In this document: positions 1 to 64,000 of the stretch, one piece after another | Position numbering within the stretch: position 1 is the stretch's first letter | Layout: each line of letters begins with the position of its first letter | Origin: Clostridiales bacterium | GTDB taxonomy: Bacteria; Bacillota; Clostridia; Christensenellales; Aristaeellaceae | Direction of reading: 5' to 3' | NCBI GenBank assembly: GCA_012837525.1 | Contig: DUQZ01000021.1 | Span: forward strand, 1,128 to 65,127 | Length of the DNA stretch: 64,000 bases | The notes under the pieces: generated by a model | Seen by the model: only the letters and a program-made list of their open reading frames with translations | What the model was told of the DNA's origin: nothing | Database searches by the model: none | Translations under genes and position numbers: made by a program

Positions 1-748
1 CAACACGCCCGCCCTGCGCACGCGCCTGGTTGATGGTGTCAGCCGCCTGCTGATCTACCTGGTACCATTCCTCATGCATGATGTGTTTTTCGACCACTTC
101 TTCTTTAACAGGCCGGAAGGTACCCAGGCCAACATGCAAAAGGATGGTGGCGATCTGAACACCCTTATCTTTAAGCTTTTGTAAAACGTCATCCGTAAAA
201 TGCAGCCCCGCGGTCGGCGCTGCCGCGCTGCCTTCTTCTTTTGCGTAGATGGTCTGGTATCTGTTTTTGTCCGCCAATTGCTCATGGATGTAGGGGGGAA
301 GCGGCATCTGTCCCAGTTGGTCCAGAATTTCTTCAAATACACCCTCAAATGAAAACCGCACAATCCGCCCGCCAAACGCTGTATCAGAAAGGATGGTGCA
401 GGTGAGCGCGCCATCACCAAATACAACCGCAGCGCCTTCCTTCAGCCGGCGGCCCGGTTTGATCAGCGCTTCCCAATCCCTTGCGTTGATGCGCTTCAAC
501 AACAAAACCTCACACGCGATGCCGCTGTCCTGTTTCACGCCCAACAAGCGGGCAGGGATGACACGGCTGCGGTTGAGCACAAGCACATCACTCGTGCGCA
601 AAAAAGATGGCAAATCATAAAAAGCGCGGTGCTTAATCTGCCCGGTTTGTTTGTCATACACCAGCATCCGGCTGTGATCGCGCTTGGCAAGCGGTGTTTG
701 CGCAATCAGCTCCTCAGGCAGGTGATAATGAAAATCACGCGTTCTCAT
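1..748 (-). CDS. queA: S-adenosylmethionine:tRNA ribosyltransferase-isomerase QueA, 3'-truncated by the window edge
   Basis: Absent from the ORF track because it runs off the window. Hand translation of the minus strand from the ATG at 748 gives [33 protein letters not shown]...[15 protein letters not shown], a canonical QueA N-terminus. The start overlaps the ruvB stop by 14 nt, giving the ruvAB-queA order. Confidence 0.88.
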
Positions 749-1784
749 CAAACAGTGACAGTTGAGGGTCTTCCTCATCCTTGTGCGGTATCATCGTTTT
801 GCCCAGATGCTCATAGGCAGCCCGCGTTGCCACCCTGCCCCTTGGGGTGCGCTGGATGAAGCCCAGCTGCAACAAAAATGGCTCGTACACATCTTCAATC
901 GTCAAGGCATCCTCACCCGTTGACGCAGCCAGGGTATCCAGCCCAACCGGGCCGCCAGCAAACTTGTCAATCATGGTTTCCAGCACATTGCGGTCCACCT
1001 TGTCAAGGCCCAGGGCATCAATCTCAAGCAGGTTCAAGCCTTCGTTCGCAACGGTTCGGGTGATTTTACCGTCCGCCTGCACCTGCGCATAGTCGCGCAC
1101 GCGCTTGAGCATCCGGTTGGCGATGCGGGGAGTGCCACGGCTGCGGCGCGCGATTTCGATGATGCCCTCCTCATCAGCTGGCATACCAAGGATAGTAGAG
1201 GAGCGCTTGACAATCTGCGCCAATTCCTCGGGTGAGTACAACTCCAATCGGAATACCATCCCAAAGCGGTCACGCAAGGGGGCTGACAGCTGGCCTGCCC
1301 TTGTCGTCGCGCCAACCAGTGTAAAATGGGGCAGATCCAGGCGCATCGAGCGCGCGGTTGGCCCTTTGCCAATCATGATGTCCAGGGCGTAGTCCTCCAT
1401 CGCGGGGTAAAGCACTTCCTCCACAGCACGGGAGAGGCGGTGAATTTCATCGATAAACAGGATGTCCCCGGCGTTGAGGTTTGTCAAAATGGCTGCCAAG
1501 TCACCTGGCCGATCAATCGCGGGGCCGGAAGTAATGCGAATATTCTGGCCCATTTCAGCCGCGACAATGCACGCCAGCGTGGTCTTGCCCAGGCCGGGCG
1601 GGCCATACAGCAGCATATGGTCCAACGCGTCCCTGCGTCCCAGCGCTGCTTTGATATAAATGCTTAAATTTTGCTTTACCGCGTCCTGGCCGATATATTC
1701 CCGCAAACTGCGCGGGCGCAGGGAAAGGTCGTGATCCGCGTCTTCATCACGGTAGCCGGTCATCATAAAGCGATCGTCCTGCAT
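735..1784 (-). CDS. ruvB: Holliday junction branch migration DNA helicase RuvB
   Basis: 349 aa. Walker [32 protein letters not shown]-type sensor region. Sits directly downstream of ruvA. Confidence 0.97.
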
Positions 1785-1787
1785 GCC

Positions 1788-2399
1788 TTATCCTTTCATC
1801 ATGGAGCGCAGTGCCTGCCGCACCAGTTCGTCAGCGGGTAAATCGCCGCTGGTTTGGTGGACCTTGGATACCGCCAGCGCCGCCTCGCTTTGGCTGTAGC
1901 CCAGCGCTGCCAGCGCCTGAATGGCCTCACCAACTGACCCCATTTGCTGGCTGACTGTGCCTGTGGGCAATTGCGCCAGGTTGCTGCTGAAGTCCTCTTT
2001 GCTCATGCGGTCTTTCAATTCAAGGGAGATGCGCTGCGCTGTCTTTTTGCCAACGCCTGGCGCGCGGGAAAGCATCTGGATGTCTTCGGTTAAGATAGCC
2101 AGCGTCAAATCCTTCAGCGGCATGCTGTTGAGGATGTTCAGCGCGGTGCGCGGCCCGATGCCGGTGACAGTGGTCAGGTTTAAAAACAAGGAACGCTCCT
2201 CCCTGCTTTCAAACCCAAACAGCTCCATGGCGTCATCCCGCACGCATAGCCAGGTATAAACACGGACAAATTCATCCTTGGGCGGTGCCTTTGAGATGGC
2301 TGCCTGGGTGCACATCACCTGATAGCCCACGCCGTTCACGTTGAGCACCAGCTCATTCCCGCTTTTTTCCGCCACCAGGCCTTCTAAAAATGCGTACAT
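1788..2399 (-). CDS. ruvA: Holliday junction branch migration complex subunit RuvA
   Basis: 203 aa. N-terminus MYAFLEGLV...NVNGVGYQV, HhH region GIGPRTALNIL/APGVGKKTAQRI. Position between ruvC and ruvB. Confidence 0.94.
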   Translation of the reverse strand: MYAFLEGLVAEKSGNELVLNVNGVGYQVMCTQAAISKAPPKDEFVRVYTWLCVRDDAMELFGFESREERSLFLNLTTVTGIGPRTALNILNSMPLKDLTLAILTEDIQMLSRAPGVGKKTAQRISLELKDRMSKEDFSSNLAQLPTGTVSQQMGSVGEAIQALAALGYSQSEAALAVSKVHQTSGDLPADELVRQALRSMMKG

Positions 2400-2409
2400 C
2401 CAACTTCCT

Positions 2410-2904
2410 CTATTTCATCAAGTGTTCGCTGCGAAACCGGCCAGCGTTATAATGCGTTACTGCTGCGGCAACCGCGTCCGCTGCGTCATCTGGCTTGGGA
2501 TGAATGGGCAGGTTGAGCAGCAGTTTGACCATCTGCTGAATCTGGTTTTTGCTGGCGCTGCCATAGCCAACCACCGCCTGCTTAATCTGCATGGGGGTGT
2601 ACTCAAACAGAGCGTCTGTATAGCCCGCGCACCGGGCAATCGCGACGCCGCGCGCGGCGCCGACCGCGAACGCGGTGGTCACGTTTTTCGCGAAAAACAA
2701 TTGCTCAAAGACGATTTCATCCGGTTGATAAAGTGATAACAGGGTACTGACCGCATTGTCAATTTCAACCAACCGCTGGGGGAAGGGGGTATCGGCCGCG
2801 GTTTCAATGACGCCGCAGGCGATGAATACCGCTTTGTTTGCCTGGCCTTCAATGACACCCCAACCCATAGTGGCAAGCCCCGGATCAATCCCTAAAATAC
2901 GCAA
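2410..2904 (-). CDS. ruvC: crossover junction endodeoxyribonuclease RuvC
   Basis: 164 aa. MRILGIDPGLATMGWGVIE catalytic Asp motif. TTG start preceded by AAGGAGG. Confidence 0.93.
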   Translation of the reverse strand: MRILGIDPGLATMGWGVIEGQANKAVFIACGVIETAADTPFPQRLVEIDNAVSTLLSLYQPDEIVFEQLFFAKNVTTAFAVGAARGVAIARCAGYTDALFEYTPMQIKQAVVGYGSASKNQIQQMVKLLLNLPIHPKPDDAADAVAAAVTHYNAGRFRSEHLMK

Positions 2905-2928
2905 TAGGTCCTCCTTGTTCCAAATTGT

Positions 2929-2957
2929 ATCTTATCCACTGGCCCTGATGCTGTCAA
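2929..2957 (-). promoter_or_regulatory. candidate sigma-A promoter for ruvC-ruvA-ruvB-queA
   Basis: Minus strand reads TTGACA-17 nt-TAAGAT just upstream of the ruvC RBS. Consensus match only. Confidence 0.35.
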
Positions 2958-3073
2958 TCATCAGAGAGCTTGCTGATGAAGGGTTTGGAGTTGTGCTGGC
3001 AAGGAGAATTTTATTTTTTACGTACTGTTTAGATTCTGTGTCAAAAGGTTTACCAAGTGTTTAGAGGATGCCC

Positions 3074-3102
3074 TTGATGGGTAGCAAACAATTTGATAAG
3101 AT
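3074..3102 (+). promoter_or_regulatory. candidate sigma-A promoter for the L,D-transpeptidase gene
   Basis: TTGATG-17 nt-TAAGAT, about 30 nt upstream of ATG 3131, with RBS GAAGGAGGG between. Confidence 0.35.
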
Positions 3103-3130
3103 ATGAACATTCATGACGAAGGAGGGCTGA

Positions 3131-4957
3131 ATGAACAGGCGAATTCTAATCCTAACCCTTGTGTTGACACTGCTTTTGCCAATTGTTTTCACAGGTGCGG
3201 AAGATGCGCACCTTGTAATAAATGAATTTCCGGACCTGATCAGGCCGGGAAAAACAGAATTATTTCATTTCAAAACCGTGCATGAAGGCACAGGTACCGT
3301 GACCCTGCAGGATGCGAACGGCCAGGCGCTGTTTGTAATCCTGCAATCCATTCCGCTAAAGCAGGGCGAGAACCAGTTTATGTGGAATGGCATGGACAAC
3401 GCCATGAAGCCAGTCAATGAGGGCATATATAACCTGGTGCTGACGGATGGTCATGATAGCATTTCTCACCCGCTGCACATCGGTAAGATGAGCCCGCAGG
3501 TGACCCAGCTGCAGCTGAAAGACAGCCAGATTACCCCCGGGGAAGCCTGGACGATGTCCGTCAATGTTAATATGCCGGGCGCGCTGGCAGTTGTTTTCCA
3601 TGTCGCGCACGAGCACCACACCATCTATCATGAAGCCGTACCGGAAGGGCGCAGCGAGATAAACTGGGATGGCACACTGAATGACAAACCAGCGCCGGCC
3701 GGCAAACACACGCTTTCTGTTGTGTTCCTGGACGAGACAGGCTTTGCCGCAAACCAGCAGCATATCACGCTGGACGTGATGGAAAGCCAGCCGATACAAA
3801 GCTCGCCTGCGCCGGAAGCGACAGCGCCCGCTGCTGACGTGGCAGAGGAACCTTCCGCAAGCCCCGCAGCAACCCAAAGCGCCGGGAACCCCAAGAATGA
3901 GGGCTATCACTACTCAGTGCCCACAAAAGAAGTTGTGCCAGAGGAAGACTATGGCAAGGATTTTTGGCGCCTGCCGGTTGGTGATTACAACGAGGAAGCC
4001 ATCTGGAAGGTCATGATGCAGCCCATCACCGTGCTGTGGGGACGGGACCAGCGCGACACCTACAAGCTGCGCGCGACACGGGATGACAGCAGCAAGCGTG
4101 AAAACATCGTGGGCGAGGTCGGGTATCAATCCCAGGGCGTTCATGTGATTGAGCAGTATGACGACGGTTGGTCGCTGGTTGAGGTGTACAACTCCTCCTA
4201 TGGGCCCAACAACCGTACCCGCAGGGGATATGGTGATACGGATGACCTTATTCGCGGTTATATCAAAACCTCCGAACTCAAGGTGATTACCCCGCGAGAT
4301 GACTACGGGCTGTTGATTGATAAACTCAAGCAGCGCATGTATGTTTTCCAGGATGGTAAAATCATCACCGAGCTGTTGATTTCTACGGGCGTGCCTACCT
4401 CAAAGCAGCCCTGGAACGAGACGCCGTCAGGAGAATTTTTGATGGTCAGCCGCACAGGCGACTTCAATGCCGGCAACCTGGTTTGCCGGATGGCCATGCG
4501 GATCAACGGCGGCGCGCTGATCCATGAGGTGCCTTATATCTTAAACGAGCGCACAGGCTACTGGGATTATTCCTCCCAGGAAGCGCAGCTTGGTAAAAAA
4601 GCAAGCCATGGCTGCATCCGCGTACAGCGGGTCAACAACAATGACGGCATCAACATGACCTGGCTGTGGAACAACATCAAGGTCAATACCAAGGTGCTGG
4701 TCTGGGACGATGACAACCGCTTTTATGAGTATCCGGACGCCAACTTGCCCTTGTTCTTCAATCCCCAGGGCGGCAAGTATTATCATTTGGATCAGAACTG
4801 CCGCAGCATCAAGGACAGGTACTTGCCCCTGGAAGGCGCATTGGTGTATTCTGAACTTGACCATCAGGAGCACTCCAAATTAACCCCTTGCCCGTATTGC
4901 AATCCGCCGCTTCGCAGCAGCAAGATTGATCAGATCAATAAAGACAACGGGTTTTAG
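3131..4957 (+). CDS. secreted multidomain L,D-transpeptidase (YkuD family): two Ig-like (FlgD-Ig-like) repeats, low-complexity linker, SH3b-like segment, YkuD catalytic domain and Cys-rich C-terminal tail
   Basis: 608 aa. N-terminal signal/anchor MNRRILILTLVLTLLLPIVF. YkuD catalytic signature HEVPY...KKASHGCIRV. SH3b-like YDDGWSLVEVY. A/P/S/T-rich linker. Confidence 0.85.
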   Translation: MNRRILILTLVLTLLLPIVFTGAEDAHLVINEFPDLIRPGKTELFHFKTVHEGTGTVTLQDANGQALFVILQSIPLKQGENQFMWNGMDNAMKPVNEGIYNLVLTDGHDSISHPLHIGKMSPQVTQLQLKDSQITPGEAWTMSVNVNMPGALAVVFHVAHEHHTIYHEAVPEGRSEINWDGTLNDKPAPAGKHTLSVVFLDETGFAANQQHITLDVMESQPIQSSPAPEATAPAADVAEEPSASPAATQSAGNPKNEGYHYSVPTKEVVPEEDYGKDFWRLPVGDYNEEAIWKVMMQPITVLWGRDQRDTYKLRATRDDSSKRENIVGEVGYQSQGVHVIEQYDDGWSLVEVYNSSYGPNNRTRRGYGDTDDLIRGYIKTSELKVITPRDDYGLLIDKLKQRMYVFQDGKIITELLISTGVPTSKQPWNETPSGEFLMVSRTGDFNAGNLVCRMAMRINGGALIHEVPYILNERTGYWDYSSQEAQLGKKASHGCIRVQRVNNNDGINMTWLWNNIKVNTKVLVWDDDNRFYEYPDANLPLFFNPQGGKYYHLDQNCRSIKDRYLPLEGALVYSELDHQEHSKLTPCPYCNPPLRSSKIDQINKDNGF

Positions 4958-5016
4958 AGAATTGTCTGCTACCTGAAGTTTCGATGATGCAGATTACGTA
5001 AAAAGGAGGTCAGGAT

Positions 5017-6372
5017 ATGTTGTTTTCAAGCCTGACCTTCCTTATTTGGTTCTTGCCCATTGTCCTCATCATCCATTTCGTTTTGCCCCAGCGGCTGCGA
5101 AATGGATTTTTGCTGCTGGCCAGCCTGTTTTTTTATGCCTGGGGTGAGATTGCCTACCTGCCGCTGATATTGACCGTTCTGGTCTTTAATGTCATCTTTG
5201 GCATTTTGATCGACCGCTGCGAAGGCCGCGCGCGTAGACTGCTGATGATCCTGGCAGTGGTGTTTAATATCGGCACCCTGGTGTTTTATAAATACAGCGG
5301 CTTTTTAATGGGCGTAATTGGTTTGTCCGCCTACGCGCCATCAGTCACCATGCCGCTTGGCATCAGCTTTTTTACCTTTCAGATTACAGGCTATATCATC
5401 GACATCTACCGAAAGAAAATCCCGGCCGAGAAAAACGTCATCAACGTGATGACCTTTATCGTGCTGTTCCCGCAGTTAATCGCGGGGCCCATTGTTTTAT
5501 ATACGGATGTTCAAAATGAAATGCGCAAGCGGACCATCACCGCGAGCGACCTTGAAAAAGGGATGACCATCTTTATCGCCGGCCTGGGAGCCAAGGTCTT
5601 GCTGGCCAATCCAATGGGCGCTTTGTATCAGGATATCCTATCCATCAAAAGCGCCAGCGCGCCGGCGATGTGGCTGGCGACCTTAGCCAGTGTTCTTCAG
5701 CTTTATTTTGATTTCGTGGGCTATTCCAGCATGGCGATTGGCATGGGGCATATGATGGGGTTCAAGTTCCCGCAAAACTTCAACCATCCGCTGTCCGCGC
5801 GCTCCATGCGCGATTTCTGGCGCAGGTGGCACATGACGCTGGGCGCCTGGCTGCGGGATTATGTGTATGTTCCGCTGGGCGGCAGCCGCAAAGGCACGCG
5901 CAGGACGATCATCAACCTGTTTTTTGTCTGGTTTTTATCCGGTTTTTGGCATGGCGCGGATTGGAACCACATCCTGTGGGGTCTTTGGTTCTTTATGTTT
6001 ATCGCGCTGGAGAAAACAGCCTTTGGCCCCTGGATCGCGCAGCGGCCCAGATTGGGTTTGCTGTACGCACAGTTTGTCTTTTTCCTGAGCCTGCCGCTGT
6101 TTTCATACAGCAGCCTCAGCGAATCCGGCGATCACTTCGCGCGGATGTTTTCACCTGTATTTAGTACCGATGTCCTATATTACCTGCGTGGACACGGCGT
6201 TTTGCTGATCATCGCGATGATCTTTTGCATGCCCTCCGTATTTCATTTCTTTAATCAACTGTTTGCCCGCTCAAAAATAGCGCGAATTGCTTTGATGACC
6301 AGTGTGATGGTGTTGTCCCTGGCTGCATTGGTGAATGAAGCCTACAACCCCTTTATTTATTTCAGGTTTTGA
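5017..6372 (+). CDS. MBOAT family membrane O-acyltransferase (AlgI/DltB/PatA-like)
   Basis: 451 aa polytopic membrane protein. MBOAT hallmarks FWRRWHMTLGAWLRDYVYVPLGG and LSGFWHGADWNH. Confidence 0.9.
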   Translation: MLFSSLTFLIWFLPIVLIIHFVLPQRLRNGFLLLASLFFYAWGEIAYLPLILTVLVFNVIFGILIDRCEGRARRLLMILAVVFNIGTLVFYKYSGFLMGVIGLSAYAPSVTMPLGISFFTFQITGYIIDIYRKKIPAEKNVINVMTFIVLFPQLIAGPIVLYTDVQNEMRKRTITASDLEKGMTIFIAGLGAKVLLANPMGALYQDILSIKSASAPAMWLATLASVLQLYFDFVGYSSMAIGMGHMMGFKFPQNFNHPLSARSMRDFWRRWHMTLGAWLRDYVYVPLGGSRKGTRRTIINLFFVWFLSGFWHGADWNHILWGLWFFMFIALEKTAFGPWIAQRPRLGLLYAQFVFFLSLPLFSYSSLSESGDHFARMFSPVFSTDVLYYLRGHGVLLIIAMIFCMPSVFHFFNQLFARSKIARIALMTSVMVLSLAALVNEAYNPFIYFRF

Positions 6373-6373
6373 T

Positions 6374-7501
6374 ATGATGAAAAGAATGTTCGGAGCGCCT
6401 TTATTCATCCTCATCATGTTGATGATGCTGGTTCTTGCTGTGTTTAGCCTAATTTTGCCTGATAAAACCATGTCACAGCTCGAAAACCGCCCGTTGTCTG
6501 CCTTCCCTGAGCCGTCGCTTGGACAAATCGCAACCGGCAGGTGGATGGACCAGGCGGAAGATTACGTGGATGAGCAACTGCCTTTGCATGACACCTTCAT
6601 CCAGATCAATTTGTTCAAAGAACGGGTATTGCAAAAAACGGAGTCCCATGGCGTTGTGCGGGGAAAAGTCGAAAGGTTATTTGGTGACAGCCGGCAAATC
6701 AATCCAGCAGAGGTTGAAAAGGCGGTCAGCGCGGTTGCTCAATTCGCACAGCGGCAAGGCCTTCCCTTTGCTTTTATCATGGTGCCGCCGTCCAGCCTGA
6801 TGTATCCGGAAGCGCTGCCAGCCTTTTATCCGCTTGCGGATCCTTTGGCGATGGTTGAGCAGGAGGTTCAGCGCTATCCAGAGATTGATTACCTGCCAGT
6901 TAAAAATGCATTATTGCTTGAAAATCAATCCCAAATGACGCATTATAGAACTGACCATCATCTGACTGCCGCGGGCGCTAAAACTGTCTATCAGGAATTG
7001 GTGAAACACCTTGGGCTGACAGCGCGGGCAGATGACGCGGAACTGATTGAACTGGACGGCTTTACTGGCTCATATTATGCGCGGGCACCGTATCCCTTCA
7101 TGAAGGCAGATACGCTCAGTTACTTTGATGTGAGTGACATCACGCTGGAAATTGAAGGAATGCAGAAGCCCGGCCTGATTGATACAGCGCTGCTTGACAG
7201 CCCCAACAAGTATCATGCCCTGCTGTACAATAACCCGGGGCTTATGACACTCAGCAGCAAAAGCAATGAGCGCGGCAGTGCACTTGTCATCAAGGATTCA
7301 AACGCCAATGTGATTCTGCCGCTTTTGGCCAGACATTACCAAAGATTGCACGTGGTGGATTTCCGGTATTTGAAGCTCGGCTTTGACCTGGATGCGTATA
7401 TCAAGAAAGAGGGCATTGAGGAGGTTCTATGTATCTACGGAACAGATGTCTTTTTGACAGACCGCAACCTGCTTCTCCATTTGGCGCCGTCAAAAAACTG
7501 A
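6374..7501 (+). CDS. DHHW/AlgJ-like extracytoplasmic acyltransferase partner protein
   Basis: Signal anchor MMKRMFGAPLFILIMLMMLVLAVF. YRTDHHLT motif equivalent to DxHW of AlgJ/AlgX/DHHW proteins. Immediately follows the MBOAT gene. The start is uncertain: the track ORF begins at 6335, in an overlapping frame. Confidence 0.7.
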   Translation: MMKRMFGAPLFILIMLMMLVLAVFSLILPDKTMSQLENRPLSAFPEPSLGQIATGRWMDQAEDYVDEQLPLHDTFIQINLFKERVLQKTESHGVVRGKVERLFGDSRQINPAEVEKAVSAVAQFAQRQGLPFAFIMVPPSSLMYPEALPAFYPLADPLAMVEQEVQRYPEIDYLPVKNALLLENQSQMTHYRTDHHLTAAGAKTVYQELVKHLGLTARADDAELIELDGFTGSYYARAPYPFMKADTLSYFDVSDITLEIEGMQKPGLIDTALLDSPNKYHALLYNNPGLMTLSSKSNERGSALVIKDSNANVILPLLARHYQRLHVVDFRYLKLGFDLDAYIKKEGIEEVLCIYGTDVFLTDRNLLLHLAPSKN

Positions 7502-8229
7502 CAGTTTTTCTGGTGGCAATATTACTGGCTTTGCCAATCGGCATGACAGCGGATGAGTTTGTATTTGAAGAGCCCTCCGTGTCCGCGCTTGTATTTGAGG
7601 GGTATGAGGCGCCAACCGTGCCCAAGAGAGACATGGTTGGTGACGATTATTTTGAGGATGCCATTTTCATCGGAGACTCCCTGGCTGAAGGACTGGCCTT
7701 AAACCGTCTCTTGCCAACGATGGAGTTTGTCACAAAGATTGGGCAGTCTGCCAATGGGGTTGTCCGGCACAGGGTGTACAAATTAAACGGCAAGTCCGTC
7801 AGGATGATTGAACTGTTGAAAGCCAAACAGCCAGGTAAACTTTATATATGGCTGGGCAGCAACGGGATAGACAACTACAGCGCACAGCATGTTCTGCCAC
7901 AGTATGAGACCATGCTGGATTTATTCATCAGCGAGCTGCCCGATACACTGATTTATTGCGTTTCCCTGGCGCCCGTTATTGAACGGCGTGCCCAGAGGCA
8001 GTACCCCAGGATGAACAACAGGAAGATCCACGGCTTCAATGCCTTGATTGAGGAAGCCGCCAAGGCACGTAATTGTTTTTATCTGCCGATATCATTCGCG
8101 CTGATGGATGAGGACGGCGGGCTGCATAAGAACTACTCAGCCGGGGACGGCATCCATTTATCCAAGGCAGGCTACCAGGTTGTCAACGAGTTTTTGCGCT
8201 CACACACGATTCCGTATCATAAGGAGTGA
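7429..8229 (+). CDS. SGNH/GDSL hydrolase-family protein, membrane anchored
   Basis: 266 aa. Anchor KKLTVFLVAILLALPIG. Block I IFIGDSLAEG, block II WLGSNG, block V GDGIHLSKAGY (DxxH). Confidence 0.8.
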   Translation: MYLRNRCLFDRPQPASPFGAVKKLTVFLVAILLALPIGMTADEFVFEEPSVSALVFEGYEAPTVPKRDMVGDDYFEDAIFIGDSLAEGLALNRLLPTMEFVTKIGQSANGVVRHRVYKLNGKSVRMIELLKAKQPGKLYIWLGSNGIDNYSAQHVLPQYETMLDLFISELPDTLIYCVSLAPVIERRAQRQYPRMNNRKIHGFNALIEEAAKARNCFYLPISFALMDEDGGLHKNYSAGDGIHLSKAGYQVVNEFLRSHTIPYHKE

Positions 8230-8696
8230 GGGGTATCAAACAAAAGTTTGCATTTGTTCTCATCATCGCATTGGTCATTTTTTTGGCTGCCTGCACACAA
8301 CAGGCGGAGATCAAGCCTGCCCAAGCAGTCTATGATACGCTGCTTGAGAAGCTGCCGTTTGAGGAACTGACCCTTCTTGACACGGCCCAAACAGCGTTGC
8401 TGCTGGAATTGGATGAAGGCATGTTGGGTGACACAGCAGCTGGTTTGGATGCCAGCCGGTATACGCCTGAAGCGGTCATTGTCATCAACACGAAAAACCA
8501 GGCAGACCTTGATGCCATCACCCAGGCGCTCAAGGCGTACAAGGGACGTCTGCTTGAGGAATACCGTGGTTACCGGCCGGATGAGATGTTCAAGATCGAA
8601 GACGCCAAGGTATTCACAAAGGGCTTCCAGGCAGTCTTTGTGATTTCCAAGGATGCCAGTTTGGCAGAGCAGGCCTTGAAGGACATTCAAAAGTAA
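8226..8696 (+). CDS. small lipoprotein, DUF4358-like
   Basis: 156 aa, GTG start overlapping the upstream stop. Lipobox VIFLAAC. The overall pattern (LTLLD...PEAVIVINTKNQADLDAI...YRPDEMFKIEDAKVFTKG..VFVISKDA) resembles DUF4358 from memory, not verified. Confidence 0.6.
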   Translation: MRGIKQKFAFVLIIALVIFLAACTQQAEIKPAQAVYDTLLEKLPFEELTLLDTAQTALLLELDEGMLGDTAAGLDASRYTPEAVIVINTKNQADLDAITQALKAYKGRLLEEYRGYRPDEMFKIEDAKVFTKGFQAVFVISKDASLAEQALKDIQK

Positions 8697-8731
8697 GTTT
8701 GTATCAAAAACCCGTGCATTCATGCGGCAGG

Positions 8732-8760
8732 TTGCACAGGGTATGAAAATCTTGTATACT
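8732..8760 (+). promoter_or_regulatory. candidate sigma-A promoter for asp23-yloV
   Basis: TTGCAC-17 nt-TATACT, about 40 nt upstream of ATG 8799. Confidence 0.4.
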
Positions 8761-8798
8761 GATACCGCCTGAAACAGTTACCTAAGGGGGATTTAAGG

Positions 8799-9149
8799 AT
8801 GGAGTTCAAAATCAAAAACGACATCGGCACCATCTATATTTCCGAGGAAGTCATGCTCAAAGTGGTGGGGTATGCCACCCTTGAGTGCTACGGCATTGTA
8901 GCCATGTCCAGCAAGCGCGCGAAAGACGGCCTGGTTGAGTGGTTGGGGCGTGAAAACCTCAGCCGCGGCGTGGCCTTGCGCGCGGTGGACGACATGATTG
9001 ATGTGGATTTATACATTGTGGTTGAATACGGCATTTCTGTCACTGCGGTTTGCACATCTATTAAAGAGGTCGTGAAGTATAAACTCGAAAGCATGACCGG
9101 CGTCAAGGTCCGCAATGTAAATATCACTGTAGAAGGAATCCGCGTCTGA
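8799..9149 (+). CDS. Asp23/Gls24 family envelope stress protein (YloU-like)
   Basis: 116 aa. IYISEEVMLKVVGYATLECYGIVAM... is typical of Asp23. Conserved pairing with the following DAK2 gene and recG. Confidence 0.85.
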   Translation: MEFKIKNDIGTIYISEEVMLKVVGYATLECYGIVAMSSKRAKDGLVEWLGRENLSRGVALRAVDDMIDVDLYIVVEYGISVTAVCTSIKEVVKYKLESMTGVKVRNVNITVEGIRV

Positions 9150-9176
9150 TTCATCCGTCGCGGAGGAGGATTATAA

Positions 9177-10814
9177 ATGGCTGATATTCGTTTGCTTGAC
9201 GCTGCAACATTGCGTGAAATGGTCAATGCCGGTGCCGCGCTCCTTGAAAAGAACAGGGAGCCGGTCAACGCGCTGAACGTGTTCCCGGTCCCGGATGGCG
9301 ACACGGGCACCAACATGTCCATGACAATGATTTCTGCCGTCAGGGAAATCAATACCAAGGAAGCCCATTCCATTGGGCAGTTGACAGAACACCTGTCAAA
9401 AGGCGCGCTGCGCGGCGCCAGGGGAAACTCTGGTGTCATTCTGTCCCAGTTATACCGCGGGTTCGCGAAAGCGCTGACTGATAAAGAAAAAATCACCCCG
9501 CTGGAGTTCGCCCAGGCACTCAAATCCGGCGCGGACACTGCCTATAAAGCGGTGATGAAGCCCAAGGAAGGTACCATTTTAACAGTGGCCCGGGTTATCG
9601 CCGAGGATGCCCTGGCGCAGGCGGAGATGGAGCCGGACAGCTTCACCGCCTTGATGCGCGTCGTGCTGTCCAGCGGTGAAAGCATTTTGAAACGTACCCA
9701 GGAAATGCTGCCAGCCTTAACCCAGGCAGGCGTGGTGGATGCCGGCGGCCGCGGTTTGCTGCTGATTTACACGGGCTATGCAGCCGTCCTCAATGGGGAG
9801 CAACTTGAAGACCTGCTGGTCGACATGAGCGGTGACTCCAGCCAGGAGCAGGCTTTTGTTGATGAGCATGACCTGGACGAGGAAATCACCTTCGCCTACT
9901 GCACCGAATTTTTTGTGCAGGAGCTCAAGCCTGGCACCAGCGATATGGACATCGCTTCCTTCCGCCGCAAGCTGAGCCGCATCGGAGACAGCTTGGTAGT
10001 GGTCGGCGATGATGATCTGATCAAGGTGCATCTGCACACCAATGATCCCGGCAAGGCGCTGCAGTACGCGCTGATGCTGGGTGAGCTCAACGGGCTAAAA
10101 ATTGACAACATGGTCCAGCAGAAGCGCGATCTGGAAAAGCAAAAGAAGAAGGAACTCAAGGACTACGGCATCGTTGCCGTATCACAAGGTTCCGGCTTTA
10201 ACGAAATCTTCAAGGACCTGGGTGTTGACAGCATCGTTGAAGGCGGCCAGACCATGAACCCCAGCATTGATGACCTGAAAAAAGCGGTTGATGCGGTCTA
10301 TGCCAAGACCATCTACATCCTTCCCAACAACGGCAACATCACCCTGGCCGCGCAGCAGGTCGCGGCGATGAGTGACGGCAATATCATCGTGCTGCCCACC
10401 AAGAACGTCGCCATGGGCATCGCGGCCGTGGTGGCCTTCCAGCCGGAGGATACCCCGGAAGAAAATACGGAGCGCATGAACGAAGCTGCCCAGCGTGTGC
10501 GTACCGGGATGATTACCTACGCGGTGCGCGACACCAACCTGGAAGACCTCCACATAAAAGAAGGCAGCATCATTGGTTTGAACAACGGGCAGGTCACGGT
10601 CAACTGTGAAACCGCAGAGGAAGCCGCCGTCCTGCTGATGAAGGAAATTGTCAATGAGGATGACGGCTTAATCACTGTCTACTTTGGTGAGATGACCAAG
10701 GAAGAGGACGCGCGCACCCTGCGCGACCAGCTGGAAGAAATGTATCCGGATTGTGATGTGGAAGTGCACCGGGGCGGCCAACAGTTGTACTTCTACCTGC
10801 TGTCAGTCGAATAA
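9177..10814 (+). CDS. DAK2 domain-containing protein (YloV family)
   Basis: 545 aa. DGDTGTNM and RGNSGVILSQ Dak-phosphatase-domain motifs. Conserved asp23-yloV-recG context. Confidence 0.9.
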   Translation: MADIRLLDAATLREMVNAGAALLEKNREPVNALNVFPVPDGDTGTNMSMTMISAVREINTKEAHSIGQLTEHLSKGALRGARGNSGVILSQLYRGFAKALTDKEKITPLEFAQALKSGADTAYKAVMKPKEGTILTVARVIAEDALAQAEMEPDSFTALMRVVLSSGESILKRTQEMLPALTQAGVVDAGGRGLLLIYTGYAAVLNGEQLEDLLVDMSGDSSQEQAFVDEHDLDEEITFAYCTEFFVQELKPGTSDMDIASFRRKLSRIGDSLVVVGDDDLIKVHLHTNDPGKALQYALMLGELNGLKIDNMVQQKRDLEKQKKKELKDYGIVAVSQGSGFNEIFKDLGVDSIVEGGQTMNPSIDDLKKAVDAVYAKTIYILPNNGNITLAAQQVAAMSDGNIIVLPTKNVAMGIAAVVAFQPEDTPEENTERMNEAAQRVRTGMITYAVRDTNLEDLHIKEGSIIGLNNGQVTVNCETAEEAAVLLMKEIVNEDDGLITVYFGEMTKEEDARTLRDQLEEMYPDCDVEVHRGGQQLYFYLLSVE

Positions 10815-10835
10815 CACAGATGTATTTGTACTTGC

Positions 10836-10862
10836 AAGCTGTCAGTTTGACAGCTTCTTTTT
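10836..10862 (+). terminator. rho-independent terminator after yloV
   Basis: Perfect 9-bp stem AAGCTGTCA/TGACAGCTT with a 3-nt loop, followed by CTTTTT. Confidence 0.7.
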
Positions 10863-10874
10863 GAAAGGAAGGGT

Positions 10875-12881
10875 ATGAGCGCTGGATTAAACCTTCGCGG
10901 GCTGGGCCCCAAGCGAAAGGCAGCCTTGCAGCAAGAGGGGATAACGGACCTTCCAAGTCTGCTGGATTGTTTGCCGCGGGACTATTTGTTCGCGGAAAAT
11001 GTTCAGGCCATTGCGGAGGTGCAGCCAGGTCCCGCCTGCATCGAGGGCGTGGTACAGACCGCGCCAAGCATCCAGTATTATGTTGGCCGGTCGATTGTCC
11101 GCGCAAAGGTCGCAGACACCACAGGCGTCATGCGCGTCTTCTGGTTTAATCAGCCCTGGATGGCAAAGCAGCTCAAACAAGGCGAACATGTTGTCTTGCA
11201 TGGCATGGTCCAGGAGAAAGAAAAAACAGGGCGAAGTCTGCTCAACCCCAAAATCATCAGGGACAAGGGCATCATTCCTCAATATAAACCTTTGCCTGGT
11301 TTGCCGGGAAAGGTATTTGCCAGTTTGATTGACCAAGCCTTGGCGTTGGTGGATGATCAAACCGCAGAAACAATGCCTGAAAACTTTTTAAAAGAAAACA
11401 ATCTGTGCGACAAAGGTACAGCCTGGCAGTTCGCGCACCGCCCGCAAAGCAAAGAACAGATTATTACAGCCCAGCGGCGGCTTGGGTTTGAAAACCTGCT
11501 GATGTACCAGTTAGCCATCAAAAGCATGTCATCAAGCCAGGAGACTGGCCCTGAGATGGATAGCAGTGTTTTTAGCACAGAAGCATTCTGGCAGCAAATG
11601 CCCTTTGCGCCAACCGGCGCGCAGGCAGCAACACTCAAACAGATTTATCGGGATATGTCATCCCCAAAGCCCATGCGCAGGCTTGTGCAGGGGGATGTGG
11701 GCAGCGGCAAGACCGCGGTTGCCTTTGGGGCAGCGGTGTTCGCGATCAAAGCAGGGTATCAGTGCGCTTTGATGGCGCCAACAGAATTGCTTGCCCGTCA
11801 ACACGCGGCAAACGCGGAAAAAACATTGTCGAAATATGGCATTCAATGTGGTTTGCTGCTTGGGGGTATGAAAGCCGCAGAGCGCAGGGAAGCCTTGGAA
11901 AATGTAAAATCTGGAGCATGGCAGTTCGTAATCGGCACCCATGCGCTTATCAGCAAAACAGTGGTGTATCACAACCTGGGCTTGGTCATCACGGATGAGC
12001 AGCACCGTTTTGGGGTTAAACAGCGGCAACGGTTGGCCGATAAGGCGGAGGATTATGTGCCGCATATCCTGGCATTGTCTGCAACGCCAATCCCGCGTTC
12101 CCTGGCCTTGGTGCTGTACGGCGATCTGGAAGTCAGCATCATGGATGAGCTGCCGCCTGGCAGGCAAGAGATCAAAACCAGAATCGTACCCCAGAACAAA
12201 CGCGCGGACTTATATACCTACATCAGGGACAAAGCAAAAGCAGGGGAACAAAGCTACCTGGTGTGTCCGCTGGTGGAGGACAGCGAGGGAGAGGAACAGG
12301 ACAAACAATCCGCCACCGCGCTGTATCATCAGCTGCAAAAAAGCGCGCTCTCCGGTATCCCCATGGCGCTTACCTACGGTAGCCAGCCTGAGGAAGAAAA
12401 GCAGGATGCATTGTCCCGATTTTATCAAAATCTTGCTTCGGTCTTGGTTTCCACTACAGTCATTGAGGTAGGGATGGATGTACCCAACGCGACCACCATG
12501 GTTATTGAAGACGCGGATATGTTTGGACTGGCGCAGTTGCATCAGTTGCGCGGGCGTGTGGGCCGCGGCAGCAAGGAAAGTTGGTGTTTTTTGCTGGGAG
12601 AGCCCAATGAGCGCCTGCAAACCCTGACACAAACCAACGACGGATTTAAAATCGCGCAGAAAGACCTGGACCTGCGCGGGCCCGGGGAGTTTTTGGGCAC
12701 CCGCCAGCACGGGAAACTGCTCAATGTATATGGCATCTCCAATATCAAACTGGTTGAGGAAACATCCCGTGTTGTGAAAGATCTGTCAGAAAATCCGCAA
12801 AAAGCTGGTCTGTACACACGCTTGATGAAGATGGCCAATGACAGATACGCAAACCAGCTTCAGGACACAGGAATGCACTAA
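10875..12881 (+). CDS. recG: ATP-dependent DNA helicase RecG
   Basis: 668 aa. Walker A GDVGSGKT, DEQHRFG, QLHQLRGRVGRG. Confidence 0.95.
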   Translation: MSAGLNLRGLGPKRKAALQQEGITDLPSLLDCLPRDYLFAENVQAIAEVQPGPACIEGVVQTAPSIQYYVGRSIVRAKVADTTGVMRVFWFNQPWMAKQLKQGEHVVLHGMVQEKEKTGRSLLNPKIIRDKGIIPQYKPLPGLPGKVFASLIDQALALVDDQTAETMPENFLKENNLCDKGTAWQFAHRPQSKEQIITAQRRLGFENLLMYQLAIKSMSSSQETGPEMDSSVFSTEAFWQQMPFAPTGAQAATLKQIYRDMSSPKPMRRLVQGDVGSGKTAVAFGAAVFAIKAGYQCALMAPTELLARQHAANAEKTLSKYGIQCGLLLGGMKAAERREALENVKSGAWQFVIGTHALISKTVVYHNLGLVITDEQHRFGVKQRQRLADKAEDYVPHILALSATPIPRSLALVLYGDLEVSIMDELPPGRQEIKTRIVPQNKRADLYTYIRDKAKAGEQSYLVCPLVEDSEGEEQDKQSATALYHQLQKSALSGIPMALTYGSQPEEEKQDALSRFYQNLASVLVSTTVIEVGMDVPNATTMVIEDADMFGLAQLHQLRGRVGRGSKESWCFLLGEPNERLQTLTQTNDGFKIAQKDLDLRGPGEFLGTRQHGKLLNVYGISNIKLVEETSRVVKDLSENPQKAGLYTRLMKMANDRYANQLQDTGMH

Positions 12882-12906
12882 ATTTTCATTTTTTGTTTGG
12901 TTTTCG

Positions 12907-12915
12907 TGATATAAT
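12907..12915 (+). promoter_or_regulatory. candidate extended -10 promoter element upstream of nifS
   Basis: TGATATAAT (TGnTATAAT) about 40 nt upstream of the TTG start at 12954. No good -35. Confidence 0.3.
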
Positions 12916-12953
12916 GCAGTGGCTGGGATTTTGCCAGCGCATGGAGGAGAGAC

Positions 12954-14132
12954 TTGAACAGAATTTATTTGGACAATGCGGCAACGACACGCCTTGACGC
13001 CGAGGTGTTGCAGCAGATGCTGCCCTATTTCACCGACCACTACGGCAACCCATCCAGCATTTACGCGACAGGGCGGGACGCGCGCAAAGCGGTGGAAGAA
13101 GCCAGACGCGCGGTAGCAGCCGCGTTAAACTGTACTGCGCAGGAAATCTTTTTTACTTCCGGCGGAACGGAGAGCGATAATTGGGCCATTAAAGGAATTG
13201 CCCACACAAACCAGAGCAAGGGCAAACACATTATCTCCACCGCCATTGAGCATCACGCGGTGCTGCACCCTTTGGAAGACTTGCAAAAGCAAGGTTTTGA
13301 AGTCACGTATATGCCCGTTGATGAATATGGGCTGGTAAACCCCGCGGACATCAAAAAGGCAATCCGACCGGACACCATTTTGATTAGCGTCATCGCAGCC
13401 AACAACGAAATCGGCACCATACAGCCCATCGCGGAAATCGGAGCAATCGCGAAGGAACACAAAATTGCCTTTCATACAGACGCGGTTCAGGCCATTGGCG
13501 CCATTCCTGTTGATGTGAAGGAATGGCAGGTTGACACCCTCTCGCTGTCGGCGCACAAGTTCCATGGCCCAAAGGGTGTTGGCGCCTTGTACATCCGCAA
13601 GGGCACCCGCTTGCCCGCGTTCATCCAGGGCGGCGCGCAGGAGCGCAACCGCAGGGCGGGTACAGAAAACGTTCCGGGCATCGTAGGCCTGGGCGCGGCA
13701 ATCACCAAGGCAGTGACCACTCTGGATGAGAACGCCAAAAAGATTGCTGCGCTTCGGGATGACCTGATCAACGGCATCCTAAAGAACGTGCCGGAGGTCC
13801 GTTTAAATGGTCATCCCATTTTGCGTTTGCCCAACAACGTGAACTTCGCGGTAAAATATATCGAAGGGGAGGCGCTGCTGCTACGGCTGGATCTGGCTGG
13901 CATCGCGGCGTCTTCTGGGTCTGCCTGCACATCCGGCTCACTGGACCCATCCCATGTCCTCCTGGCCATTGGCCTGCCGCATGAGATCGCGCACGGCAGC
14001 CTGCGCCTGACGCTGTCTGCCGATACCAGCCAGGAGGAGATTGACACAGTCAAAACAGAACTGCCGCGGATTATCAACATTCTACGGGCCATGTCGCCGC
14101 TGTATGAACAAGGAGAAAGCCATGTATTCTGA
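12954..14132 (+). CDS. nifS: cysteine desulfurase NifS
   Basis: 392 aa. PLP-lysine motif SAHKFHGPKG, active-site loop SSGSACTS. TTG start after GGAGGAGAG. Confidence 0.93.
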   Translation: MNRIYLDNAATTRLDAEVLQQMLPYFTDHYGNPSSIYATGRDARKAVEEARRAVAAALNCTAQEIFFTSGGTESDNWAIKGIAHTNQSKGKHIISTAIEHHAVLHPLEDLQKQGFEVTYMPVDEYGLVNPADIKKAIRPDTILISVIAANNEIGTIQPIAEIGAIAKEHKIAFHTDAVQAIGAIPVDVKEWQVDTLSLSAHKFHGPKGVGALYIRKGTRLPAFIQGGAQERNRRAGTENVPGIVGLGAAITKAVTTLDENAKKIAALRDDLINGILKNVPEVRLNGHPILRLPNNVNFAVKYIEGEALLLRLDLAGIAASSGSACTSGSLDPSHVLLAIGLPHEIAHGSLRLTLSADTSQEEIDTVKTELPRIINILRAMSPLYEQGESHVF

Positions 14133-14505
14133 TAAGGTGATGGATCACTTCAACAACCCGCGTAATGTCGGCTCCCTGGAAGATGCCAACGGCATCGGCG
14201 AGGTGGGTAACGCCAGGTGCGGCGATATCATGAAAATGTACATCAAGGTGAAGGACAACATCATCACGGATGTTCGTTTCAAGACCTTTGGCTGCGGTGC
14301 GGCCATCGCCACCAGCTCAATGGCCACAGAAATGGTCAAGGGTAAAACGCTGGAAGAAGCGCTTCGCATCAGCAACAAAGCCGTGACAGAGGCGCTGGAT
14401 GGCTTGCCGCCTGCGAAAATGCACTGCTCTGTTCTGGCGGAGGAAGCGGTGCACGCCGCGATTGCGGATTATAAGGCACGGCTTGAACAAAAGGAGAATG
14501 AATGA
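14122..14505 (+). CDS. nifU: Fe-S cluster assembly scaffold NifU/IscU-type
   Basis: MYSDKVMDHFNNPRNVG..., cluster-ligand cysteines in GNARCGD, FGCGAAIA and HCSVLA. RBS AAGGAGA. Overlaps the nifS stop. The track ORF starts earlier, at 14041. Confidence 0.92.
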   Translation: MYSDKVMDHFNNPRNVGSLEDANGIGEVGNARCGDIMKMYIKVKDNIITDVRFKTFGCGAAIATSSMATEMVKGKTLEEALRISNKAVTEALDGLPPAKMHCSVLAEEAVHAAIADYKARLEQKENE

Positions 14506-16277
14506 CGGAACTGACCGGGAATTTGACTGGTATTCGGGAGAGCGTAAAAAAAGAGCTGCTCACCCTGTATGACATAGAGGTAGATGCGACTGTCTTTTTG
14601 CCGCTGGAATTGGCGGACAAATTGGCGCAGCTGACGGCGCTGATCCGCCGGGAGATTGCGATATATATCGCGCGCAACGGTAAAATCTTGGATGTTTCTG
14701 TTGGCCAGGCTGACAGGGTTAGCCTGCAGGACCTGGGCCAGCGCCGCAGCGATACCCGTTTGAGCCGTGTACGCTGCATCCACACGCATCCAAATGGTGA
14801 CGCGACGCTGTCGAATGTCGATATGTCCGCTATCCAAAGCCTGCGCCTGGACGCCATGTGCGCCCTGGGTGTCAATGAGGAGGGTCAATTAACCGGCGCG
14901 ACGGTCTCCTTCCTGGCGCCGGATGAAACCGGCGCGCTCAAGGCAGGGCCTATTACAGCGCTGTCCCTTAAGCATCTTGAGCATCCGCAGCTGATGTGGA
15001 CAATCACCCAAAACGATCAGCTGGCGACCATGAAGGAAATATCCACTGAGGACCAGACCGAGCGCGCCTACCTCATCAGCACGGACAGCCAGCAATCCCT
15101 GGAAGAATTGCGCGCCCTGGCTGATTCCGCCGGCGCTGTGATTGTTGGCAGCGCGCTGCAGGTAAAGATCAAACCAGATCCCGCCACCTATATCGGATCT
15201 GGCAAGGCGGCAGAGGTTGCGCTGGACGCCCAGGCAAAGGATGCGACCTTGATCATCGTGGATGATGAACTGTCCGGCATCCAAACCAACCGGCTGGAGG
15301 ACGCGCTGGGCATCCCGGTGATTGACAGAACTACGCTGATTTTGGATATTTTCGCGCAACGCGCGACCACCAGTGAGGGCAAACTGCAGGTAAACCTGGC
15401 GCAGTTGAACTACCGCGCCAGCCGCCTAGTGGGGGCAAGGTCATCCCTCTCTCGTCTGGCAGGCGGTATCGGAACCCGAGGCCCTGGCGAAAGCAAACTG
15501 GAAATGGACCGGCGTGTTATCAGACGGCGGATTCAAATCCTCAAGGATGAACTGAAGGAGCTGGAGCGCCAGCGGGGTATCCGGCGCAAAAACCGTGTGG
15601 ACAGCGGCATCCCATCCGTCGCGCTGGTTGGCTATACCAATACGGGTAAATCAACCCTGCTTAACCTGATTGCCCAGACGGATGTGTATGTCAAGGACCA
15701 GTTGTTCGCGACGCTGGATACCGTATCCCGGCGCATCGTGCATCCGGACGGGGATGAGTTTTTGCTCACCGACTCTGTCGGCTTTGTCAGCAAGCTGCCG
15801 ACAGACTTGGTGGAAGCCTTTCAATCCACCCTGGATGAGGCCATGGGGGCTGATGTGCTGGTGATAGTGTCAGACGCCTCCAACCCCAACGCGGAGGAGC
15901 AGCGAAAGGCTGTGGAAGACGTGCTTCAAGCGCTGGGCGCCTGCGAACAACCGCGCATTGAGGTGTACAACAAGTGGGACATCGCCCTGCCGGAACACCG
16001 CGTTTTACCCAAAGGCACCCTGAAGGTGTCCGCCAAAACAGGGGAGGGTGTTGACCAGTTGCTGCAAGCCATTGTGGAGATTTTGCGCAAGGGCGAGCGC
16101 ACCCTGGACATGTTTATCCACTTTAGCAAATACCATGTCTTAAACGAGATCAGAAACCAGGGGCGCATCATTCATGAGGCGCACGAAGGGGAAGGCACCC
16201 GCGTGACAGTACGGATGAGCAAGCCCTCCGCGAACCGGCTGCAAGCCCAGTACCCCGAACTGTTTGCGCAGGTATAA
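14502..16277 (+). CDS. hflX: GTPase HflX with ~185-aa N-terminal JAB/MPN-like extension
   Basis: 591 aa. G1 GYTNTGKSTLLN, G3 DSVGF, G4 NKWD. The HflX N-domain starts near aa 187. The extension carries HTHPNGDATLSNVD. ATGA overlap with the nifU stop. Confidence 0.92.
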   Translation: MTELTGNLTGIRESVKKELLTLYDIEVDATVFLPLELADKLAQLTALIRREIAIYIARNGKILDVSVGQADRVSLQDLGQRRSDTRLSRVRCIHTHPNGDATLSNVDMSAIQSLRLDAMCALGVNEEGQLTGATVSFLAPDETGALKAGPITALSLKHLEHPQLMWTITQNDQLATMKEISTEDQTERAYLISTDSQQSLEELRALADSAGAVIVGSALQVKIKPDPATYIGSGKAAEVALDAQAKDATLIIVDDELSGIQTNRLEDALGIPVIDRTTLILDIFAQRATTSEGKLQVNLAQLNYRASRLVGARSSLSRLAGGIGTRGPGESKLEMDRRVIRRRIQILKDELKELERQRGIRRKNRVDSGIPSVALVGYTNTGKSTLLNLIAQTDVYVKDQLFATLDTVSRRIVHPDGDEFLLTDSVGFVSKLPTDLVEAFQSTLDEAMGADVLVIVSDASNPNAEEQRKAVEDVLQALGACEQPRIEVYNKWDIALPEHRVLPKGTLKVSAKTGEGVDQLLQAIVEILRKGERTLDMFIHFSKYHVLNEIRNQGRIIHEAHEGEGTRVTVRMSKPSANRLQAQYPELFAQV

Positions 16278-16280
16278 CCG

Positions 16281-16964
16281 ATGAGGCAAGTAATCGCGCT
16301 GCTGATGCTCTGTTTGTCGCTTGGACAAAGCGGCATAACCGGTGTGGTGGAGCAAACCAGCCTGGGCGGCAACCTGTACCTGGTCAACAAAACCTACAGG
16401 TTGACGGAACACTATGTGCCGCCGGATCTGGTAAAACCTCAGGTGAAAATGACAACGGGCGGCATCAGGATGCGCAAGGAAGCAGCCGAAGCGCTGGAGC
16501 AATTGTTTCAGCAGGCAGGCGAGCAGGGCCATACCCTGGTTGCGGTATCAGGCTTTAGAAGTTATGAAACTCAGCGGATAATCTATCAGCGCAAAATCAA
16601 CAACAGCGGCAAGCGCGCGGCAGAATTGTATGTTGCGCCGGCAGGCGCCAGTGAGCATCAGCTGGGCCTTGCGATGGACATCGGCCGGCGCGGCAACAAC
16701 GGGCTCAACGGCTCCTTCGGTAAATCAAAGGAAGGACAGTGGGTAGCGCAAAACGCGCACCGTTTCGGCTTTATCATCCGCTATGAGGCGGAATTCACAG
16801 AGATTACCGGTTACGCGTATGAGCCCTGGCACATCCGCTATGTCGGAATAGCGCACGCAACTGAGATTTTCAAGCGAGGCATCCCGCTTGAAACCTATGT
16901 TGAAGAACTGTCACAGTCTACATTCGGAGGCCTTTTACACCATGCATCACACCCCGCGGATTAA
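16281..16964 (+). CDS. M15B (VanY-type) D-alanyl-D-alanine carboxypeptidase family protein, paralogue 1
   Basis: 227 aa, signal peptide. Zn-ligand motifs SEHQLGLAMD and EPWHIRYVG. Confidence 0.85.
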   Translation: MRQVIALLMLCLSLGQSGITGVVEQTSLGGNLYLVNKTYRLTEHYVPPDLVKPQVKMTTGGIRMRKEAAEALEQLFQQAGEQGHTLVAVSGFRSYETQRIIYQRKINNSGKRAAELYVAPAGASEHQLGLAMDIGRRGNNGLNGSFGKSKEGQWVAQNAHRFGFIIRYEAEFTEITGYAYEPWHIRYVGIAHATEIFKRGIPLETYVEELSQSTFGGLLHHASHPAD

Positions 16965-17766
16965 ACTTTTTCTTTTGATCGCGCTGCTTGCGCTGACGCA
17001 ACTGTTTGTGGCTGCCGGTCAGGTCACGCAGCCAGAATGGACCTATGTTCTGCCGGCAAATTTGCTGGAAAACAAAAACGGTAACCTCACCCTGGTGAAT
17101 CAGGACAATGTGCTGGCAAGCGACTTTGTGCCCAACAACTTGATCCGTGTACGCCTGCGCAGCGTGAGCGGCCCGCATGAGCTGCGTAAAGAAGCGGCTG
17201 AGGCATTGAGCGAGTTGTTCAAAGCCGCGGAGGAAGCCGGGCATGAACTGTATGTCAAAAGCTCCTACCGCAATTATCAAACGCAAAACACCATGTATTC
17301 AAACCGTATCAGCAAATACGGCAAGGATGACGGCGTGGTCGCCAAGCCCGGCACATCCGACCATCAAACAGGCCTGGGTGTGGATGTGTTGAACAGGGAA
17401 TGGGCCAACCGCGAGGGGATGACGCCCGCCTTTGGCCAAACAGCGGATGCGCAATGGATTGAAGCCAACTGCGCGGAGTTTGGTTTTGTGATCCGCTATC
17501 TGCCCGAAAAGCAGGAGATTACAAAGATCATATATGAGCCCTGGCATCTGCGCTATGTAGGCCGTGAAGTAGCGCAATACATGATGGAAAACCGCTTAAC
17601 ACTTGAGGAATTTACGGAGGAATACCAGGCGGCAATTGCTGAATATGAGTCCCGCGGCGGTGATTTTCTGGAATTGTGCCGGCAGCTGAATGCCCCGCCG
17701 CCTGTGGTTGAACTGGATGAGACTGATGAGGAAGGGGACAGCGAGGTATCTTTTTTTGGGCCTTGA
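16942..17766 (+). CDS. M15B (VanY-type) peptidase family protein, paralogue 2
   Basis: Signal peptide MHHTPRIKLFLLIALLALTQLFVAAG. SDHQTGLGVD and EPWHLRYVG. The track ORF starts at a TTG at 16888; ATG 16942 is preferred. Confidence 0.85.
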   Translation: MHHTPRIKLFLLIALLALTQLFVAAGQVTQPEWTYVLPANLLENKNGNLTLVNQDNVLASDFVPNNLIRVRLRSVSGPHELRKEAAEALSELFKAAEEAGHELYVKSSYRNYQTQNTMYSNRISKYGKDDGVVAKPGTSDHQTGLGVDVLNREWANREGMTPAFGQTADAQWIEANCAEFGFVIRYLPEKQEITKIIYEPWHLRYVGREVAQYMMENRLTLEEFTEEYQAAIAEYESRGGDFLELCRQLNAPPPVVELDETDEEGDSEVSFFGP

Positions 17767-17782
17767 CCTAGGAGTTTGGTTG

Positions 17783-18760
17783 ATGAAAACGCGTGTTGTT
17801 TTATTCATATGCGCCCTCATCATGGCGCTCAATGCAGGGCTTGTATTTGCAGAACCTGAACACACACCTGCGCCGCTAGCGCAAACACAATCGTCCATCT
17901 TGGAGAGCGATGGGGATTTGGCGCTGGTGAACCGCGCAAACCGCATCAGCAAAACCTATGTGCCGGAGAATTTGGTACAGCCAAAGGTCAGCACGCGTAA
18001 AGAGAGTTTGCAGGAGCGCATTCACATGCGCGAGCACGCAGCGCGCGCACTGGAAGCGATGTTTGAGGCTGCCTTGTTGGAAGAAGGCTACACCCTGTAC
18101 GCGACCAGCGGCTACCGCGCCTATGGCATTCAGCAAATATTGTTTAATTCCAAGGTGGAAGAGGTGGGCAGCCGTGAGAAGGCGCAGCGCAGGGTCGCGC
18201 CGCCAGGCAGCAGCGAACACCAGCTTGGCCTCGCGATGGATTTGCAGGCGCCTTCCCACCTTAACCTCAGCCAGGCATTTGGTGACACAGATGAAGGAAA
18301 ATGGGCGGGGGAAAACGCGCATCGGTTCGGCTATATCTTAAGATACAAAACCGCCTGGCGTGATATCACAGGTGTAAGTGATGAACCCTGGCATTTCCGC
18401 TATGTCGGCATCGCGCACGCGAGCGCGATGCACGACTTGGATATCCCTCTTGAAACCTATGTAGAGCACGCGAAAGCCCTGCCAGAATATGTATTGCGCG
18501 GCGCCAACCATGTCCTGTTGGCTGGCCTGGTGAAGGAGTTGATGGCAGGCAACCACCCACCTGTATTGGATGATTTGCGAAAGGCTGCGCCAAATGAGCA
18601 GGCGGAGGCTTTGCGCCTGGCGACCCTGCCGATGCTTTCGTCGGATCAGACCTATGAGGATGTTTTATATTACGCCTACCCCACGCCAAAGCCAACCGCT
18701 GCCCCCTGGACGGATGAGGACGAGGAGGAAGTTGAACTCCTCATCGGTGAAAACTTATAG
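17783..18760 (+). CDS. M15B (VanY-type) peptidase family protein, paralogue 3, with C-terminal extension
   Basis: RBS AGGAG then MKTRVVLFICALIMALNAGLVFA signal. SEHQLGLAMD and EPWHFRYVG. About 100-aa acidic C-terminal tail. Confidence 0.85.
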   Translation: MKTRVVLFICALIMALNAGLVFAEPEHTPAPLAQTQSSILESDGDLALVNRANRISKTYVPENLVQPKVSTRKESLQERIHMREHAARALEAMFEAALLEEGYTLYATSGYRAYGIQQILFNSKVEEVGSREKAQRRVAPPGSSEHQLGLAMDLQAPSHLNLSQAFGDTDEGKWAGENAHRFGYILRYKTAWRDITGVSDEPWHFRYVGIAHASAMHDLDIPLETYVEHAKALPEYVLRGANHVLLAGLVKELMAGNHPPVLDDLRKAAPNEQAEALRLATLPMLSSDQTYEDVLYYAYPTPKPTAAPWTDEDEEEVELLIGENL

Positions 18761-18762
18761 CG

Positions 18763-19899
18763 ATGGCCTCCTTGTATGACAGATTAAAAAGCGCGCAGCC
18801 CATCAAACAGAAGGCACACTCACATTTGCCGGAGACCTGCCTGGTTCGTGAACGCCGAATCAGCCTGGGGGAAATGAAAGGGCGCGTGTTTGACGCGCAG
18901 CTCATGTCCTTTATCAGCAACAAAACCATCCAGATGGACTGCAAGGCGGAAGACCTGCTTTTTTTGGATACGGAAACGACGGGGCTTGCCAGAGGCGCTG
19001 GGACCATCGCGTTTTTAGTTGGGTACGGACAGTTTCAAGATGATGAACTGGTCATCACCCAGGTGCTGATGCGCGACTATCACCAGGAAGTCCTGCTGCT
19101 GGATGATCTGTTGCAGCGTGTCAAGGCCTGCAAGTGTCTTGTTACCTATAATGGGGCCAGCTTCGATATTCCGGTACTGCAAAGCAGACTTATTATGAAC
19201 CGCCTGCAGTATGAGTTGTCGAATGTGCCGCACCTGGATTTATTGCATGCTGCCCGCAGAATCTTTAAATTGCGCCTGGGACGCTGCCCGCTCAACCGCA
19301 TGGAAGAGTTGGTGTTCAATTTTACAAGAGAGGATGACCTGCCCGGCGCAGAGGTGCCAGCCCGTTATTTTGACTACCTAAAGCAGCGCGATGAAGGCTT
19401 GCTGAAGGATGTGCTGCGCCATAATGACCAGGATATCCTTACCTTGGCCCGTTTGTTTTTGCATTTGTCCAACCTGCATCAACAGCCGCTGGAAGCGGAG
19501 CATCAGGAGGACTTGTTCAGCCTGGGGGCTATCTATGAGAAGCAGGGTCACCACAGCCGGGCGATTGCCTGTTACCGGGCCTGCTCTGATAAGGCGGTGC
19601 GAGATATCGCGCGGTTAAGGGCGGCAGAGATCTACCGGAAACAACACCAGGATGAGGAGGCTGTTCAAGCTTTTGAAACCTTGCGCCAAAACCGCCTTGT
19701 AAACCCAAAGGTGTTCATCAGCCTGGCCAAAATCTATGAGCACCGCTTCCGTGACCCGGTACGCGCGCTTGAAATCGCAAGGCAAGGCATGATATATTGT
19801 TCCGAGCGCATTGGCTTTGACGCGGCAGGAGACCGCGATTATCTTGACTTGCACTACCGCAGCCTGCGCTTGATGAGAAAGGTGGAAAACAGTGGCTAA
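18763..19899 (+). CDS. RNase H-like (YprB/COG3359-type) predicted exonuclease fused to C-terminal TPR repeats
   Basis: 378 aa. LFLDTETTGL DEDD-type first motif, YNGASFDIPVL, HNDQDIL. The C-terminal approximately 130 aa are TPR-like (AIACYRACSD..., ISLAKIYEHRF). Confidence 0.7.
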   Translation: MASLYDRLKSAQPIKQKAHSHLPETCLVRERRISLGEMKGRVFDAQLMSFISNKTIQMDCKAEDLLFLDTETTGLARGAGTIAFLVGYGQFQDDELVITQVLMRDYHQEVLLLDDLLQRVKACKCLVTYNGASFDIPVLQSRLIMNRLQYELSNVPHLDLLHAARRIFKLRLGRCPLNRMEELVFNFTREDDLPGAEVPARYFDYLKQRDEGLLKDVLRHNDQDILTLARLFLHLSNLHQQPLEAEHQEDLFSLGAIYEKQGHHSRAIACYRACSDKAVRDIARLRAAEIYRKQHQDEEAVQAFETLRQNRLVNPKVFISLAKIYEHRFRDPVRALEIARQGMIYCSERIGFDAAGDRDYLDLHYRSLRLMRKVENSG

Positions 19900-20632
19900 A
19901 TTCATGGACCGGCTGAAGATCCGTTCAGCATTGCTCAAGCACCAGCGGGGAAACAAAGACGAAGCGAAAGCCATTTATGAGTCCCTGTATCATGATGGCG
20001 TCAATTTGGCCAGTTATATCCTGCCCTACAGCGTGCTGCTATTGCGTTCCGGGGAGGAAGGCGCGTTCGCAAAAGTGCGTGAGATGCTGGTCAAAGCGCA
20101 GAAGGCGCCCGACCTGACGGAGGACAAGCGCCAGCAGCTGCTGATGAATTACAGCATCGCCGTATGGAAGCTGGGGGATCTGGACAAGGCCATCTCCACC
20201 CTGGAAGCATCCCACCGGGCTGCGCCCTGCAGCCTGACCTATCAGGCCCTGGGCTTTTTGTATATTGAAACAGGCGACGCGCAGAAGGCGCTTGAATACA
20301 ACCTGGAAGCGCTGGAGTATGACGATGAGGACTCCGTCACGCTGGACAATTTGGGGCAGATTTACTATCGGCTCCTGAATGATAAGGAAAAAGCGCTGCC
20401 CTACTTCCAAAAGGCGCACGAAAATCGCCCCAGTCAGATTGACACCCTGTATTTCCTGGCCAAATATGACGAGGAAGCCGGTCGGTTTGAAGACGCGGCG
20501 GAGAAACTGCAAACCGCTTTGGACGGCAGTTTTTCACCGCTGAACCACGTCAATCGTAAGATGGCGCAGGAAGCCTTTGACCGGGTACAACAAGCGCGGG
20601 GCAAACAAACCAATCAAGAGGAGACCGTCTGA
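19892..20632 (+). CDS. tetratricopeptide repeat protein
   Basis: 246 aa. Repeated A-x-x-x-Y/L-x-x-A-L 34-aa helical pattern (YQALGFLYIETGDAQKALEYNLEALEYD, LDNLGQIYYRLLNDKEKALPYFQKAHE). 8-nt overlap with the upstream gene. Confidence 0.7.
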   Translation: MAKFMDRLKIRSALLKHQRGNKDEAKAIYESLYHDGVNLASYILPYSVLLLRSGEEGAFAKVREMLVKAQKAPDLTEDKRQQLLMNYSIAVWKLGDLDKAISTLEASHRAAPCSLTYQALGFLYIETGDAQKALEYNLEALEYDDEDSVTLDNLGQIYYRLLNDKEKALPYFQKAHENRPSQIDTLYFLAKYDEEAGRFEDAAEKLQTALDGSFSPLNHVNRKMAQEAFDRVQQARGKQTNQEETV

Positions 20633-21409
20633 TTGCTGGACTGGCTGCAGCAGGATCCCTGGGGATTTCTGCATTTTATGATCTATCGCGCGCCGGCTGT
20701 GCTGCTGGCGCTCAGCTTGCATGAGCTGGCACATGGCTATGTTGCCTACCGCTGCGGTGACAGCACCGCGAAGGACCTGGGTCGCTTAACCCTAAACCCC
20801 TTGAAGCACCTGGATTTGATTGGCACCATCAGCATGTTTTTGATGGGCATCGGCTGGGCGAAGCCTGTGCCGGTGAATCCTGCCCGCTTCCGTAATGGGC
20901 GGATGGATGATTTGAAGGTGTCTCTGGCGGGGGTCACCACCAATTTTATCCTGTTCATCATCGCCACGGTGCTGAGCATTGTCATCAGCACCTCCTTATA
21001 CACCCTGGAGGCCAAGGCCTATTTTGGGCTGGAGTTCTTTCTGGGATTCCAGCAAAACGGCTTCCACCTGCAGCTGTTCCCGGAGTATGAGCCGATCCTG
21101 AGCGACCTTTTAAAAACCCCCTGGTTATTGCATGTTCAGCGGTTCTTATTGCAACTGGCGCTGGTGAACCTGGGCATGGGGCTGTTTAACCTGCTGCCCA
21201 TTCCGCCGCTGGACGGTTTTCATGTGGTAAATGATATCTTGTTCAAAGGCAAAATCAACCTGGGCGGCCAGATATTTCGCTTTACCCACATCGCCCTGTT
21301 GATTTTACTGTTCACCACCAACTTTGTAGGTAACTGGGTATCAAAAGCCATCTATGGTGTGCAGGGCTTCATCCTGCCATTGCTGCTAAAAATCTTTCAG
21401 GCAGGCTAA
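20633..21409 (+). CDS. site-2 protease (M50) family membrane metalloprotease
   Basis: 258 aa. HELAHG zinc motif in a TM segment, later NLLPIPPLDG motif. TTG start abutting the upstream stop. Confidence 0.85.
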   Translation: MLDWLQQDPWGFLHFMIYRAPAVLLALSLHELAHGYVAYRCGDSTAKDLGRLTLNPLKHLDLIGTISMFLMGIGWAKPVPVNPARFRNGRMDDLKVSLAGVTTNFILFIIATVLSIVISTSLYTLEAKAYFGLEFFLGFQQNGFHLQLFPEYEPILSDLLKTPWLLHVQRFLLQLALVNLGMGLFNLLPIPPLDGFHVVNDILFKGKINLGGQIFRFTHIALLILLFTTNFVGNWVSKAIYGVQGFILPLLLKIFQAG

Positions 21410-21414
21410 GCTGC

Positions 21415-22158
21415 ATGAGCCTTGTATTCAATCTAAAGGACTACCAGGGACCGCTTGATTTGCTGCTGCAATTGATTGGCAACGCTAAAATTGACATCAA
21501 AGACATCTTTGTGTCCGAGGTAACGGACCAGTATATTCAAATTGTTCAAAACGCTGAGAGCATGGACATGGAGGAGGCCAGCGAGTTTATCCAGATGGCC
21601 GCCACCCTGCTGTTGATTAAAAGCCGTTCCATCCTGCCGGTCATCCAAACAGAGGAGGATGAGGAGGAAGACCCGGAAACCACCCTCATCAGGCAGCTGG
21701 AGGAATACGCCAAGTTCCAGCAGTTGGCAACACAGATGCAGGATTTTGAGCAGGCCGCGTCACGCCTGTTTGCCAAATTGCCGGATGAGTTTCCCTTGCC
21801 GCCGCCCGTATATGAGCTGGAAGGCTTGACCCTGGAGGGCTTGATTGAGGCGTTTGCCAAGCTCAGCGCACGTATACTCGCGCGGGAGGAAGGTGAGCCA
21901 GAGCAGCGCAGGGTCATCCACCTTGATCAGCACTCCGTTTCCACCTTCATGAAAGACATCATGCAACGAACACGCAAAGGCAGCGTGGGCTTTGCCAGCT
22001 TGCTCAGCAAGTCCCCTTCGCGCAACGAGGTGGTGACATTGTTTCTGGCCTTGCTTGAATTGCTCAAACAAGGCCGCTTGAAGGTTGTGCAGGAAAGCAA
22101 TGACGCGGAGATTCTTTTGATGCGCAACAGGCGGGAGGTAAAAACCGATGCGGAATGA
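21415..22158 (+). CDS. scpA: segregation and condensation protein A
   Basis: 247 aa. YQGPLDLLLQLI...DIKDIFVSEVTDQY kleisin N-terminus. Followed by scpB. Confidence 0.9.
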   Translation: MSLVFNLKDYQGPLDLLLQLIGNAKIDIKDIFVSEVTDQYIQIVQNAESMDMEEASEFIQMAATLLLIKSRSILPVIQTEEDEEEDPETTLIRQLEEYAKFQQLATQMQDFEQAASRLFAKLPDEFPLPPPVYELEGLTLEGLIEAFAKLSARILAREEGEPEQRRVIHLDQHSVSTFMKDIMQRTRKGSVGFASLLSKSPSRNEVVTLFLALLELLKQGRLKVVQESNDAEILLMRNRREVKTDAE

Positions 22159-22753
22159 GCGTTTGTGCGGGATCATCGAGTCTATTTTATTTGTGTACGG
22201 GGAAGCCATCGCTATTGAGACGCTGGCTGATGCCCTGGGACACGCCCCTAAAGCAGTGCAGGACGCGCTGGAGGATCTGGAACAGGCGCTGCAAGCCGCG
22301 CACAGGGGGCTTTCCATCAAGCGGTTTGCCAACATGGTGCAACTGGTCAGCAAGGCGGATTACGCCACCTATGTGGAGCGCGTGCTGCAGCCGGTTCAAC
22401 GCCAGTCCCTCTCCCAATCGGCGCTTGAAACCCTGGTGATTGTCGCCTACCGCCAACCGGTCACCCGGCAGGAGGTGGAGGCGATCCGCGGCGTCAAATG
22501 CGATTATTCGCTGCAATCCCTTGCCCAAAAAGGCTTGATCGTCGATGTGGGGCGCAAGGAAACCCTGGGCAGGCCGATTCTGTACGCGACTACAGACCAG
22601 TTTTTATCCCACTTTGGGATTGAAAGCTTGGATGACCTGCCAACGTTGCCGGCCGATTTCCCCGGCGAAGAAGGCGTGCAGCTGAAAATGGAATTGGACA
22701 AGCATGAAAAAACCGCCGTTGCCGGCGGTGATGCGGAATCAATCGTCGATTAG
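22148..22753 (+). CDS. scpB: segregation and condensation protein B
   Basis: 201 aa. IESILFVYGEAI..., SQSALETLVIVAYRQPVTRQEVEAIRGV winged-helix motifs. Confidence 0.9.
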   Translation: MRNERLCGIIESILFVYGEAIAIETLADALGHAPKAVQDALEDLEQALQAAHRGLSIKRFANMVQLVSKADYATYVERVLQPVQRQSLSQSALETLVIVAYRQPVTRQEVEAIRGVKCDYSLQSLAQKGLIVDVGRKETLGRPILYATTDQFLSHFGIESLDDLPTLPADFPGEEGVQLKMELDKHEKTAVAGGDAESIVD

Positions 22754-23565
22754 ATTGTCTTTAGCGTGCTTCTGATGCGCGTGAACACGTTGTTGGAATA
22801 GTCCATATTGTACTCGCCCGGGCCGGTGTAATGGATGGAGAGAACGCGGTTGTTGTCCAGAATCGCCATATGCACGCGGCCTCTTACGATGGTGCCGTCA
22901 TACTGCACACCGCGGTAGGTGATGTAGCAGCCGGGCTTGCCAAGCAGCGTGCGCTCCGCGGTATCGGACACGCGCCACTGCTGGTAGTTGACCTTACCCA
23001 GGTCTGCGGCAAAGGTACGCAAATCCGCCTTCAGGTTGTTCAGCGTATATCCCGCGTTGACAGTGGAGCGGGAGAAGGTGAACACAACAGAGTAGTTGTC
23101 CTTTTGCTGCTCAATCGGCTCGGTCAAGACATACACATCCGACTGGCTGTCATCCACAAGATAGCCTGCCACGCTTTCAAAGGTAATGCCCAGTTTGGAC
23201 GCAGTGTAAGACGCGAAGGTGAAGGTCAAATCAGGCCGTTTGGTGGGGGAGGGCATATCCACTGGGTCCAGGGGAATGGCAGTGGCGCCCGCGTGCATGG
23301 CGATGCCTTCCTTGTTGAACTCGCCTTCCACATTGATGCCTTCGCTCTCTTCATCCGAGGGGTTATATCCCTCCGGCAGTCCTTCTGCCGCAGGCTGACC
23401 GATCTGCTCAAGCGAGGATTGCTGTGAGCCAGTGGGCTGTTCCTGTGTGTCGGGCTGCTCCTGCACATCAGGTTGGTTAACCGGGGCCGGATCCGCCTTG
23501 GGCTGACAGCCCGCGACCAGAACCAACGCGAGCGCCAGCATCATCACGAATAATACTTTCTTCAT
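22750..23565 (-). CDS. hypothetical lipoprotein
   Basis: RBS GGAGGAAG then MKKVLFVMMLALALVLVAGC lipobox. Q/P/E-rich linker followed by a ~180-aa globular region. No motif recognised. The track ORF extends to 23652. Confidence 0.7.
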   Translation of the reverse strand: MKKVLFVMMLALALVLVAGCQPKADPAPVNQPDVQEQPDTQEQPTGSQQSSLEQIGQPAAEGLPEGYNPSDEESEGINVEGEFNKEGIAMHAGATAIPLDPVDMPSPTKRPDLTFTFASYTASKLGITFESVAGYLVDDSQSDVYVLTEPIEQQKDNYSVVFTFSRSTVNAGYTLNNLKADLRTFAADLGKVNYQQWRVSDTAERTLLGKPGCYITYRGVQYDGTIVRGRVHMAILDNNRVLSIHYTGPGEYNMDYSNNVFTRIRSTLKTI

Positions 23566-23611
23566 ACCATCTTCCTCCGTCGTCGGAAACCATGGGCGTT
23601 TTCGTAAAATT

Positions 23612-23640
23612 ATTGTAACAATTTTAGTTGACAGCGTCAA
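23612..23640 (-). promoter_or_regulatory. candidate sigma-A promoter for the lipoprotein gene
   Basis: Minus strand reads TTGACG-17 nt-TACAAT, about 45 nt upstream of ATG 23565. Confidence 0.45.
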
Positions 23641-23655
23641 GCAGCAATGCAATCA

Positions 23656-24735
23656 TTACAAAAATCGGTTATACGCGCGCTCCGCTTCATCATCCCGGCG
23701 GACACGACGCGGCGCGTTCTCAGTATCCTGCGTCAGGTCTTCGTTCTCAAAGGGCATGGATACGCTGTCATCCTCGGTGATCTCTTCGTTCAAATAGAAA
23801 GGATTGTACACCCTGCGGTCAAGCGAGTAGACCCTGTCGCTGAAGACGCCCTGCTTGGTGCAGGTTTGCGCCGCGCGCATGGCGTTTAAGCGCGAATCCA
23901 GCACGTCCAGCCAGTGCAGGACTTCCGCCTCCGGGAACATGGGCGGCCGCGGGCTGCCGTATTCCGGGATGCCGTGATGGCTTAAAATCATATGCGCCAG
24001 CAGGAGGGGATATTCATCATCCGCCTTGTAGCCACAGACAACTGCCGCGTCGCGCACATCCGCGACGCCGGTCACAATATGGCCAAGCAGCAGACCTTCT
24101 CGCGTGTATTCTGACACCGCGCCCAATTGGTTGGCGTCCATTTCGGTCAGCTTGCCCAGGTCATGCACGATGACGCCCGCCATCACCAAATCTTCATCCA
24201 GATAAGGATAGCAGCCGCAAATGGCTTTCGCGGCGGACAGCATGTCCGTCAGGTGATGCAGCAATCCGCTGCGCTCGGCGTGGTGCATGCTTTGCGCGGC
24301 AGGATAGTACAGGATTTTGTCCGCGGCTCGCTTGAGCAGTTCACTTACGATGTCCTTTAATACCTGATTCTGGAAATTGTCAATGATGTCAGTCAGCACC
24401 TTAAACATGTCATCCGCCGGCCGGGGCGCTGCCGCGACCAGCTGGGAAATATCCACGTTATCCGCTGGCTGGCTTTCGCGCATGCGCTCAATGCGCAGCT
24501 GCAGGCGGTTATTGTATTCAGTGATGGTGGCGCGTACCTTGAGCACTGTGCCGGGCTCGGGCGCCGCCTCATCCGTGTTCCACACCTTGGCGTTCATCTC
24601 GCCGGTATCGTCCGCCAGGTTGATGTCCAGATAGGGATCACCATTTTTATTCACGCGCTTGGAGGAGGTCCTGACAATCAGGAAGCCTTCAAAGCGTTGG
24701 TCCTTTTCCAGTTGGTTGAGTTTAGTTTGATTCAT
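23656..24735 (-). CDS. yhaM: 3'-5' exoribonuclease YhaM-like (OB-fold + HD domain)
   Basis: N-terminal OB fold FEGFLIVRTSSKRVNKNGDPYLDINLADDTGEMNAKVW. HD domain HHLTDMLS...VIVHDLGK. RBS AGGAG. Start overlaps the dnaB stop. Confidence 0.8.
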   Translation of the reverse strand: MNQTKLNQLEKDQRFEGFLIVRTSSKRVNKNGDPYLDINLADDTGEMNAKVWNTDEAAPEPGTVLKVRATITEYNNRLQLRIERMRESQPADNVDISQLVAAAPRPADDMFKVLTDIIDNFQNQVLKDIVSELLKRAADKILYYPAAQSMHHAERSGLLHHLTDMLSAAKAICGCYPYLDEDLVMAGVIVHDLGKLTEMDANQLGAVSEYTREGLLLGHIVTGVADVRDAAVVCGYKADDEYPLLLAHMILSHHGIPEYGSPRPPMFPEAEVLHWLDVLDSRLNAMRAAQTCTKQGVFSDRVYSLDRRVYNPFYLNEEITEDDSVSMPFENEDLTQDTENAPRRVRRDDEAERAYNRFL

Positions 24736-26089
24736 GATACGCTCCTGATTGTACATAACGGTTCTCAAATAAAGTGAAGTCCTCATTCCAGGTCAGGTCG
24801 ATCGTGGCCAGCGGGCCATTACGCTGCTTGGCGACAATGACTTCAGCCTGGCTGGGGTCGTTTTCTTCCTTGTTGTAGTAATAGGGCCGGTGCAAAAACA
24901 TCACCACGTCCGCGTCCTGCTCAATGGAACCGGAGTCGCGCAGGTCACTCAAAACCGGCCGGACGCTGCCTGTGCGCTTCACATTCGCGCGGGACAACTG
25001 GGCGCAGGCCATCACCGGCACCTTGAGTTCCAGCGCGATGCCCTTAAGTTTCCGGCTGATTTCGCTCACCTCAAGCTGCCTGTTTTCTGTCCGTCCGTCG
25101 GCGGTCATCAGCTGCAGGTAGTCAATCACAATCAAATCAAGCCCGCGCTCCGTCATCAGCCGGCGGCAACGGGAACGCAACTGGGCTGGCGTGAGGGAGG
25201 AGCTGTCATCCAAAAACATCTTGGTTTCAGACAGCGGACCCAGGGCTTCTGACAACCGCTGCCAATCTTTGCTGCTCAAAGCGCCGTTGCGCACGTTTTG
25301 CATGTTTACCCGCGCGTCGCCGCACAGCATGCGCATGGCCAACTGTTCCTTGGGCATCTCCAGGCTGAACATGGCGATGGATTTGCCATAGCGCGCGGCG
25401 TAGGAGGCGATGTTCATCACAAAGCTGGTCTTGCCCATACTGGGGCGGGCGCCAACGATGATCAACTCGCCGCCGTGCAAGCCGGTCAGCAGCTGATCCA
25501 GCAGGGAAAAGCCGGTTGGCACGCCTGCGATCTTGCCCTTGTTGCGCACCAGTTCCTCGATCTGCGCCAGCGTCTTTTTCATCACCTCACGGATCGGGGT
25601 CAACTGCTCGCTGCCCGTGCGTTTCATGACGATGTCAAAGATGGATTTTTCGGCGAAGGCCAAAGTTTCCGCCATGTCCATGCGCTGCTCAAAGCAGATG
25701 CGGCTGATGTCATTAGAGGCCGTAATCAGCTTGCGCAGGGTTGCCTTTTCCAGCACAATCTCCACATAGTGGCGCAAAAAAGCGGTGGTCGGCACGGATT
25801 GTGTCAGGTTGATGAGGTATTCCGTTCCGCCAATGCCATCCAGCGCGCCAACGCGGGATAGTTCCGCGTCCATGGTGATCAGATCCACATTGCGTGCCTG
25901 CGCGAATAATTGAGCCATGGCGCGGTAAATCACCTGGTGTTGGGGGTGATAAAAGTCCTCCGCGACCAGGGTCTCCATCACCAGCAGCAAGCCGGCAGGG
26001 TCCCGCATGGCGGCGCCCAAAACGGCGCGCTCCGCTTCCAGGCTTTGGGGCAAAACCCGGACCAAATCACCTGTGGAATAGGTGCTCAC
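24722..26089 (-). CDS. dnaB: replicative DNA helicase DnaB
   Basis: 455 aa. Walker A GARPSMGKTSF, IVIDYLQLM, LSDLRDSGSIEQDADVV. Confidence 0.96.
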   Translation of the reverse strand: MSTYSTGDLVRVLPQSLEAERAVLGAAMRDPAGLLLVMETLVAEDFYHPQHQVIYRAMAQLFAQARNVDLITMDAELSRVGALDGIGGTEYLINLTQSVPTTAFLRHYVEIVLEKATLRKLITASNDISRICFEQRMDMAETLAFAEKSIFDIVMKRTGSEQLTPIREVMKKTLAQIEELVRNKGKIAGVPTGFSLLDQLLTGLHGGELIIVGARPSMGKTSFVMNIASYAARYGKSIAMFSLEMPKEQLAMRMLCGDARVNMQNVRNGALSSKDWQRLSEALGPLSETKMFLDDSSSLTPAQLRSRCRRLMTERGLDLIVIDYLQLMTADGRTENRQLEVSEISRKLKGIALELKVPVMACAQLSRANVKRTGSVRPVLSDLRDSGSIEQDADVVMFLHRPYYYNKEENDPSQAEVIVAKQRNGPLATIDLTWNEDFTLFENRYVQSGAYHESN

Positions 26090-26120
26090 ATTCTCCTCCG
26101 ATGGGTTATATCGCCGCGCT

Positions 26121-26570
26121 TCAACGGATTGACGTGACGCGGACGGTCATATTCACCTTGACGCCGGCATACAGGCTGATGGTGATTTCGGTATCCCCGG
26201 CGGTGCGAATGGGCTCTGCCAGTTCAATCTTGCGCCTGTCAATCTCGACATTGTGCTGCGCGTTCAAAGCGTCCGCGACCTCCTGGTTGGTGACGCTGCC
26301 GTACAGTTTGCCGCGCTCACCGCCTTTGGCTTCCAGGTGAATGACCTTGCCTTTCAGTTCCGCGGCAATGCCTTCGGCCTCCTGGATACGGGCCGCTTCC
26401 TTTTCGCGCTCGATCTCATTGCGGCGCTCGACTTCCGCAACCGCTTTGGGTGTGGCTTCCATAGCCCATTTCCTGGGGAAGAGGAAATTGCGCGCGTATC
26501 CGTTAGATACGTTGAGAATCTGGTTGCGCTTACCAGTTCCCGGCACGTCCTGTAACAAAATGACTTTCAT
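26121..26570 (-). CDS. rplI: 50S ribosomal protein L9
   Basis: 149 aa. [36 protein letters not shown]. Confidence 0.95.
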
Positions 26571-26590
26571 TGTTGGCCTCCTTATATCAA

Positions 26591-27682
26591 TTATCGTTCA
26601 AAGGGCAGTTTGCTGTTTTCGTCAACCCGCAGTTTGCGCGGATCCATTACCTGGTCATATACCCCCAGAATCATCGCGACAGGGGAGAGGATCATAAACA
26701 GCAACAGTAAGAGAATGAACCGGAAGACCGGCCTGGTCCCGCGGCGCTTCATGATGTAGTTCAAATAGCTCATGCCCTGGATTGCGTAAAAGGCAAAGAA
26801 GACGTTGTACATCATCTGCCCGGCGATGCGGAAGACCGGGTTCGCGGTCAGAATAGTCATCAGGTAACCCAGCGCCAATACAGACATCCGGCGTCCGAGC
26901 GACCTGGATATAAACCATTTGGAAAAAGGCGGCATGTCCAGGCTGGGCGCAGTATCATAGCGGGTCGCCAGTTTGATGGCCAGCCCCGTGCCGGCAAACG
27001 CAGTTGTGATGGTGTAGCTGGTCAGCAACCCGGGCAGCAGGCTGGCCGTGAGCGCGGTGATGCGCGCGGAAATCTGCTTGTAAAACTCCGCGATTACCTC
27101 TGGTTTAAAGGTCCACCCGCCGTATTGCGTGCTTTCAAACAATTGGGATTCTGCCTCCTGTCCGTGGGACAAAAGACCGCCGCGCCAGAAGGTGTACAGC
27201 AGGTTATCCCGGGCAGGGAAGTTCTCAAGCCCTGTAATCGCTTCCTTGGCGATTGCTTCATACAGGTTGCCGCCAGCCTCCCGCTGCAGCGCGATAAAAA
27301 CAACCAGCATGCTGACGATAAAGGTGCCAAGGACAATGGCCGCTGTCTTAAAAAAAGGAACGCGCATCTCCAGGCAGGTGGCGAAGGCGGCTGTCATGGG
27401 CAGCAGGTAAACCGCCAGCCACAGCCCACCGTTGCCGTACACAGTTTTTGACGCGATCAAAATCAGCACCAGGCAAAAAAACGCGGGCACAATGCCAGCA
27501 AGCGCAACCACCAGCAACAACAAGACAGGAAAGAGAATGATGCCCGTCCCCAGAAAACTGACCGCCGGCAAAAAGGACATTTGCAAAAAGAAGACCAATG
27601 CGCCGATCATCAACATCCAGACCAAAGCCTGTTTGGGGGTAGTAAAAAGCCGGGCAGTGTGCATGAATGTTTCGTTCCTCAT
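26591..27682 (-). CDS. DUF2232/YybS-like polytopic membrane protein
   Basis: 363 aa with multiple TM helices. Conserved position upstream of rplI-dnaB, as for yybS in Bacillota. The family call comes from context plus topology. Confidence 0.65.
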
Positions 27683-27761
27683 CCTCGTGTGTTTATCCGT
27701 TAATTTTAGTGCCGCGGCATGAACCTGTCAAGAATTGGACATAGCAAGCACAAGGTATGCC

Positions 27762-30206
27762 TTAGAGAATCACATCGCAAACGACATCGTCCAGCACTGC
27801 CATCACATAGGGTTTGCCGCGCTCGTTGAGCTTTTGCAGCGCGATGTCCTCAGTATTGAAGGGGACAGCTTGCCCCTGCGTGGTGAGCACCGTAAAGGAC
27901 CGCGGCAGATCGCTTGTAAAACTGGCCGCGATATAGGTGCCGTTGTTGCCGTTTTTGTTGAAATAGAAGGAATGCACGCCTTTACCAGCCCGTCGCTGGC
28001 TGTCAATCATGTTGCCGGGCACACGTTTCATGTACCCGCGCTCGCTGATGAGCAACAGCATATCGCTGTTTTGAATGCCGCCAGCCGCGATCAAGCGGTC
28101 TTTTGGCGCAAGGCGCATCCCAATCACCCCGCGGGTGACGCGGCCTGTGGCTGACACTTCATCAACCGCGAAGCGGATTAACATGCCAGACTTGGAGAGG
28201 CAGTAGATGTCATCCTGCGATTTGAGGGTTGTGACACCAATCACGCTGTCGTTCTTCGCAAGGCCAATGGCCGCCACCTTGCTGCGGCGCACAGCGTACT
28301 CCGAGAAGAGGCTGCGCTTGACCATGCCGCGCTTGGTGAAGAAAAACAGGTCCGGCTCATTTAACAAGTCGTTGTTGGGCATCAAGATGACGCTGACACA
28401 GTCCTCGCCGTCCTCCAGGCCGTTGAGCACGCCTGCCAGCACGGTGCCGCGGTCGCGCGGGCGGAAGGATTCCTCTATCTGGGCAACTGGCACCTGGTAG
28501 CAGTTTCCGATCTGGGTGAAGAAGAGAAGCGTCTGGTCTGTCATGGCGTTGAAGACATACCAGTTTTGCTCGTTCTGGGTGCTGGGCAACTCCAGCTTGT
28601 CAAAGACCCGTCTGTGCATCCGGCGTAACTGGCCGCCCCGCGTGATGACCACGATGGTCTCCTCGGGGGCGGGCACCTCTGTTGCCTGGATTAAGGCCGC
28701 TTCCTCCTCATCCTGCTTGATGATCTGGGTTCTTCTGTCATCCCCGTATTTCTTGGCGATGTCCAGCAACTCCTCCTTGATGACCGCAATCAGCTTGCGC
28801 TCATGCTTGAGGATGGCTTCCAGTTTGGCAATCAAATTGACCGTTGCGGCATGTTCCTCCCGTAAGGTGAGGATTTCAAGGCCTGTCAAGCGCTGCAGGC
28901 GCAGATCCAAAATTGCCTGCGCCTGAATATCCGTAAAATCAAACCGGGCCATCAAGCGCTCTTTGGCTTCCTTGGCGTTCTTGGACGCGCGGATGAGGGC
29001 GATGATCTCATCCAGGTTATCAACGGCAGTAATCAGGCCATCCAGGATGTGCAGACGGTGCTTGGCCTGCTCCAGATCATACTGCGTGCGCTTGGTGACA
29101 ACATTTTTCTGGTGTTTGATATAGTGCGTGAGCGCTTCAATCAGCCCCATCAAAACGGGTTTGCCCTCCGCGATTGCCACCATGTTCACCCCGAAGGTGA
29201 CTTGCAGGTCGGAGTAGCGGTACAGTAAGGCAAGGACCGCCTGCGGGTCCACATCCCGCTTCAATTCTATCACCGCGCGCAGGCCGGTGCGGTCGGATTC
29301 ATCGCGAATATCATAAATACCGCCCAGCGCGGCCTTTTTTTCCTCCGACAGCCGCAGGATTTTCTCCAGCATCTGGGCTTTGTTGACCTGGTAGGGCACC
29401 TCAGTGATGCACAGCAAATGCCGGCCTGATTTGCCCGGCTCAATATCTACTTTTGCGCGCAGGGTGAGTTTGCCGCGCCCGGTCTCATACGCCGCGCGGA
29501 TTTCCTTGGTATCCAGCAGGATGCCGCCGGTTGGAAAGTCGGGTGCCGGCATGAGGGCCATCAAGTCATCCAGGGTGGCGTCCGGGTTTTCCATCAAATG
29601 GATGGCAGCGTCAATCGTCTCCCGCAGGTTGTGGGGCGGGATGTTTGTCGCCAGGCCTACCGCAATGCCGGACGCGCCGTTGACCAGCATGTTCGGATAG
29701 CGCGCGGGGAGCAGGTCCGGCTCCTTTATGGTGTCATCAAAGTTAAGGCGGTGGGGGACAGTGTCCTTCTGCAGGTCGCGCAGCATCTCCAGCGCCAGCG
29801 GGGACATACGCGCTTCGGTGTAGCGCATGGCAGCCGCAGTATCCCCGTCGATGGAACCAAAGTTACCGTGGCCGTCCACCAGCATCCCGCGCATGGAAAA
29901 AGGCTGTGCCATGCGCACCAGGGCGTCGTATACCGAGGTCTCTCCATGTGGGTGGTACTTGCCCAGGCAGTCCCCAACGATACGCGCGCACTTGCGGTGC
30001 GGCTTGTCCGGACTTAGGGACAACTCATGCATGGCATACAGAATGCGCCGCTGCACCGGCTTTAATCCATCCTCCACCCGCGGCAGCGCGCGTTCCATGA
30101 TGACGTGCTCGGCATAGGGCATCATGCTGCCCGCCAGCACCTCCTCCAGGGAAGACTGGATGACTTCGTTGAGCCGTTCTTCAAAAGGTTGTTTAGATTT
30201 TGCCAT
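27762..30206 (-). CDS. DNA gyrase/topoisomerase IV subunit A (type IIA topoisomerase; ParC-like signatures)
   Basis: 814 aa. [32 protein letters not shown], active-site [10 protein letters not shown]. Beta-pinwheel C-terminal domain. Confidence 0.95.
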
Positions 30207-30214
30207 GCTACTCC

Positions 30215-32170
30215 TCAGGACTGCCGGTCAAGAAACAGGTCCGGCTTGTTGAAATTTGCGTTTTCGCTGATGTACTCCCGCCGCGGCTCCACCTTGTCAC
30301 CCATTAGGATGGTAATCAGGCGGTCGGACTCGGCCCCGTCTTCTATGGTGACCTGGGTCAGCCGCCGCTGGCTGGGATCCATCGTGGTGTGCCACAACTG
30401 GTCCGGGTTCATCTCGCCCAGGCCTTTGTAGCGCTGCAGGGTATAGTTTTTTCCCTTGGGCAGGAGGGTGTTTAATTCCTTGTCGTCATAGGCATACAGT
30501 TCCTTGTTGCCCGTTTTTATCAGGTACAAGGGCGGCATGCCGATATAGACATGGCCGGCGCTGATTAAATCGCGCATGTACCTAAAGAAAAAGGTGAGCA
30601 AAATGGCGCGGATGTGCGCGCCGTCCTGGTCCGCGTCTGACAGGATGATGACCTTGTCGTACTTGAGGGATTTCAGGTTGAAATCCCGGTCAATATTGGT
30701 ACCCAGCGCTGTGATGATGGAGCGGAACTCCTCGTTGGCCAGCACCTGGTCAATGCGTTTTTTCTCAACATTCAAGGGCTTCCCGCGCAGGGGAAGGATG
30801 GCCTGGAACCGCCGGTCGCGCCCCTGCTTGGCGCTGCCGCCGGCGCTGTCGCCTTCCACGATAAACAGTTCATTCTCCCTGGGGTTCCGCCCGGTGCAGC
30901 TGGACAGCTTGCCCACCAGGGGCGCTGCTTCCAGCTCGCTCTTGGTGCGGGCTACATCACGCGCCTTGCGCGCGGCCTCACGAACTTTGGCGGATTTGAT
31001 GGATTTCTCAATAATCTTCTGCGCGACAGCAGCATTACGGAGGTCTTCCAGATACTCGGACAATTTTTGCAAAGCCAGCGCTTCAATCACCGGCCGCACC
31101 TCGGTGTTGCCAAGGCGTCCTTTGGTTTGCCCTTCAAACTGCGGGCTGGGCACTTTGACAGCCAGCAGGGCTGTCATCCCTTCGCGGTAGTCTTCGCCGG
31201 ACAGGTTGTTGTCCTTTTCCTTAAGCGCGCCGATTTTACGCGCGTAATCATTGAACGCTTTGGTCAGCGCGGTACGGAAGCCCACCTCATGGGTGCCGCC
31301 TTCGCCGGTGGGGATGTTGTTGACATAGGAAAACAGGTTCTCCGTATAGGAGTCTGTAAACTGAATCGCGGCCTGCATCACAATGTCGTCCCGCGTGCCT
31401 TCCAGCAGAATGATGCTGTCATGCAGCGCGTTCTTATCTGTGTTGAGGAAAGTGACATAGTCCGAGATGCCGCCGCCATACTGAAAGGTTTTGGTTTCCT
31501 TGCTTTGGGCGCTCGCGCGCTCATCCGTGAACTTGATCATCAAACCTTTGTTTAAATAGGCTAGTTCTCGCAAACGTCTGGAAACCAACTCGGCATTGAA
31601 TTGGGTGTCCTCAAAAATGGCGGCATCAGGCAAGAAGCGCACTAAGGTGCCGCGTTTACGGGTATTGCCGACGCGGACCAGGCCTTCATCCGTCTGCCCG
31701 GGCATCACCTTTTTGGTCTTGGGGTTCACCTTGGTATGAAAACGGATCTTCCAGTGCGTCCAGTCCCGGAAGCTTTCGACTTCCATCCATTCGCTCAGCG
31801 CGTTCACGACAGAAGCGCCCACCCCGTGCAGGCCGCCGGAGTAACTGTAGTTGTCATGATCAAACTTGCCGCCTGCGTGCAGCTTGGTATAAATCACTTC
31901 GATGCCGGAGATCTTGAGCACCGGGTGCTCATCCACCGGCACGCCGCGGCCGTTGTCCCATACGCTGGCCGAGCCATCCTGATGCAGGGTGACGGCTACC
32001 TCGGTCGCAAAATCGTTGGATGCCTCATCAATCGCGTTGTCCACGATCTCCCACAACAAATGATGCAGCCCTCTTGAGCCGGTGGAACCAATATACATAC
32101 CAGGACGGAGCCTGACCGCGTCAAGCTGCTCCAGTACCTGGATATTCTCGGATGTGTAGTTTTGTGCCAT
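30215..32170 (-). CDS. DNA gyrase/topoisomerase IV subunit B (type IIA topoisomerase ATPase subunit)
   Basis: 651 aa. [27 protein letters not shown], Toprim [24 protein letters not shown]. Confidence 0.95.
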
Positions 32171-32230
32171 GTAGTATCTCCTTGTTTTTTGCGGGGCAAA
32201 AGGCAGCCCGGCGCGGGTTTAACCTTGTAG

Positions 32231-32259
32231 ATAGTACCATATCAGACCAAAGCAGACAA
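32231..32259 (-). promoter_or_regulatory. candidate sigma-A promoter for the topoisomerase B/A pair
   Basis: Minus strand reads TTGTCT-17 nt-TACTAT, about 60 nt upstream of ATG 32170. Confidence 0.35.
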
Positions 32260-32416
32260 GGAAAAATCCGCAGGCGACATGGTTTACAAGGGGATTAACC
32301 TGTGGTAAGATACCACTTGTGGCATTAACCGCAAGCACGGGTCTGCGATTCTCCAACGCGTTGCTGTGTTTACGGGGATAATAAGACGACGCCACCCGTC
32401 AATAAGGAGGAAACCC

Positions 32417-32680
32417 ATGGATAAGGAAAAGAAAGCCCAGATCATGCAGAAGTTCGCCCGTCATGAAGGCGACACCGGTTCACCCGAGGTGCAGGTTGCC
32501 CTGCTCACCGCGCGCATCAACCACTTAAACGAGCACCTCAAGCTCAACAAGAAAGACCACCACAGCCGCAGGGGCCTGCTGCTCATGGTTGGTCAGCGCA
32601 GGGGATTGCTGGACTACCTAATGCGCACCGATATCGAGCGCTACCGCAGCCTGATCGCCGAACTGGAACTGCGCAAGTAA
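32417..32680 (+). CDS. rpsO: 30S ribosomal protein S15
   Basis: RBS AAGGAGG then [42 protein letters not shown]... The track ORF starts earlier, at 32366. Confidence 0.95.
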
Positions 32681-32695
32681 ACGACAACAAGCGGT

Positions 32696-32726
32696 CGAAA
32701 CCCGGCAAGCGGGTTTCGGCTTTTTT
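32696..32726 (+). terminator. rho-independent terminator/attenuator between rpsO and pnp
   Basis: 9-bp stem CGAAACCCG/CGGGTTTCG with a 5-nt loop, then GC + TTTTTT. Confidence 0.7.
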
Positions 32727-32775
32727 GATGGAAGGGCGTATGGCAGTGCCAGCGCCAGAAGAGGAGAGAGAAAGA

Positions 32776-34956
32776 ATGGAACACAAGATCTACACAATGG
32801 AATTTGCCGGGCGTCCCCTGAGCTTTGAGTTTGGGAAGTATGCCGGGCAGGCTGCTGGCTCCACGCTGGTGCGCTATGGCGACACCGCGCTGATGGTCAG
32901 CGCTACCGTATCTGACAAACCCCGCGACGGCGTGGATTTCTTCCCGCTGAGCGTGGATTACGAAGAAAAGCACTACGCGGTTGGCAAAATCCCCGGCGGG
33001 TTCATCAAGCGCGAAGGCCGCCCGACGGAAAAAGCCATCCTCACCTGCCGGCTGATTGACCGGCCGCTGCGCCCCCTGTTTGAAAAAGGTATGCGCAATG
33101 ATGTGCAAATCGTCGCGACCTCCCTGTCTGTTGACACCAACAACCCGCCGGATATCCCCGCCATGCTGGGCTCCTCCATCGCCCTGGCTGTGAGCGATAT
33201 TCCCTGGGCGGGCCCCACCGGCTCCGTTCTGGTTGGCAGGGTCAACAACAAATTGATCCTCAACCCTGACGAAGCGCAGCGCGAAATCAGCGATTTGCAC
33301 CTGGTGGTTTCCGGCACCAAGGACGCCATCATGATGGTGGAAGCCGGCGCCAACGAGTTGAGTGAAGACGTCATGCTGGATGCCATCATGTTCGCGCATG
33401 AGGCCATCAAGGAATTGGTCGCTTTCCAGGAGCAAATCGTCGCTGAAATCGGCAAAGAAAAGCGTCAGTTTCCGCTGGTCACCACCGGCGATGATGTCAT
33501 CAACGCGGTGCGAGCGTTTGCCTATGACAAGGTTAAATACAGCTTTGAAGCCTTTGACCGCGAGGAACGCCATGCCCGTGAGGAGCAGGTGAAGGAAGAA
33601 GTCAAAACCCATTTTGCGGAAATCTTCCCCGAGCGTGACGGCGAGGTGAGCGATGCCCTGTACAACCTGACAAAGGAAGTCATGCGCCGCAAGATCCTGG
33701 ACGAAGGCATCCGCCCGGATGGCCGCCAGGAAACCGAAGTGCGCCCTATCTGGTGCGAAGTGGGCATTCTGCCGCGCACCCATGGCAGCGCGGTCTTTAC
33801 CCGCGGGCAGACCCAAGCGCTCACCGTGACCACGCTGGGCAGCCTGCGCGACGCGCAGATTCTGGATGGCCTCTCCAACGAGGACTCCAAACGCTATATC
33901 CACCACTACAACATGCCGCCCTACGCCACCGGCGAAGCGGGCAGGATGCGCTCACCCGGCCGCCGCGAGATTGGCCATGGCGCCCTGGCAGAACGCGCGC
34001 TGGAGCCTGTGATTCCAAGTGAGGATGATTTCCCGTACGCCCTGCGCCTGGTCAGCGAAATCCTGTCCAGCAACGGGTCCTCTTCCATGGCATCTGTCTG
34101 CGGCAGCACCCTGTCCTTGATGGACGCGGGCGTCGCCATCAAAGCGCCGGTCGCCGGCATCGCGATGGGCTTAATCAAGGATGACGGGAGTGATAAGGTT
34201 GCCGTATTGACCGACATCCTGGGTCTGGAAGACTTCCTGGGCGACATGGACTTTAAAGTAGCCGGCACCATGAACGGCATCACCGCCATCCAGATGGACA
34301 TCAAGATCAAGGGCATTGACCAGCCCATCCTCAAGCGCGCGCTGGAGCAGGCGCTCAAGGGCAGGCTGCATATCCTGGAGATCATGCTCAAGACCTTGCC
34401 TGCGCCCAGGCCGGAGCTGAGCAAATACGCGCCCAAGATCGTCACCTTCATCATCAACCCCGACAAAATCCGTGAGGTGATTGGGCCGGGCGGCAAGATG
34501 ATCAACAAAATCATCGCGGATACCGGTGTCAAGATTGACATTGAGGACGACGGCCGTGTCGCCATCGCCACACCGGATGAAGAAGCGGCTGCCAAGGCCC
34601 GCCGCATCATCGAAGGCATCGCCAAGGATGTCGAGGTGGGTGAGGTGTATGAGGGCAAGGTGGTCCGCATCCTCAGCACTATGGGCGCCTTTATAGAGCT
34701 GCTGCCCGGCAAGGACGGCCTGCTGCACATCTCCAAGATGGCCAATGAGCGTGTGGAGAAGGTGGAGGATGTCATGTCCATTGGTGACGTGGTAGAGGTC
34801 AAGGTGTCAGAGATAGACGCCCAGGGCCGCATCAACCTGCTGCGCAACGACATGGAATACAAGCCCCGCACCTTCAACCGCCAGGGCCCTGGCGGTCAGG
34901 GCGGTGGCCGCCCGCCGCGCCGTGATGGCCGTCCACCCCGCCGCACCAACGACTGA
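32776..34956 (+). CDS. pnp: polyribonucleotide nucleotidyltransferase (PNPase)
   Basis: [21 protein letters not shown]..., two RNase PH domains, KH ([10 protein letters not shown]) and S1 ([11 protein letters not shown]) domains. RG/P-rich C-terminal tail. The track ORF starts at 32725. Confidence 0.96.
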
Positions 34957-34984
34957 TCTTTCTTAAATTTGTAAGCACAACCAA

Positions 34985-35018
34985 AAACGGCTTGTCCCCA
35001 GCGTGAGGCAAGCCGTTT
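34985..35018 (+). terminator. hairpin downstream of pnp (weak terminator candidate)
   Basis: 10-bp stem AAACGGCTTG/CAAGCCGTTT with a 14-nt loop. Only a short T run follows. Confidence 0.3.
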
Positions 35019-35050
35019 GTGCAAGTTATCATAAGAACAGGAACACCAAA

Positions 35051-36289
35051 ATGATTCAAACACATGTATTGTCAAACGGCATGCCACTGATGATGGAGCG
35101 CTTGCCCTACCTGCGCAGCGCGTCCATTGGCGTGTTTGTCAAAGCCGGCTCCATTATGGAGACTGATGAGGAAAGCGGGCTGTCCCACTTTATTGAGCAC
35201 ATGGCTTTTAAAGGCACAGCCAACAGGAGCGCGCGGCAGATCGCGGAGGAGATCGACTTGATCGGCGGCAATGTCAACGCCGCCACCAGCAAGCTGAACA
35301 CAAGCTACTACGCCCGCATTACCGACAAGGACCTGCAAAAGGCTTTGAACCTGCTGGCTGATATGATGATCAACCCGCGCTATGAGGACAGTGATTTCCA
35401 GAAGGAACAGGAGGTCATCCTGGAAGAAATCGCCATGGAAGCGGATACCCCCGAAGATCTTGTTTTCAACCTCCTGCATGAGGGCATATACCAGGGCCAG
35501 ACCCTCTCAAAAACCATTCTGGGCACAGGCAAGAGCATCCTGTCCCAGACGCCCGATGCCTTGAATACCTTCAGGCAGCGGTATTATCAGCCGCACAACG
35601 CGGTGCTTTCCGTTGTAGGGTGCTTTGACCCGCAGCAGCTGATCACCTGGGCAGAGGAAGCCTTTGGCGCCTGGCAGGGGAAGGGGCGTATTGAATACCC
35701 CAGGAACCAGTTTAAAGCTGATACACCGCTTCTAACCTTTAACAAGGATGTGGAGCAAGTACAGCTGTGTTTAAGCTTCCCAGGCCTTGAAAGCATGCAT
35801 GATGACCGCTTCGCGATGGCAGCTTTTTCCACCATGTTTGCCGGCGGTGTCTCCTCCCGCCTGTTCCAAAAAATCCGTGAGGAGGAAGGCCTTGTCTACC
35901 ATATCTATTCCGCGGCTGTTGCTCACCCGCATTGCGGGGAGTTCACCGTCTATGCCGCCTGCACACCGCAAAAACTGAAGCGCGTCATGGAATTGATCAA
36001 ACAGGAAGCGGCGCTGGTGATTAAAGACGGCATCAGCAAGGCGGAGTTCGCGCAGACGATGGCGCAGATGAAAACCAGCTTTGTTTTGAGCATGGAAAGC
36101 GCGTATCAGCGCATGGCAGGCATGGGCATTGTCAAACTGACGCACGACAAAACCATTGATCCCAAAGAAACCCTGGCCAAACTGCGCAAGGTGAGCTTGC
36201 GGGATGTCAACCGGGTCGCCAGGCAGGTGCTCAGCCCTGAGCCGGTGATCGCCGCGGTAGGCAAGCAAATCACAAAACATTTTAAATAA
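35051..36289 (+). CDS. M16 family (pitrilysin/insulinase-like) zinc peptidase
   Basis: Inverted zinc motif HFIEHMAFKG (HxxEH). About 410 aa. The track ORF starts at 35003. Confidence 0.85.
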   Translation: MIQTHVLSNGMPLMMERLPYLRSASIGVFVKAGSIMETDEESGLSHFIEHMAFKGTANRSARQIAEEIDLIGGNVNAATSKLNTSYYARITDKDLQKALNLLADMMINPRYEDSDFQKEQEVILEEIAMEADTPEDLVFNLLHEGIYQGQTLSKTILGTGKSILSQTPDALNTFRQRYYQPHNAVLSVVGCFDPQQLITWAEEAFGAWQGKGRIEYPRNQFKADTPLLTFNKDVEQVQLCLSFPGLESMHDDRFAMAAFSTMFAGGVSSRLFQKIREEEGLVYHIYSAAVAHPHCGEFTVYAACTPQKLKRVMELIKQEAALVIKDGISKAEFAQTMAQMKTSFVLSMESAYQRMAGMGIVKLTHDKTIDPKETLAKLRKVSLRDVNRVARQVLSPEPVIAAVGKQITKHFK

Positions 36290-36298
36290 GGAGATACC

Positions 36299-36658
36299 AT
36301 GGACAGACTGGAGCACATGTTGAGCATCCAAAAAAGCCTCAACGATGCCATCAAGGACAAACGAAACCTGCACGATATCGACCCCATGACCTGGATGCAG
36401 AAGTACACGCTGGCCATGCTCAGCGAAATGGCGGAACTGCTGGATGAGGTCAACTTCAAGTGGTGGAAGAACGAAAAACCGGTTGACGAGGCAGCGCTGA
36501 AGGAAGAAATAGTAGATATTTTCCATTTCTACCTCAGCATGTGCTTGGCTGCAGGCCTGGACGCGGAGGAAATGTATCAGATTTACCTGCGTAAAAACGC
36601 GGAAAACTTCGCGCGTCAGGAAGGCAAAAGCAAAAAGCCCGGTTACGCGGTGGAATAA
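36299..36658 (+). CDS. small all-alpha NTP pyrophosphohydrolase-like protein (dimeric dUTPase/MazG-like)
   Basis: 119 aa. Pattern ...LAMLSEMAELLDEVNFKWWK...EEIVDIFHFYLSM resembles the dimeric dUTPase family from memory, not verified. Confidence 0.5.
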   Translation: MDRLEHMLSIQKSLNDAIKDKRNLHDIDPMTWMQKYTLAMLSEMAELLDEVNFKWWKNEKPVDEAALKEEIVDIFHFYLSMCLAAGLDAEEMYQIYLRKNAENFARQEGKSKKPGYAVE

Positions 36659-36702
36659 GCGCCCCCTATTTCATGACAAATATATTGCCAACTGTTTCAT
36701 TC

Positions 36703-36731
36703 TTGAAACAATCCTGGCTTTCAGGTAAAAT
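36703..36731 (+). promoter_or_regulatory. candidate sigma-A promoter
   Basis: TTGAAA-17 nt-TAAAAT. The implied leader before the RBS of the 36753 gene is very short. Confidence 0.35.
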
Positions 36732-36752
36732 GGACGCAAGGAGGCGATATAC

Positions 36753-37913
36753 ATGAAGCGTTTGATTCACCATAGCCTGTTCGCATCCATACTATTGGTT
36801 TGTCTGTTGTTTGTTAATTCCGGCTTGGCAACTCAATCTGTTGAGTTGGAGATGACCGAATTCAATGATTCAAAAGTGGAAATCCCCCAATTGACGGGGA
36901 TGGACAACAGCTTTGTTGAAAATACCATCAACGAGGCCATTAAAGCCGCGGCGGCAGATCACCTCAATACCCTGAGCCTGCTGCAATCGGGCACCCCAGG
37001 GCAGCTGACAGTCAAGGGCAAGTATACTGTAATCCCTTCCCGTGATGGGCATGATCTTTTGTCCATTCTTCTCACAGCGCAAGGCCGCATGCCCACTGGA
37101 AGGCCTGGGCACCAGCAGATTCCGCTGTCCTTTGATCTGGCAAACGGGCAAAGTGTTACGGCTGAACAGATATTTAAGGATACTGCAGCGGCCCAAACCT
37201 GGTTTGAGGTGAAGGTAGCTGAGATTTTTGAGGAAACGCTGTCCAACTACCTCGATATTGAAGATTTGAAACCTTTTCCGCTGGAGCGCTTTCTGATTGA
37301 TGAAACCGGGATTACCTTCTATTATCCGGACAACACCCTCACCTGGCTGTCCGGCCAGACCGCTTCCATCCATTTTCTGTATCACGAGATATTGGATCAA
37401 CTAAAGCTTGAGGAGCAGAGTTTTCTTGGCAACCTGGGTGTTTTGGAACGGTTAAAGCCTGATGAACAAAGCCAGGCGCGCATTAAGGACATCGTCAAAG
37501 ATGGCCGCCTGCCCGGCTTTGACATCCGCCTGGGCGAGAAGATGCTGGACATCCAGGAGCAATTTGGCCTCCTGTATGATCCGGAAGGCTTCGCAGAGGG
37601 GGAGAGCGTCCAGCTGGAGGACGACCGCTACCGCGAGACCCTGCTGATTGCCTATGGCGACGGGTTGCTGGACGGCATCCTGAGCAAGCGGATGAACTTG
37701 TTAGGGCTGATAACGGGGCTTAGCACACAGGACGACGTCCAAAGCGTGCTGGGCGAACCCTTCACCAGCCTGGACATGACGGATACCGCGGCGGCCTTAT
37801 ACAAACTGCCGGTTGGCGTCATGGATGTTTATCCGGTTGAAGGGGTGGAACTGCGGATGTATTACCAAGAAGACCGCGTTTTATATGCGGTCTGGATTCA
37901 AACCATCAAGTAA
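36753..37913 (+). CDS. secreted protein of unknown function (DUF4163/DUF3298-like N-terminal half)
   Basis: 386 aa. Signal peptide MKRLIHHSLFASILLVCLLFVNSGLA. NSFVENTINEAIK and ITFYYPDNTL...IHFLYHEI segments are reminiscent of RsiV-type DUF3298 folds. Confidence 0.6.
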   Translation: MKRLIHHSLFASILLVCLLFVNSGLATQSVELEMTEFNDSKVEIPQLTGMDNSFVENTINEAIKAAAADHLNTLSLLQSGTPGQLTVKGKYTVIPSRDGHDLLSILLTAQGRMPTGRPGHQQIPLSFDLANGQSVTAEQIFKDTAAAQTWFEVKVAEIFEETLSNYLDIEDLKPFPLERFLIDETGITFYYPDNTLTWLSGQTASIHFLYHEILDQLKLEEQSFLGNLGVLERLKPDEQSQARIKDIVKDGRLPGFDIRLGEKMLDIQEQFGLLYDPEGFAEGESVQLEDDRYRETLLIAYGDGLLDGILSKRMNLLGLITGLSTQDDVQSVLGEPFTSLDMTDTAAALYKLPVGVMDVYPVEGVELRMYYQEDRVLYAVWIQTIK

Positions 37914-37925
37914 AGGAAGAGCGAC

Positions 37926-40829
37926 GTGAGCACTGCGGCAAGAAAGAAAACCAAACAAGTCATTCAATCCACTGACCGGGGCGGGGCTATCCTGCTGCCC
38001 TTTGGCGTGGTGGTGATTGCCTTTGGCTTGATGCTTTTGCTGGGTGCCACGCTGCAAACAGCGTCCAGCGCGCTGAATTTGTTCAAATATATGGCCATCG
38101 GCCTGGGCGGCGGACTGTATATCATGGTTCCGGTTATGGTAATTTGGCTGGGCTGTATCCTGGTCGTTTCCGCCAAGCGCTATGTGTCCATCTATCCTTT
38201 CCTCATCAGCCTGCTTTTATTGATGTGTCTTGGCGCATTTTTAACGCTTACCCTGCGGGTTAATGATCAGACGTATCCCAACCTGATGCACTATATCAAA
38301 AACCTGAATTCCCTGCGCGGCGCGTCCTATCCGGACAGCATGGGGGAATACCTGCACGAGGCATACCACCGCTACAACGGCCTGCGCAGCGACAATAATT
38401 TCTACCCCGGCGGAGGCGTGCTGGGGATGCTGATCGCCTACCCATTGTTTATCACGCTGGGCAACCTGGGCGCCACGGTGCTGATTGTCTTTTTGATCAT
38501 CGCGCTGATCTTCGCGCTGCTGCGCATCAGCCCTGCCCGGCTTGCTTCAATGATCAACCAGAAGGTGAACAGCCTGGCCTCAAGGCAGCCTGAACAAGCT
38601 AACCGTCCAGCTTCCAAGCCCGTAATCCAGCAGGGGATGCAAGACGCGCAGGTTGCAGATCAGCCACATGTGCAGCAGCAGTTGTATTCGGAGGACCTGT
38701 ACGCGCAGCCAGTGAATACCGCCAGCGCGGAGCCTCAATGGCAGCAACAGGGCATGGACACTGTCTTCACGCAGGATCAGGGCGGCTATATGGAACCTGA
38801 ACCCCAGCCAGCAGCCTGGGGGCAAACCGCGCCGTACCCGACCCAGCAATACACGCCTGTTCAAACTGATCTGCCTGAGGAAACAGAGCCAGGCTTCATC
38901 CCGCAAACGGCGGATACCTTTTATGAGGAGTTTACGCAACCTGTTTATCAGCCTGCGGAGAAACCTGCCAGACGGACCAGACGGACTGCGCCAACCGCGC
39001 CTGCCTCCCAGGACCTGGGGGAACAACCTGTTTTACCAGAGCCTGTTTACACCCAGCCAGTTACGGAAGAAAAGCCGCTGCGGCGCGAACCGCAAAGGAC
39101 AAGAGAAACTGCGGAATCCGCTCCTTTACATGAGTCGGTTGAGAGCACAAGGCAAATTCCGGAGCAAGTACAGGAGCCTGCTCCTCCCAAACCGGACACA
39201 TCCCGGGCGTCTGTGCCCAGCCAACCCGCCGTGCCAGTACATACCGACCCTGCTGTGCCGTTAAGCGGTCAGCGCGTCGCGATCCAACAAAAAGCCGCGC
39301 CCAAATCCAATGCCCTGGATGGCATGGCGCGCAAAAAGGATCCGCAGCAAATCAAACTGGCGCTGGACGATTATGAAGTGCCGCCCAAGCGCTTGTTGAC
39401 CGCGCCGCCGCCAGAAAGCCAGACAGACACCACACAGGAGGATTTGAAGCGGGGCGAGAAGCTGATTGAAACCCTGAAAAGCTTCCAGATCACCGCGCAT
39501 TTGCACGACATCGTACACGGCCCCACAGTAACACGCTTTGCCATCCGCCTGGCGGAGGGCATCAATGTGAACAAGCTGCGCAATGTGATGGATAACCTGA
39601 CCATTGAATTAAAGGCCAAGGGAGATATCCGCGCTGAGATGCCCATCCCCGGTACCTCTTTTGTTGGGCTTGAAGTATCCAACGACAAGACCACCAAGGT
39701 CTTCCTGCGTGAGGTGCTGGAATCCACCCGCATGAAGGAAAACCCCTCTCCAACCGCTGTGGCGCTGGGGAAGGACATCACCGGCACACCCATTGTGTGT
39801 GAGCTGATGGATATGCCGCACCTGCTGATCGCGGGCGCTACCGGCAGCGGTAAATCCGTTTGCATCAACAGCATTATCTGCAGCATCCTCTATCGCGCGT
39901 CCCCCCGGAATGTTCGCCTGATTATGGTGGACCCCAAGTTTGTAGAGCTGCAGCCCTATAACGATGTGCCGCATCTGATGATGCCGGTCATCACGGATGC
40001 CAAAAAGGCGACAGCCGCCTTGGACTGGGTTTGCCAGGAGATGGATGAACGCTACCAGATTTTGGTTGACGCGGGCGTGCGCAACCTGGATGCTTACAAC
40101 AAACGTTTGGGGCCGGATGAGGAGCCGCTGCCACGCATCATCGTCATTGTGGATGAAATGGCTGATTTGATGACCACCAGCGGCAAGATGATTGAGGACC
40201 ACATCAAGCGCATCACAGCCAAGGCGCGCGCTGCCGGCATCTGCCTGATCCTGGCGACACAGCGGCCCTCGGTCAACATCATAACGGGCGTGATCAAGGC
40301 AAATATCCCCGGTCGTATCGCCTTCAGGGTCAGTTCTCCTTTTGACAGCAAGACCATCCTGGACAACAACGGGGCGGAGAAGCTGCTGGGCTATGGCGAC
40401 ATGTTGTTCCGCTCCACAACGCGTGAGCCCATTCGTGTGCAAGGCTGCTTCGTATCTGATAAAGATGTGGAGCAGACAGTGGAATACATCCGCAGCCGCA
40501 ACAAGGCCAATTACAACCTTGACATGGTGGAACATGTCGAAAAATCCGAATCCGGTGATAATAACGGCAGCATGGGTGAGGGCATGGACGGCGGTGACAT
40601 CGAGTTTGACGAGCTGCTGCCCCAGGCCATCGAAATGGCGGTAGAGGCAGGGCAGATGTCCATCAGTATGCTCCAGCGCGTGCTGCGTGTGGGCTATGCC
40701 AGAAGCGGCCGCCTGATTGATGAGATGGAGCGCAGGGGCATTATTTCCGCCAGCGAAGGCACCAAGCCCAGGAAAACGCTGATGACCCGGGAACAATACA
40801 TGGCCTATCAGGAGCAGGCAGAGTTCTAA
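37926..40829 (+). CDS. ftsK: DNA translocase FtsK/SpoIIIE
   Basis: 967 aa, GTG start. N-terminal TM helices, long Q/P-rich linker. Motor with Walker A GATGSGKSV, IVIVDEMADLM, and a gamma winged-helix domain at the C-terminus. Confidence 0.95.
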   Translation: MSTAARKKTKQVIQSTDRGGAILLPFGVVVIAFGLMLLLGATLQTASSALNLFKYMAIGLGGGLYIMVPVMVIWLGCILVVSAKRYVSIYPFLISLLLLMCLGAFLTLTLRVNDQTYPNLMHYIKNLNSLRGASYPDSMGEYLHEAYHRYNGLRSDNNFYPGGGVLGMLIAYPLFITLGNLGATVLIVFLIIALIFALLRISPARLASMINQKVNSLASRQPEQANRPASKPVIQQGMQDAQVADQPHVQQQLYSEDLYAQPVNTASAEPQWQQQGMDTVFTQDQGGYMEPEPQPAAWGQTAPYPTQQYTPVQTDLPEETEPGFIPQTADTFYEEFTQPVYQPAEKPARRTRRTAPTAPASQDLGEQPVLPEPVYTQPVTEEKPLRREPQRTRETAESAPLHESVESTRQIPEQVQEPAPPKPDTSRASVPSQPAVPVHTDPAVPLSGQRVAIQQKAAPKSNALDGMARKKDPQQIKLALDDYEVPPKRLLTAPPPESQTDTTQEDLKRGEKLIETLKSFQITAHLHDIVHGPTVTRFAIRLAEGINVNKLRNVMDNLTIELKAKGDIRAEMPIPGTSFVGLEVSNDKTTKVFLREVLESTRMKENPSPTAVALGKDITGTPIVCELMDMPHLLIAGATGSGKSVCINSIICSILYRASPRNVRLIMVDPKFVELQPYNDVPHLMMPVITDAKKATAALDWVCQEMDERYQILVDAGVRNLDAYNKRLGPDEEPLPRIIVIVDEMADLMTTSGKMIEDHIKRITAKARAAGICLILATQRPSVNIITGVIKANIPGRIAFRVSSPFDSKTILDNNGAEKLLGYGDMLFRSTTREPIRVQGCFVSDKDVEQTVEYIRSRNKANYNLDMVEHVEKSESGDNNGSMGEGMDGGDIEFDELLPQAIEMAVEAGQMSISMLQRVLRVGYARSGRLIDEMERRGIISASEGTKPRKTLMTREQYMAYQEQAEF

Positions 40830-40927
40830 ATACACCTTATAATTTAATATCCCTGTATTTGTGTTTTTAAGCATGGATTTGAACTGTTTAGACCTGTAAA
40901 AGGTGGTTATAATAACAGGTTATTTCG

Positions 40928-40956
40928 TTGACTTATTCGTTTGTTCATGTTAATAT
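40928..40956 (+). promoter_or_regulatory. candidate sigma-A promoter of the FADS-rnf operon
   Basis: TTGACT-17 nt-TAATAT inside the AT-rich 175-nt gap after ftsK, about 50 nt upstream of ATG 41005. Confidence 0.45.
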
Positions 40957-41004
40957 TTTTCGTGTTCATCGTGCTTTATTAGGTTCAGATTGGCAGGAGA
41001 ATTG

Positions 41005-41643
41005 ATGAGGGTTTATCAGCTTGAGACGCTCCCATTTGGCGCCGTCGCGCCGTCAGTGATTTGCCTTGGCGTGTTTGACGGGGTTCATCTGGGACATCAA
41101 CAGCTGATAAAAGAATGCCTGAAGACAGCGAAGGAAAAGCACCTTTTGCCAGTCGTGCACACCTATGAGCCGCTGCCCATGCGCGTCATCGCGCCTGATC
41201 ATCAGCTGTTGGAACTCACCACCACAAACGAGCGATTGGAACTGATTGTGCGCTATGGCATCAAGGACATCGCCATCAGCCGGTTTGATGAAACCATGCA
41301 GCACACCAGCGGGCTTGATTTTTTTAAGCAGGTGCTTCTGGGCAAGTTGAACGCAAGGCACATTGTCGCAGGGTTTGACCACCGCTTTGGGTTTAAAGGC
41401 GACACCGATACAGGCAAACTCAAAGCACTGTGCGAAGGGGAAGGCGTCGGGTTTTCCTTGATATCACCCGTGAAAACGCCGTCTGGACAGGTCATTTCAA
41501 GCTCTGCCATCCGCAAAGCGATCAAAGACAGGGACTATGCGCTGGCAGAGGAGATGCTGGGCCGTCCCCTTGAGGACACGATGAAGCAACGGCTACACAT
41601 TACTGATGAGCCGGGAAGGTATAACGGAGGTTTGACTGAATGA
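41005..41643 (+). CDS. FMN adenylyltransferase (FAD synthetase) domain protein; RibF N-terminal module only, no riboflavin kinase domain
   Basis: GVFDGVHLGHQQLI, VHTYEPLP, LTTTNERLELI, VAGFDHRFGFKGD, VISSSAIRKAI...LGRP. The ORF ends about 20 aa after LGRP, where the kinase domain normally starts. An alternative TTG start lies at 40990. Confidence 0.8.
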   Translation: MRVYQLETLPFGAVAPSVICLGVFDGVHLGHQQLIKECLKTAKEKHLLPVVHTYEPLPMRVIAPDHQLLELTTTNERLELIVRYGIKDIAISRFDETMQHTSGLDFFKQVLLGKLNARHIVAGFDHRFGFKGDTDTGKLKALCEGEGVGFSLISPVKTPSGQVISSSAIRKAIKDRDYALAEEMLGRPLEDTMKQRLHITDEPGRYNGGLTE

Positions 41644-43544
41644 AGAACCGCATTTACGCATGGATTGTCCTGGGCGCGATTACCATCGTGGCCGGGCTGG
41701 GTCTTGCGCTCACCTATGGGGTGACCAAGGAACCCATCCGCCTGCAGGGAATCGCCGCGGAGGAACAGGCCAAAAAGGATGTCATGCCGGGCGCCGACAC
41801 CTTTGAAGAATTGGCGCTTGAGGACGGCAAGACGCTGTTTGTCGCCAAAAAGGGTGATGAGGTCCTGGGCTATGTCGGCAAGATGGAAGCCAAGGGTTAC
41901 GGCGGGCCGATCGAGGTCATCACTGGCGTAACGGAGGATGGCACCATCACAGGGATCAATGTCGGCGGCAGCGCGTTTGCCGAGACACCCGGCCTGGGCG
42001 CCAAAGCGAAGGATGCGGATTTCACCGCGCAGTTCACCGGCAAAAAAAGCCCGGTGCGGCTGGGTGACGCCGCGCAGGATAACGCGGTGGATGCCATCAC
42101 AGCAGCTACTATCACCAGCAACGCGGTGCTGGGCGCTGTCAACAATGTGGCCAAGCAGGTCAAAGCCTATCTCAATCCAGACGCGGACAAACCGGTCATG
42201 ATTGCCGAGGGTGTATCCTACGGCGGTGAAGCAGTTGGGTTTGCGGGCGCGGATCACCCCGTCGCGGTTGTTGTAACCGTCAAGGATGACGGCACCATCA
42301 GCGCGCTGAAAGTGGGGGATGAGCGCTTCAACGAGACGGAAGGCTACGGCGCTGCTGCACTTGAGGCAGATTTTGCCGCGCAGTTTGTGGGCAAGTCCCT
42401 GCCCATCAAGCTGGAAGATATCGATGGCATCTCCGGTGCGACCGTCACGAATAAGGCGGTTATTGAGGCCATCAACACCGCATTTGAAACAAAGAACGAG
42501 GTCGCTGGCCCCGCGCCCGAAGGCATCACCTATGCCGGGAGCGCGGTTGGCTTTGCCGGCAAGGACAACCCCATCGCAGTTCAGGTGACCGTCAAGGATG
42601 ACGGCACCATCACCGCGCTGACCATTGGCGATGACAGCTTCAACGAGACAGAAGGCTACGGCGCCGCGGCGCTTGAGCCTGCCTTTGCCCAACAGTTTAT
42701 GGGCAAGGCGCTGCCTGTCAAGCTGGAGGACATTGATGGCATCTCCGGCGCGACCATCACCAACAAGGCTGTGATTGAAGCCATCAACAAGGCCTATGAG
42801 GACAAGAACGTCATCAGTGAAACTGCCGCCGCAACCGCCAAGCCTACTGCGGAAGCGACCGCCACGCCCGAACCCGTAGCGATTCCGGAGGGCGCGCTCA
42901 CGGCTGCCAAAGATGGATTTGCAGGCCCGGTCGCCGTCGCGGTCACCTTTGATGAGAACGGCAAGATCACCTTCCTGCACATTGGCGATGACCAGTTTAA
43001 GGAAACCAAGGGCTATGGCCTGGCCGCGCTGGAAGCGGAGTTTAAGGACCAGTTTATCGGCAAGCTGCCGCCCCTGCGCATCCTGAAAGCGGATGAAGAG
43101 AAGACAGACGCCACCATTGACGCCATTGCCGGCGCGACCATCACCACCAACGCGGTGCTGGATGCCATCAACGAGCTGCATGCGCAGCAGTTCCCCAAGC
43201 AGGAAATCGTTGTGACCGGGGATGAGATCACTGTCACCAAACAAGGCTTCATGGGTCCAATCACCGTGAAGGTAACCTTCACGCAGGACGGCGCGATTGC
43301 CAAGCTTGATATTGTTCAGGACAGCTTTGCGGAGACCAAGGGCTATGGCGCAAAGGCGCTTGAGGACGCCTTCAAGCAACAGTTTGAGGGCAAGCAGCCG
43401 CCGCTCACCATCCGTGGGGCGGAGGACAAAGCCTCCAGCAGCAATGTGGACAACCTGCGCGATGTGGATACCGCGACCAGCGCGACCGTCACCATGCAGG
43501 CAATCATTGACGCCATCAACGAAGCGTTTGCGAACAAGCCGTAA
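41640..43544 (+). CDS. rnfG: RnfG-like electron transport subunit expanded to five FMN-binding modules
   Basis: 634 aa. One N-terminal TM helix. Module 1 has AETPGLG and DAITAATITSNAV (RnfG/NqrC type). Four further modules carry xET(E/K)GYG and D.I(S/A)GAT(I/V)T-type motifs. ATGA overlap with the upstream gene. Confidence 0.85.
   Translation: MKNRIYAWIVLGAITIVAGLGLALTYGVTKEPIRLQGIAAEEQAKKDVMPGADTFEELALEDGKTLFVAKKGDEVLGYVGKMEAKGYGGPIEVITGVTEDGTITGINVGGSAFAETPGLGAKAKDADFTAQFTGKKSPVRLGDAAQDNAVDAITAATITSNAVLGAVNNVAKQVKAYLNPDADKPVMIAEGVSYGGEAVGFAGADHPVAVVVTVKDDGTISALKVGDERFNETEGYGAAALEADFAAQFVGKSLPIKLEDIDGISGATVTNKAVIEAINTAFETKNEVAGPAPEGITYAGSAVGFAGKDNPIAVQVTVKDDGTITALTIGDDSFNETEGYGAAALEPAFAQQFMGKALPVKLEDIDGISGATITNKAVIEAINKAYEDKNVISETAAATAKPTAEATATPEPVAIPEGALTAAKDGFAGPVAVAVTFDENGKITFLHIGDDQFKETKGYGLAALEAEFKDQFIGKLPPLRILKADEEKTDATIDAIAGATITTNAVLDAINELHAQQFPKQEIVVTGDEITVTKQGFMGPITVKVTFTQDGAIAKLDIVQDSFAETKGYGAKALEDAFKQQFEGKQPPLTIRGAEDKASSSNVDNLRDVDTATSATVTMQAIIDAINEAFANKP
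42207..42809 (+). repeat. in-frame tandem duplication, 312-nt period (FMN-binding modules 2 and 3)
   Basis: Modules aa 190-286 and 294-390 are identical at 74 of 97 aligned residues by hand count. The identical 25-mer ACCGTCAAGGATGACGGCACCATCA occurs at 42276-42300 and 42588-42612. Confidence 0.85.
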
Positions 43545-43578
43545 TCAGGTTGAAGTATAGAAAGGCAGGCATAAGAGC

Positions 43579-44895
43579 ATGAAATTGAGTTTCAAAGGCG
43601 GCATCCATCCGCTGAGGGAACTGCATGAGGGCAAGGGGAAAACCCATTCACAGCCAATCCGCGACTTTGTTCCGGAGCGCGTCTGCATTCCCGTTGATAT
43701 GCACATCGGCACGCCAAGCGCGCCCTGCGTGAAAAAGGGTGATCTGGTCAAACTGGGCCAGGTTATTGCGACACCGGTTGGCGGCATCGGCATCCCGGTA
43801 CACGCCAGCGTTTCCGGCGAGGTTATCTCGGTTGGCCCGCGGCAGATGCTGGGCAAAACAGCCAGCACCTGCATTGAGATCGCCAATGACGGCAAGGACG
43901 AGTGGGTGGAGTTGTCTCCCCTGGGATCTGTTGACAGCGCCCCGGCTGACAAGATTGTCCAGCAGGTTAAGGACGCAGGCATTTGCGGCATGGGCGGCGC
44001 GTGCTTCCCCTCCCACATCAAGATGATGATTCCGGAGGGCAAGTCCGTTGACACCATCATCCTAAACGGCGCAGAGTGTGAGACCTTCCTCACCGCGGAC
44101 CACCGCCTGATGCTGGAAGAGCCGCAGCGCATTGTGGACGGCCTGCGCCTCATCATGCGCGCGATGAAGGTGTCAACCGGCATCATCGCCATTGAGGACA
44201 ACAAAAAAGACGCCATCAAGGTCATGCAGGAAGCAATCAGCGGCCTGGAAGGCATCCGTGTGGCGGTACTGAAAACCAAATACCCGCAGGGCGGTGAAAA
44301 ACAGTTGATCGACGCGGTTACCAAGCGGCAGGTTCCCTCAGGGGCACTGCCCATTGACGCGCAGGTGGTTGTGTTCAATGTAGGCACAGCCGCTGCCATC
44401 GCGGACGCGGTCATTCACGGTAAACCGCTCATCAGCCGTGTAACGACGGTTACGGGCTGTGTCAACACGCCCAGCAACCTGCGCGTGCGCATCGGCACCA
44501 GTTTCCAGGATGCCATTGAGGCAGCGGGCGGTTTTTCTGAGGATCCGGGCAAGATTTTTGCCGGCGGCAGCATGACTGGTCTGTGCATCCCTGGCACCGA
44601 AGTCAGCCTGACCAAGGCCAACAACGGCATTGTGGTCCTCAATCAGAAGGATGCCGTGAAAAAGCAGCCCACACCCTGCATCCGCTGCGGGCGCTGCGTG
44701 GAAGCCTGCCCGTCCCGGCTGAACCCACAGTTTTTGAACGCGCTCAATGACCTGAGTGACCTGGCCGGCATGAAGAAGCACAATGTGATGGATTGCACCG
44801 TGTGCGGCTCCTGCTCCTATGTGTGCCCGGCCAAGATTGAACTGTGCGCCACATTCAAGGAAGCAAAAGAAAAAATTACTGCGAGGAGGGTGTAA
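43579..44895 (+). CDS. rnfC: electron transport complex subunit RnfC
   Basis: 438 aa. MKLSFKGGIHP N-terminus, two 4Fe-4S motifs CIRCGRCVEACP and CTVCGSCSYVCP. Confidence 0.93.
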   Translation: MKLSFKGGIHPLRELHEGKGKTHSQPIRDFVPERVCIPVDMHIGTPSAPCVKKGDLVKLGQVIATPVGGIGIPVHASVSGEVISVGPRQMLGKTASTCIEIANDGKDEWVELSPLGSVDSAPADKIVQQVKDAGICGMGGACFPSHIKMMIPEGKSVDTIILNGAECETFLTADHRLMLEEPQRIVDGLRLIMRAMKVSTGIIAIEDNKKDAIKVMQEAISGLEGIRVAVLKTKYPQGGEKQLIDAVTKRQVPSGALPIDAQVVVFNVGTAAAIADAVIHGKPLISRVTTVTGCVNTPSNLRVRIGTSFQDAIEAAGGFSEDPGKIFAGGSMTGLCIPGTEVSLTKANNGIVVLNQKDAVKKQPTPCIRCGRCVEACPSRLNPQFLNALNDLSDLAGMKKHNVMDCTVCGSCSYVCPAKIELCATFKEAKEKITARRV

Positions 44896-44899
44896 AGGA

Positions 44900-45844
44900 A
44901 TGAAACTGCGTCTTTCCACCGGGCCCCATCTGTTAAACCGGGAAAGCACCCAGACATTGATGCTGGATGTGCTCATCGCGCTGGTGCCCACGACTGTCGC
45001 TGGCATTTACCTGTTTGGCACAAAGGCTGCCTGGGTGCTGGCTGTGGCGGTTGTCTCCGCTGTGCTGTGTGAATACCTGTTCCAAAAGCTGTCCAAGCGG
45101 CCTGTGCGCGTGATGGATTTGTCCGCCGTCGTGACCGGCCTTATTCTGGGCCTGAATTTGCCGGCGGAAGCCCCGCTGTGGATGCCTGCCATCGGCAGCG
45201 CCATCGCCATTTTGCTGGTCAAGGAACTATTTGGCGGCATCGGCCAGAACTTTATGAACCCGGCGCTACTGGCGCGCGGCGTACTGTTGGCTTCCTGGCC
45301 AGCCCGGATGAGCGTGTATTATATCCCTGCCCGTGTGCTGGGTGTGACAGAAGTCGTGCCGGCTGGCACGGATGTGATCTCCGCCGCCACGCCCTTGATC
45401 CGCCCGGGCGGCTATCAGCTTTACGATTTGCTGATGGGCAACATCCCCGGCACCATTGGCGAAGTGTGCAAGATTGCCATTCTGATCGGTTTCCTGTATA
45501 TGCTGTTCGTGGGCACCATCCGCTGGCATATCCCGGTGCTGTTTGTGGGCACGGTCGCGGTGATGACCTGGATTATGGGCGGCGATCCGCTGCGCGCTGT
45601 CCTGTCCGGTGGCTTGCTCTTTGGCGCCGTGTTCATGGCGACAGATTATGTGACAAACCCCATGCTCAAGGTGGGGCAGGTGATCTTCGCGATTGGCTGC
45701 GGCATCCTGGTAGGCGTTATCCGCATGACCAAGGCTTATCCCGAGGGCGTTACCTACGCCATCTTGCTGATGAACATTTTAACCCCGCTCATTGACCGCT
45801 GGACCAGCCGACGTGTATATGGGATGGTGAAGAAACATGCATGA
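44900..45844 (+). CDS. rnfD: electron transport complex subunit RnfD
   Basis: MKLRLSTGPHL..., polytopic membrane protein. Flavinylation-type motif DVISAATPL. The track ORF starts at 44819. Confidence 0.93.
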   Translation: MKLRLSTGPHLLNRESTQTLMLDVLIALVPTTVAGIYLFGTKAAWVLAVAVVSAVLCEYLFQKLSKRPVRVMDLSAVVTGLILGLNLPAEAPLWMPAIGSAIAILLVKELFGGIGQNFMNPALLARGVLLASWPARMSVYYIPARVLGVTEVVPAGTDVISAATPLIRPGGYQLYDLLMGNIPGTIGEVCKIAILIGFLYMLFVGTIRWHIPVLFVGTVAVMTWIMGGDPLRAVLSGGLLFGAVFMATDYVTNPMLKVGQVIFAIGCGILVGVIRMTKAYPEGVTYAILLMNILTPLIDRWTSRRVYGMVKKHA

Positions 45845-46466
45845 GAAAAAATTGACAATGCGCGGCGTTTTCGTCAATGGGATCATTAACGAAAACCCCA
45901 TTTTCCGCCTGGTGCTGGGCATCTGCCCAACCCTGGCCGCGACCACCAGCGCAACCAACGGGCTGGGCATGGGCTTGGCTGCCAGTTTTGTTCTGCTGGG
46001 CAGCAACATCGTCATCAGCCTGCTGCGCAACTTGATCCCGGATAAGGTGCGTATTCCAGCCTTTATCGTGGTCATCTCCACCTTTGTGACCATTGTCCAG
46101 CTGCTGATGCAGGCCTTTGTACCCGCGCTGTATGACGCCCTGGGGTTGTTTATCCCGCTGATTGTGGTTAACTGCATTATCCTGGCGCGCGCGGAGGCGT
46201 TTGCCAGCCGCAACTCCTTGCTGTTGTCCGCGGCTGATGGCCTGGGCATGGGCATGGGCTTTACCATCGCGCTGATTATCATCGGCGGCATCCGCGAGCT
46301 CCTTGGCAGCGGCACCATCTTTGGCACCGCCCTGTTTGGCGCCTCTTTTGAGCCGATGCTGCTGGCTGTCATGGCCCCGGGCGGCTTCCTTGTGCTGGGC
46401 CTTGTGTTGGGCCTGGTAAACGCCATCACCAACCGCATTAACGCCAGGAAAGGAGCGGAAGTATAA
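45837..46466 (+). CDS. rnfE: electron transport complex subunit RnfE
   Basis: 209 aa. NGIINENPIFRLVLGICPTLA is typical of RnfE/NqrD. Overlaps the rnfD stop by 8 nt. Confidence 0.92.
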   Translation: MHEKKLTMRGVFVNGIINENPIFRLVLGICPTLAATTSATNGLGMGLAASFVLLGSNIVISLLRNLIPDKVRIPAFIVVISTFVTIVQLLMQAFVPALYDALGLFIPLIVVNCIILARAEAFASRNSLLLSAADGLGMGMGFTIALIIIGGIRELLGSGTIFGTALFGASFEPMLLAVMAPGGFLVLGLVLGLVNAITNRINARKGAEV

Positions 46467-47059
46467 TGGAATTGACCTTAACCAATTTCCTGCTGTTCAT
46501 GGTCAACTGTGTATTGACCAATAACTTCATTTTCTCCCGGTACCTGGGTTGCTGTCCCTTTTTGGGCGTATCCAGCAAGGTGGAAACCGCCTCTGGCATG
46601 GGCATCGCGGTTACCTTTGTAATGGCGCTGGCTTCCCTGTTTACCTACTTTGTGTATCATTATGTGTTGGTTCCGCTGCAGTTGGCTTATCTGATTACCA
46701 TTTCATTCATTCTGGTCATCGCTTCCCTGGTGCAGTTTGTGGAGATGTTCATGAAGAAATCCATGCCCTCCCTGTACAACGCGCTGGGCATCTACCTGCC
46801 GCTGATCACCACCAACTGCGCGGTGCTGGGCGCCACCATCCTCAACATTGACAACAGCTACAACCTGTTCTGGTCCGTGATGAACGGCGTGTTTGGCGCG
46901 ATGGGCTTTATGCTGGCCATTGTGCTGATGGCCGGCGTGCGCGAGCGGCTGGAAGCTTCCAATATTCCAAAAGCCTTCAAGGGCTTCCCGATCAGCCTGG
47001 TTGTCGCGGGCTTGATGTCCGTTGCCTTCCTGGGCTTCGCAGGCCTGGGCAAAATGTAA
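46466..47059 (+). CDS. rnfA: electron transport complex subunit RnfA
   Basis: 197 aa. VLTNNFIFSRYLGCCPFLGVS is typical of RnfA/NqrE. Confidence 0.92.
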   Translation: MELTLTNFLLFMVNCVLTNNFIFSRYLGCCPFLGVSSKVETASGMGIAVTFVMALASLFTYFVYHYVLVPLQLAYLITISFILVIASLVQFVEMFMKKSMPSLYNALGIYLPLITTNCAVLGATILNIDNSYNLFWSVMNGVFGAMGFMLAIVLMAGVRERLEASNIPKAFKGFPISLVVAGLMSVAFLGFAGLGKM

Positions 47060-47074
47060 GGAGGGGATGAACCA

Positions 47075-47872
47075 ATGGAATTAAACGCGATTCTCTATGC
47101 TGCCGGTGTCATGGGCGGCCTGGGCATCCTCTTTGGCTTAATTTTAACCTTTGCTTCCAAAAAATTCGCCGTGCCGGTGGATGAGCGCTTTACCCTGGCA
47201 AGGGACGCGATGGCCGGCGCCAACTGTGGTGCTTGCGGATACCCTGGCTGCGACGCCTACGCGCTTGCGGTGGTCAACGGCGAAACAACGATCGACCTGT
47301 GCACGCCCGGCGGCCAGAAAACACTTGATTTGCTGGCAGAGATTATGGGCCAGACAGCCGAAGTGACCGAGCCCGTGGTAGCGCGTGTCCTGTGTCAGGG
47401 TGAGACCGGCGTGGTCAAGCCGCGCTATGACTACAACGGCCCCGAAACCTGCCATACCGCGGTTGGCTTGGCCGGCGGCCCAACCATGTGCCAATGGAGT
47501 TGTGTCGGCCTGGGGGACTGTGTGCGCGTGTGCCGCTTTGACGCTATGAAGATTGAAAACGGCATCGTCGTCATTGACGAAGACAAATGCACCGCCTGTG
47601 GCATGTGTGTGAAGGAGTGCCCGCGTAGCGTCATCAAACTGCTGCCCAAAAAGGCGCGTGTCACTGTGCGCTGCCAAAGCCTGGCCGCGCCGCGCGAGGC
47701 ACGGGAAACCTGCGACAAGGCCTGCATCGGCTGCAAGCGTTGTGAAAAAGCCTGCGAGTACGATGCCATTCATGTCAATAACTTCCTGGCCCTGATTGAC
47801 CCTGAAAAATGCACCCTGTGCGGTGCTTGTGTCCAGGTATGCCCCACCAAGTGCATTGAGCAGCTGCCCTGA
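47075..47872 (+). CDS. rnfB: electron transport complex subunit RnfB (ferredoxin-type)
   Basis: 265 aa. N-terminal anchor, CGACGYPGC cluster motif, plus CTACGMCVKECP and CTLCGACVQVCP 4Fe-4S motifs. Confidence 0.92.
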   Translation: MELNAILYAAGVMGGLGILFGLILTFASKKFAVPVDERFTLARDAMAGANCGACGYPGCDAYALAVVNGETTIDLCTPGGQKTLDLLAEIMGQTAEVTEPVVARVLCQGETGVVKPRYDYNGPETCHTAVGLAGGPTMCQWSCVGLGDCVRVCRFDAMKIENGIVVIDEDKCTACGMCVKECPRSVIKLLPKKARVTVRCQSLAAPREARETCDKACIGCKRCEKACEYDAIHVNNFLALIDPEKCTLCGACVQVCPTKCIEQLP

Positions 47873-47875
47873 ACC

Positions 47876-49033
47876 ATGGCTGAAACCAGAGTACAAAAAC
47901 AACAGGAAGAACGCGCGCGGATTGGTCTGCGCGCGTCTTTGATAGGGCTGGTCGTCAACGGCTTTTTGGCCGCCAGCAAAATCATCGCAGGCAGCGTCGC
48001 GGGCTCGGTCTCAATCCTTGCAGATGGCTTAAACAACCTGTCCGACACCGGCTCTGTCCTCATTTCCTGGCTGAGCATGCACATCGCGCGCAAGCCGGAA
48101 GACCGGGATCACCCGCTTGGCCATGGACGCTTTGAGTACATCGGCTCCCTGGCAATCGCGGTGGTCATATTGTATGTTGGAATTGACTTGTTCAAATCCA
48201 GTATCGAAGCGATTATCACGCCTGAAAAACCCTTGTTTACCTGGTGGATCGCTGCGCTCACCGCGTTTGGTATTCCGCTGAAGGCTTTTTTGTATGTCTA
48301 TTATAAAAAGCGGGGGAACGCGCATAAACTGTCCACCCTAATTGCGGCCGCGCAAGATAGTTTCAACGATGTCCTGATTACCTCTGCCGTTCTGATTGGC
48401 CTCTTTTTGTCGCATTTTTTTGATATTCTGGCTGATGGCTGGCTGGGCCTTCTGGTATCCTGCTTCATCCTGTGGGGCGGAATCAGCCTGATCCGGGATA
48501 CGATTACCCTGTTGGTGGGCGGCAAACCGGATAAGGAAACGGGCAGCAAGATTCTGGCCATCATCAACAAACACCCGCAAATCAAGGGTGTGCATGATTT
48601 TGTGCTGCATGATTATGGCCCGGAAAACATGATGGCCTCCATCCATGTGGAGGTAGACGCCTCCACCAGCCTGCTGGAGGTCCATGATGTGGTGGACAGC
48701 ATCGAGCAGGAGGTCATGCGCACGCTCAATCTGCCCATCACCATTCATACGGATCCTGTCCTGCCCATTGATGCGCCGGGGCAGGAAGTCAAACAAAGCA
48801 TCACCCAGTTTTTGGAAGAACAAAACCCACCTCTCACCATGCATGATTTCCGGATTGTGCCTGGCAAACGCGTCACCAAGCTGATTTTTGGCGTGGTGGT
48901 ACCGGAGAATTTTACGGAGGATGAAGCCCTGGTGCAACGCATCACAGAGTTCGCCAACACGCTCAACCCGCGCCACCAATGTGTGATTGGAATTGACCGG
49001 GATTATTTTACGGATCACACAGAAGAAACCTAA
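47876..49033 (+). CDS. cation diffusion facilitator (CDF) family transporter
   Basis: 385 aa. Six TM helices with SVSILADGLNNLSD and HDFVLHDYGP cytoplasmic-domain patterns typical of CDF. Confidence 0.88.
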   Translation: MAETRVQKQQEERARIGLRASLIGLVVNGFLAASKIIAGSVAGSVSILADGLNNLSDTGSVLISWLSMHIARKPEDRDHPLGHGRFEYIGSLAIAVVILYVGIDLFKSSIEAIITPEKPLFTWWIAALTAFGIPLKAFLYVYYKKRGNAHKLSTLIAAAQDSFNDVLITSAVLIGLFLSHFFDILADGWLGLLVSCFILWGGISLIRDTITLLVGGKPDKETGSKILAIINKHPQIKGVHDFVLHDYGPENMMASIHVEVDASTSLLEVHDVVDSIEQEVMRTLNLPITIHTDPVLPIDAPGQEVKQSITQFLEEQNPPLTMHDFRIVPGKRVTKLIFGVVVPENFTEDEALVQRITEFANTLNPRHQCVIGIDRDYFTDHTEET

Positions 49034-49133
49034 ACCCGTACCACCTGACAGGGTATATTGAATGAGGCGTGATACCCAACAGAAGTGGGACAGGCAAAAT
49101 GGCAAGGAATTCCTTCTGACACCTGCTTGAAGG

Positions 49134-49162
49134 TTGATATCGCGCGCAAAACTCTGTACAAT
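49134..49162 (+). promoter_or_regulatory. candidate sigma-A promoter for frr
   Basis: TTGATA-17 nt-TACAAT, about 35 nt upstream of ATG 49198. Confidence 0.45.
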
Positions 49163-49197
49163 AAATAGCAATCATGAATTCAAAGGAGGGTACCAGG

Positions 49198-49755
49198 ATG
49201 TATAAACCTGTGATTAAAGCCGCCAAAGATAAAATGGAAAAGACAAAGGATGTCTTGCGGCGGGAAATGGCTTCCCTGCGCGCCGGCCGCGCCAACCCCA
49301 AGCTGCTGGACCGCATCATGGTGGATTACTACGGCACGCAGACACCGCTAAACCAAATGGCCAACATCAGCGCGCCGGAACCTCGCATGCTGACCGTTGC
49401 CCTGTGGGATACCAAGGCAATTCCCCTGGTAGAAAAGGCCATCCAAATGAGCGACCTGGGCCTCAACCCCGCCAATGACGGCAAACTGATCCGCCTTGTC
49501 ATTCCGGAGTTGAACGAGGAGCGCCGCAAGGAATTGACCAAGCTGGTCTGGCGCAACGCGGAGGAATCCAAGGTCGCGGTGCGCTCCATCCGCCGTGACG
49601 CCATGGATCAAATCAAACAGCTGGAAAAGGACTCTGACATCTCTGAGGATGACAAGTACAAGGCAGAGGACGAACTGCAAAAAGTAACCGATGCCGCCAT
49701 CAAGGATGTGGACGAGATCGCCAAGGAAAAAGAAAAGGAAATCATGGCTGTCTAA
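49198..49755 (+). CDS. frr: ribosome recycling factor
   Basis: RBS AAAGGAGGG then MYKPVIKAAKDKMEKT...LRAGRANPKLLDRIMVDYYG. The track ORF starts at 49174. Confidence 0.95.
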   Translation: MYKPVIKAAKDKMEKTKDVLRREMASLRAGRANPKLLDRIMVDYYGTQTPLNQMANISAPEPRMLTVALWDTKAIPLVEKAIQMSDLGLNPANDGKLIRLVIPELNEERRKELTKLVWRNAEESKVAVRSIRRDAMDQIKQLEKDSDISEDDKYKAEDELQKVTDAAIKDVDEIAKEKEKEIMAV

Positions 49756-49757
49756 GC

Positions 49758-49958
49758 ATGCATTCCGTTATTGGCTTGACACTGAATGAAGCCCTGCAGC
49801 GATTGAAGCAGCAGGGCATCACACCTGATATCGTGTTTTCCATGCCGGGTAAACAACTGCGTGATATGCATGAGCGCACCGCGCGGGTGGTTCGCTATCA
49901 GGACAATCAGTTGCTTTGCTCCTATTTTCGTGACATCGATCCGGAGGCCCAGGAATGA
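49758..49958 (+). CDS. hypothetical 66-aa protein between frr and uppS
   Basis: ATG lies 2 nt after the frr stop, and the stop overlaps the uppS ATG (ATGA). No strong RBS. No signal peptide. Confidence 0.4.
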   Translation: MHSVIGLTLNEALQRLKQQGITPDIVFSMPGKQLRDMHERTARVVRYQDNQLLCSYFRDIDPEAQE

Positions 49959-50665
49959 CCAACGCAGGATTGCCCAGGCATGTCGCCATCATCATGGATG
50001 GCAACGGCCGCTGGGCGAAACAGCATGCCTTCAGCGTCATGATGGGGCACCGCAAAGGGGTGGAAACGCTGCGGGAGATTATCCGCTACAGCAGCGACAT
50101 CGGCATTGAGGTATTAAGCTTATACGCCTTCTCTACCGAAAACTGGTCCAGGCCAGAGCCAGAGGTCGCGGCGCTCATGCGCCTGATTGTGGAGTTTTTT
50201 CATTCCGAAATTGATGAGCTGCACGAGAACAAAGTGAAGATCCGTATCCTGGGCGATATAGAGGGCTTGACCGCCAGCGCGCGGGATGCCGTAATACAGG
50301 CAATGAACCGCACGCGGGACAATACGGGGCTGCAGTTAAACATCGCGCTCAACTACGGCGCCCGGGATGAACTGACGCGCGTGGTCAACAGCCTGGTTCA
50401 AGACGCGCGGGAAGGCAATCTGCGGGAAGCCATAGGCTGGGAAGACATCGCGGACAGACTGTACACAAGCGGGCAACCGGATGTAGACCTCTTAATCCGC
50501 ACCAGCGGTGAGCAGCGCTTGAGCAATTTTTTGTTGTATCAGTCCGCCTATGCGGAAATGATATTCCCACAGAAACTGTGGCCAGACTACACCGTTGCGG
50601 ACTATCAGGACGCGCTGTCGGCTTTTGCCCGACGTGAGCGCCGTTTTGGAGGGAGAAGCACATGA
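49955..50665 (+). CDS. uppS: isoprenyl transferase (undecaprenyl diphosphate synthase)
   Basis: 236 aa. HVAIIMDGNGRWA, FSTENWSRP, RTSGEQRLSNFLLYQSAYAE. Confidence 0.95.
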   Translation: MTNAGLPRHVAIIMDGNGRWAKQHAFSVMMGHRKGVETLREIIRYSSDIGIEVLSLYAFSTENWSRPEPEVAALMRLIVEFFHSEIDELHENKVKIRILGDIEGLTASARDAVIQAMNRTRDNTGLQLNIALNYGARDELTRVVNSLVQDAREGNLREAIGWEDIADRLYTSGQPDVDLLIRTSGEQRLSNFLLYQSAYAEMIFPQKLWPDYTVADYQDALSAFARRERRFGGRST

Positions 50666-51480
50666 CACTACGCATCGTGACCGGCGCAGCCTTGTTAATT
50701 CTGCTGTTTTTGGCGCTTTATTTCGGCGGCTGGGTCTTTTCACTGCTGTGGATTGCCTGCGTCTGCATCGCGCTGGCCGAGATGTTTAACGTGCTGAAGA
50801 ACGCGGGGCATGAGGTGCTGGCCTGGCCCACGTGGTTTGCTTTGATCATCGCCATCCCTGGCTTTTTGTTGTTGACAGAAGTAGAAAGCCTGCTGCTGCT
50901 GGTTATCCTGGTTGCCACCATCATTTTTTTGATTATCACCCGGATTATGTTCCGGGAGGATCCAAAGCTGGAGGACCTTACCACTTCCATCATTCCGTTG
51001 TTCGCGGTTGCGCTGCCCGGCATGAGTTTATTGGGTATGACGCGGATTGAGCCAATCGGCCTGCAGCGGGTGATGCTGTCCCTCGCGTTTTTTATCCCAG
51101 TATTGGGAGACACGCTGGCTTTTTTTGTGGGTTCCAAATACGGAAAACGGAAACTGAACGAAACCATCAGCCCCAACAAAACCATCGAAGGCGCGATCGG
51201 CGGTCTGGCCGGCAGCGTGCTCGCTGCTGTTTTGATTTATTTCATTGGCAAACTGGCTGGTGTCAATATGCCCACCATTGCCAATTTCCTGGTATTGGGC
51301 TTATTGGGCGGCATCGCCGGGCAGATTGGAGACCTGTTTGCCTCCTTCGTCAAACGGCACTGCGGCATCAAGGATTACAGCCACATTTTTCCCGGCCATG
51401 GCGGCATGATGGACAGGCTGGACAGCATTTTATTCGCTGGCACCCTGGTCTATTTCTATCAGGCCCTGCCCTGGATATAA
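50662..51480 (+). CDS. cdsA: phosphatidate cytidylyltransferase
   Basis: 272 aa. C-terminal signature SFVKRHCGIKDYSHIFPGHGGMMDRLDS. Confidence 0.92.
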   Translation: MTLRIVTGAALLILLFLALYFGGWVFSLLWIACVCIALAEMFNVLKNAGHEVLAWPTWFALIIAIPGFLLLTEVESLLLLVILVATIIFLIITRIMFREDPKLEDLTTSIIPLFAVALPGMSLLGMTRIEPIGLQRVMLSLAFFIPVLGDTLAFFVGSKYGKRKLNETISPNKTIEGAIGGLAGSVLAAVLIYFIGKLAGVNMPTIANFLVLGLLGGIAGQIGDLFASFVKRHCGIKDYSHIFPGHGGMMDRLDSILFAGTLVYFYQALPWI

Positions 51481-51483
51481 TCA

Positions 51484-52638
51484 ATGACCGCAAAACGCCG
51501 CATTGCCATTTTAGGGTCCACCGGGTCCATTGGAACCCAGGCTTTGGATATTATCGACCAGCACCCGGACCGCTTTGAGGTGACTGCGCTCAGCGCGCAC
51601 AGCCAGGCAGATATGTTGTTTGAGCAGGTTCGTGAGTATCGGCCTAAAATGGCAGCCTTGACCGCGGGTGAAGTTGCTATCCCGGATGATCTCCAGTTTT
51701 GTGATTGGTACTTTGGTGAGGACGCGTTAAGCACCATTGCCTCCACCGCGCCCTGTGACGACGTCCTGGTCAGCGTGGTGGGGATGGTTGGCCTGCGCAG
51801 CGTCCTGGCAGCCAGAGCGGCTGGAAAGCGCGTCCTGCTGGCCAACAAGGAAGCCCTTGTCGCCGGCGGCCAACTGGTCATGGATGCCTGCGTATCAACC
51901 ACGGATGACCCAGTATTAATCCCGGTTGACAGCGAGCACTCTGCCATTTATCAGGTGCTGTTGGCATCAAAGGGAAATCCCTATGAGCGCATCATTCTGA
52001 CCGCGTCAGGCGGCCCGTTTTTAACCTGGACGCACGCGCAGATGCAAACCGCCAAACTGTCTGACGCGCTAAAACACCCCAACTGGGATATGGGGCAGAA
52101 GATTACCATTGATTCTGCGACCATGTTCAACAAGGCGCTGGAAATGATTGAAGCCAAATGGCTGTTTGACGCCACACCCAATCAAATTGAGGTGCTGGTG
52201 CATCCGCAAAGCATCATTCACTCCATGGTCAGCTTTCAGGATGGCGCGACGCTGGCGCAACTGGGAGTGCCGGACATGCGCGCGCCTATAGCCTTTGCGA
52301 TGGCGTTCCCAGACCGGATTACAAACGGCACGCCGCCGCTTCGTCTGGAACAATTGGCTGGGCTGAGCTTTGAGGCGCCAGACCTTACCCGCTTTCCTGC
52401 CATCAGGCTGGCCTATGACTGCCTGCGCGCGGGCGGAGCTGCCTGTTGCGTGCTCAATGCCGCCAACGAGGTCGCTGTGGATGCCTTTGTAAAAGGCATC
52501 ATCGGCTTTACGGACATCGCCAAGGTGGTGGAGCAGGTGCTGCAAGGCATCGGCCACCTCAGCGCGGACACGCTGGATGACGTGCTCCACGCGGACAAAC
52601 AGGCAAGGGCACGCGCCCAGGCCTTCATCCACACATAA
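51484..52638 (+). CDS. dxr: 1-deoxy-D-xylulose 5-phosphate reductoisomerase
   Basis: 384 aa. ILGSTGSIGTQ, LANKEALV, PVDSEHSAI, HPNWDMG. Confidence 0.95.
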   Translation: MTAKRRIAILGSTGSIGTQALDIIDQHPDRFEVTALSAHSQADMLFEQVREYRPKMAALTAGEVAIPDDLQFCDWYFGEDALSTIASTAPCDDVLVSVVGMVGLRSVLAARAAGKRVLLANKEALVAGGQLVMDACVSTTDDPVLIPVDSEHSAIYQVLLASKGNPYERIILTASGGPFLTWTHAQMQTAKLSDALKHPNWDMGQKITIDSATMFNKALEMIEAKWLFDATPNQIEVLVHPQSIIHSMVSFQDGATLAQLGVPDMRAPIAFAMAFPDRITNGTPPLRLEQLAGLSFEAPDLTRFPAIRLAYDCLRAGGAACCVLNAANEVAVDAFVKGIIGFTDIAKVVEQVLQGIGHLSADTLDDVLHADKQARARAQAFIHT

Positions 52639-52650
52639 AACGGAGGAACC

Positions 52651-53721
52651 ATGACAATACTCTATGTTTTCGCAGCAATTTTGCTGTTTGGCATCCTGAT
52701 TACCGTCCACGAGGCCGGGCATTTTTTTGCAGCGCGCCTGTCCAAAATCCCTGTGCGCGAGTTTGCCATTGGTTTTGGCCCCAAAATTCTGAAATGGCAC
52801 AGCAAAAAGCATGAGACGGAGTTTTACCTGCGGGCGATTCCGCTGGGCGGGTATTGCGCCTTTTATGGGGAGGACGACACAACGGGTGAGTTTAAGGATG
52901 ACCCGCGCGCTTTCAACAATTTTGGTGTGGGCAAGCGATTGTTTACCATCATCATGGGCCCTGTCATGAACCTGGTATTGGCTTTTGTCGTCGCTATTCT
53001 GCTGTTTACCTTATCAGGTATCCCGGTGCCGGATGGCCCTCATGTGACAATGGTTCACGCTGTCAATGACGGCGGCGCTGCCCAGGCAGCCGGTATCCAA
53101 CCAAATGACTATATTTTATCTTTGGACGGCCAGCCTGTTACTGACAATTTAACTGAACTGCTGGATGCGGCTGAATCCGGACAAACCCGTGAAATCGTCG
53201 TTCAGAGGTTGGTGGATGGGCAGATGCAGGACATCACCTTATCCATTACCCCTGCTTATAACCCGGCAGAAAACAAAAACATGATTGGCATTATGATGTC
53301 CATCGCGCAGCCGCTTAAGATGGTGCCAGGTAGTTTCCAGCAGATTGTGCAAAACGCGCTGGAGATGTCCTACAGGGCAGCCAGCATGGTTGTCAACGCC
53401 ATCAAAAACCTGATCACCAGAGGCGAAGGCGCGGGGGAGGTGGCTGGTGTGGTTGGCATCACCAAGATGATTGTGGATGAAATCCAGCGCACCCAGTTGC
53501 AGGGCTACCTCTACTTGATGGTGGTCATCTCCATCAACCTGGGGCTGATGAACCTGCTGATTATACCGGGCTTGGACGGCAGCCGGATTGTTTTCCTGTT
53601 GATCGAGGCTGTCCGCGGCAAGCCCATCAGCAAGGAAGGCTATGTGCACGCGGCGGGGATGATCTTCCTCTTCGCGCTGATGATCCTCATCACCTTCCGT
53701 GATGTGGTCAGGTTGTTTTAA
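52651..53721 (+). CDS. rseP: RIP metalloprotease RseP (M50, PDZ-containing)
   Basis: 356 aa. HEAGHF zinc motif, PDZ segment, NLLIIPGLDG. Confidence 0.9.
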   Translation: MTILYVFAAILLFGILITVHEAGHFFAARLSKIPVREFAIGFGPKILKWHSKKHETEFYLRAIPLGGYCAFYGEDDTTGEFKDDPRAFNNFGVGKRLFTIIMGPVMNLVLAFVVAILLFTLSGIPVPDGPHVTMVHAVNDGGAAQAAGIQPNDYILSLDGQPVTDNLTELLDAAESGQTREIVVQRLVDGQMQDITLSITPAYNPAENKNMIGIMMSIAQPLKMVPGSFQQIVQNALEMSYRAASMVVNAIKNLITRGEGAGEVAGVVGITKMIVDEIQRTQLQGYLYLMVVISINLGLMNLLIIPGLDGSRIVFLLIEAVRGKPISKEGYVHAAGMIFLFALMILITFRDVVRLF

Positions 53722-54795
53722 ATGAAGATGACAAGAGCAATTCAACTGGGCAAGCTCATCATCGGCGGTGGGTATCCGGTTACGGTTCAATCCATGACCA
53801 ACACCGATACCCGTGATGTTGCTGCGACCGCGGAGCAAATCAAGCAACTGGGCCTTTTGGGATGTGAGATTGTGCGCGTTTCTGTGTATGACCAGGCGTG
53901 CGCGAAAGCCGTGCGCCCATTGGTAGACGGCACCAGAATCCCACTGGTCGCGGACATTCATTTTGATTATAAACTGGCGCTTTTGGCCATTGAAAACGGC
54001 ATCAACAAGCTGCGCATCAACCCAGGCAACCTGCGCAATGAGCAGGAGGTACGCGCGGTTGCAGATTGCGCGAAAGCCCATCAAATCCCCATCCGCATTG
54101 GGGTGAACTCCGGCTCTGTACCAAAAGACATCCTGGCGCGGGACGGGGGTGTCACAGCCCAGGGCCTGGTGGACAGCGCCATGTCCCATGTGCGATTGCT
54201 GGAGAAGGCAGGATTTGATCAGATCGTGCTGTCCATGAAGGCAAGTGATGTGCGCTTGATGGTGGACACCTATCGCCTTGCTGCCAGGACCTTTGATTAT
54301 CCCTTGCACCTGGGTGTGACAGAGGCAGGTTTGCCGGGGCAGGGCACCTTAAAATCCGCCATAGGCATTGGCGCATTGTTGCTTGACGGCATCGGGGATA
54401 CCATCCGTGTATCCCTCACCGGCAGCCCGCTGCATGAGCCTGAAGCCGCCATCAACATCCTTAAAGCCATCGGGTTGCGCGGGGGAGTGGAGCTGATTTC
54501 CTGCCCTACCTGCGGCCGGACAGAGGTGGATATTGAGGGCATCGCGCAGCGCGTGGTGGAAGCCACCAAGCATATTACAGCGCCCGTCAAGGTGGCCATT
54601 ATGGGGTGCGTGGTCAACGGGCCGGGGGAGGCCAAGGGCGCGGACATCGCCTTTTGCGGCGGCAAAACGGGCAGCGCGCTGTACAAAAAAGGGCAATTTG
54701 TCAAACGAATCACGGAGGACCCTGTGCCTGAATTGCTGAGAATGATTGAAGAACACATACGCGAAAACAATGAAGATGAGCAAACACATGCCTGA
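53722..54795 (+). CDS. ispG: (E)-4-hydroxy-3-methylbut-2-enyl-diphosphate synthase
   Basis: 357 aa. PVTVQSMTNT, RINPGN, SCPTCGR and MGCVVNGPGE cluster ligands. Confidence 0.95.
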   Translation: MKMTRAIQLGKLIIGGGYPVTVQSMTNTDTRDVAATAEQIKQLGLLGCEIVRVSVYDQACAKAVRPLVDGTRIPLVADIHFDYKLALLAIENGINKLRINPGNLRNEQEVRAVADCAKAHQIPIRIGVNSGSVPKDILARDGGVTAQGLVDSAMSHVRLLEKAGFDQIVLSMKASDVRLMVDTYRLAARTFDYPLHLGVTEAGLPGQGTLKSAIGIGALLLDGIGDTIRVSLTGSPLHEPEAAINILKAIGLRGGVELISCPTCGRTEVDIEGIAQRVVEATKHITAPVKVAIMGCVVNGPGEAKGADIAFCGGKTGSALYKKGQFVKRITEDPVPELLRMIEEHIRENNEDEQTHA

Positions 54796-57700
54796 ATCCA
54801 CTTTTTTAAATCCTGTGTATGAGCAACTGCCCGAACTGGAAGGCAAGCTGCATCTGGTTGGCGTTGATTATTATGCCAACAAAAAGCGTGCCATCGCGCA
54901 TTTCACAGCGGATGTGCTGGTTGGCGAAAAACAGTTCGCGGTTATCCGGAAGCACTTAAAACGCGCATTTCCGCAACTGAATATGGCTTTGCGTGTCGCG
55001 TCCCCGCAGCTTGCGGAGGATTTTTTACAGCATCCGGAGAACTATACGCAAACCATTGAACCCATCCTGCTCAAACACTACCCTGCCATGACCACGCATA
55101 TGACAGACATCCGCTGGCTGGCGGATGAAGCGGGCATTGTGCTGGAATTGCCCAGCCCGTTTGCCTATGAATACATGAACAAGCAGGAAGTCAAACAGAA
55201 ATTGAGTCGGGCGATTCATGACTTGTTTTTGATTGAGCCGCCCATCCACATGCGCCTGGCAAATGACTATGAAACCAGGGTGCAGCAGCAATTGGAAGAG
55301 CGCAGGCGCGAGCAGGCCCTGCTGGAAGAGGTGCCGGCAGTCATTCAGGAGCTGACGTTTAAGCCCAAAGAAAAAAAGAAAAGCAAGCGGATTGTAGGCA
55401 GTGCCATCGCGGCGCAGGCAATACCGATTAAAGAATTGACCGAAACCTCGGGCCGCGTGGTGATTGAAGGCAAGATCATCAACGTGGAGCGGCGCAACAT
55501 CCAGCGCAGCGAAGCTGTTTTGTTGATCTTTGTTGTCAGCGACAACACGGAAAGTATCGTATGCAAGGTGTTTTTGGGCGGCAGGGCCAATGGTTACAAC
55601 CAGGATATTGTAACTGACCCGGAGGAAGAAAAGCGCAAGGTGGAGGAAACGGTCAGCCGGATTGTGCCCGGTGCCGGTGTACGCGTGCGCGGCATGTGCC
55701 AGATTGATACCTACGACAACGTGTTGACCATCATGGCGCGGGATATCAACGCGCATGACTTGCCTGTGCGCAAGGATGAGGCGAAGGGCAAACGCATTGA
55801 GCTGCACGCGCACACTTTTATGAGCTATATGGATGGCCTGGTTGGCGCGGCGGATTTAATCAAGCAGGCGGCAGCATTTGGTCATCAGGCCATCGCGATT
55901 ACAGACAAGGCGGTCGTGCAGTCCTTCCCGGAGGCCTTTTCCGCCGCTAAAAAGCATAAAATCAAGCTGATTCCCGGGATGGAAGGCACCATGATTGATG
56001 ATGTGGGCATCATCAACGGCGCGACAGACACCAGCATAGACGGGCCTATCATTGTACTGGACTTTGAAACAACGGGGCTGAATCCGTTCGCGGACCGCAT
56101 CATTGAAATCGGTGCTGTAAAACTGGAAAACGGCCAGGTCGTGGACACCTTCTCCATGCTGGTTGATCCGGAAATGCCGCTGAGCGCCAAGGTTATCCAG
56201 ATTACCAAAATCCAGGATTATATGCTAAAAGGCCAGCCCAAGGCAGCAGAGGCTTTGCCGCAGTTGATGGCCTTTATTGGCGACTGCCCGCTTGCCGCGC
56301 ACAACGCCAGCTTTGACATGGCTTTCCTGTCTGCGGAATTAAAGCGCCTGCACCTTGATTTTGATTTGCCGCAGATTGATACCCTGGCATTTGCCCAGAA
56401 GCTGTATCCGGATTTAAAGCGCTACAACCTGGCCAGTTTGTGCAAAAATTTGGGTGTTGTGCTAAAAAACGCGCACCGCGCGGTTCACGACGCGACGGCC
56501 ACTGCCCAATGCCTGGCCATCATGCTGGAAGAAGCCAAACAAAAGGGTGCCGCCAGCCTGCGGGACATCAACGAATTGATTACTGGCTACAACCGCAACA
56601 GCCAGCATCATATCACCATTTTAGTCTGCTCCCAGCAGGGGATGACCAACATCAACCGCCTGGTCTCCCTGTCCCATATGAAGCATTTTTTCAGGGTACC
56701 GCTCATCCCCAAAGACAAGCTCATCAAGTACCGCGAAGGGCTGCTCTTTGGCAGCTCCTGCATTGAAGGCGAACTGTATCAGGCGGTACTGAACAACAAA
56801 AGCATGACGGAGCTGGCTCAGATCGCGGAGTTTTACGACTTTATTGAAATCCAGCCCGAAAGCAACTATGAACCGCTGGTGCGCCTGGGCAAGATTACCA
56901 ACCGGGACACCCTGCGCGCCATGAATGAAAAGATGATCGCGCTGGGGGACATGACGGGCAAGCCAGTCGTCGCGACCGGGGATGTCCACTTTATGAACCC
57001 GGAGGACGCCATCTACCGCACCATCATCAAAAACAGCCTGCCCCTGGAAAAGGAAGGCTGTGAGGATCAGCCGCCCTTATATTTTAGAACAACGGACGAG
57101 ATGCTCGCAGAATTTGCCTGGCTGGGGGAGGACAAGGCGCGGGAAATTGTCATTGAAAACCCCGCCAAGATTGCCGCCATGATTGGGGATATTTCGATTT
57201 ACCCGCCGCATCCTGAAAACAAAACCACCTTCTCGCCCGTATGGGAAGAAGCGCCGGATGAAATCCGCCAGTTTTGTGAGCAACGGGCGCGGGACTGGTA
57301 TGGTGATCCGCTGCCGCAATTGGTGCGGGCCAGGCTGGACAAGGAATTAAATGCCATTATTGGCTATGGCTACTCCACCTTGTACAGCATTGCGCAAAAG
57401 CTGGTTAAACAATCCCAGGACGATGGGTATATGGTGGGCAGCCGCGGATCGGTTGGTTCCTCATTTGTCGCCACCATGTGCGGCATTACAGAGGTAAACC
57501 CCCTGCCGCCGCACTACCGTTGCGAAGCCTGCCATATCGCGGATTTTGATGTAGATGGCCTGGGCAAAACTGGTTTTGACCTGCCGGATAAGAATTGTCC
57601 AGGCTGCGGGCAAGCGATGGTAAAAGACGGCTTTGACATCCCCTTTGAAGTCTTTTTGGGGTTCAAGGGGGATAAGGTGCCGGATATTGACCTCAACTTC

Positions 57701-59113
57701 TGCAGTGAGTACCAAGCCAAAGCGCATGCCTATGTGGAGGAACTGTTCGGGCAGGGCTACGTCTTCCGCGCGGGCACGATTGGTACGCTGCAGGAGAAGA
57801 CTGCCTTTGGTTATGTGCTCAAGTACGCGGAAGAGCGGGAGCTGTTGTTATCACACGCTGAGAAGACCCGACTGGCATATGGCTGTATCGGGGTCAAACG
57901 AACCACTGGGCAGCACCCTGGCGGCATGGTTGTCCTGCCCAAGGAGTATGAGATCAACCAGTTTACCGCCATCCAGCGACCCGCGAACGACCAGGAAAAG
58001 GACACCATCACCACGCATTATGACTTCAGCTCAATGCATGACGTGCTGGTCAAGGTGGACGTGCTGGGCCATGATGATCCGACGATGATCAAGCGGATGG
58101 AAGAATTATCGGGCATCCATCACACGGAAATCCCGCTGGATGACAAAAACGTGCTGTCGCTTTTCCGCACGCCAGAAGCCCTGGGCCTTACAGCGGAAGC
58201 GTTGGGCTGGAGCACAGGCACCCTGGGCATTCCCGAGTTTGGCACGCCTTTTGTACGCGGGATTCTTGAGGACACGCAGCCAGATTCCATGGCGGACCTT
58301 ATCCGCATCTCCGGACTGTCCCACGGGACGGAAGTCTGGGCTGGCAACGCCAGGGACCTGGTCTTGGAGAATATCGCCACACTGTCTGAGTGCATCTGCA
58401 CACGCGATGACATCATGATTGAGTTGATGGAAAAAGGCCTGGACAGCAAGATGGCGTTTGACATCATGGAAAATGTCCGCAAGGGCAGGGGCTTGACTCC
58501 CGAGATGGAAACGGCCATGCGCAGCCATGATGTGCCGGACTGGTACATCAAAAGCTGTAAAAAGATCGCCTACATGTTCCCCAAAGGCCATGCTGTTGCC
58601 TATGTGACCATGGCGCTGCGGGTGGGCTGGTTTAAAATTTATCATCCGCTGGTGTATTATGCGGCCTATTTCTCTATCCGCGGGAAAGGGTTCAACGCGC
58701 TGAGCATGATTAAGCCGGTTGAGTATATCAGGCGTGATTTGCAATTGTTGTACGATACGCCGCAGCGCGAGCGCTCTGATAAAAACGAGAATGAGATTAC
58801 CGTGCTGGAGCTGATCCATGAGATGGGCTTGCGCGGCTATCACTTGCTGCCTGTTGATTTGTACAAGAGCGATGCTACCCAGTTTCTGATTGAAGACGGT
58901 GCGCTCCGCTGCCCCTTTACCTCGCTGTCCGGCTTTGGTGAGGCGGCGGCCCAGGGCATCTTGCAAACCAGGGCAGACGGGTATATTTCCATTGAAGATT
59001 TGAAAAACAAGGCTAAACTAAGCACATCAAACATTGAGCTGCTCCGCGAGTGCGGCGCGCTCAGCGGGCTGAACGACACCAACCAGGTGGACTTTTTCTC
59101 ATTGCTTGGATAG
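54746..59113 (+). CDS. polC: PolC-type DNA polymerase III alpha subunit
   Basis: About 1440-1455 aa. Internal DEDD exonuclease (VLDFETTGL, HNASFDM, HRAVHDA), PHP domain, Zn-finger-like CEACH...CPGC, polymerase core. The start is uncertain: TTG 54746, ATG 54770 or ATG 54788. Confidence 0.97.
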   Translation: MKNTYAKTMKMSKHMPESTFLNPVYEQLPELEGKLHLVGVDYYANKKRAIAHFTADVLVGEKQFAVIRKHLKRAFPQLNMALRVASPQLAEDFLQHPENYTQTIEPILLKHYPAMTTHMTDIRWLADEAGIVLELPSPFAYEYMNKQEVKQKLSRAIHDLFLIEPPIHMRLANDYETRVQQQLEERRREQALLEEVPAVIQELTFKPKEKKKSKRIVGSAIAAQAIPIKELTETSGRVVIEGKIINVERRNIQRSEAVLLIFVVSDNTESIVCKVFLGGRANGYNQDIVTDPEEEKRKVEETVSRIVPGAGVRVRGMCQIDTYDNVLTIMARDINAHDLPVRKDEAKGKRIELHAHTFMSYMDGLVGAADLIKQAAAFGHQAIAITDKAVVQSFPEAFSAAKKHKIKLIPGMEGTMIDDVGIINGATDTSIDGPIIVLDFETTGLNPFADRIIEIGAVKLENGQVVDTFSMLVDPEMPLSAKVIQITKIQDYMLKGQPKAAEALPQLMAFIGDCPLAAHNASFDMAFLSAELKRLHLDFDLPQIDTLAFAQKLYPDLKRYNLASLCKNLGVVLKNAHRAVHDATATAQCLAIMLEEAKQKGAASLRDINELITGYNRNSQHHITILVCSQQGMTNINRLVSLSHMKHFFRVPLIPKDKLIKYREGLLFGSSCIEGELYQAVLNNKSMTELAQIAEFYDFIEIQPESNYEPLVRLGKITNRDTLRAMNEKMIALGDMTGKPVVATGDVHFMNPEDAIYRTIIKNSLPLEKEGCEDQPPLYFRTTDEMLAEFAWLGEDKAREIVIENPAKIAAMIGDISIYPPHPENKTTFSPVWEEAPDEIRQFCEQRARDWYGDPLPQLVRARLDKELNAIIGYGYSTLYSIAQKLVKQSQDDGYMVGSRGSVGSSFVATMCGITEVNPLPPHYRCEACHIADFDVDGLGKTGFDLPDKNCPGCGQAMVKDGFDIPFEVFLGFKGDKVPDIDLNFCSEYQAKAHAYVEELFGQGYVFRAGTIGTLQEKTAFGYVLKYAEERELLLSHAEKTRLAYGCIGVKRTTGQHPGGMVVLPKEYEINQFTAIQRPANDQEKDTITTHYDFSSMHDVLVKVDVLGHDDPTMIKRMEELSGIHHTEIPLDDKNVLSLFRTPEALGLTAEALGWSTGTLGIPEFGTPFVRGILEDTQPDSMADLIRISGLSHGTEVWAGNARDLVLENIATLSECICTRDDIMIELMEKGLDSKMAFDIMENVRKGRGLTPEMETAMRSHDVPDWYIKSCKKIAYMFPKGHAVAYVTMALRVGWFKIYHPLVYYAAYFSIRGKGFNALSMIKPVEYIRRDLQLLYDTPQRERSDKNENEITVLELIHEMGLRGYHLLPVDLYKSDATQFLIEDGALRCPFTSLSGFGEAAAQGILQTRADGYISIEDLKNKAKLSTSNIELLRECGALSGLNDTNQVDFFSLLG

Positions 59114-59122
59114 GAGGACAGG

Positions 59123-59773
59123 ATGATACAGGCAGTCATTTTTGATTTGGACGGTGTTTTGGTCACAACGGACGACAGCCACTATGAAGCCTGGAAACAG
59201 ATGGCGGATGAGGAAGGCATCTATTTTGACAGGGACATCAACCAGCGCCTGCGCGGCGTAAGCCGGATGGAAAGCCTGGAAATTATCCTGGAACGCGCGG
59301 AGAAAGCCTACACAGAAGAAGAAAAAACCGCGCTGGCCACACGGAAAAACAACTATTATGTTGCGTTGATCAAAAAATTAACCCCCTCCGCGCTCCTGCC
59401 AGGCGCGCTTGACACCGTAAACGCGCTAAAAAAGCAGGGGATTAAGGTCGCAATCGGTTCCTCTAGCAAGAATGCGCCAACCATCCTCAAGCAAGTAGGC
59501 ATCGCGGATTTGTTTGACGCGGTGGCGGACGGCAACCAAATCAAACGCAGCAAGCCCGCGCCGGATGTATTCCTTTTAGCGGCGGAACTGATGGATATGC
59601 CGCCAGCGGTTTGTCTGGTGGTAGAGGACGCGGACGCAGGTGTTGAGTCCGGCCTGAACGCCGGGATGACGGTGCTGGCTGTTGGCGCGGCGGCAGGCAA
59701 TCAAAAAGCGCATCTGCGGGCAGATACGCTATCTGACATTGACCTGGCGGCATATATCCGCAGTCAAAAATAA
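59123..59773 (+). CDS. pgmB: beta-phosphoglucomutase (HAD superfamily)
   Basis: 216 aa. FDLDGVLV, LRGVSRMESLEIIL, GSSSKNA, RSKPAPDVFL, EDADAGV. Confidence 0.8.
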   Translation: MIQAVIFDLDGVLVTTDDSHYEAWKQMADEEGIYFDRDINQRLRGVSRMESLEIILERAEKAYTEEEKTALATRKNNYYVALIKKLTPSALLPGALDTVNALKKQGIKVAIGSSSKNAPTILKQVGIADLFDAVADGNQIKRSKPAPDVFLLAAELMDMPPAVCLVVEDADAGVESGLNAGMTVLAVGAAAGNQKAHLRADTLSDIDLAAYIRSQK

Positions 59774-59797
59774 ATTCAGTTTGCTAAATCACTCAGC

Positions 59798-60400
59798 TCA
59801 CGACGCGTTGCGTTTTGGGCTGAATTTGTTTTCTGTGCCGCTGATAAGGCGGGAGATATTGCTGCGGTGCTGGAATAAGCCCATCACCAACAGGATGACT
59901 GCCCACCAGCCATAGGGGAAAGCACCCCTGGTTATAAACAGGGTGATGGTGCTGACCACAAGAAAGGTTAAACTGCCAAGGGATACAAACCGGGTCCACC
60001 AGATAACAAGGATGGCGGCGGCGCCCGCCAGCAGGCCCTCAAGCGGACACAGCAGGATGACCACGGCCACAGAGCAGACGATGCCTTTGCCGCCTTTGAA
60101 ATTGTAATACACCGGCCAATTATGCCCGATAACACAAAACACACTGGCTGCCATTGCGCCAGGTGTTTTGGCGAAGAGCCAGCCAATAAACACCGCGATA
60201 CCAGCTTTGGCAAAATCCCCAAGGAAGGTGAGCATGCCATAGGACAAGCCCAAGACCCGGGTCACATTGGTGGCGCCTGAACTCTTGCTGCCCTCGTTGC
60301 GCACATTACGCCCCTTGAGGGTGGAAATAATGATGCCGGAGGATATGCTGCCAATCAAATAGGAGACCAGGGCAACCAAATAGAACACGGCGTTCGTCAT
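59798..60400 (-). CDS. plsY: glycerol-3-phosphate acyltransferase PlsY
   Basis: 200 aa. GSISSGIIIS, GSKSSGATNV, HNWPVYYNFKGGKG. Confidence 0.92.
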   Translation of the reverse strand: MTNAVFYLVALVSYLIGSISSGIIISTLKGRNVRNEGSKSSGATNVTRVLGLSYGMLTFLGDFAKAGIAVFIGWLFAKTPGAMAASVFCVIGHNWPVYYNFKGGKGIVCSVAVVILLCPLEGLLAGAAAILVIWWTRFVSLGSLTFLVVSTITLFITRGAFPYGWWAVILLVMGLFQHRSNISRLISGTENKFSPKRNAS

Positions 60401-61734
60401 ACACTGTCCTCCCGGCCGCGCTCACGCAGGAAAATGCGAAGCGGTGTGCCAGTAAATTGAAATGAATTGCGAATCTGGTTGTGCAAATACCGTTCGTAGG
60501 AAAAATGCATCAGGGTAGGGTCGTTCACAAAAAGGATAAAGGTGGGGGGGAAGGTGCCCTGCTGTGTCGCGTAAAAGATCTTCAAGCGCCTGCCGCCTTC
60601 CATCGGCGGCTGCAATGCCATCTGCGCTTCACCAATCAGCTCATTTAATATACCCGTTGGGATGCGCTTGCCAGCTTCCGCATACACCAGCGTGACCATA
60701 TCCCACACCTGCTGAACCCGCTGTCCGGTGAGCGCTGAAATAAACAACACCGGCGCGTAGCTGATGAACTTCAGCCGATCCAGCACCTCCATCTGGTAGG
60801 TCTCCAGCGTGCCAGTCTCTTTTTTAAGCGCGTCCCACTTGTTGACAGCGATGATGGCGGCCTTGCCTTCATCACGAATCAATCCCGCGATGCGCATGTC
60901 CTGCTCGGTCACGCCATCGTTGGCGTCAATCATCAGAATCGCCACATCACAGCGGCGGATGGCCGCAATGCTGCGCAGCACGCTGTAGCGCTCCAGGCTC
61001 TGGTCCTCGATGCTGCGCTTGCGCCGGATACCAGCTGTATCAATAATATTATACACGCTGCCGTCATCCGGATGCACAAAGCGCGTATCAATGGCATCCC
61101 GGGTTGTGCCGGGGATGTCTGATACCATAACACGCTCCTCACCCAGCAGCTTGTTGGTCAGGCTGCTTTTGCCCACATTGGGCCGCCCGACAATGGCCAG
61201 GTTGATGATTCCGCCTTCGGGTAGATTGCTTTCCTTTTCCTCCGGCAGCAGTTTTACAATTTCGTCCAGCAGGTCACCCAGGCCCAGCATGTTGGTGCTG
61301 GAAATGCCAATGGGCTCGCCCAAGCCAAGCGAATAGCCCTCATACACCGCGTCGTTCAAGCCTTCATAATCCAGCTTGTTCATCACCAACAGCACTGGTT
61401 TGTTGGAACGGCGCAGGATGTCCGCGATATCCTGGTCCTGATGGGTGATGCCCTGGCGCGCGTCTGTAAAGAAGCAAACTACATCCGCGGTTTCAATGGC
61501 TACCTGGGCCTGATAACGCATCTGGGAAAGGAGGACATCATCCGACTCGGTATCAATGCCGCCGGTGTCAATTAAAGTGAATTCGCGTCCATTCCACAGG
61601 GTATCAGCATAGATGCGGTCGCGGGTGACACCAGGAATGTCCTCCACAATTGCGATGCGCTGGCCCGCGATGACGTTAAAAAATGTGGATTTGCCGACAT
61701 TGGGCCGGCCGATAATCGCTACAAGGGGTTTCAT
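60397..61734 (-). CDS. der: ribosome biogenesis GTPase Der (EngA)
   Basis: 445 aa. Tandem GTPase domains with GRPNVGKST and GRPNVGKSS P-loops. KH-like C-terminus. Confidence 0.95.
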   Translation of the reverse strand: MKPLVAIIGRPNVGKSTFFNVIAGQRIAIVEDIPGVTRDRIYADTLWNGREFTLIDTGGIDTESDDVLLSQMRYQAQVAIETADVVCFFTDARQGITHQDQDIADILRRSNKPVLLVMNKLDYEGLNDAVYEGYSLGLGEPIGISSTNMLGLGDLLDEIVKLLPEEKESNLPEGGIINLAIVGRPNVGKSSLTNKLLGEERVMVSDIPGTTRDAIDTRFVHPDDGSVYNIIDTAGIRRKRSIEDQSLERYSVLRSIAAIRRCDVAILMIDANDGVTEQDMRIAGLIRDEGKAAIIAVNKWDALKKETGTLETYQMEVLDRLKFISYAPVLFISALTGQRVQQVWDMVTLVYAEAGKRIPTGILNELIGEAQMALQPPMEGGRRLKIFYATQQGTFPPTFILFVNDPTLMHFSYERYLHNQIRNSFQFTGTPLRIFLRERGREDSV

Positions 61735-61822
61735 GGTTTCTCCTTATTTGTCACAAAATGCCTTACTGACACTTGATTGTTGCGTGTTTTACCGCGAAAA
61801 CAAAAGCTTCGCAAGCGTTTTG

Positions 61823-61851
61823 ATTATGATGTATGCATGAAAAACTGTCAA
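61823..61851 (-). promoter_or_regulatory. candidate sigma-A promoter for der-plsY
   Basis: Minus strand reads TTGACA-17 nt-CATAAT. Confidence 0.45.
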
Positions 61852-61858
61852 GTTTGCG

Positions 61859-61887
61859 TTGACGCGCCAGTCTTTATATGGTATATT
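61859..61887 (+). promoter_or_regulatory. candidate sigma-A promoter for tRNA-Ser
   Basis: TTGACG-17 nt-TATATT. The -10 element ends 17 nt before the mature tRNA 5' end. Confidence 0.5.
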
Positions 61888-61904
61888 GCGAATCGGCCCT
61901 TTGT

Positions 61905-61995
61905 GGAGAGTTGGCTGAGTGGTCGAAGGCGCACGACTGGAAATCGTGTATACGTTGATAGCGTATCTAGGGTTCAAATCCCTAACTCTCCGCCA
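61905..61995 (+). tRNA. tRNA-Ser (anticodon GGA), CCA encoded
   Basis: Hand fold gives acceptor GGAGAGT/ACTCTCC, anticodon stem CACGA/TCGTG with loop CTGGAAA, long variable arm ATACG-TTGATAG-CGTAT, and T arm TAGGG-TTCAAAT-CCCTA, followed by G-CCA. Confidence 0.93.
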
Positions 61996-62000
61996 GAAAG

Positions 62001-62040
62001 AATGGATGTGCAAGGTTTGCCAGCGCATCCATTTTTTCTT
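62001..62040 (+). terminator. rho-independent terminator after tRNA-Ser
   Basis: 11-bp stem AATGGATGTGC/GCGCATCCATT (one G-U pair) with an 11-nt loop, followed by TTTTCTT. Confidence 0.65.
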
Positions 62041-62093
62041 TTGTACACAATGTAAATTCCCGTTTGGAATCCTGATATAACTGCCAGTTTTCT

Positions 62094-62122
62094 TTGAAAA
62101 ATGATGGGAAATACAGTATAAT
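62094..62122 (+). promoter_or_regulatory. candidate sigma-A promoter for ackA-rnhA
   Basis: TTGAAA-17 nt-TATAAT, about 30 nt upstream of ATG 62151. Confidence 0.45.
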
Positions 62123-62150
62123 AAGCCCAGAAAACATGGAGGGAAGCAGC

Positions 62151-63359
62151 ATGAAGATTTTAGTAGTCAATGCGGGATCATCCTCACTCAAGTACCAATT
62201 GTTTGATATGGACAATGAGCAGATGCTGGCCAAAGGCCTGGTTGAGCGGATCGGTATTCCCGGCAGCAGGTTGAAGCAGACCGTGGGGGAAAAGAAGCAC
62301 AGGGTTGAAATGCCCATGCCAGACCACGTTGAAGCAAGCAAGCAAATGCTCAGCGCGTTGACAGACCCTGAAAACGGCGCGCTGAAATCCATTGATGAAA
62401 TCGATGCCATTGGTCACCGTGTGCTGCACGGCGGCGCTGATTTTACCAAATCCACAAAGATTGACGAAGAATGCATGAAGGCCATTGAAGCCAATGTGCC
62501 CTTTGGCCCCTTACATAACCCCGCCAACCTGATGGGCATCCGCGCCTGTCAGATGGTCATGCCCACAGTGCCCATGGTGGCTGCCTTTGATACCTCCTTC
62601 CATCAGACCATGCCGCCCAAGGCGTTCCTGTATGGTGTGCCCTACAAGTATTATAAAGAGCACAAGATCCGCCGCTATGGCTTTCATGGCACCAGCCACC
62701 GCTACATCAGCAAGCGCGCGGCAGAGTTTTTGGGCAAAGACATTGAGGAATTGAATATCGTCACCTGCCATTTGGGCAACGGCTCCTCCATGAGCGCTGT
62801 ACAGCGCGGCAAATGTGTGGACACAAGCATGGGCTTGACACCGCTTGAGGGGGTGCTGATGGGCACCCGTAGCGGCAATGTGGACCCGGCCGTGCTGCAG
62901 TTCATCATGAACCACGATGGTTTGACCGCGGATGAGATGCTGCAAATGCTCAACAAGCAATCCGGTTTGCTGGGCATCAGCGGGATTTCTTCTGATATGC
63001 GCGATGTGGAAGACGCGGCAGCCAAGGGGAACGAGCAAGCGCAGGTGGCGATTGATATACTCATTCACGGAATCAAAAAATATGTGGGTGCCTACGCTGC
63101 CATTATGGGCGGCGCGGATGTGATCGTTTTCACCGGCGGCATTGGCGAAAACTCACCAGAATTGCGTGAAAAAGTGCTTGATGGGCTTGCTTTTATGGGG
63201 GCTTCTATTGACCCGAATAAAAACTGCGTCCGAGGCAGTGAGTGTGATCTTTCCGCAGAAGACAGCAAAGTGAAGGTGCTGGTCATTCCCACCAATGAAG
63301 AACTTGTGATTGCGCGGGATACGCTGGCCATCATGAACGGGAAACAACCAAACATTTAA
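62151..63359 (+). CDS. ackA: acetate kinase
   Basis: RBS GGAGGG then MKILVVNAGSSSLKYQLFDM. HRVLHGG, FHGTSHRY, TCHLGNGSS, EELVIARDT. The track ORF starts at a TTG at 62094. Confidence 0.96.
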   Translation: MKILVVNAGSSSLKYQLFDMDNEQMLAKGLVERIGIPGSRLKQTVGEKKHRVEMPMPDHVEASKQMLSALTDPENGALKSIDEIDAIGHRVLHGGADFTKSTKIDEECMKAIEANVPFGPLHNPANLMGIRACQMVMPTVPMVAAFDTSFHQTMPPKAFLYGVPYKYYKEHKIRRYGFHGTSHRYISKRAAEFLGKDIEELNIVTCHLGNGSSMSAVQRGKCVDTSMGLTPLEGVLMGTRSGNVDPAVLQFIMNHDGLTADEMLQMLNKQSGLLGISGISSDMRDVEDAAAKGNEQAQVAIDILIHGIKKYVGAYAAIMGGADVIVFTGGIGENSPELREKVLDGLAFMGASIDPNKNCVRGSECDLSAEDSKVKVLVIPTNEELVIARDTLAIMNGKQPNI

Positions 63360-63895
63360 TGGGGAACCAGTTGAAAGAAATAGCGCTTTACACCGACGGA
63401 GCCTGTTCCGGCAATCCAGGACCTGGGGGATGGGCAGCCATCCTGAAATTTGGCAACCATGTCAAGGAAATCAGCGGCTCTATGCCGCAGACAACCAACA
63501 ACCGGATGGAACTGTTTGCAGTGATCAGCGGGCTTGGTGCCTTGAAGCAAAGCTGCAACGTCACCGTCTTTTCCGATTCCAGCTATGTAGTTGACGCCTT
63601 CAACAAAAAATGGGTGGACAACTGGCAGCGGAATGGGTGGAAGACAGCCGACAAGAAGCCGGTCGAAAACCAGGATCTGTGGCGCCTTTTGCTGCTGACC
63701 ATGCGCAAGCATCAGGTCCAGTACGAGAAGGTACCGGGGCACGCGGACCACGAGGAAAACAACCGCTGCGATTTTTTGGCGAAGGAAGCCATCAAAGAGT
63801 ACCAACAAACAATGAACCCTGTCATACAAGTTGAGCCGAAACAGCAGCCAATCGTGAAGACAGATCCGCTCCCGGACATCAAAGCGGGGGAATAA
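63359..63895 (+). CDS. rnhA: ribonuclease HI with short C-terminal extension
   Basis: 178 aa. YTDGACSGNPGPGGWAAIL, TNNRMEL, DSSYVV, VPGHADHEENNRCDFLA. The ATG overlaps the ackA stop (TAATG). Confidence 0.9.
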   Translation: MGNQLKEIALYTDGACSGNPGPGGWAAILKFGNHVKEISGSMPQTTNNRMELFAVISGLGALKQSCNVTVFSDSSYVVDAFNKKWVDNWQRNGWKTADKKPVENQDLWRLLLLTMRKHQVQYEKVPGHADHEENNRCDFLAKEAIKEYQQTMNPVIQVEPKQQPIVKTDPLPDIKAGE

Positions 63896-64000
63896 AGAAG
63901 ATGTCAGCGCCCAAACTCGCTGAACAGAGTTTCCCTGGTAGTCATTAATTCTATTATTCTATTTAGTAGAATTACCCCATCTATTCGCGAAAGCCTTCTT

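Follow-up and report, generated by a model that had tools for sequence, protein, structure and literature searches.

Organization of the rnf locus

The window, i.e. the whole 64-kb stretch of DNA that was analyzed, derives from an uncultured Christensenella-like bacterium (Christensenellales) of anaerobic digesters. On its + strand, genes were found in the order FAD_syn(FMNAT-only)-rnfG-rnfC-D-E-A-B. The first gene (41005..41643, with an alternative TTG start at 40990) encodes a 212-aa FAD synthetase (PF06574, E = 2.4e-39) that matched just the N-terminal half of RibF models, and no riboflavin-kinase domain (PF01687) was detected in it by Pfam. The stop codon of this gene overlaps the ATG start of rnfG (41640..43544; 634 aa) within the sequence ATGA. 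Downstream lie rnfC (43579..44895; 438 aa; TIGR01945, 489 bits; Pfam RnfC_N and Complex1_51K), rnfD (44900..45844; 314 aa; TIGR01946, 303 bits), rnfE (45837..46466; 209 aa; TIGR01948, 255 bits), rnfA (46466..47059; 197 aa; TIGR01943, 256 bits) and rnfB (47075..47872; 265 aa; NF005503, 259 bits), the last being of the poly-ferredoxin type. RnfD carries its own ApbE flavinylation motif, DVISAAT(164)PL, and probably likewise needs ApbE. Given that the start of rnfE overlaps the end of rnfD, there is no rnfG between these two genes.

In a promoter and terminator scan, where matches were at consensus level and shuffled sequence yielded at least as many, no terminator-like site was seen on the + strand of the 34-nt gap between rnfG and rnfC, and a promoter-like site upstream of FAD_syn (TTGACT-17-TAATAT with TG; 40928..40956, + strand) was a possible start of the operon. 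No FMN riboswitch or other RNA element was matched in Rfam at E ≤ 1 between 36 and 50 kb. A six-frame search of the 64-kb window with a module HMM revealed neither a second rnfG nor any other FMN_bind ORF. Similarly, no ApbE was detected in the window, either among the Pfam annotations of called genes, which covered ∼60 kb, or by tblastn with three ApbE sequences from related loci, and the annotated genes of the window included none for an acceptor, a reductase or a wall-binding protein. Neither the destination of the electrons nor the enzyme of maturation is therefore visible within the window.

Identification of the 634-aa protein as RnfG

The ORF at 41640..43544 had originally been predicted to encode an RnfG homologue, and the assignment was upheld by Pfam, TIGR01947, AlphaFold2 (AF2) and Foldseek. 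When aa 1-182 were scanned alone, TIGR01947 was matched from position 2 to 185 of 187 with a score of 104.2, a thin margin over the cut-off of 102; the complete protein scored 214.9 bits. A phmmer alignment paired aa 9-172 with positions 11-179 of the 189 in 7zc6_G, and the best Foldseek matches were 7zc6_G and 9eri_G, with TM-scores of 0.66-0.68 (normalized to target). In the AF2 model, an N-terminal helix (residues 2-48) precedes an alpha/beta domain, as in solved RnfG. The hydrophobic helix that had been anticipated at aa 7-26 (41658..41717, + strand) is present within this segment and serves as the transmembrane (TM) anchor; in the alignment with 7zc6_G, it pairs with the TM and linker helix. 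Two basic residues, K2 and R4, are located N-terminal to the TM helix and imply an N-in/C-out orientation of the anchor, which we infer from the structures of RnfG and NqrC. No lipobox was found in the 634-aa protein, whose anchor is the RnfG helix.

Comparison with canonical RnfG (Clostridium tetanomorphum, 7ZC6 chain G; A. woodii, 9ERI chain G) revealed the same TM helix, linker helix and FMN domain, with a Thr in [S/T]-[G/A]-A-T, and 37% identity over 180 aligned columns. Both are likewise subunits of a complex encoded by rnfCDEAB. By contrast, the 634-aa protein has a C-terminal extension of 450 aa that bears four more FMN domains, and its gene is situated in front of rnfC, whereas canonical rnfG lies between rnfD and rnfE. 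The expectation that an ordinary RnfG has ∼200 aa and one domain agreed well with relatives, where a length of ∼183 aa and a single domain were observed. AF2 resolved five folded domains joined by low-confidence linkers (pTM 0.37), like beads on a string; inter-domain geometry was of low confidence at this pTM, and no confident domain-domain contacts were seen. Multi-flavinylated proteins have the same arrangement (Huang et al. 2024).

These sequence and model comparisons identify the predicted product of 41640..43544 as the RnfG subunit, and the sole one in the operon, of a complete Rnf (ferredoxin:NAD+ oxidoreductase) complex. Residues 1-182 correspond to an ordinary RnfG, with TM helix, linker helix and FMN domain, to which four more predicted ApbE-type FMN-binding domains are fused C-terminally via short or disordered linkers. 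Multi-flavinylated proteins were defined by Méheust et al. (2021) as extracytosolic with more than one FMN-binding domain, a definition that covers a protein with five such domains and an N-terminal TM helix.

Five FMN_bind domains and their acceptor threonines

The 634-aa protein matched Pfam FMN_bind (PF04205) in five stretches (E = 6.6e-72). Five significant matches had been expected, and each module scanned singly indeed passed the cut-off of 22 bits with scores of 51-68 bits. Module 1 (aa 60-180; 41817..42179; 67.7 bits) is the canonical RnfG FMN domain, covered by the end-to-end TIGR01947 match. It is followed by module 2 (aa 186-290; 42195..42509; 51.1 bits) and module 3 (aa 291-394; 42510..42821; 58.2 bits), then by a flexible spacer rich in Ala, Thr, Pro and Glu (aa 395-417; 42822..42890), module 4 (aa 418-520; 42891..43199; 54.2 bits) and module 5 (aa 524-634; 43209..43541; 51.5 bits), all on the + strand. 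The spacer, which had been placed at aa 391-417, was disordered in the AF2 model at residues 395-412 (pLDDT <50). Modules 2 and 3 share 71% aa identity.

The sequence motifs and acceptor residues named in the original prediction were all recovered. AETPGLG is located at residues 113-119 of module 1, and modules 2-5 contain NETEGYG (twice), KETKGYG and AETKGYG. A Dxx[S/T]GA[S/T]-like motif with a candidate acceptor Thr was found in each of the five domains: DAITAAT with TAAT(157), codon 42108-42110; DGISGAT with SGAT(268), codon 42441-42443; DGISGAT with SGAT(372), codon 42753-42755; DAIAGAT with AGAT(500), codon 43137-43139; and DTATSAT with TSAT(616), codon 43485-43487. In module 4, Ala replaces the first [S/T], and AGAT is the second commonest variant of the motif in the family. 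Conservation was assessed in 28 sequences, namely the 634-aa protein and its 27 closest architecture-matched homologues. T157, T268, T500 and T616 were invariant in this set, and T372 was retained in at least 90%. Comparison with an orthologue (L010; 92% nt and 95% aa identity) that has the same 634-aa five-module layout gave an overall dN/dS of 0.11 and values of 0.04-0.27 for single modules, indicative of purifying selection on every module. Some other homologues have internal or terminal modules in which the acceptor motif has been lost, with DAINSAY or DAVLTAL in place of D..SGAT. Redox activity of every module is thus probably not required across the family as a whole.

A likeness to TonB_C/tonB_Cterm at aa 534-587 (21.3 against a cut-off of 24.6) was treated as noise, as no stretch passed.

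Domain number and gene order in relatives

Homologues were grouped into 1179 clusters. All of the best 120 contained 4-9 domains, and an RnfG-type N-terminal anchor was present in all full-length members of these 120; across relatives, domain counts ranged from 3 to 9. The gene order G-CDEAB was observed in 13/13 complete loci with at least three domains, which suggests that the multi-domain rnfG has been relocated to the head of the operon from the usual position between rnfD and rnfE. Single-domain G was found in the same G-CDEAB position in three loci (L037, L050 and L051).

An FMNAT gene lay directly upstream of rnfG in 15 of 26 loci with at least three domains, compared with none of 47 single-domain loci, and the conserved gene immediately in front of multi-domain rnfG belongs to the short FMNAT-only family. 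From this linkage, the FMNAT-only FAD synthetase plausibly serves to provide FAD specifically for flavinylation. The association could in part be due to shared ancestry within one clade, and the FMNAT-only gene might be the housekeeping FAD synthetase of the organism. In the parts of Méheust et al. (2021) that deal with multi-flavinylated RnfGs there is no discussion of the FMNAT-only gene or of the G-first operon order, and the available text of the supplementary tables has no mention of PF06574.

ApbE adjoins the homologous gene in many relatives. In distant relatives the arrangement ApbE-FAD_syn-multi-FMN_bind-...-RnfC-RnfD was observed, and in locus L094 ApbE is located ∼2 kb upstream on the opposite strand. 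RnfG-like multi-domain proteins are also encoded away from rnf operons, frequently directly following ApbE (L025, L027 and L032).

Proposed role of the additional flavins

RnfG is a mobile shuttle in Rnf. In the normal complex, its flavin would carry electrons between the [2Fe-2S] cluster of RnfA/E and the flavin of RnfD. On the basis of domain composition and gene content, we judge the chances to be somewhat better than even that the 634-aa protein acts as a tethered extracytoplasmic side branch of Rnf, matured by ApbE with FAD supplied by the FMNAT protein. Here, the entire chain of FMN domains would lie outside the membrane, like the domains of RnfG and NqrC. ApbE would put one FMN on each of the five conserved Thr with FAD as donor, and the FMNAT-only FAD synthetase, if co-transcribed, would lift the supply of FAD for a fivefold demand (sixfold with RnfD). 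The four additional flavins would constitute a collision-based side branch between the RnfG flavin and the wall zone or the cell exterior, by which electrons could be passed on to acceptors there or drawn from donors. Such an external sink could oxidize ferredoxin or NADH without cytochromes. Alternatively, the mobile RnfG shuttle could be encumbered by four further domains, which would impede normal turnover of Rnf instead of contributing to it.

The flavin relay, or electron outlet, of the original prediction matches a hypothesis that had already been put forward, and is still a proposal: in section 18 and Fig. 6 of their survey, Méheust et al. (2021, eLife 10:e66878, PMC8238504) reported multi-flavinylated RnfGs, including some from Christensenellales, and proposed a second electron path to extracytosolic acceptors. 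Biochemical precedent is provided by SaFMN3 and CbFMN4, which acquire 3 and 4 covalent FMN, respectively, if ApbE and FAD synthetase are co-expressed; the three flavins of SaFMN3 share a single potential (Em of -184 mV), and the reduced form of SaFMN3 is reoxidized by O2 (Tong et al. 2023). In Escherichia coli, labeling by ApbE is complete upon co-expression of FAD synthetase.

The same properties of SaFMN3, i.e. three flavins at one potential and reoxidation by O2, would also suit an electron buffer or safety valve with no specific acceptor, in which the extra flavins hold a small number of electrons, or let them escape at the surface of the cell to O2 or another oxidant, and so protect a strict anaerobe or relieve over-reduction of Rnf. 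The operon indeed has no dedicated acceptor gene. We nevertheless regard this reading as unlikely; 3-9 domains with long spacers point to reach, not to storage, and the buffer overlaps with the tethered side branch in that both are electron exits.

A somewhat less probable explanation is that electron transfer is confined to module 1 and that modules 2-5 have mainly a structural or flavin-holding function as a wall spacer, stalk or covalent flavin store. Modules that lack the acceptor Thr in several homologues, along with the lack of confident domain-domain contacts in the AF2 model, are consistent with such a function. It is difficult to reconcile with (near-)invariance of the five acceptor Thr in the set of 28 architecture-matched sequences, with purifying selection on all modules, and with the FMNAT gene, plus ApbE in relatives, that accompanies the multi-domain form.

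The multi-domain RnfG-like proteins that are encoded outside rnf operons, often just after ApbE, raise the question of whether the 634-aa protein might be an independent PplA-like extracellular electron-transfer protein that happens to be encoded upstream of rnfC, with the working RnfG encoded elsewhere. This appears quite improbable given that aa 1-182 match RnfG end to end, that a further rnfG is missing from the operon, where rnfD and rnfE overlap, that single-domain G occupies the same G-CDEAB position in three relatives, and that the gene is followed by rnfC after just 34 nt, in which the + strand is free of terminator-like sites. Finally, although multi-domain rnfG is a frequent breakpoint of MAG contigs (L021-L032 stop within the gene or shortly past it), an artefact of collapsed or expanded repeats in assembly can be dismissed with near certainty, because the repeats have diverged to at most 78% DNA identity (modules 2 and 3; ∼67% for others), the identical 634-aa protein was recovered by many assemblers from many samples (49 indexed contig blocks, several studies), the 92%-nt orthologue is of equal length, and multi-domain homologues sit on contigs of 1-3.4 Mb.

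Comparison with known systems and significance

Whether such an RnfG fusion had already been catalogued was left open by the original prediction; section 18 of PMC8238504 answers that it had. The 634-aa RnfG, as judged from its sequence, is a new example of a class published in 2021, and the existence of the class is not news since it has been known from genome surveys since then. The multi-flavinylated RnfGs described there share the architecture, the mention of Christensenellales and the proposed role. That section is part of a survey, in which neither the 634-aa protein nor its MAG is described.

The PplA protein of Listeria monocytogenes is likewise extracytosolic, with several (two) ApbE-flavinylated FMN_bind domains, and is thought to pass electrons outward. 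PplA is anchored as a lipoprotein and receives its electrons through Ndh2, demethylmenaquinone and EetA/B, whereas the 634-aa protein has the TM anchor of RnfG, and Rnf would be its electron source. A Listeria-type extracellular electron-transfer locus (PplA, FmnB, Ndh2, EetA/B and DmkA/B) was considered for the window and rejected; the protein has no lipobox, and none of ndh2, eetAB, dmk and ApbE/FmnB was represented among the Pfam annotations of the window's called genes. Though outside the Listeria-type system, the 634-aa protein may work similarly. SaFMN3 and CbFMN4 (Tong et al. 2023; PDB 8P2A and 8P2B) likewise consist of tandem FMN_bind domains on an N-terminal anchor, with one covalent FMN per domain demonstrated there, and the fold of CbFMN4-D1 matched one module of the 634-aa protein with a TM-score of 0.75 (normalized to target). 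By contrast, neither of these two belongs to an Rnf complex, and flavin transferase genes flank the genes of both. In Methanosarcina acetivorans, Rnf is joined by MmcA, which likewise adds a module with several cofactors on the extracytoplasmic side and is believed to redirect electrons to methanophenazine or an external acceptor; its cofactors are c-type hemes on a separate protein rather than covalent flavins fused to RnfG.

Multi-flavinylated proteins have been proposed as flavin counterparts of multiheme cytochromes. An Rnf with a built-in flavin chain would tie the ferredoxin/NAD+ energy node of fermenting anaerobes to the exterior, with a bearing on electron disposal, syntrophy and electro-active behavior in Christensenellales, which are prominent in guts and anaerobic digesters. 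A more far-reaching and rather doubtful version is that, in the Christensenellales clade of the 634-aa protein, Rnf has been rebuilt as a cytochrome-free ferredoxin/NADH:extracellular-acceptor oxidoreductase, with a wall-spanning chain of 3-9 covalent flavins on RnfG and with the FMNAT-only protein (plus ApbE in relatives) as a dedicated maturation kit encoded in the operon. If true, Rnf could dump electrons to, or take them up from, minerals, humics or partner methanogens directly in digesters and guts, and multi-site extracytosolic flavinylation would have a specific accessory factor that had gone unrecognized, namely the FMNAT-only “FAD synthetase family protein”. The close linkage, seen across the clade, of FMNAT-only genes, often with ApbE, to the head of a re-ordered operon provides a compact gene set (ApbE, FMNAT and rnfG) for co-expression.

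The Christensenellales subset highlighted in section 18 of Méheust et al. (2021) has a multiheme domain. By contrast, no CxxCH was present in the 634-aa protein, and none was found in the best 120 of the 1179 homologue clusters. Elsewhere, a single RnfG-like/cytochrome c552 fusion was seen, in locus L063 of an Oscillibacter MAG.

Results

Reading frame and module architecture. The rnfG reading frame (41640-43544, forward strand) comprises 634 codons and opens with ATG. Five stretches of the encoded protein matched the Pfam family FMN_bind (PF04205; whole-protein E value 6.6e-72) and, when scanned singly, modules 1-5 scored 67.7, 51.1, 58.2, 54.2 and 51.5 bits, such that each of the five domains claimed in the original prediction passes the curated 22-bit threshold alone. 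Module 1 carries ETPGLG and modules 2-5 carry ET[E/K]GYG, while the acceptor motifs of modules 1-5 are DAITAAT(157), DGISGAT(268), DGISGAT(372), DAIAGAT(500) and DTATSAT(616), respectively. In an alignment of 28 homologues with five or six modules, T157, T268, T500 and T616 were invariant and T372 was at least 90% conserved. These motifs, the single hydrophobic helix at the N terminus (aa 7-26) and the spacer rich in A/T/P/E (aa 391-417) were all located where they had been predicted, and the interpretation of a five-module RnfG is supported to the limit of sequence analysis. The AlphaFold2 model shows a long N-terminal helix (residues 2-48) followed by five folded α/β domains, with pLDDT mostly 70-90 and low confidence restricted to linkers 183-188, 395-412 and 521-526. 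[quoted passage not shown] 2024.

Divergence of the repeats. DNA identity was 78% between modules 2 and 3 and ∼67-82% among the others over a common 61-nt core; protein identity was 37-52% between modules, except for modules 2 and 3 (71%). The exact 634-aa protein is indexed in 49 contig blocks, the samples being those of ENA, JGI, Logan and NCBI and in most cases from anaerobic digesters. An orthologue of equal length and layout (92% nt and 95% aa identity) is present at L010, a locus of an “uncultured Christensenella sp.” MAG, and contigs of 1-3.4 Mb also bear multi-domain homologues. The diverged copies, exact recurrence on many contigs and same-length orthologue rule out an assembly artefact of the internal repeats, which might have undone the predicted module count. 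Comparison with the L010 orthologue gave a dN/dS of 0.11 overall and 0.04-0.27 by module; thus, every module is under purifying selection.

Identity as RnfG and operon context. Residues 1-182 aligned end to end with TIGR01947 (model positions 2-185 of 187), and their score of 104.2 bits only just exceeds the 102-bit cut-off. The same residues aligned with 11-179 of the 189-residue RnfG in the C. tetanomorphum Rnf structure, and A. woodii RnfG also aligned. The best structural matches of the model were the C. tetanomorphum and A. woodii RnfG chains (target-normalised TM-score 0.66-0.68, identity 34-37%), followed by A. vinelandii RnfG and NqrC; one module also matched the crystal structure of CbFMN4 domain 1. 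On these alignments, residues 1-182 constitute a complete RnfG. Downstream lie rnfC (43579-44895), rnfD (44900-45844), rnfE (45837-46466), rnfA (46466-47059) and rnfB (47075-47872), each scoring far over its NCBIfam cut-off. Because rnfD and rnfE overlap, the customary rnfG slot is empty, and no other FMN_bind ORF was found in any frame of the 64-kb window. Within the limits of the window, therefore, the G subunit of the Rnf complex is the 634-aa protein, whose assignment as a multi-flavin RnfG is predicted with high confidence.

RnfD has its own flavinylation motif, DVISAAT(164)PL; by analogy with established Rnf/Nqr biochemistry, the organism should need an ApbE flavin transferase regardless. 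Neither ApbE nor any obvious acceptor or reductase gene is present in the 64-kb window, whose remaining genes are housekeeping (gyrBA, dnaB, rpsO, pnp, ftsK, frr, uppS, cdsA, dxr, rseP, ispG and polC). No Rfam element, and thus no FMN riboswitch, was detected near the operon, and a promoter-like site upstream of the FMN-adenylyltransferase (FMNAT) gene is of a kind that was no commoner than in shuffled sequence. Between a dUTPase-like gene and ftsK, in the same place on all operon-bearing contigs, lies a gene (36753-37913, forward strand) whose 386-aa product carries a signal-like hydrophobic segment at its N terminus and matches no Pfam family.

The FMNAT-only gene. Directly upstream of rnfG, with its stop overlapping the rnfG start (ATGA), a gene at 41005-41643 (forward strand) encodes a 212-aa protein that is the FMN-adenylyltransferase half only of a bacterial FAD synthetase (PF06574, E value 2.4e-39). 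It covers RibF models over just the N-terminal ∼190 residues and has no riboflavin-kinase domain. Searches placed it in a separate family of 190-215 aa, with ordinary ∼305-aa bifunctional RibF appearing only below ∼40% identity. Three remoter short members (39-45% identical) directly precede a multi-FMN_bind gene (617-1238 aa); RnfC and RnfD come next, with DUF1622 or NusG_II genes intervening at some loci. At two of these (P0182 and P0183) the order is ApbE, FAD synthetase, multi-FMN_bind, with ApbE directly upstream on the same strand; at the third (P0168, locus L094) ApbE is encoded on the opposite strand, ∼2 kb upstream. The short FMNAT-only gene directly precedes multi-domain rnfG at L035, L041 and L090-L094, and in relatives ApbE often stands before it. 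In the window lineage, the putative apbE gene appears to have moved away from the rnfG locus.

Among remoter relatives (L090-L094), small DUF1622 and NusG_II (PF07009) genes occur in or beside the ApbE-FAD synthetase-rnfG-rnfC cluster, either in the interval separating the multi-FMN_bind gene from rnfC or upstream, and at L026 (8352-8900) a PF07456 (Hpre_diP_synt_I) membrane protein is encoded directly upstream of rnfG. None of these three kinds of gene is in the window.

Survey of relatives. A protein search returned 1179 clusters at E ≤ 1e-5. In the best 120 of these, named “FMN-binding protein” or “RnfG” and derived from MAGs of Christensenellales, Eubacteriales and Oscillospiraceae, FMN_bind domains number 4-9 throughout, and all full-length proteins have an RnfG-type N-terminal anchor. 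GTDB species genomes were scanned with an alignment covering the first 295 aa, yielding 80 loci that were annotated with the window's proteins. Taking all loci as independent, shared ancestry included, those with at least three domains (n = 26) had the order G-CDEAB in 13/13 complete cases, a short FAD synthetase gene directly upstream in 15/26 and ApbE within 2.5 kb upstream in 9/26. By contrast, the 47 single-domain loci, with an RnfG of ∼183 aa that bears out the predicted size gap between ordinary and expanded forms, had the classical CDGEAB order in 32 cases and an upstream FAD synthetase in none. Across the clade, the FMNAT-only gene thus consistently accompanies multi-domain rnfG. Intermediates were found as single-domain G-CDEAB (L037, L050 and L051) and two-domain CD-G-EAB (L057, L058, L065 and L071), and module number varies rapidly among relatives, from 3 to 9. 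Many contigs from the MAGs of L021-L032, L036, L038 and L041 stop within or right behind multi-domain rnfG; given that the internal repeats evidently fragment short-read assemblies, such contigs yield only minimum numbers of domains.

Discussion

At the outer face of the membrane, ApbE moves FMN from FAD onto the Thr of motifs such as those described here, and five FMN would be attached to the 634-aa RnfG. In the tandem proteins SaFMN3 and CbFMN4, every domain acquires one covalent FMN if ApbE and FAD synthetase are produced alongside, and added FAD synthetase gave complete ApbE labelling in E. coli. The co-translated FMNAT may likewise raise FAD supply for a heavy flavinylation demand. The RnfG/NqrC domain lies outside the cytoplasm, where it swings from the [2Fe-2S] cluster of RnfA/E to the flavin of RnfD and back (2025 RNF/NQR review). 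Modules 2-5, on linkers of ∼6-18 disordered residues, would swap electrons by collision and could connect the RnfG flavin, as a side branch, with acceptors or donors located within the wall zone or further out, the chain reaching at most 25-30 nm by a rough estimate from five ∼3-nm domains plus linkers. The side-branch function of modules 2-5 is an evenly balanced proposition, and the explanation as a whole, a multi-flavin RnfG with a flavin side branch, leans slightly towards probable.

Among the alternatives, the extra flavins may serve as an electron buffer or oxidant sink; SaFMN3 has only one midpoint, at -184 mV, and O2 reoxidises it. Modules 2-5 may otherwise be mainly structural or flavin-holding. 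In favour of this, P0013, P0025-P0029, P0091-P0104 and other homologues have some modules without the acceptor motif (e.g. DAINSAY or DAVLTAL for D..SGAT), so not all modules of the family can be flavinylated; the 634-aa protein itself retains all five acceptors. Least favoured, given the empty rnfG slot, is the reading in which the protein is PplA-like and independent and the true rnfG lies elsewhere in the genome.

In its available sections, Méheust et al. 2021 (PMC8238504) already catalogues RnfG fusions with several FMN_bind domains, proposes that they open a second path for electrons to extracytosolic acceptors, likens them to the methanogen Rnf/multihaem system and describes a subset, from Christensenellales, that has gained a multihaem domain. 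The 634-aa RnfG contains no CxxCH motif. The available text of that survey, Huang et al. 2024 and the 2025 ApbE and RNF/NQR reviews contains no experiments on multi-flavin RnfG. The 634-aa RnfG therefore adds one member to a known, experimentally untouched class. Membership of the Listeria PplA/Ndh2/EetAB system was ruled out, as the protein has no lipobox and none of the system's genes is in the window. The new points are modest: G-first operon order goes with domain expansion; a conserved FMNAT-only gene, with ApbE in relatives, heads the operon, an association unmentioned in the available parts of Méheust et al. 2021 and the 2025 ApbE review; purifying selection acts on all modules; and module number changes fast among relatives.

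A cation-diffusion-facilitator gene (Cation_efflux plus ZT_dimer; 47876-49033, forward strand) is probably co-transcribed with rnfB since it starts only 4 nt past the rnfB stop. This placement after rnfB is confined to the closest relatives (L010-L012 and L033), and to tie the gene to the handling of metals or iron by the flavin chain would be speculation. RnfG-like proteins with 4-8 FMN_bind domains also occur outside rnf operons (L025, L027 and L032), typically right after ApbE and, at L027, upstream of LarA-like lactate racemase and methyltransferase genes; evidently, reuse of the expanded RnfG-type protein has not depended on Rnf. At L063 (8968-10680; uncultured Oscillibacter sp. MAG), also outside an rnf operon, a cytochrome c552/NrfA-like multihaem domain (PF02335, E value 3.9e-69) is joined to an RnfG-like N-terminal anchor and an FMN_bind domain, giving a flavin-haem hybrid of the sort mentioned in the available text of Méheust et al. 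(PMC8238504).
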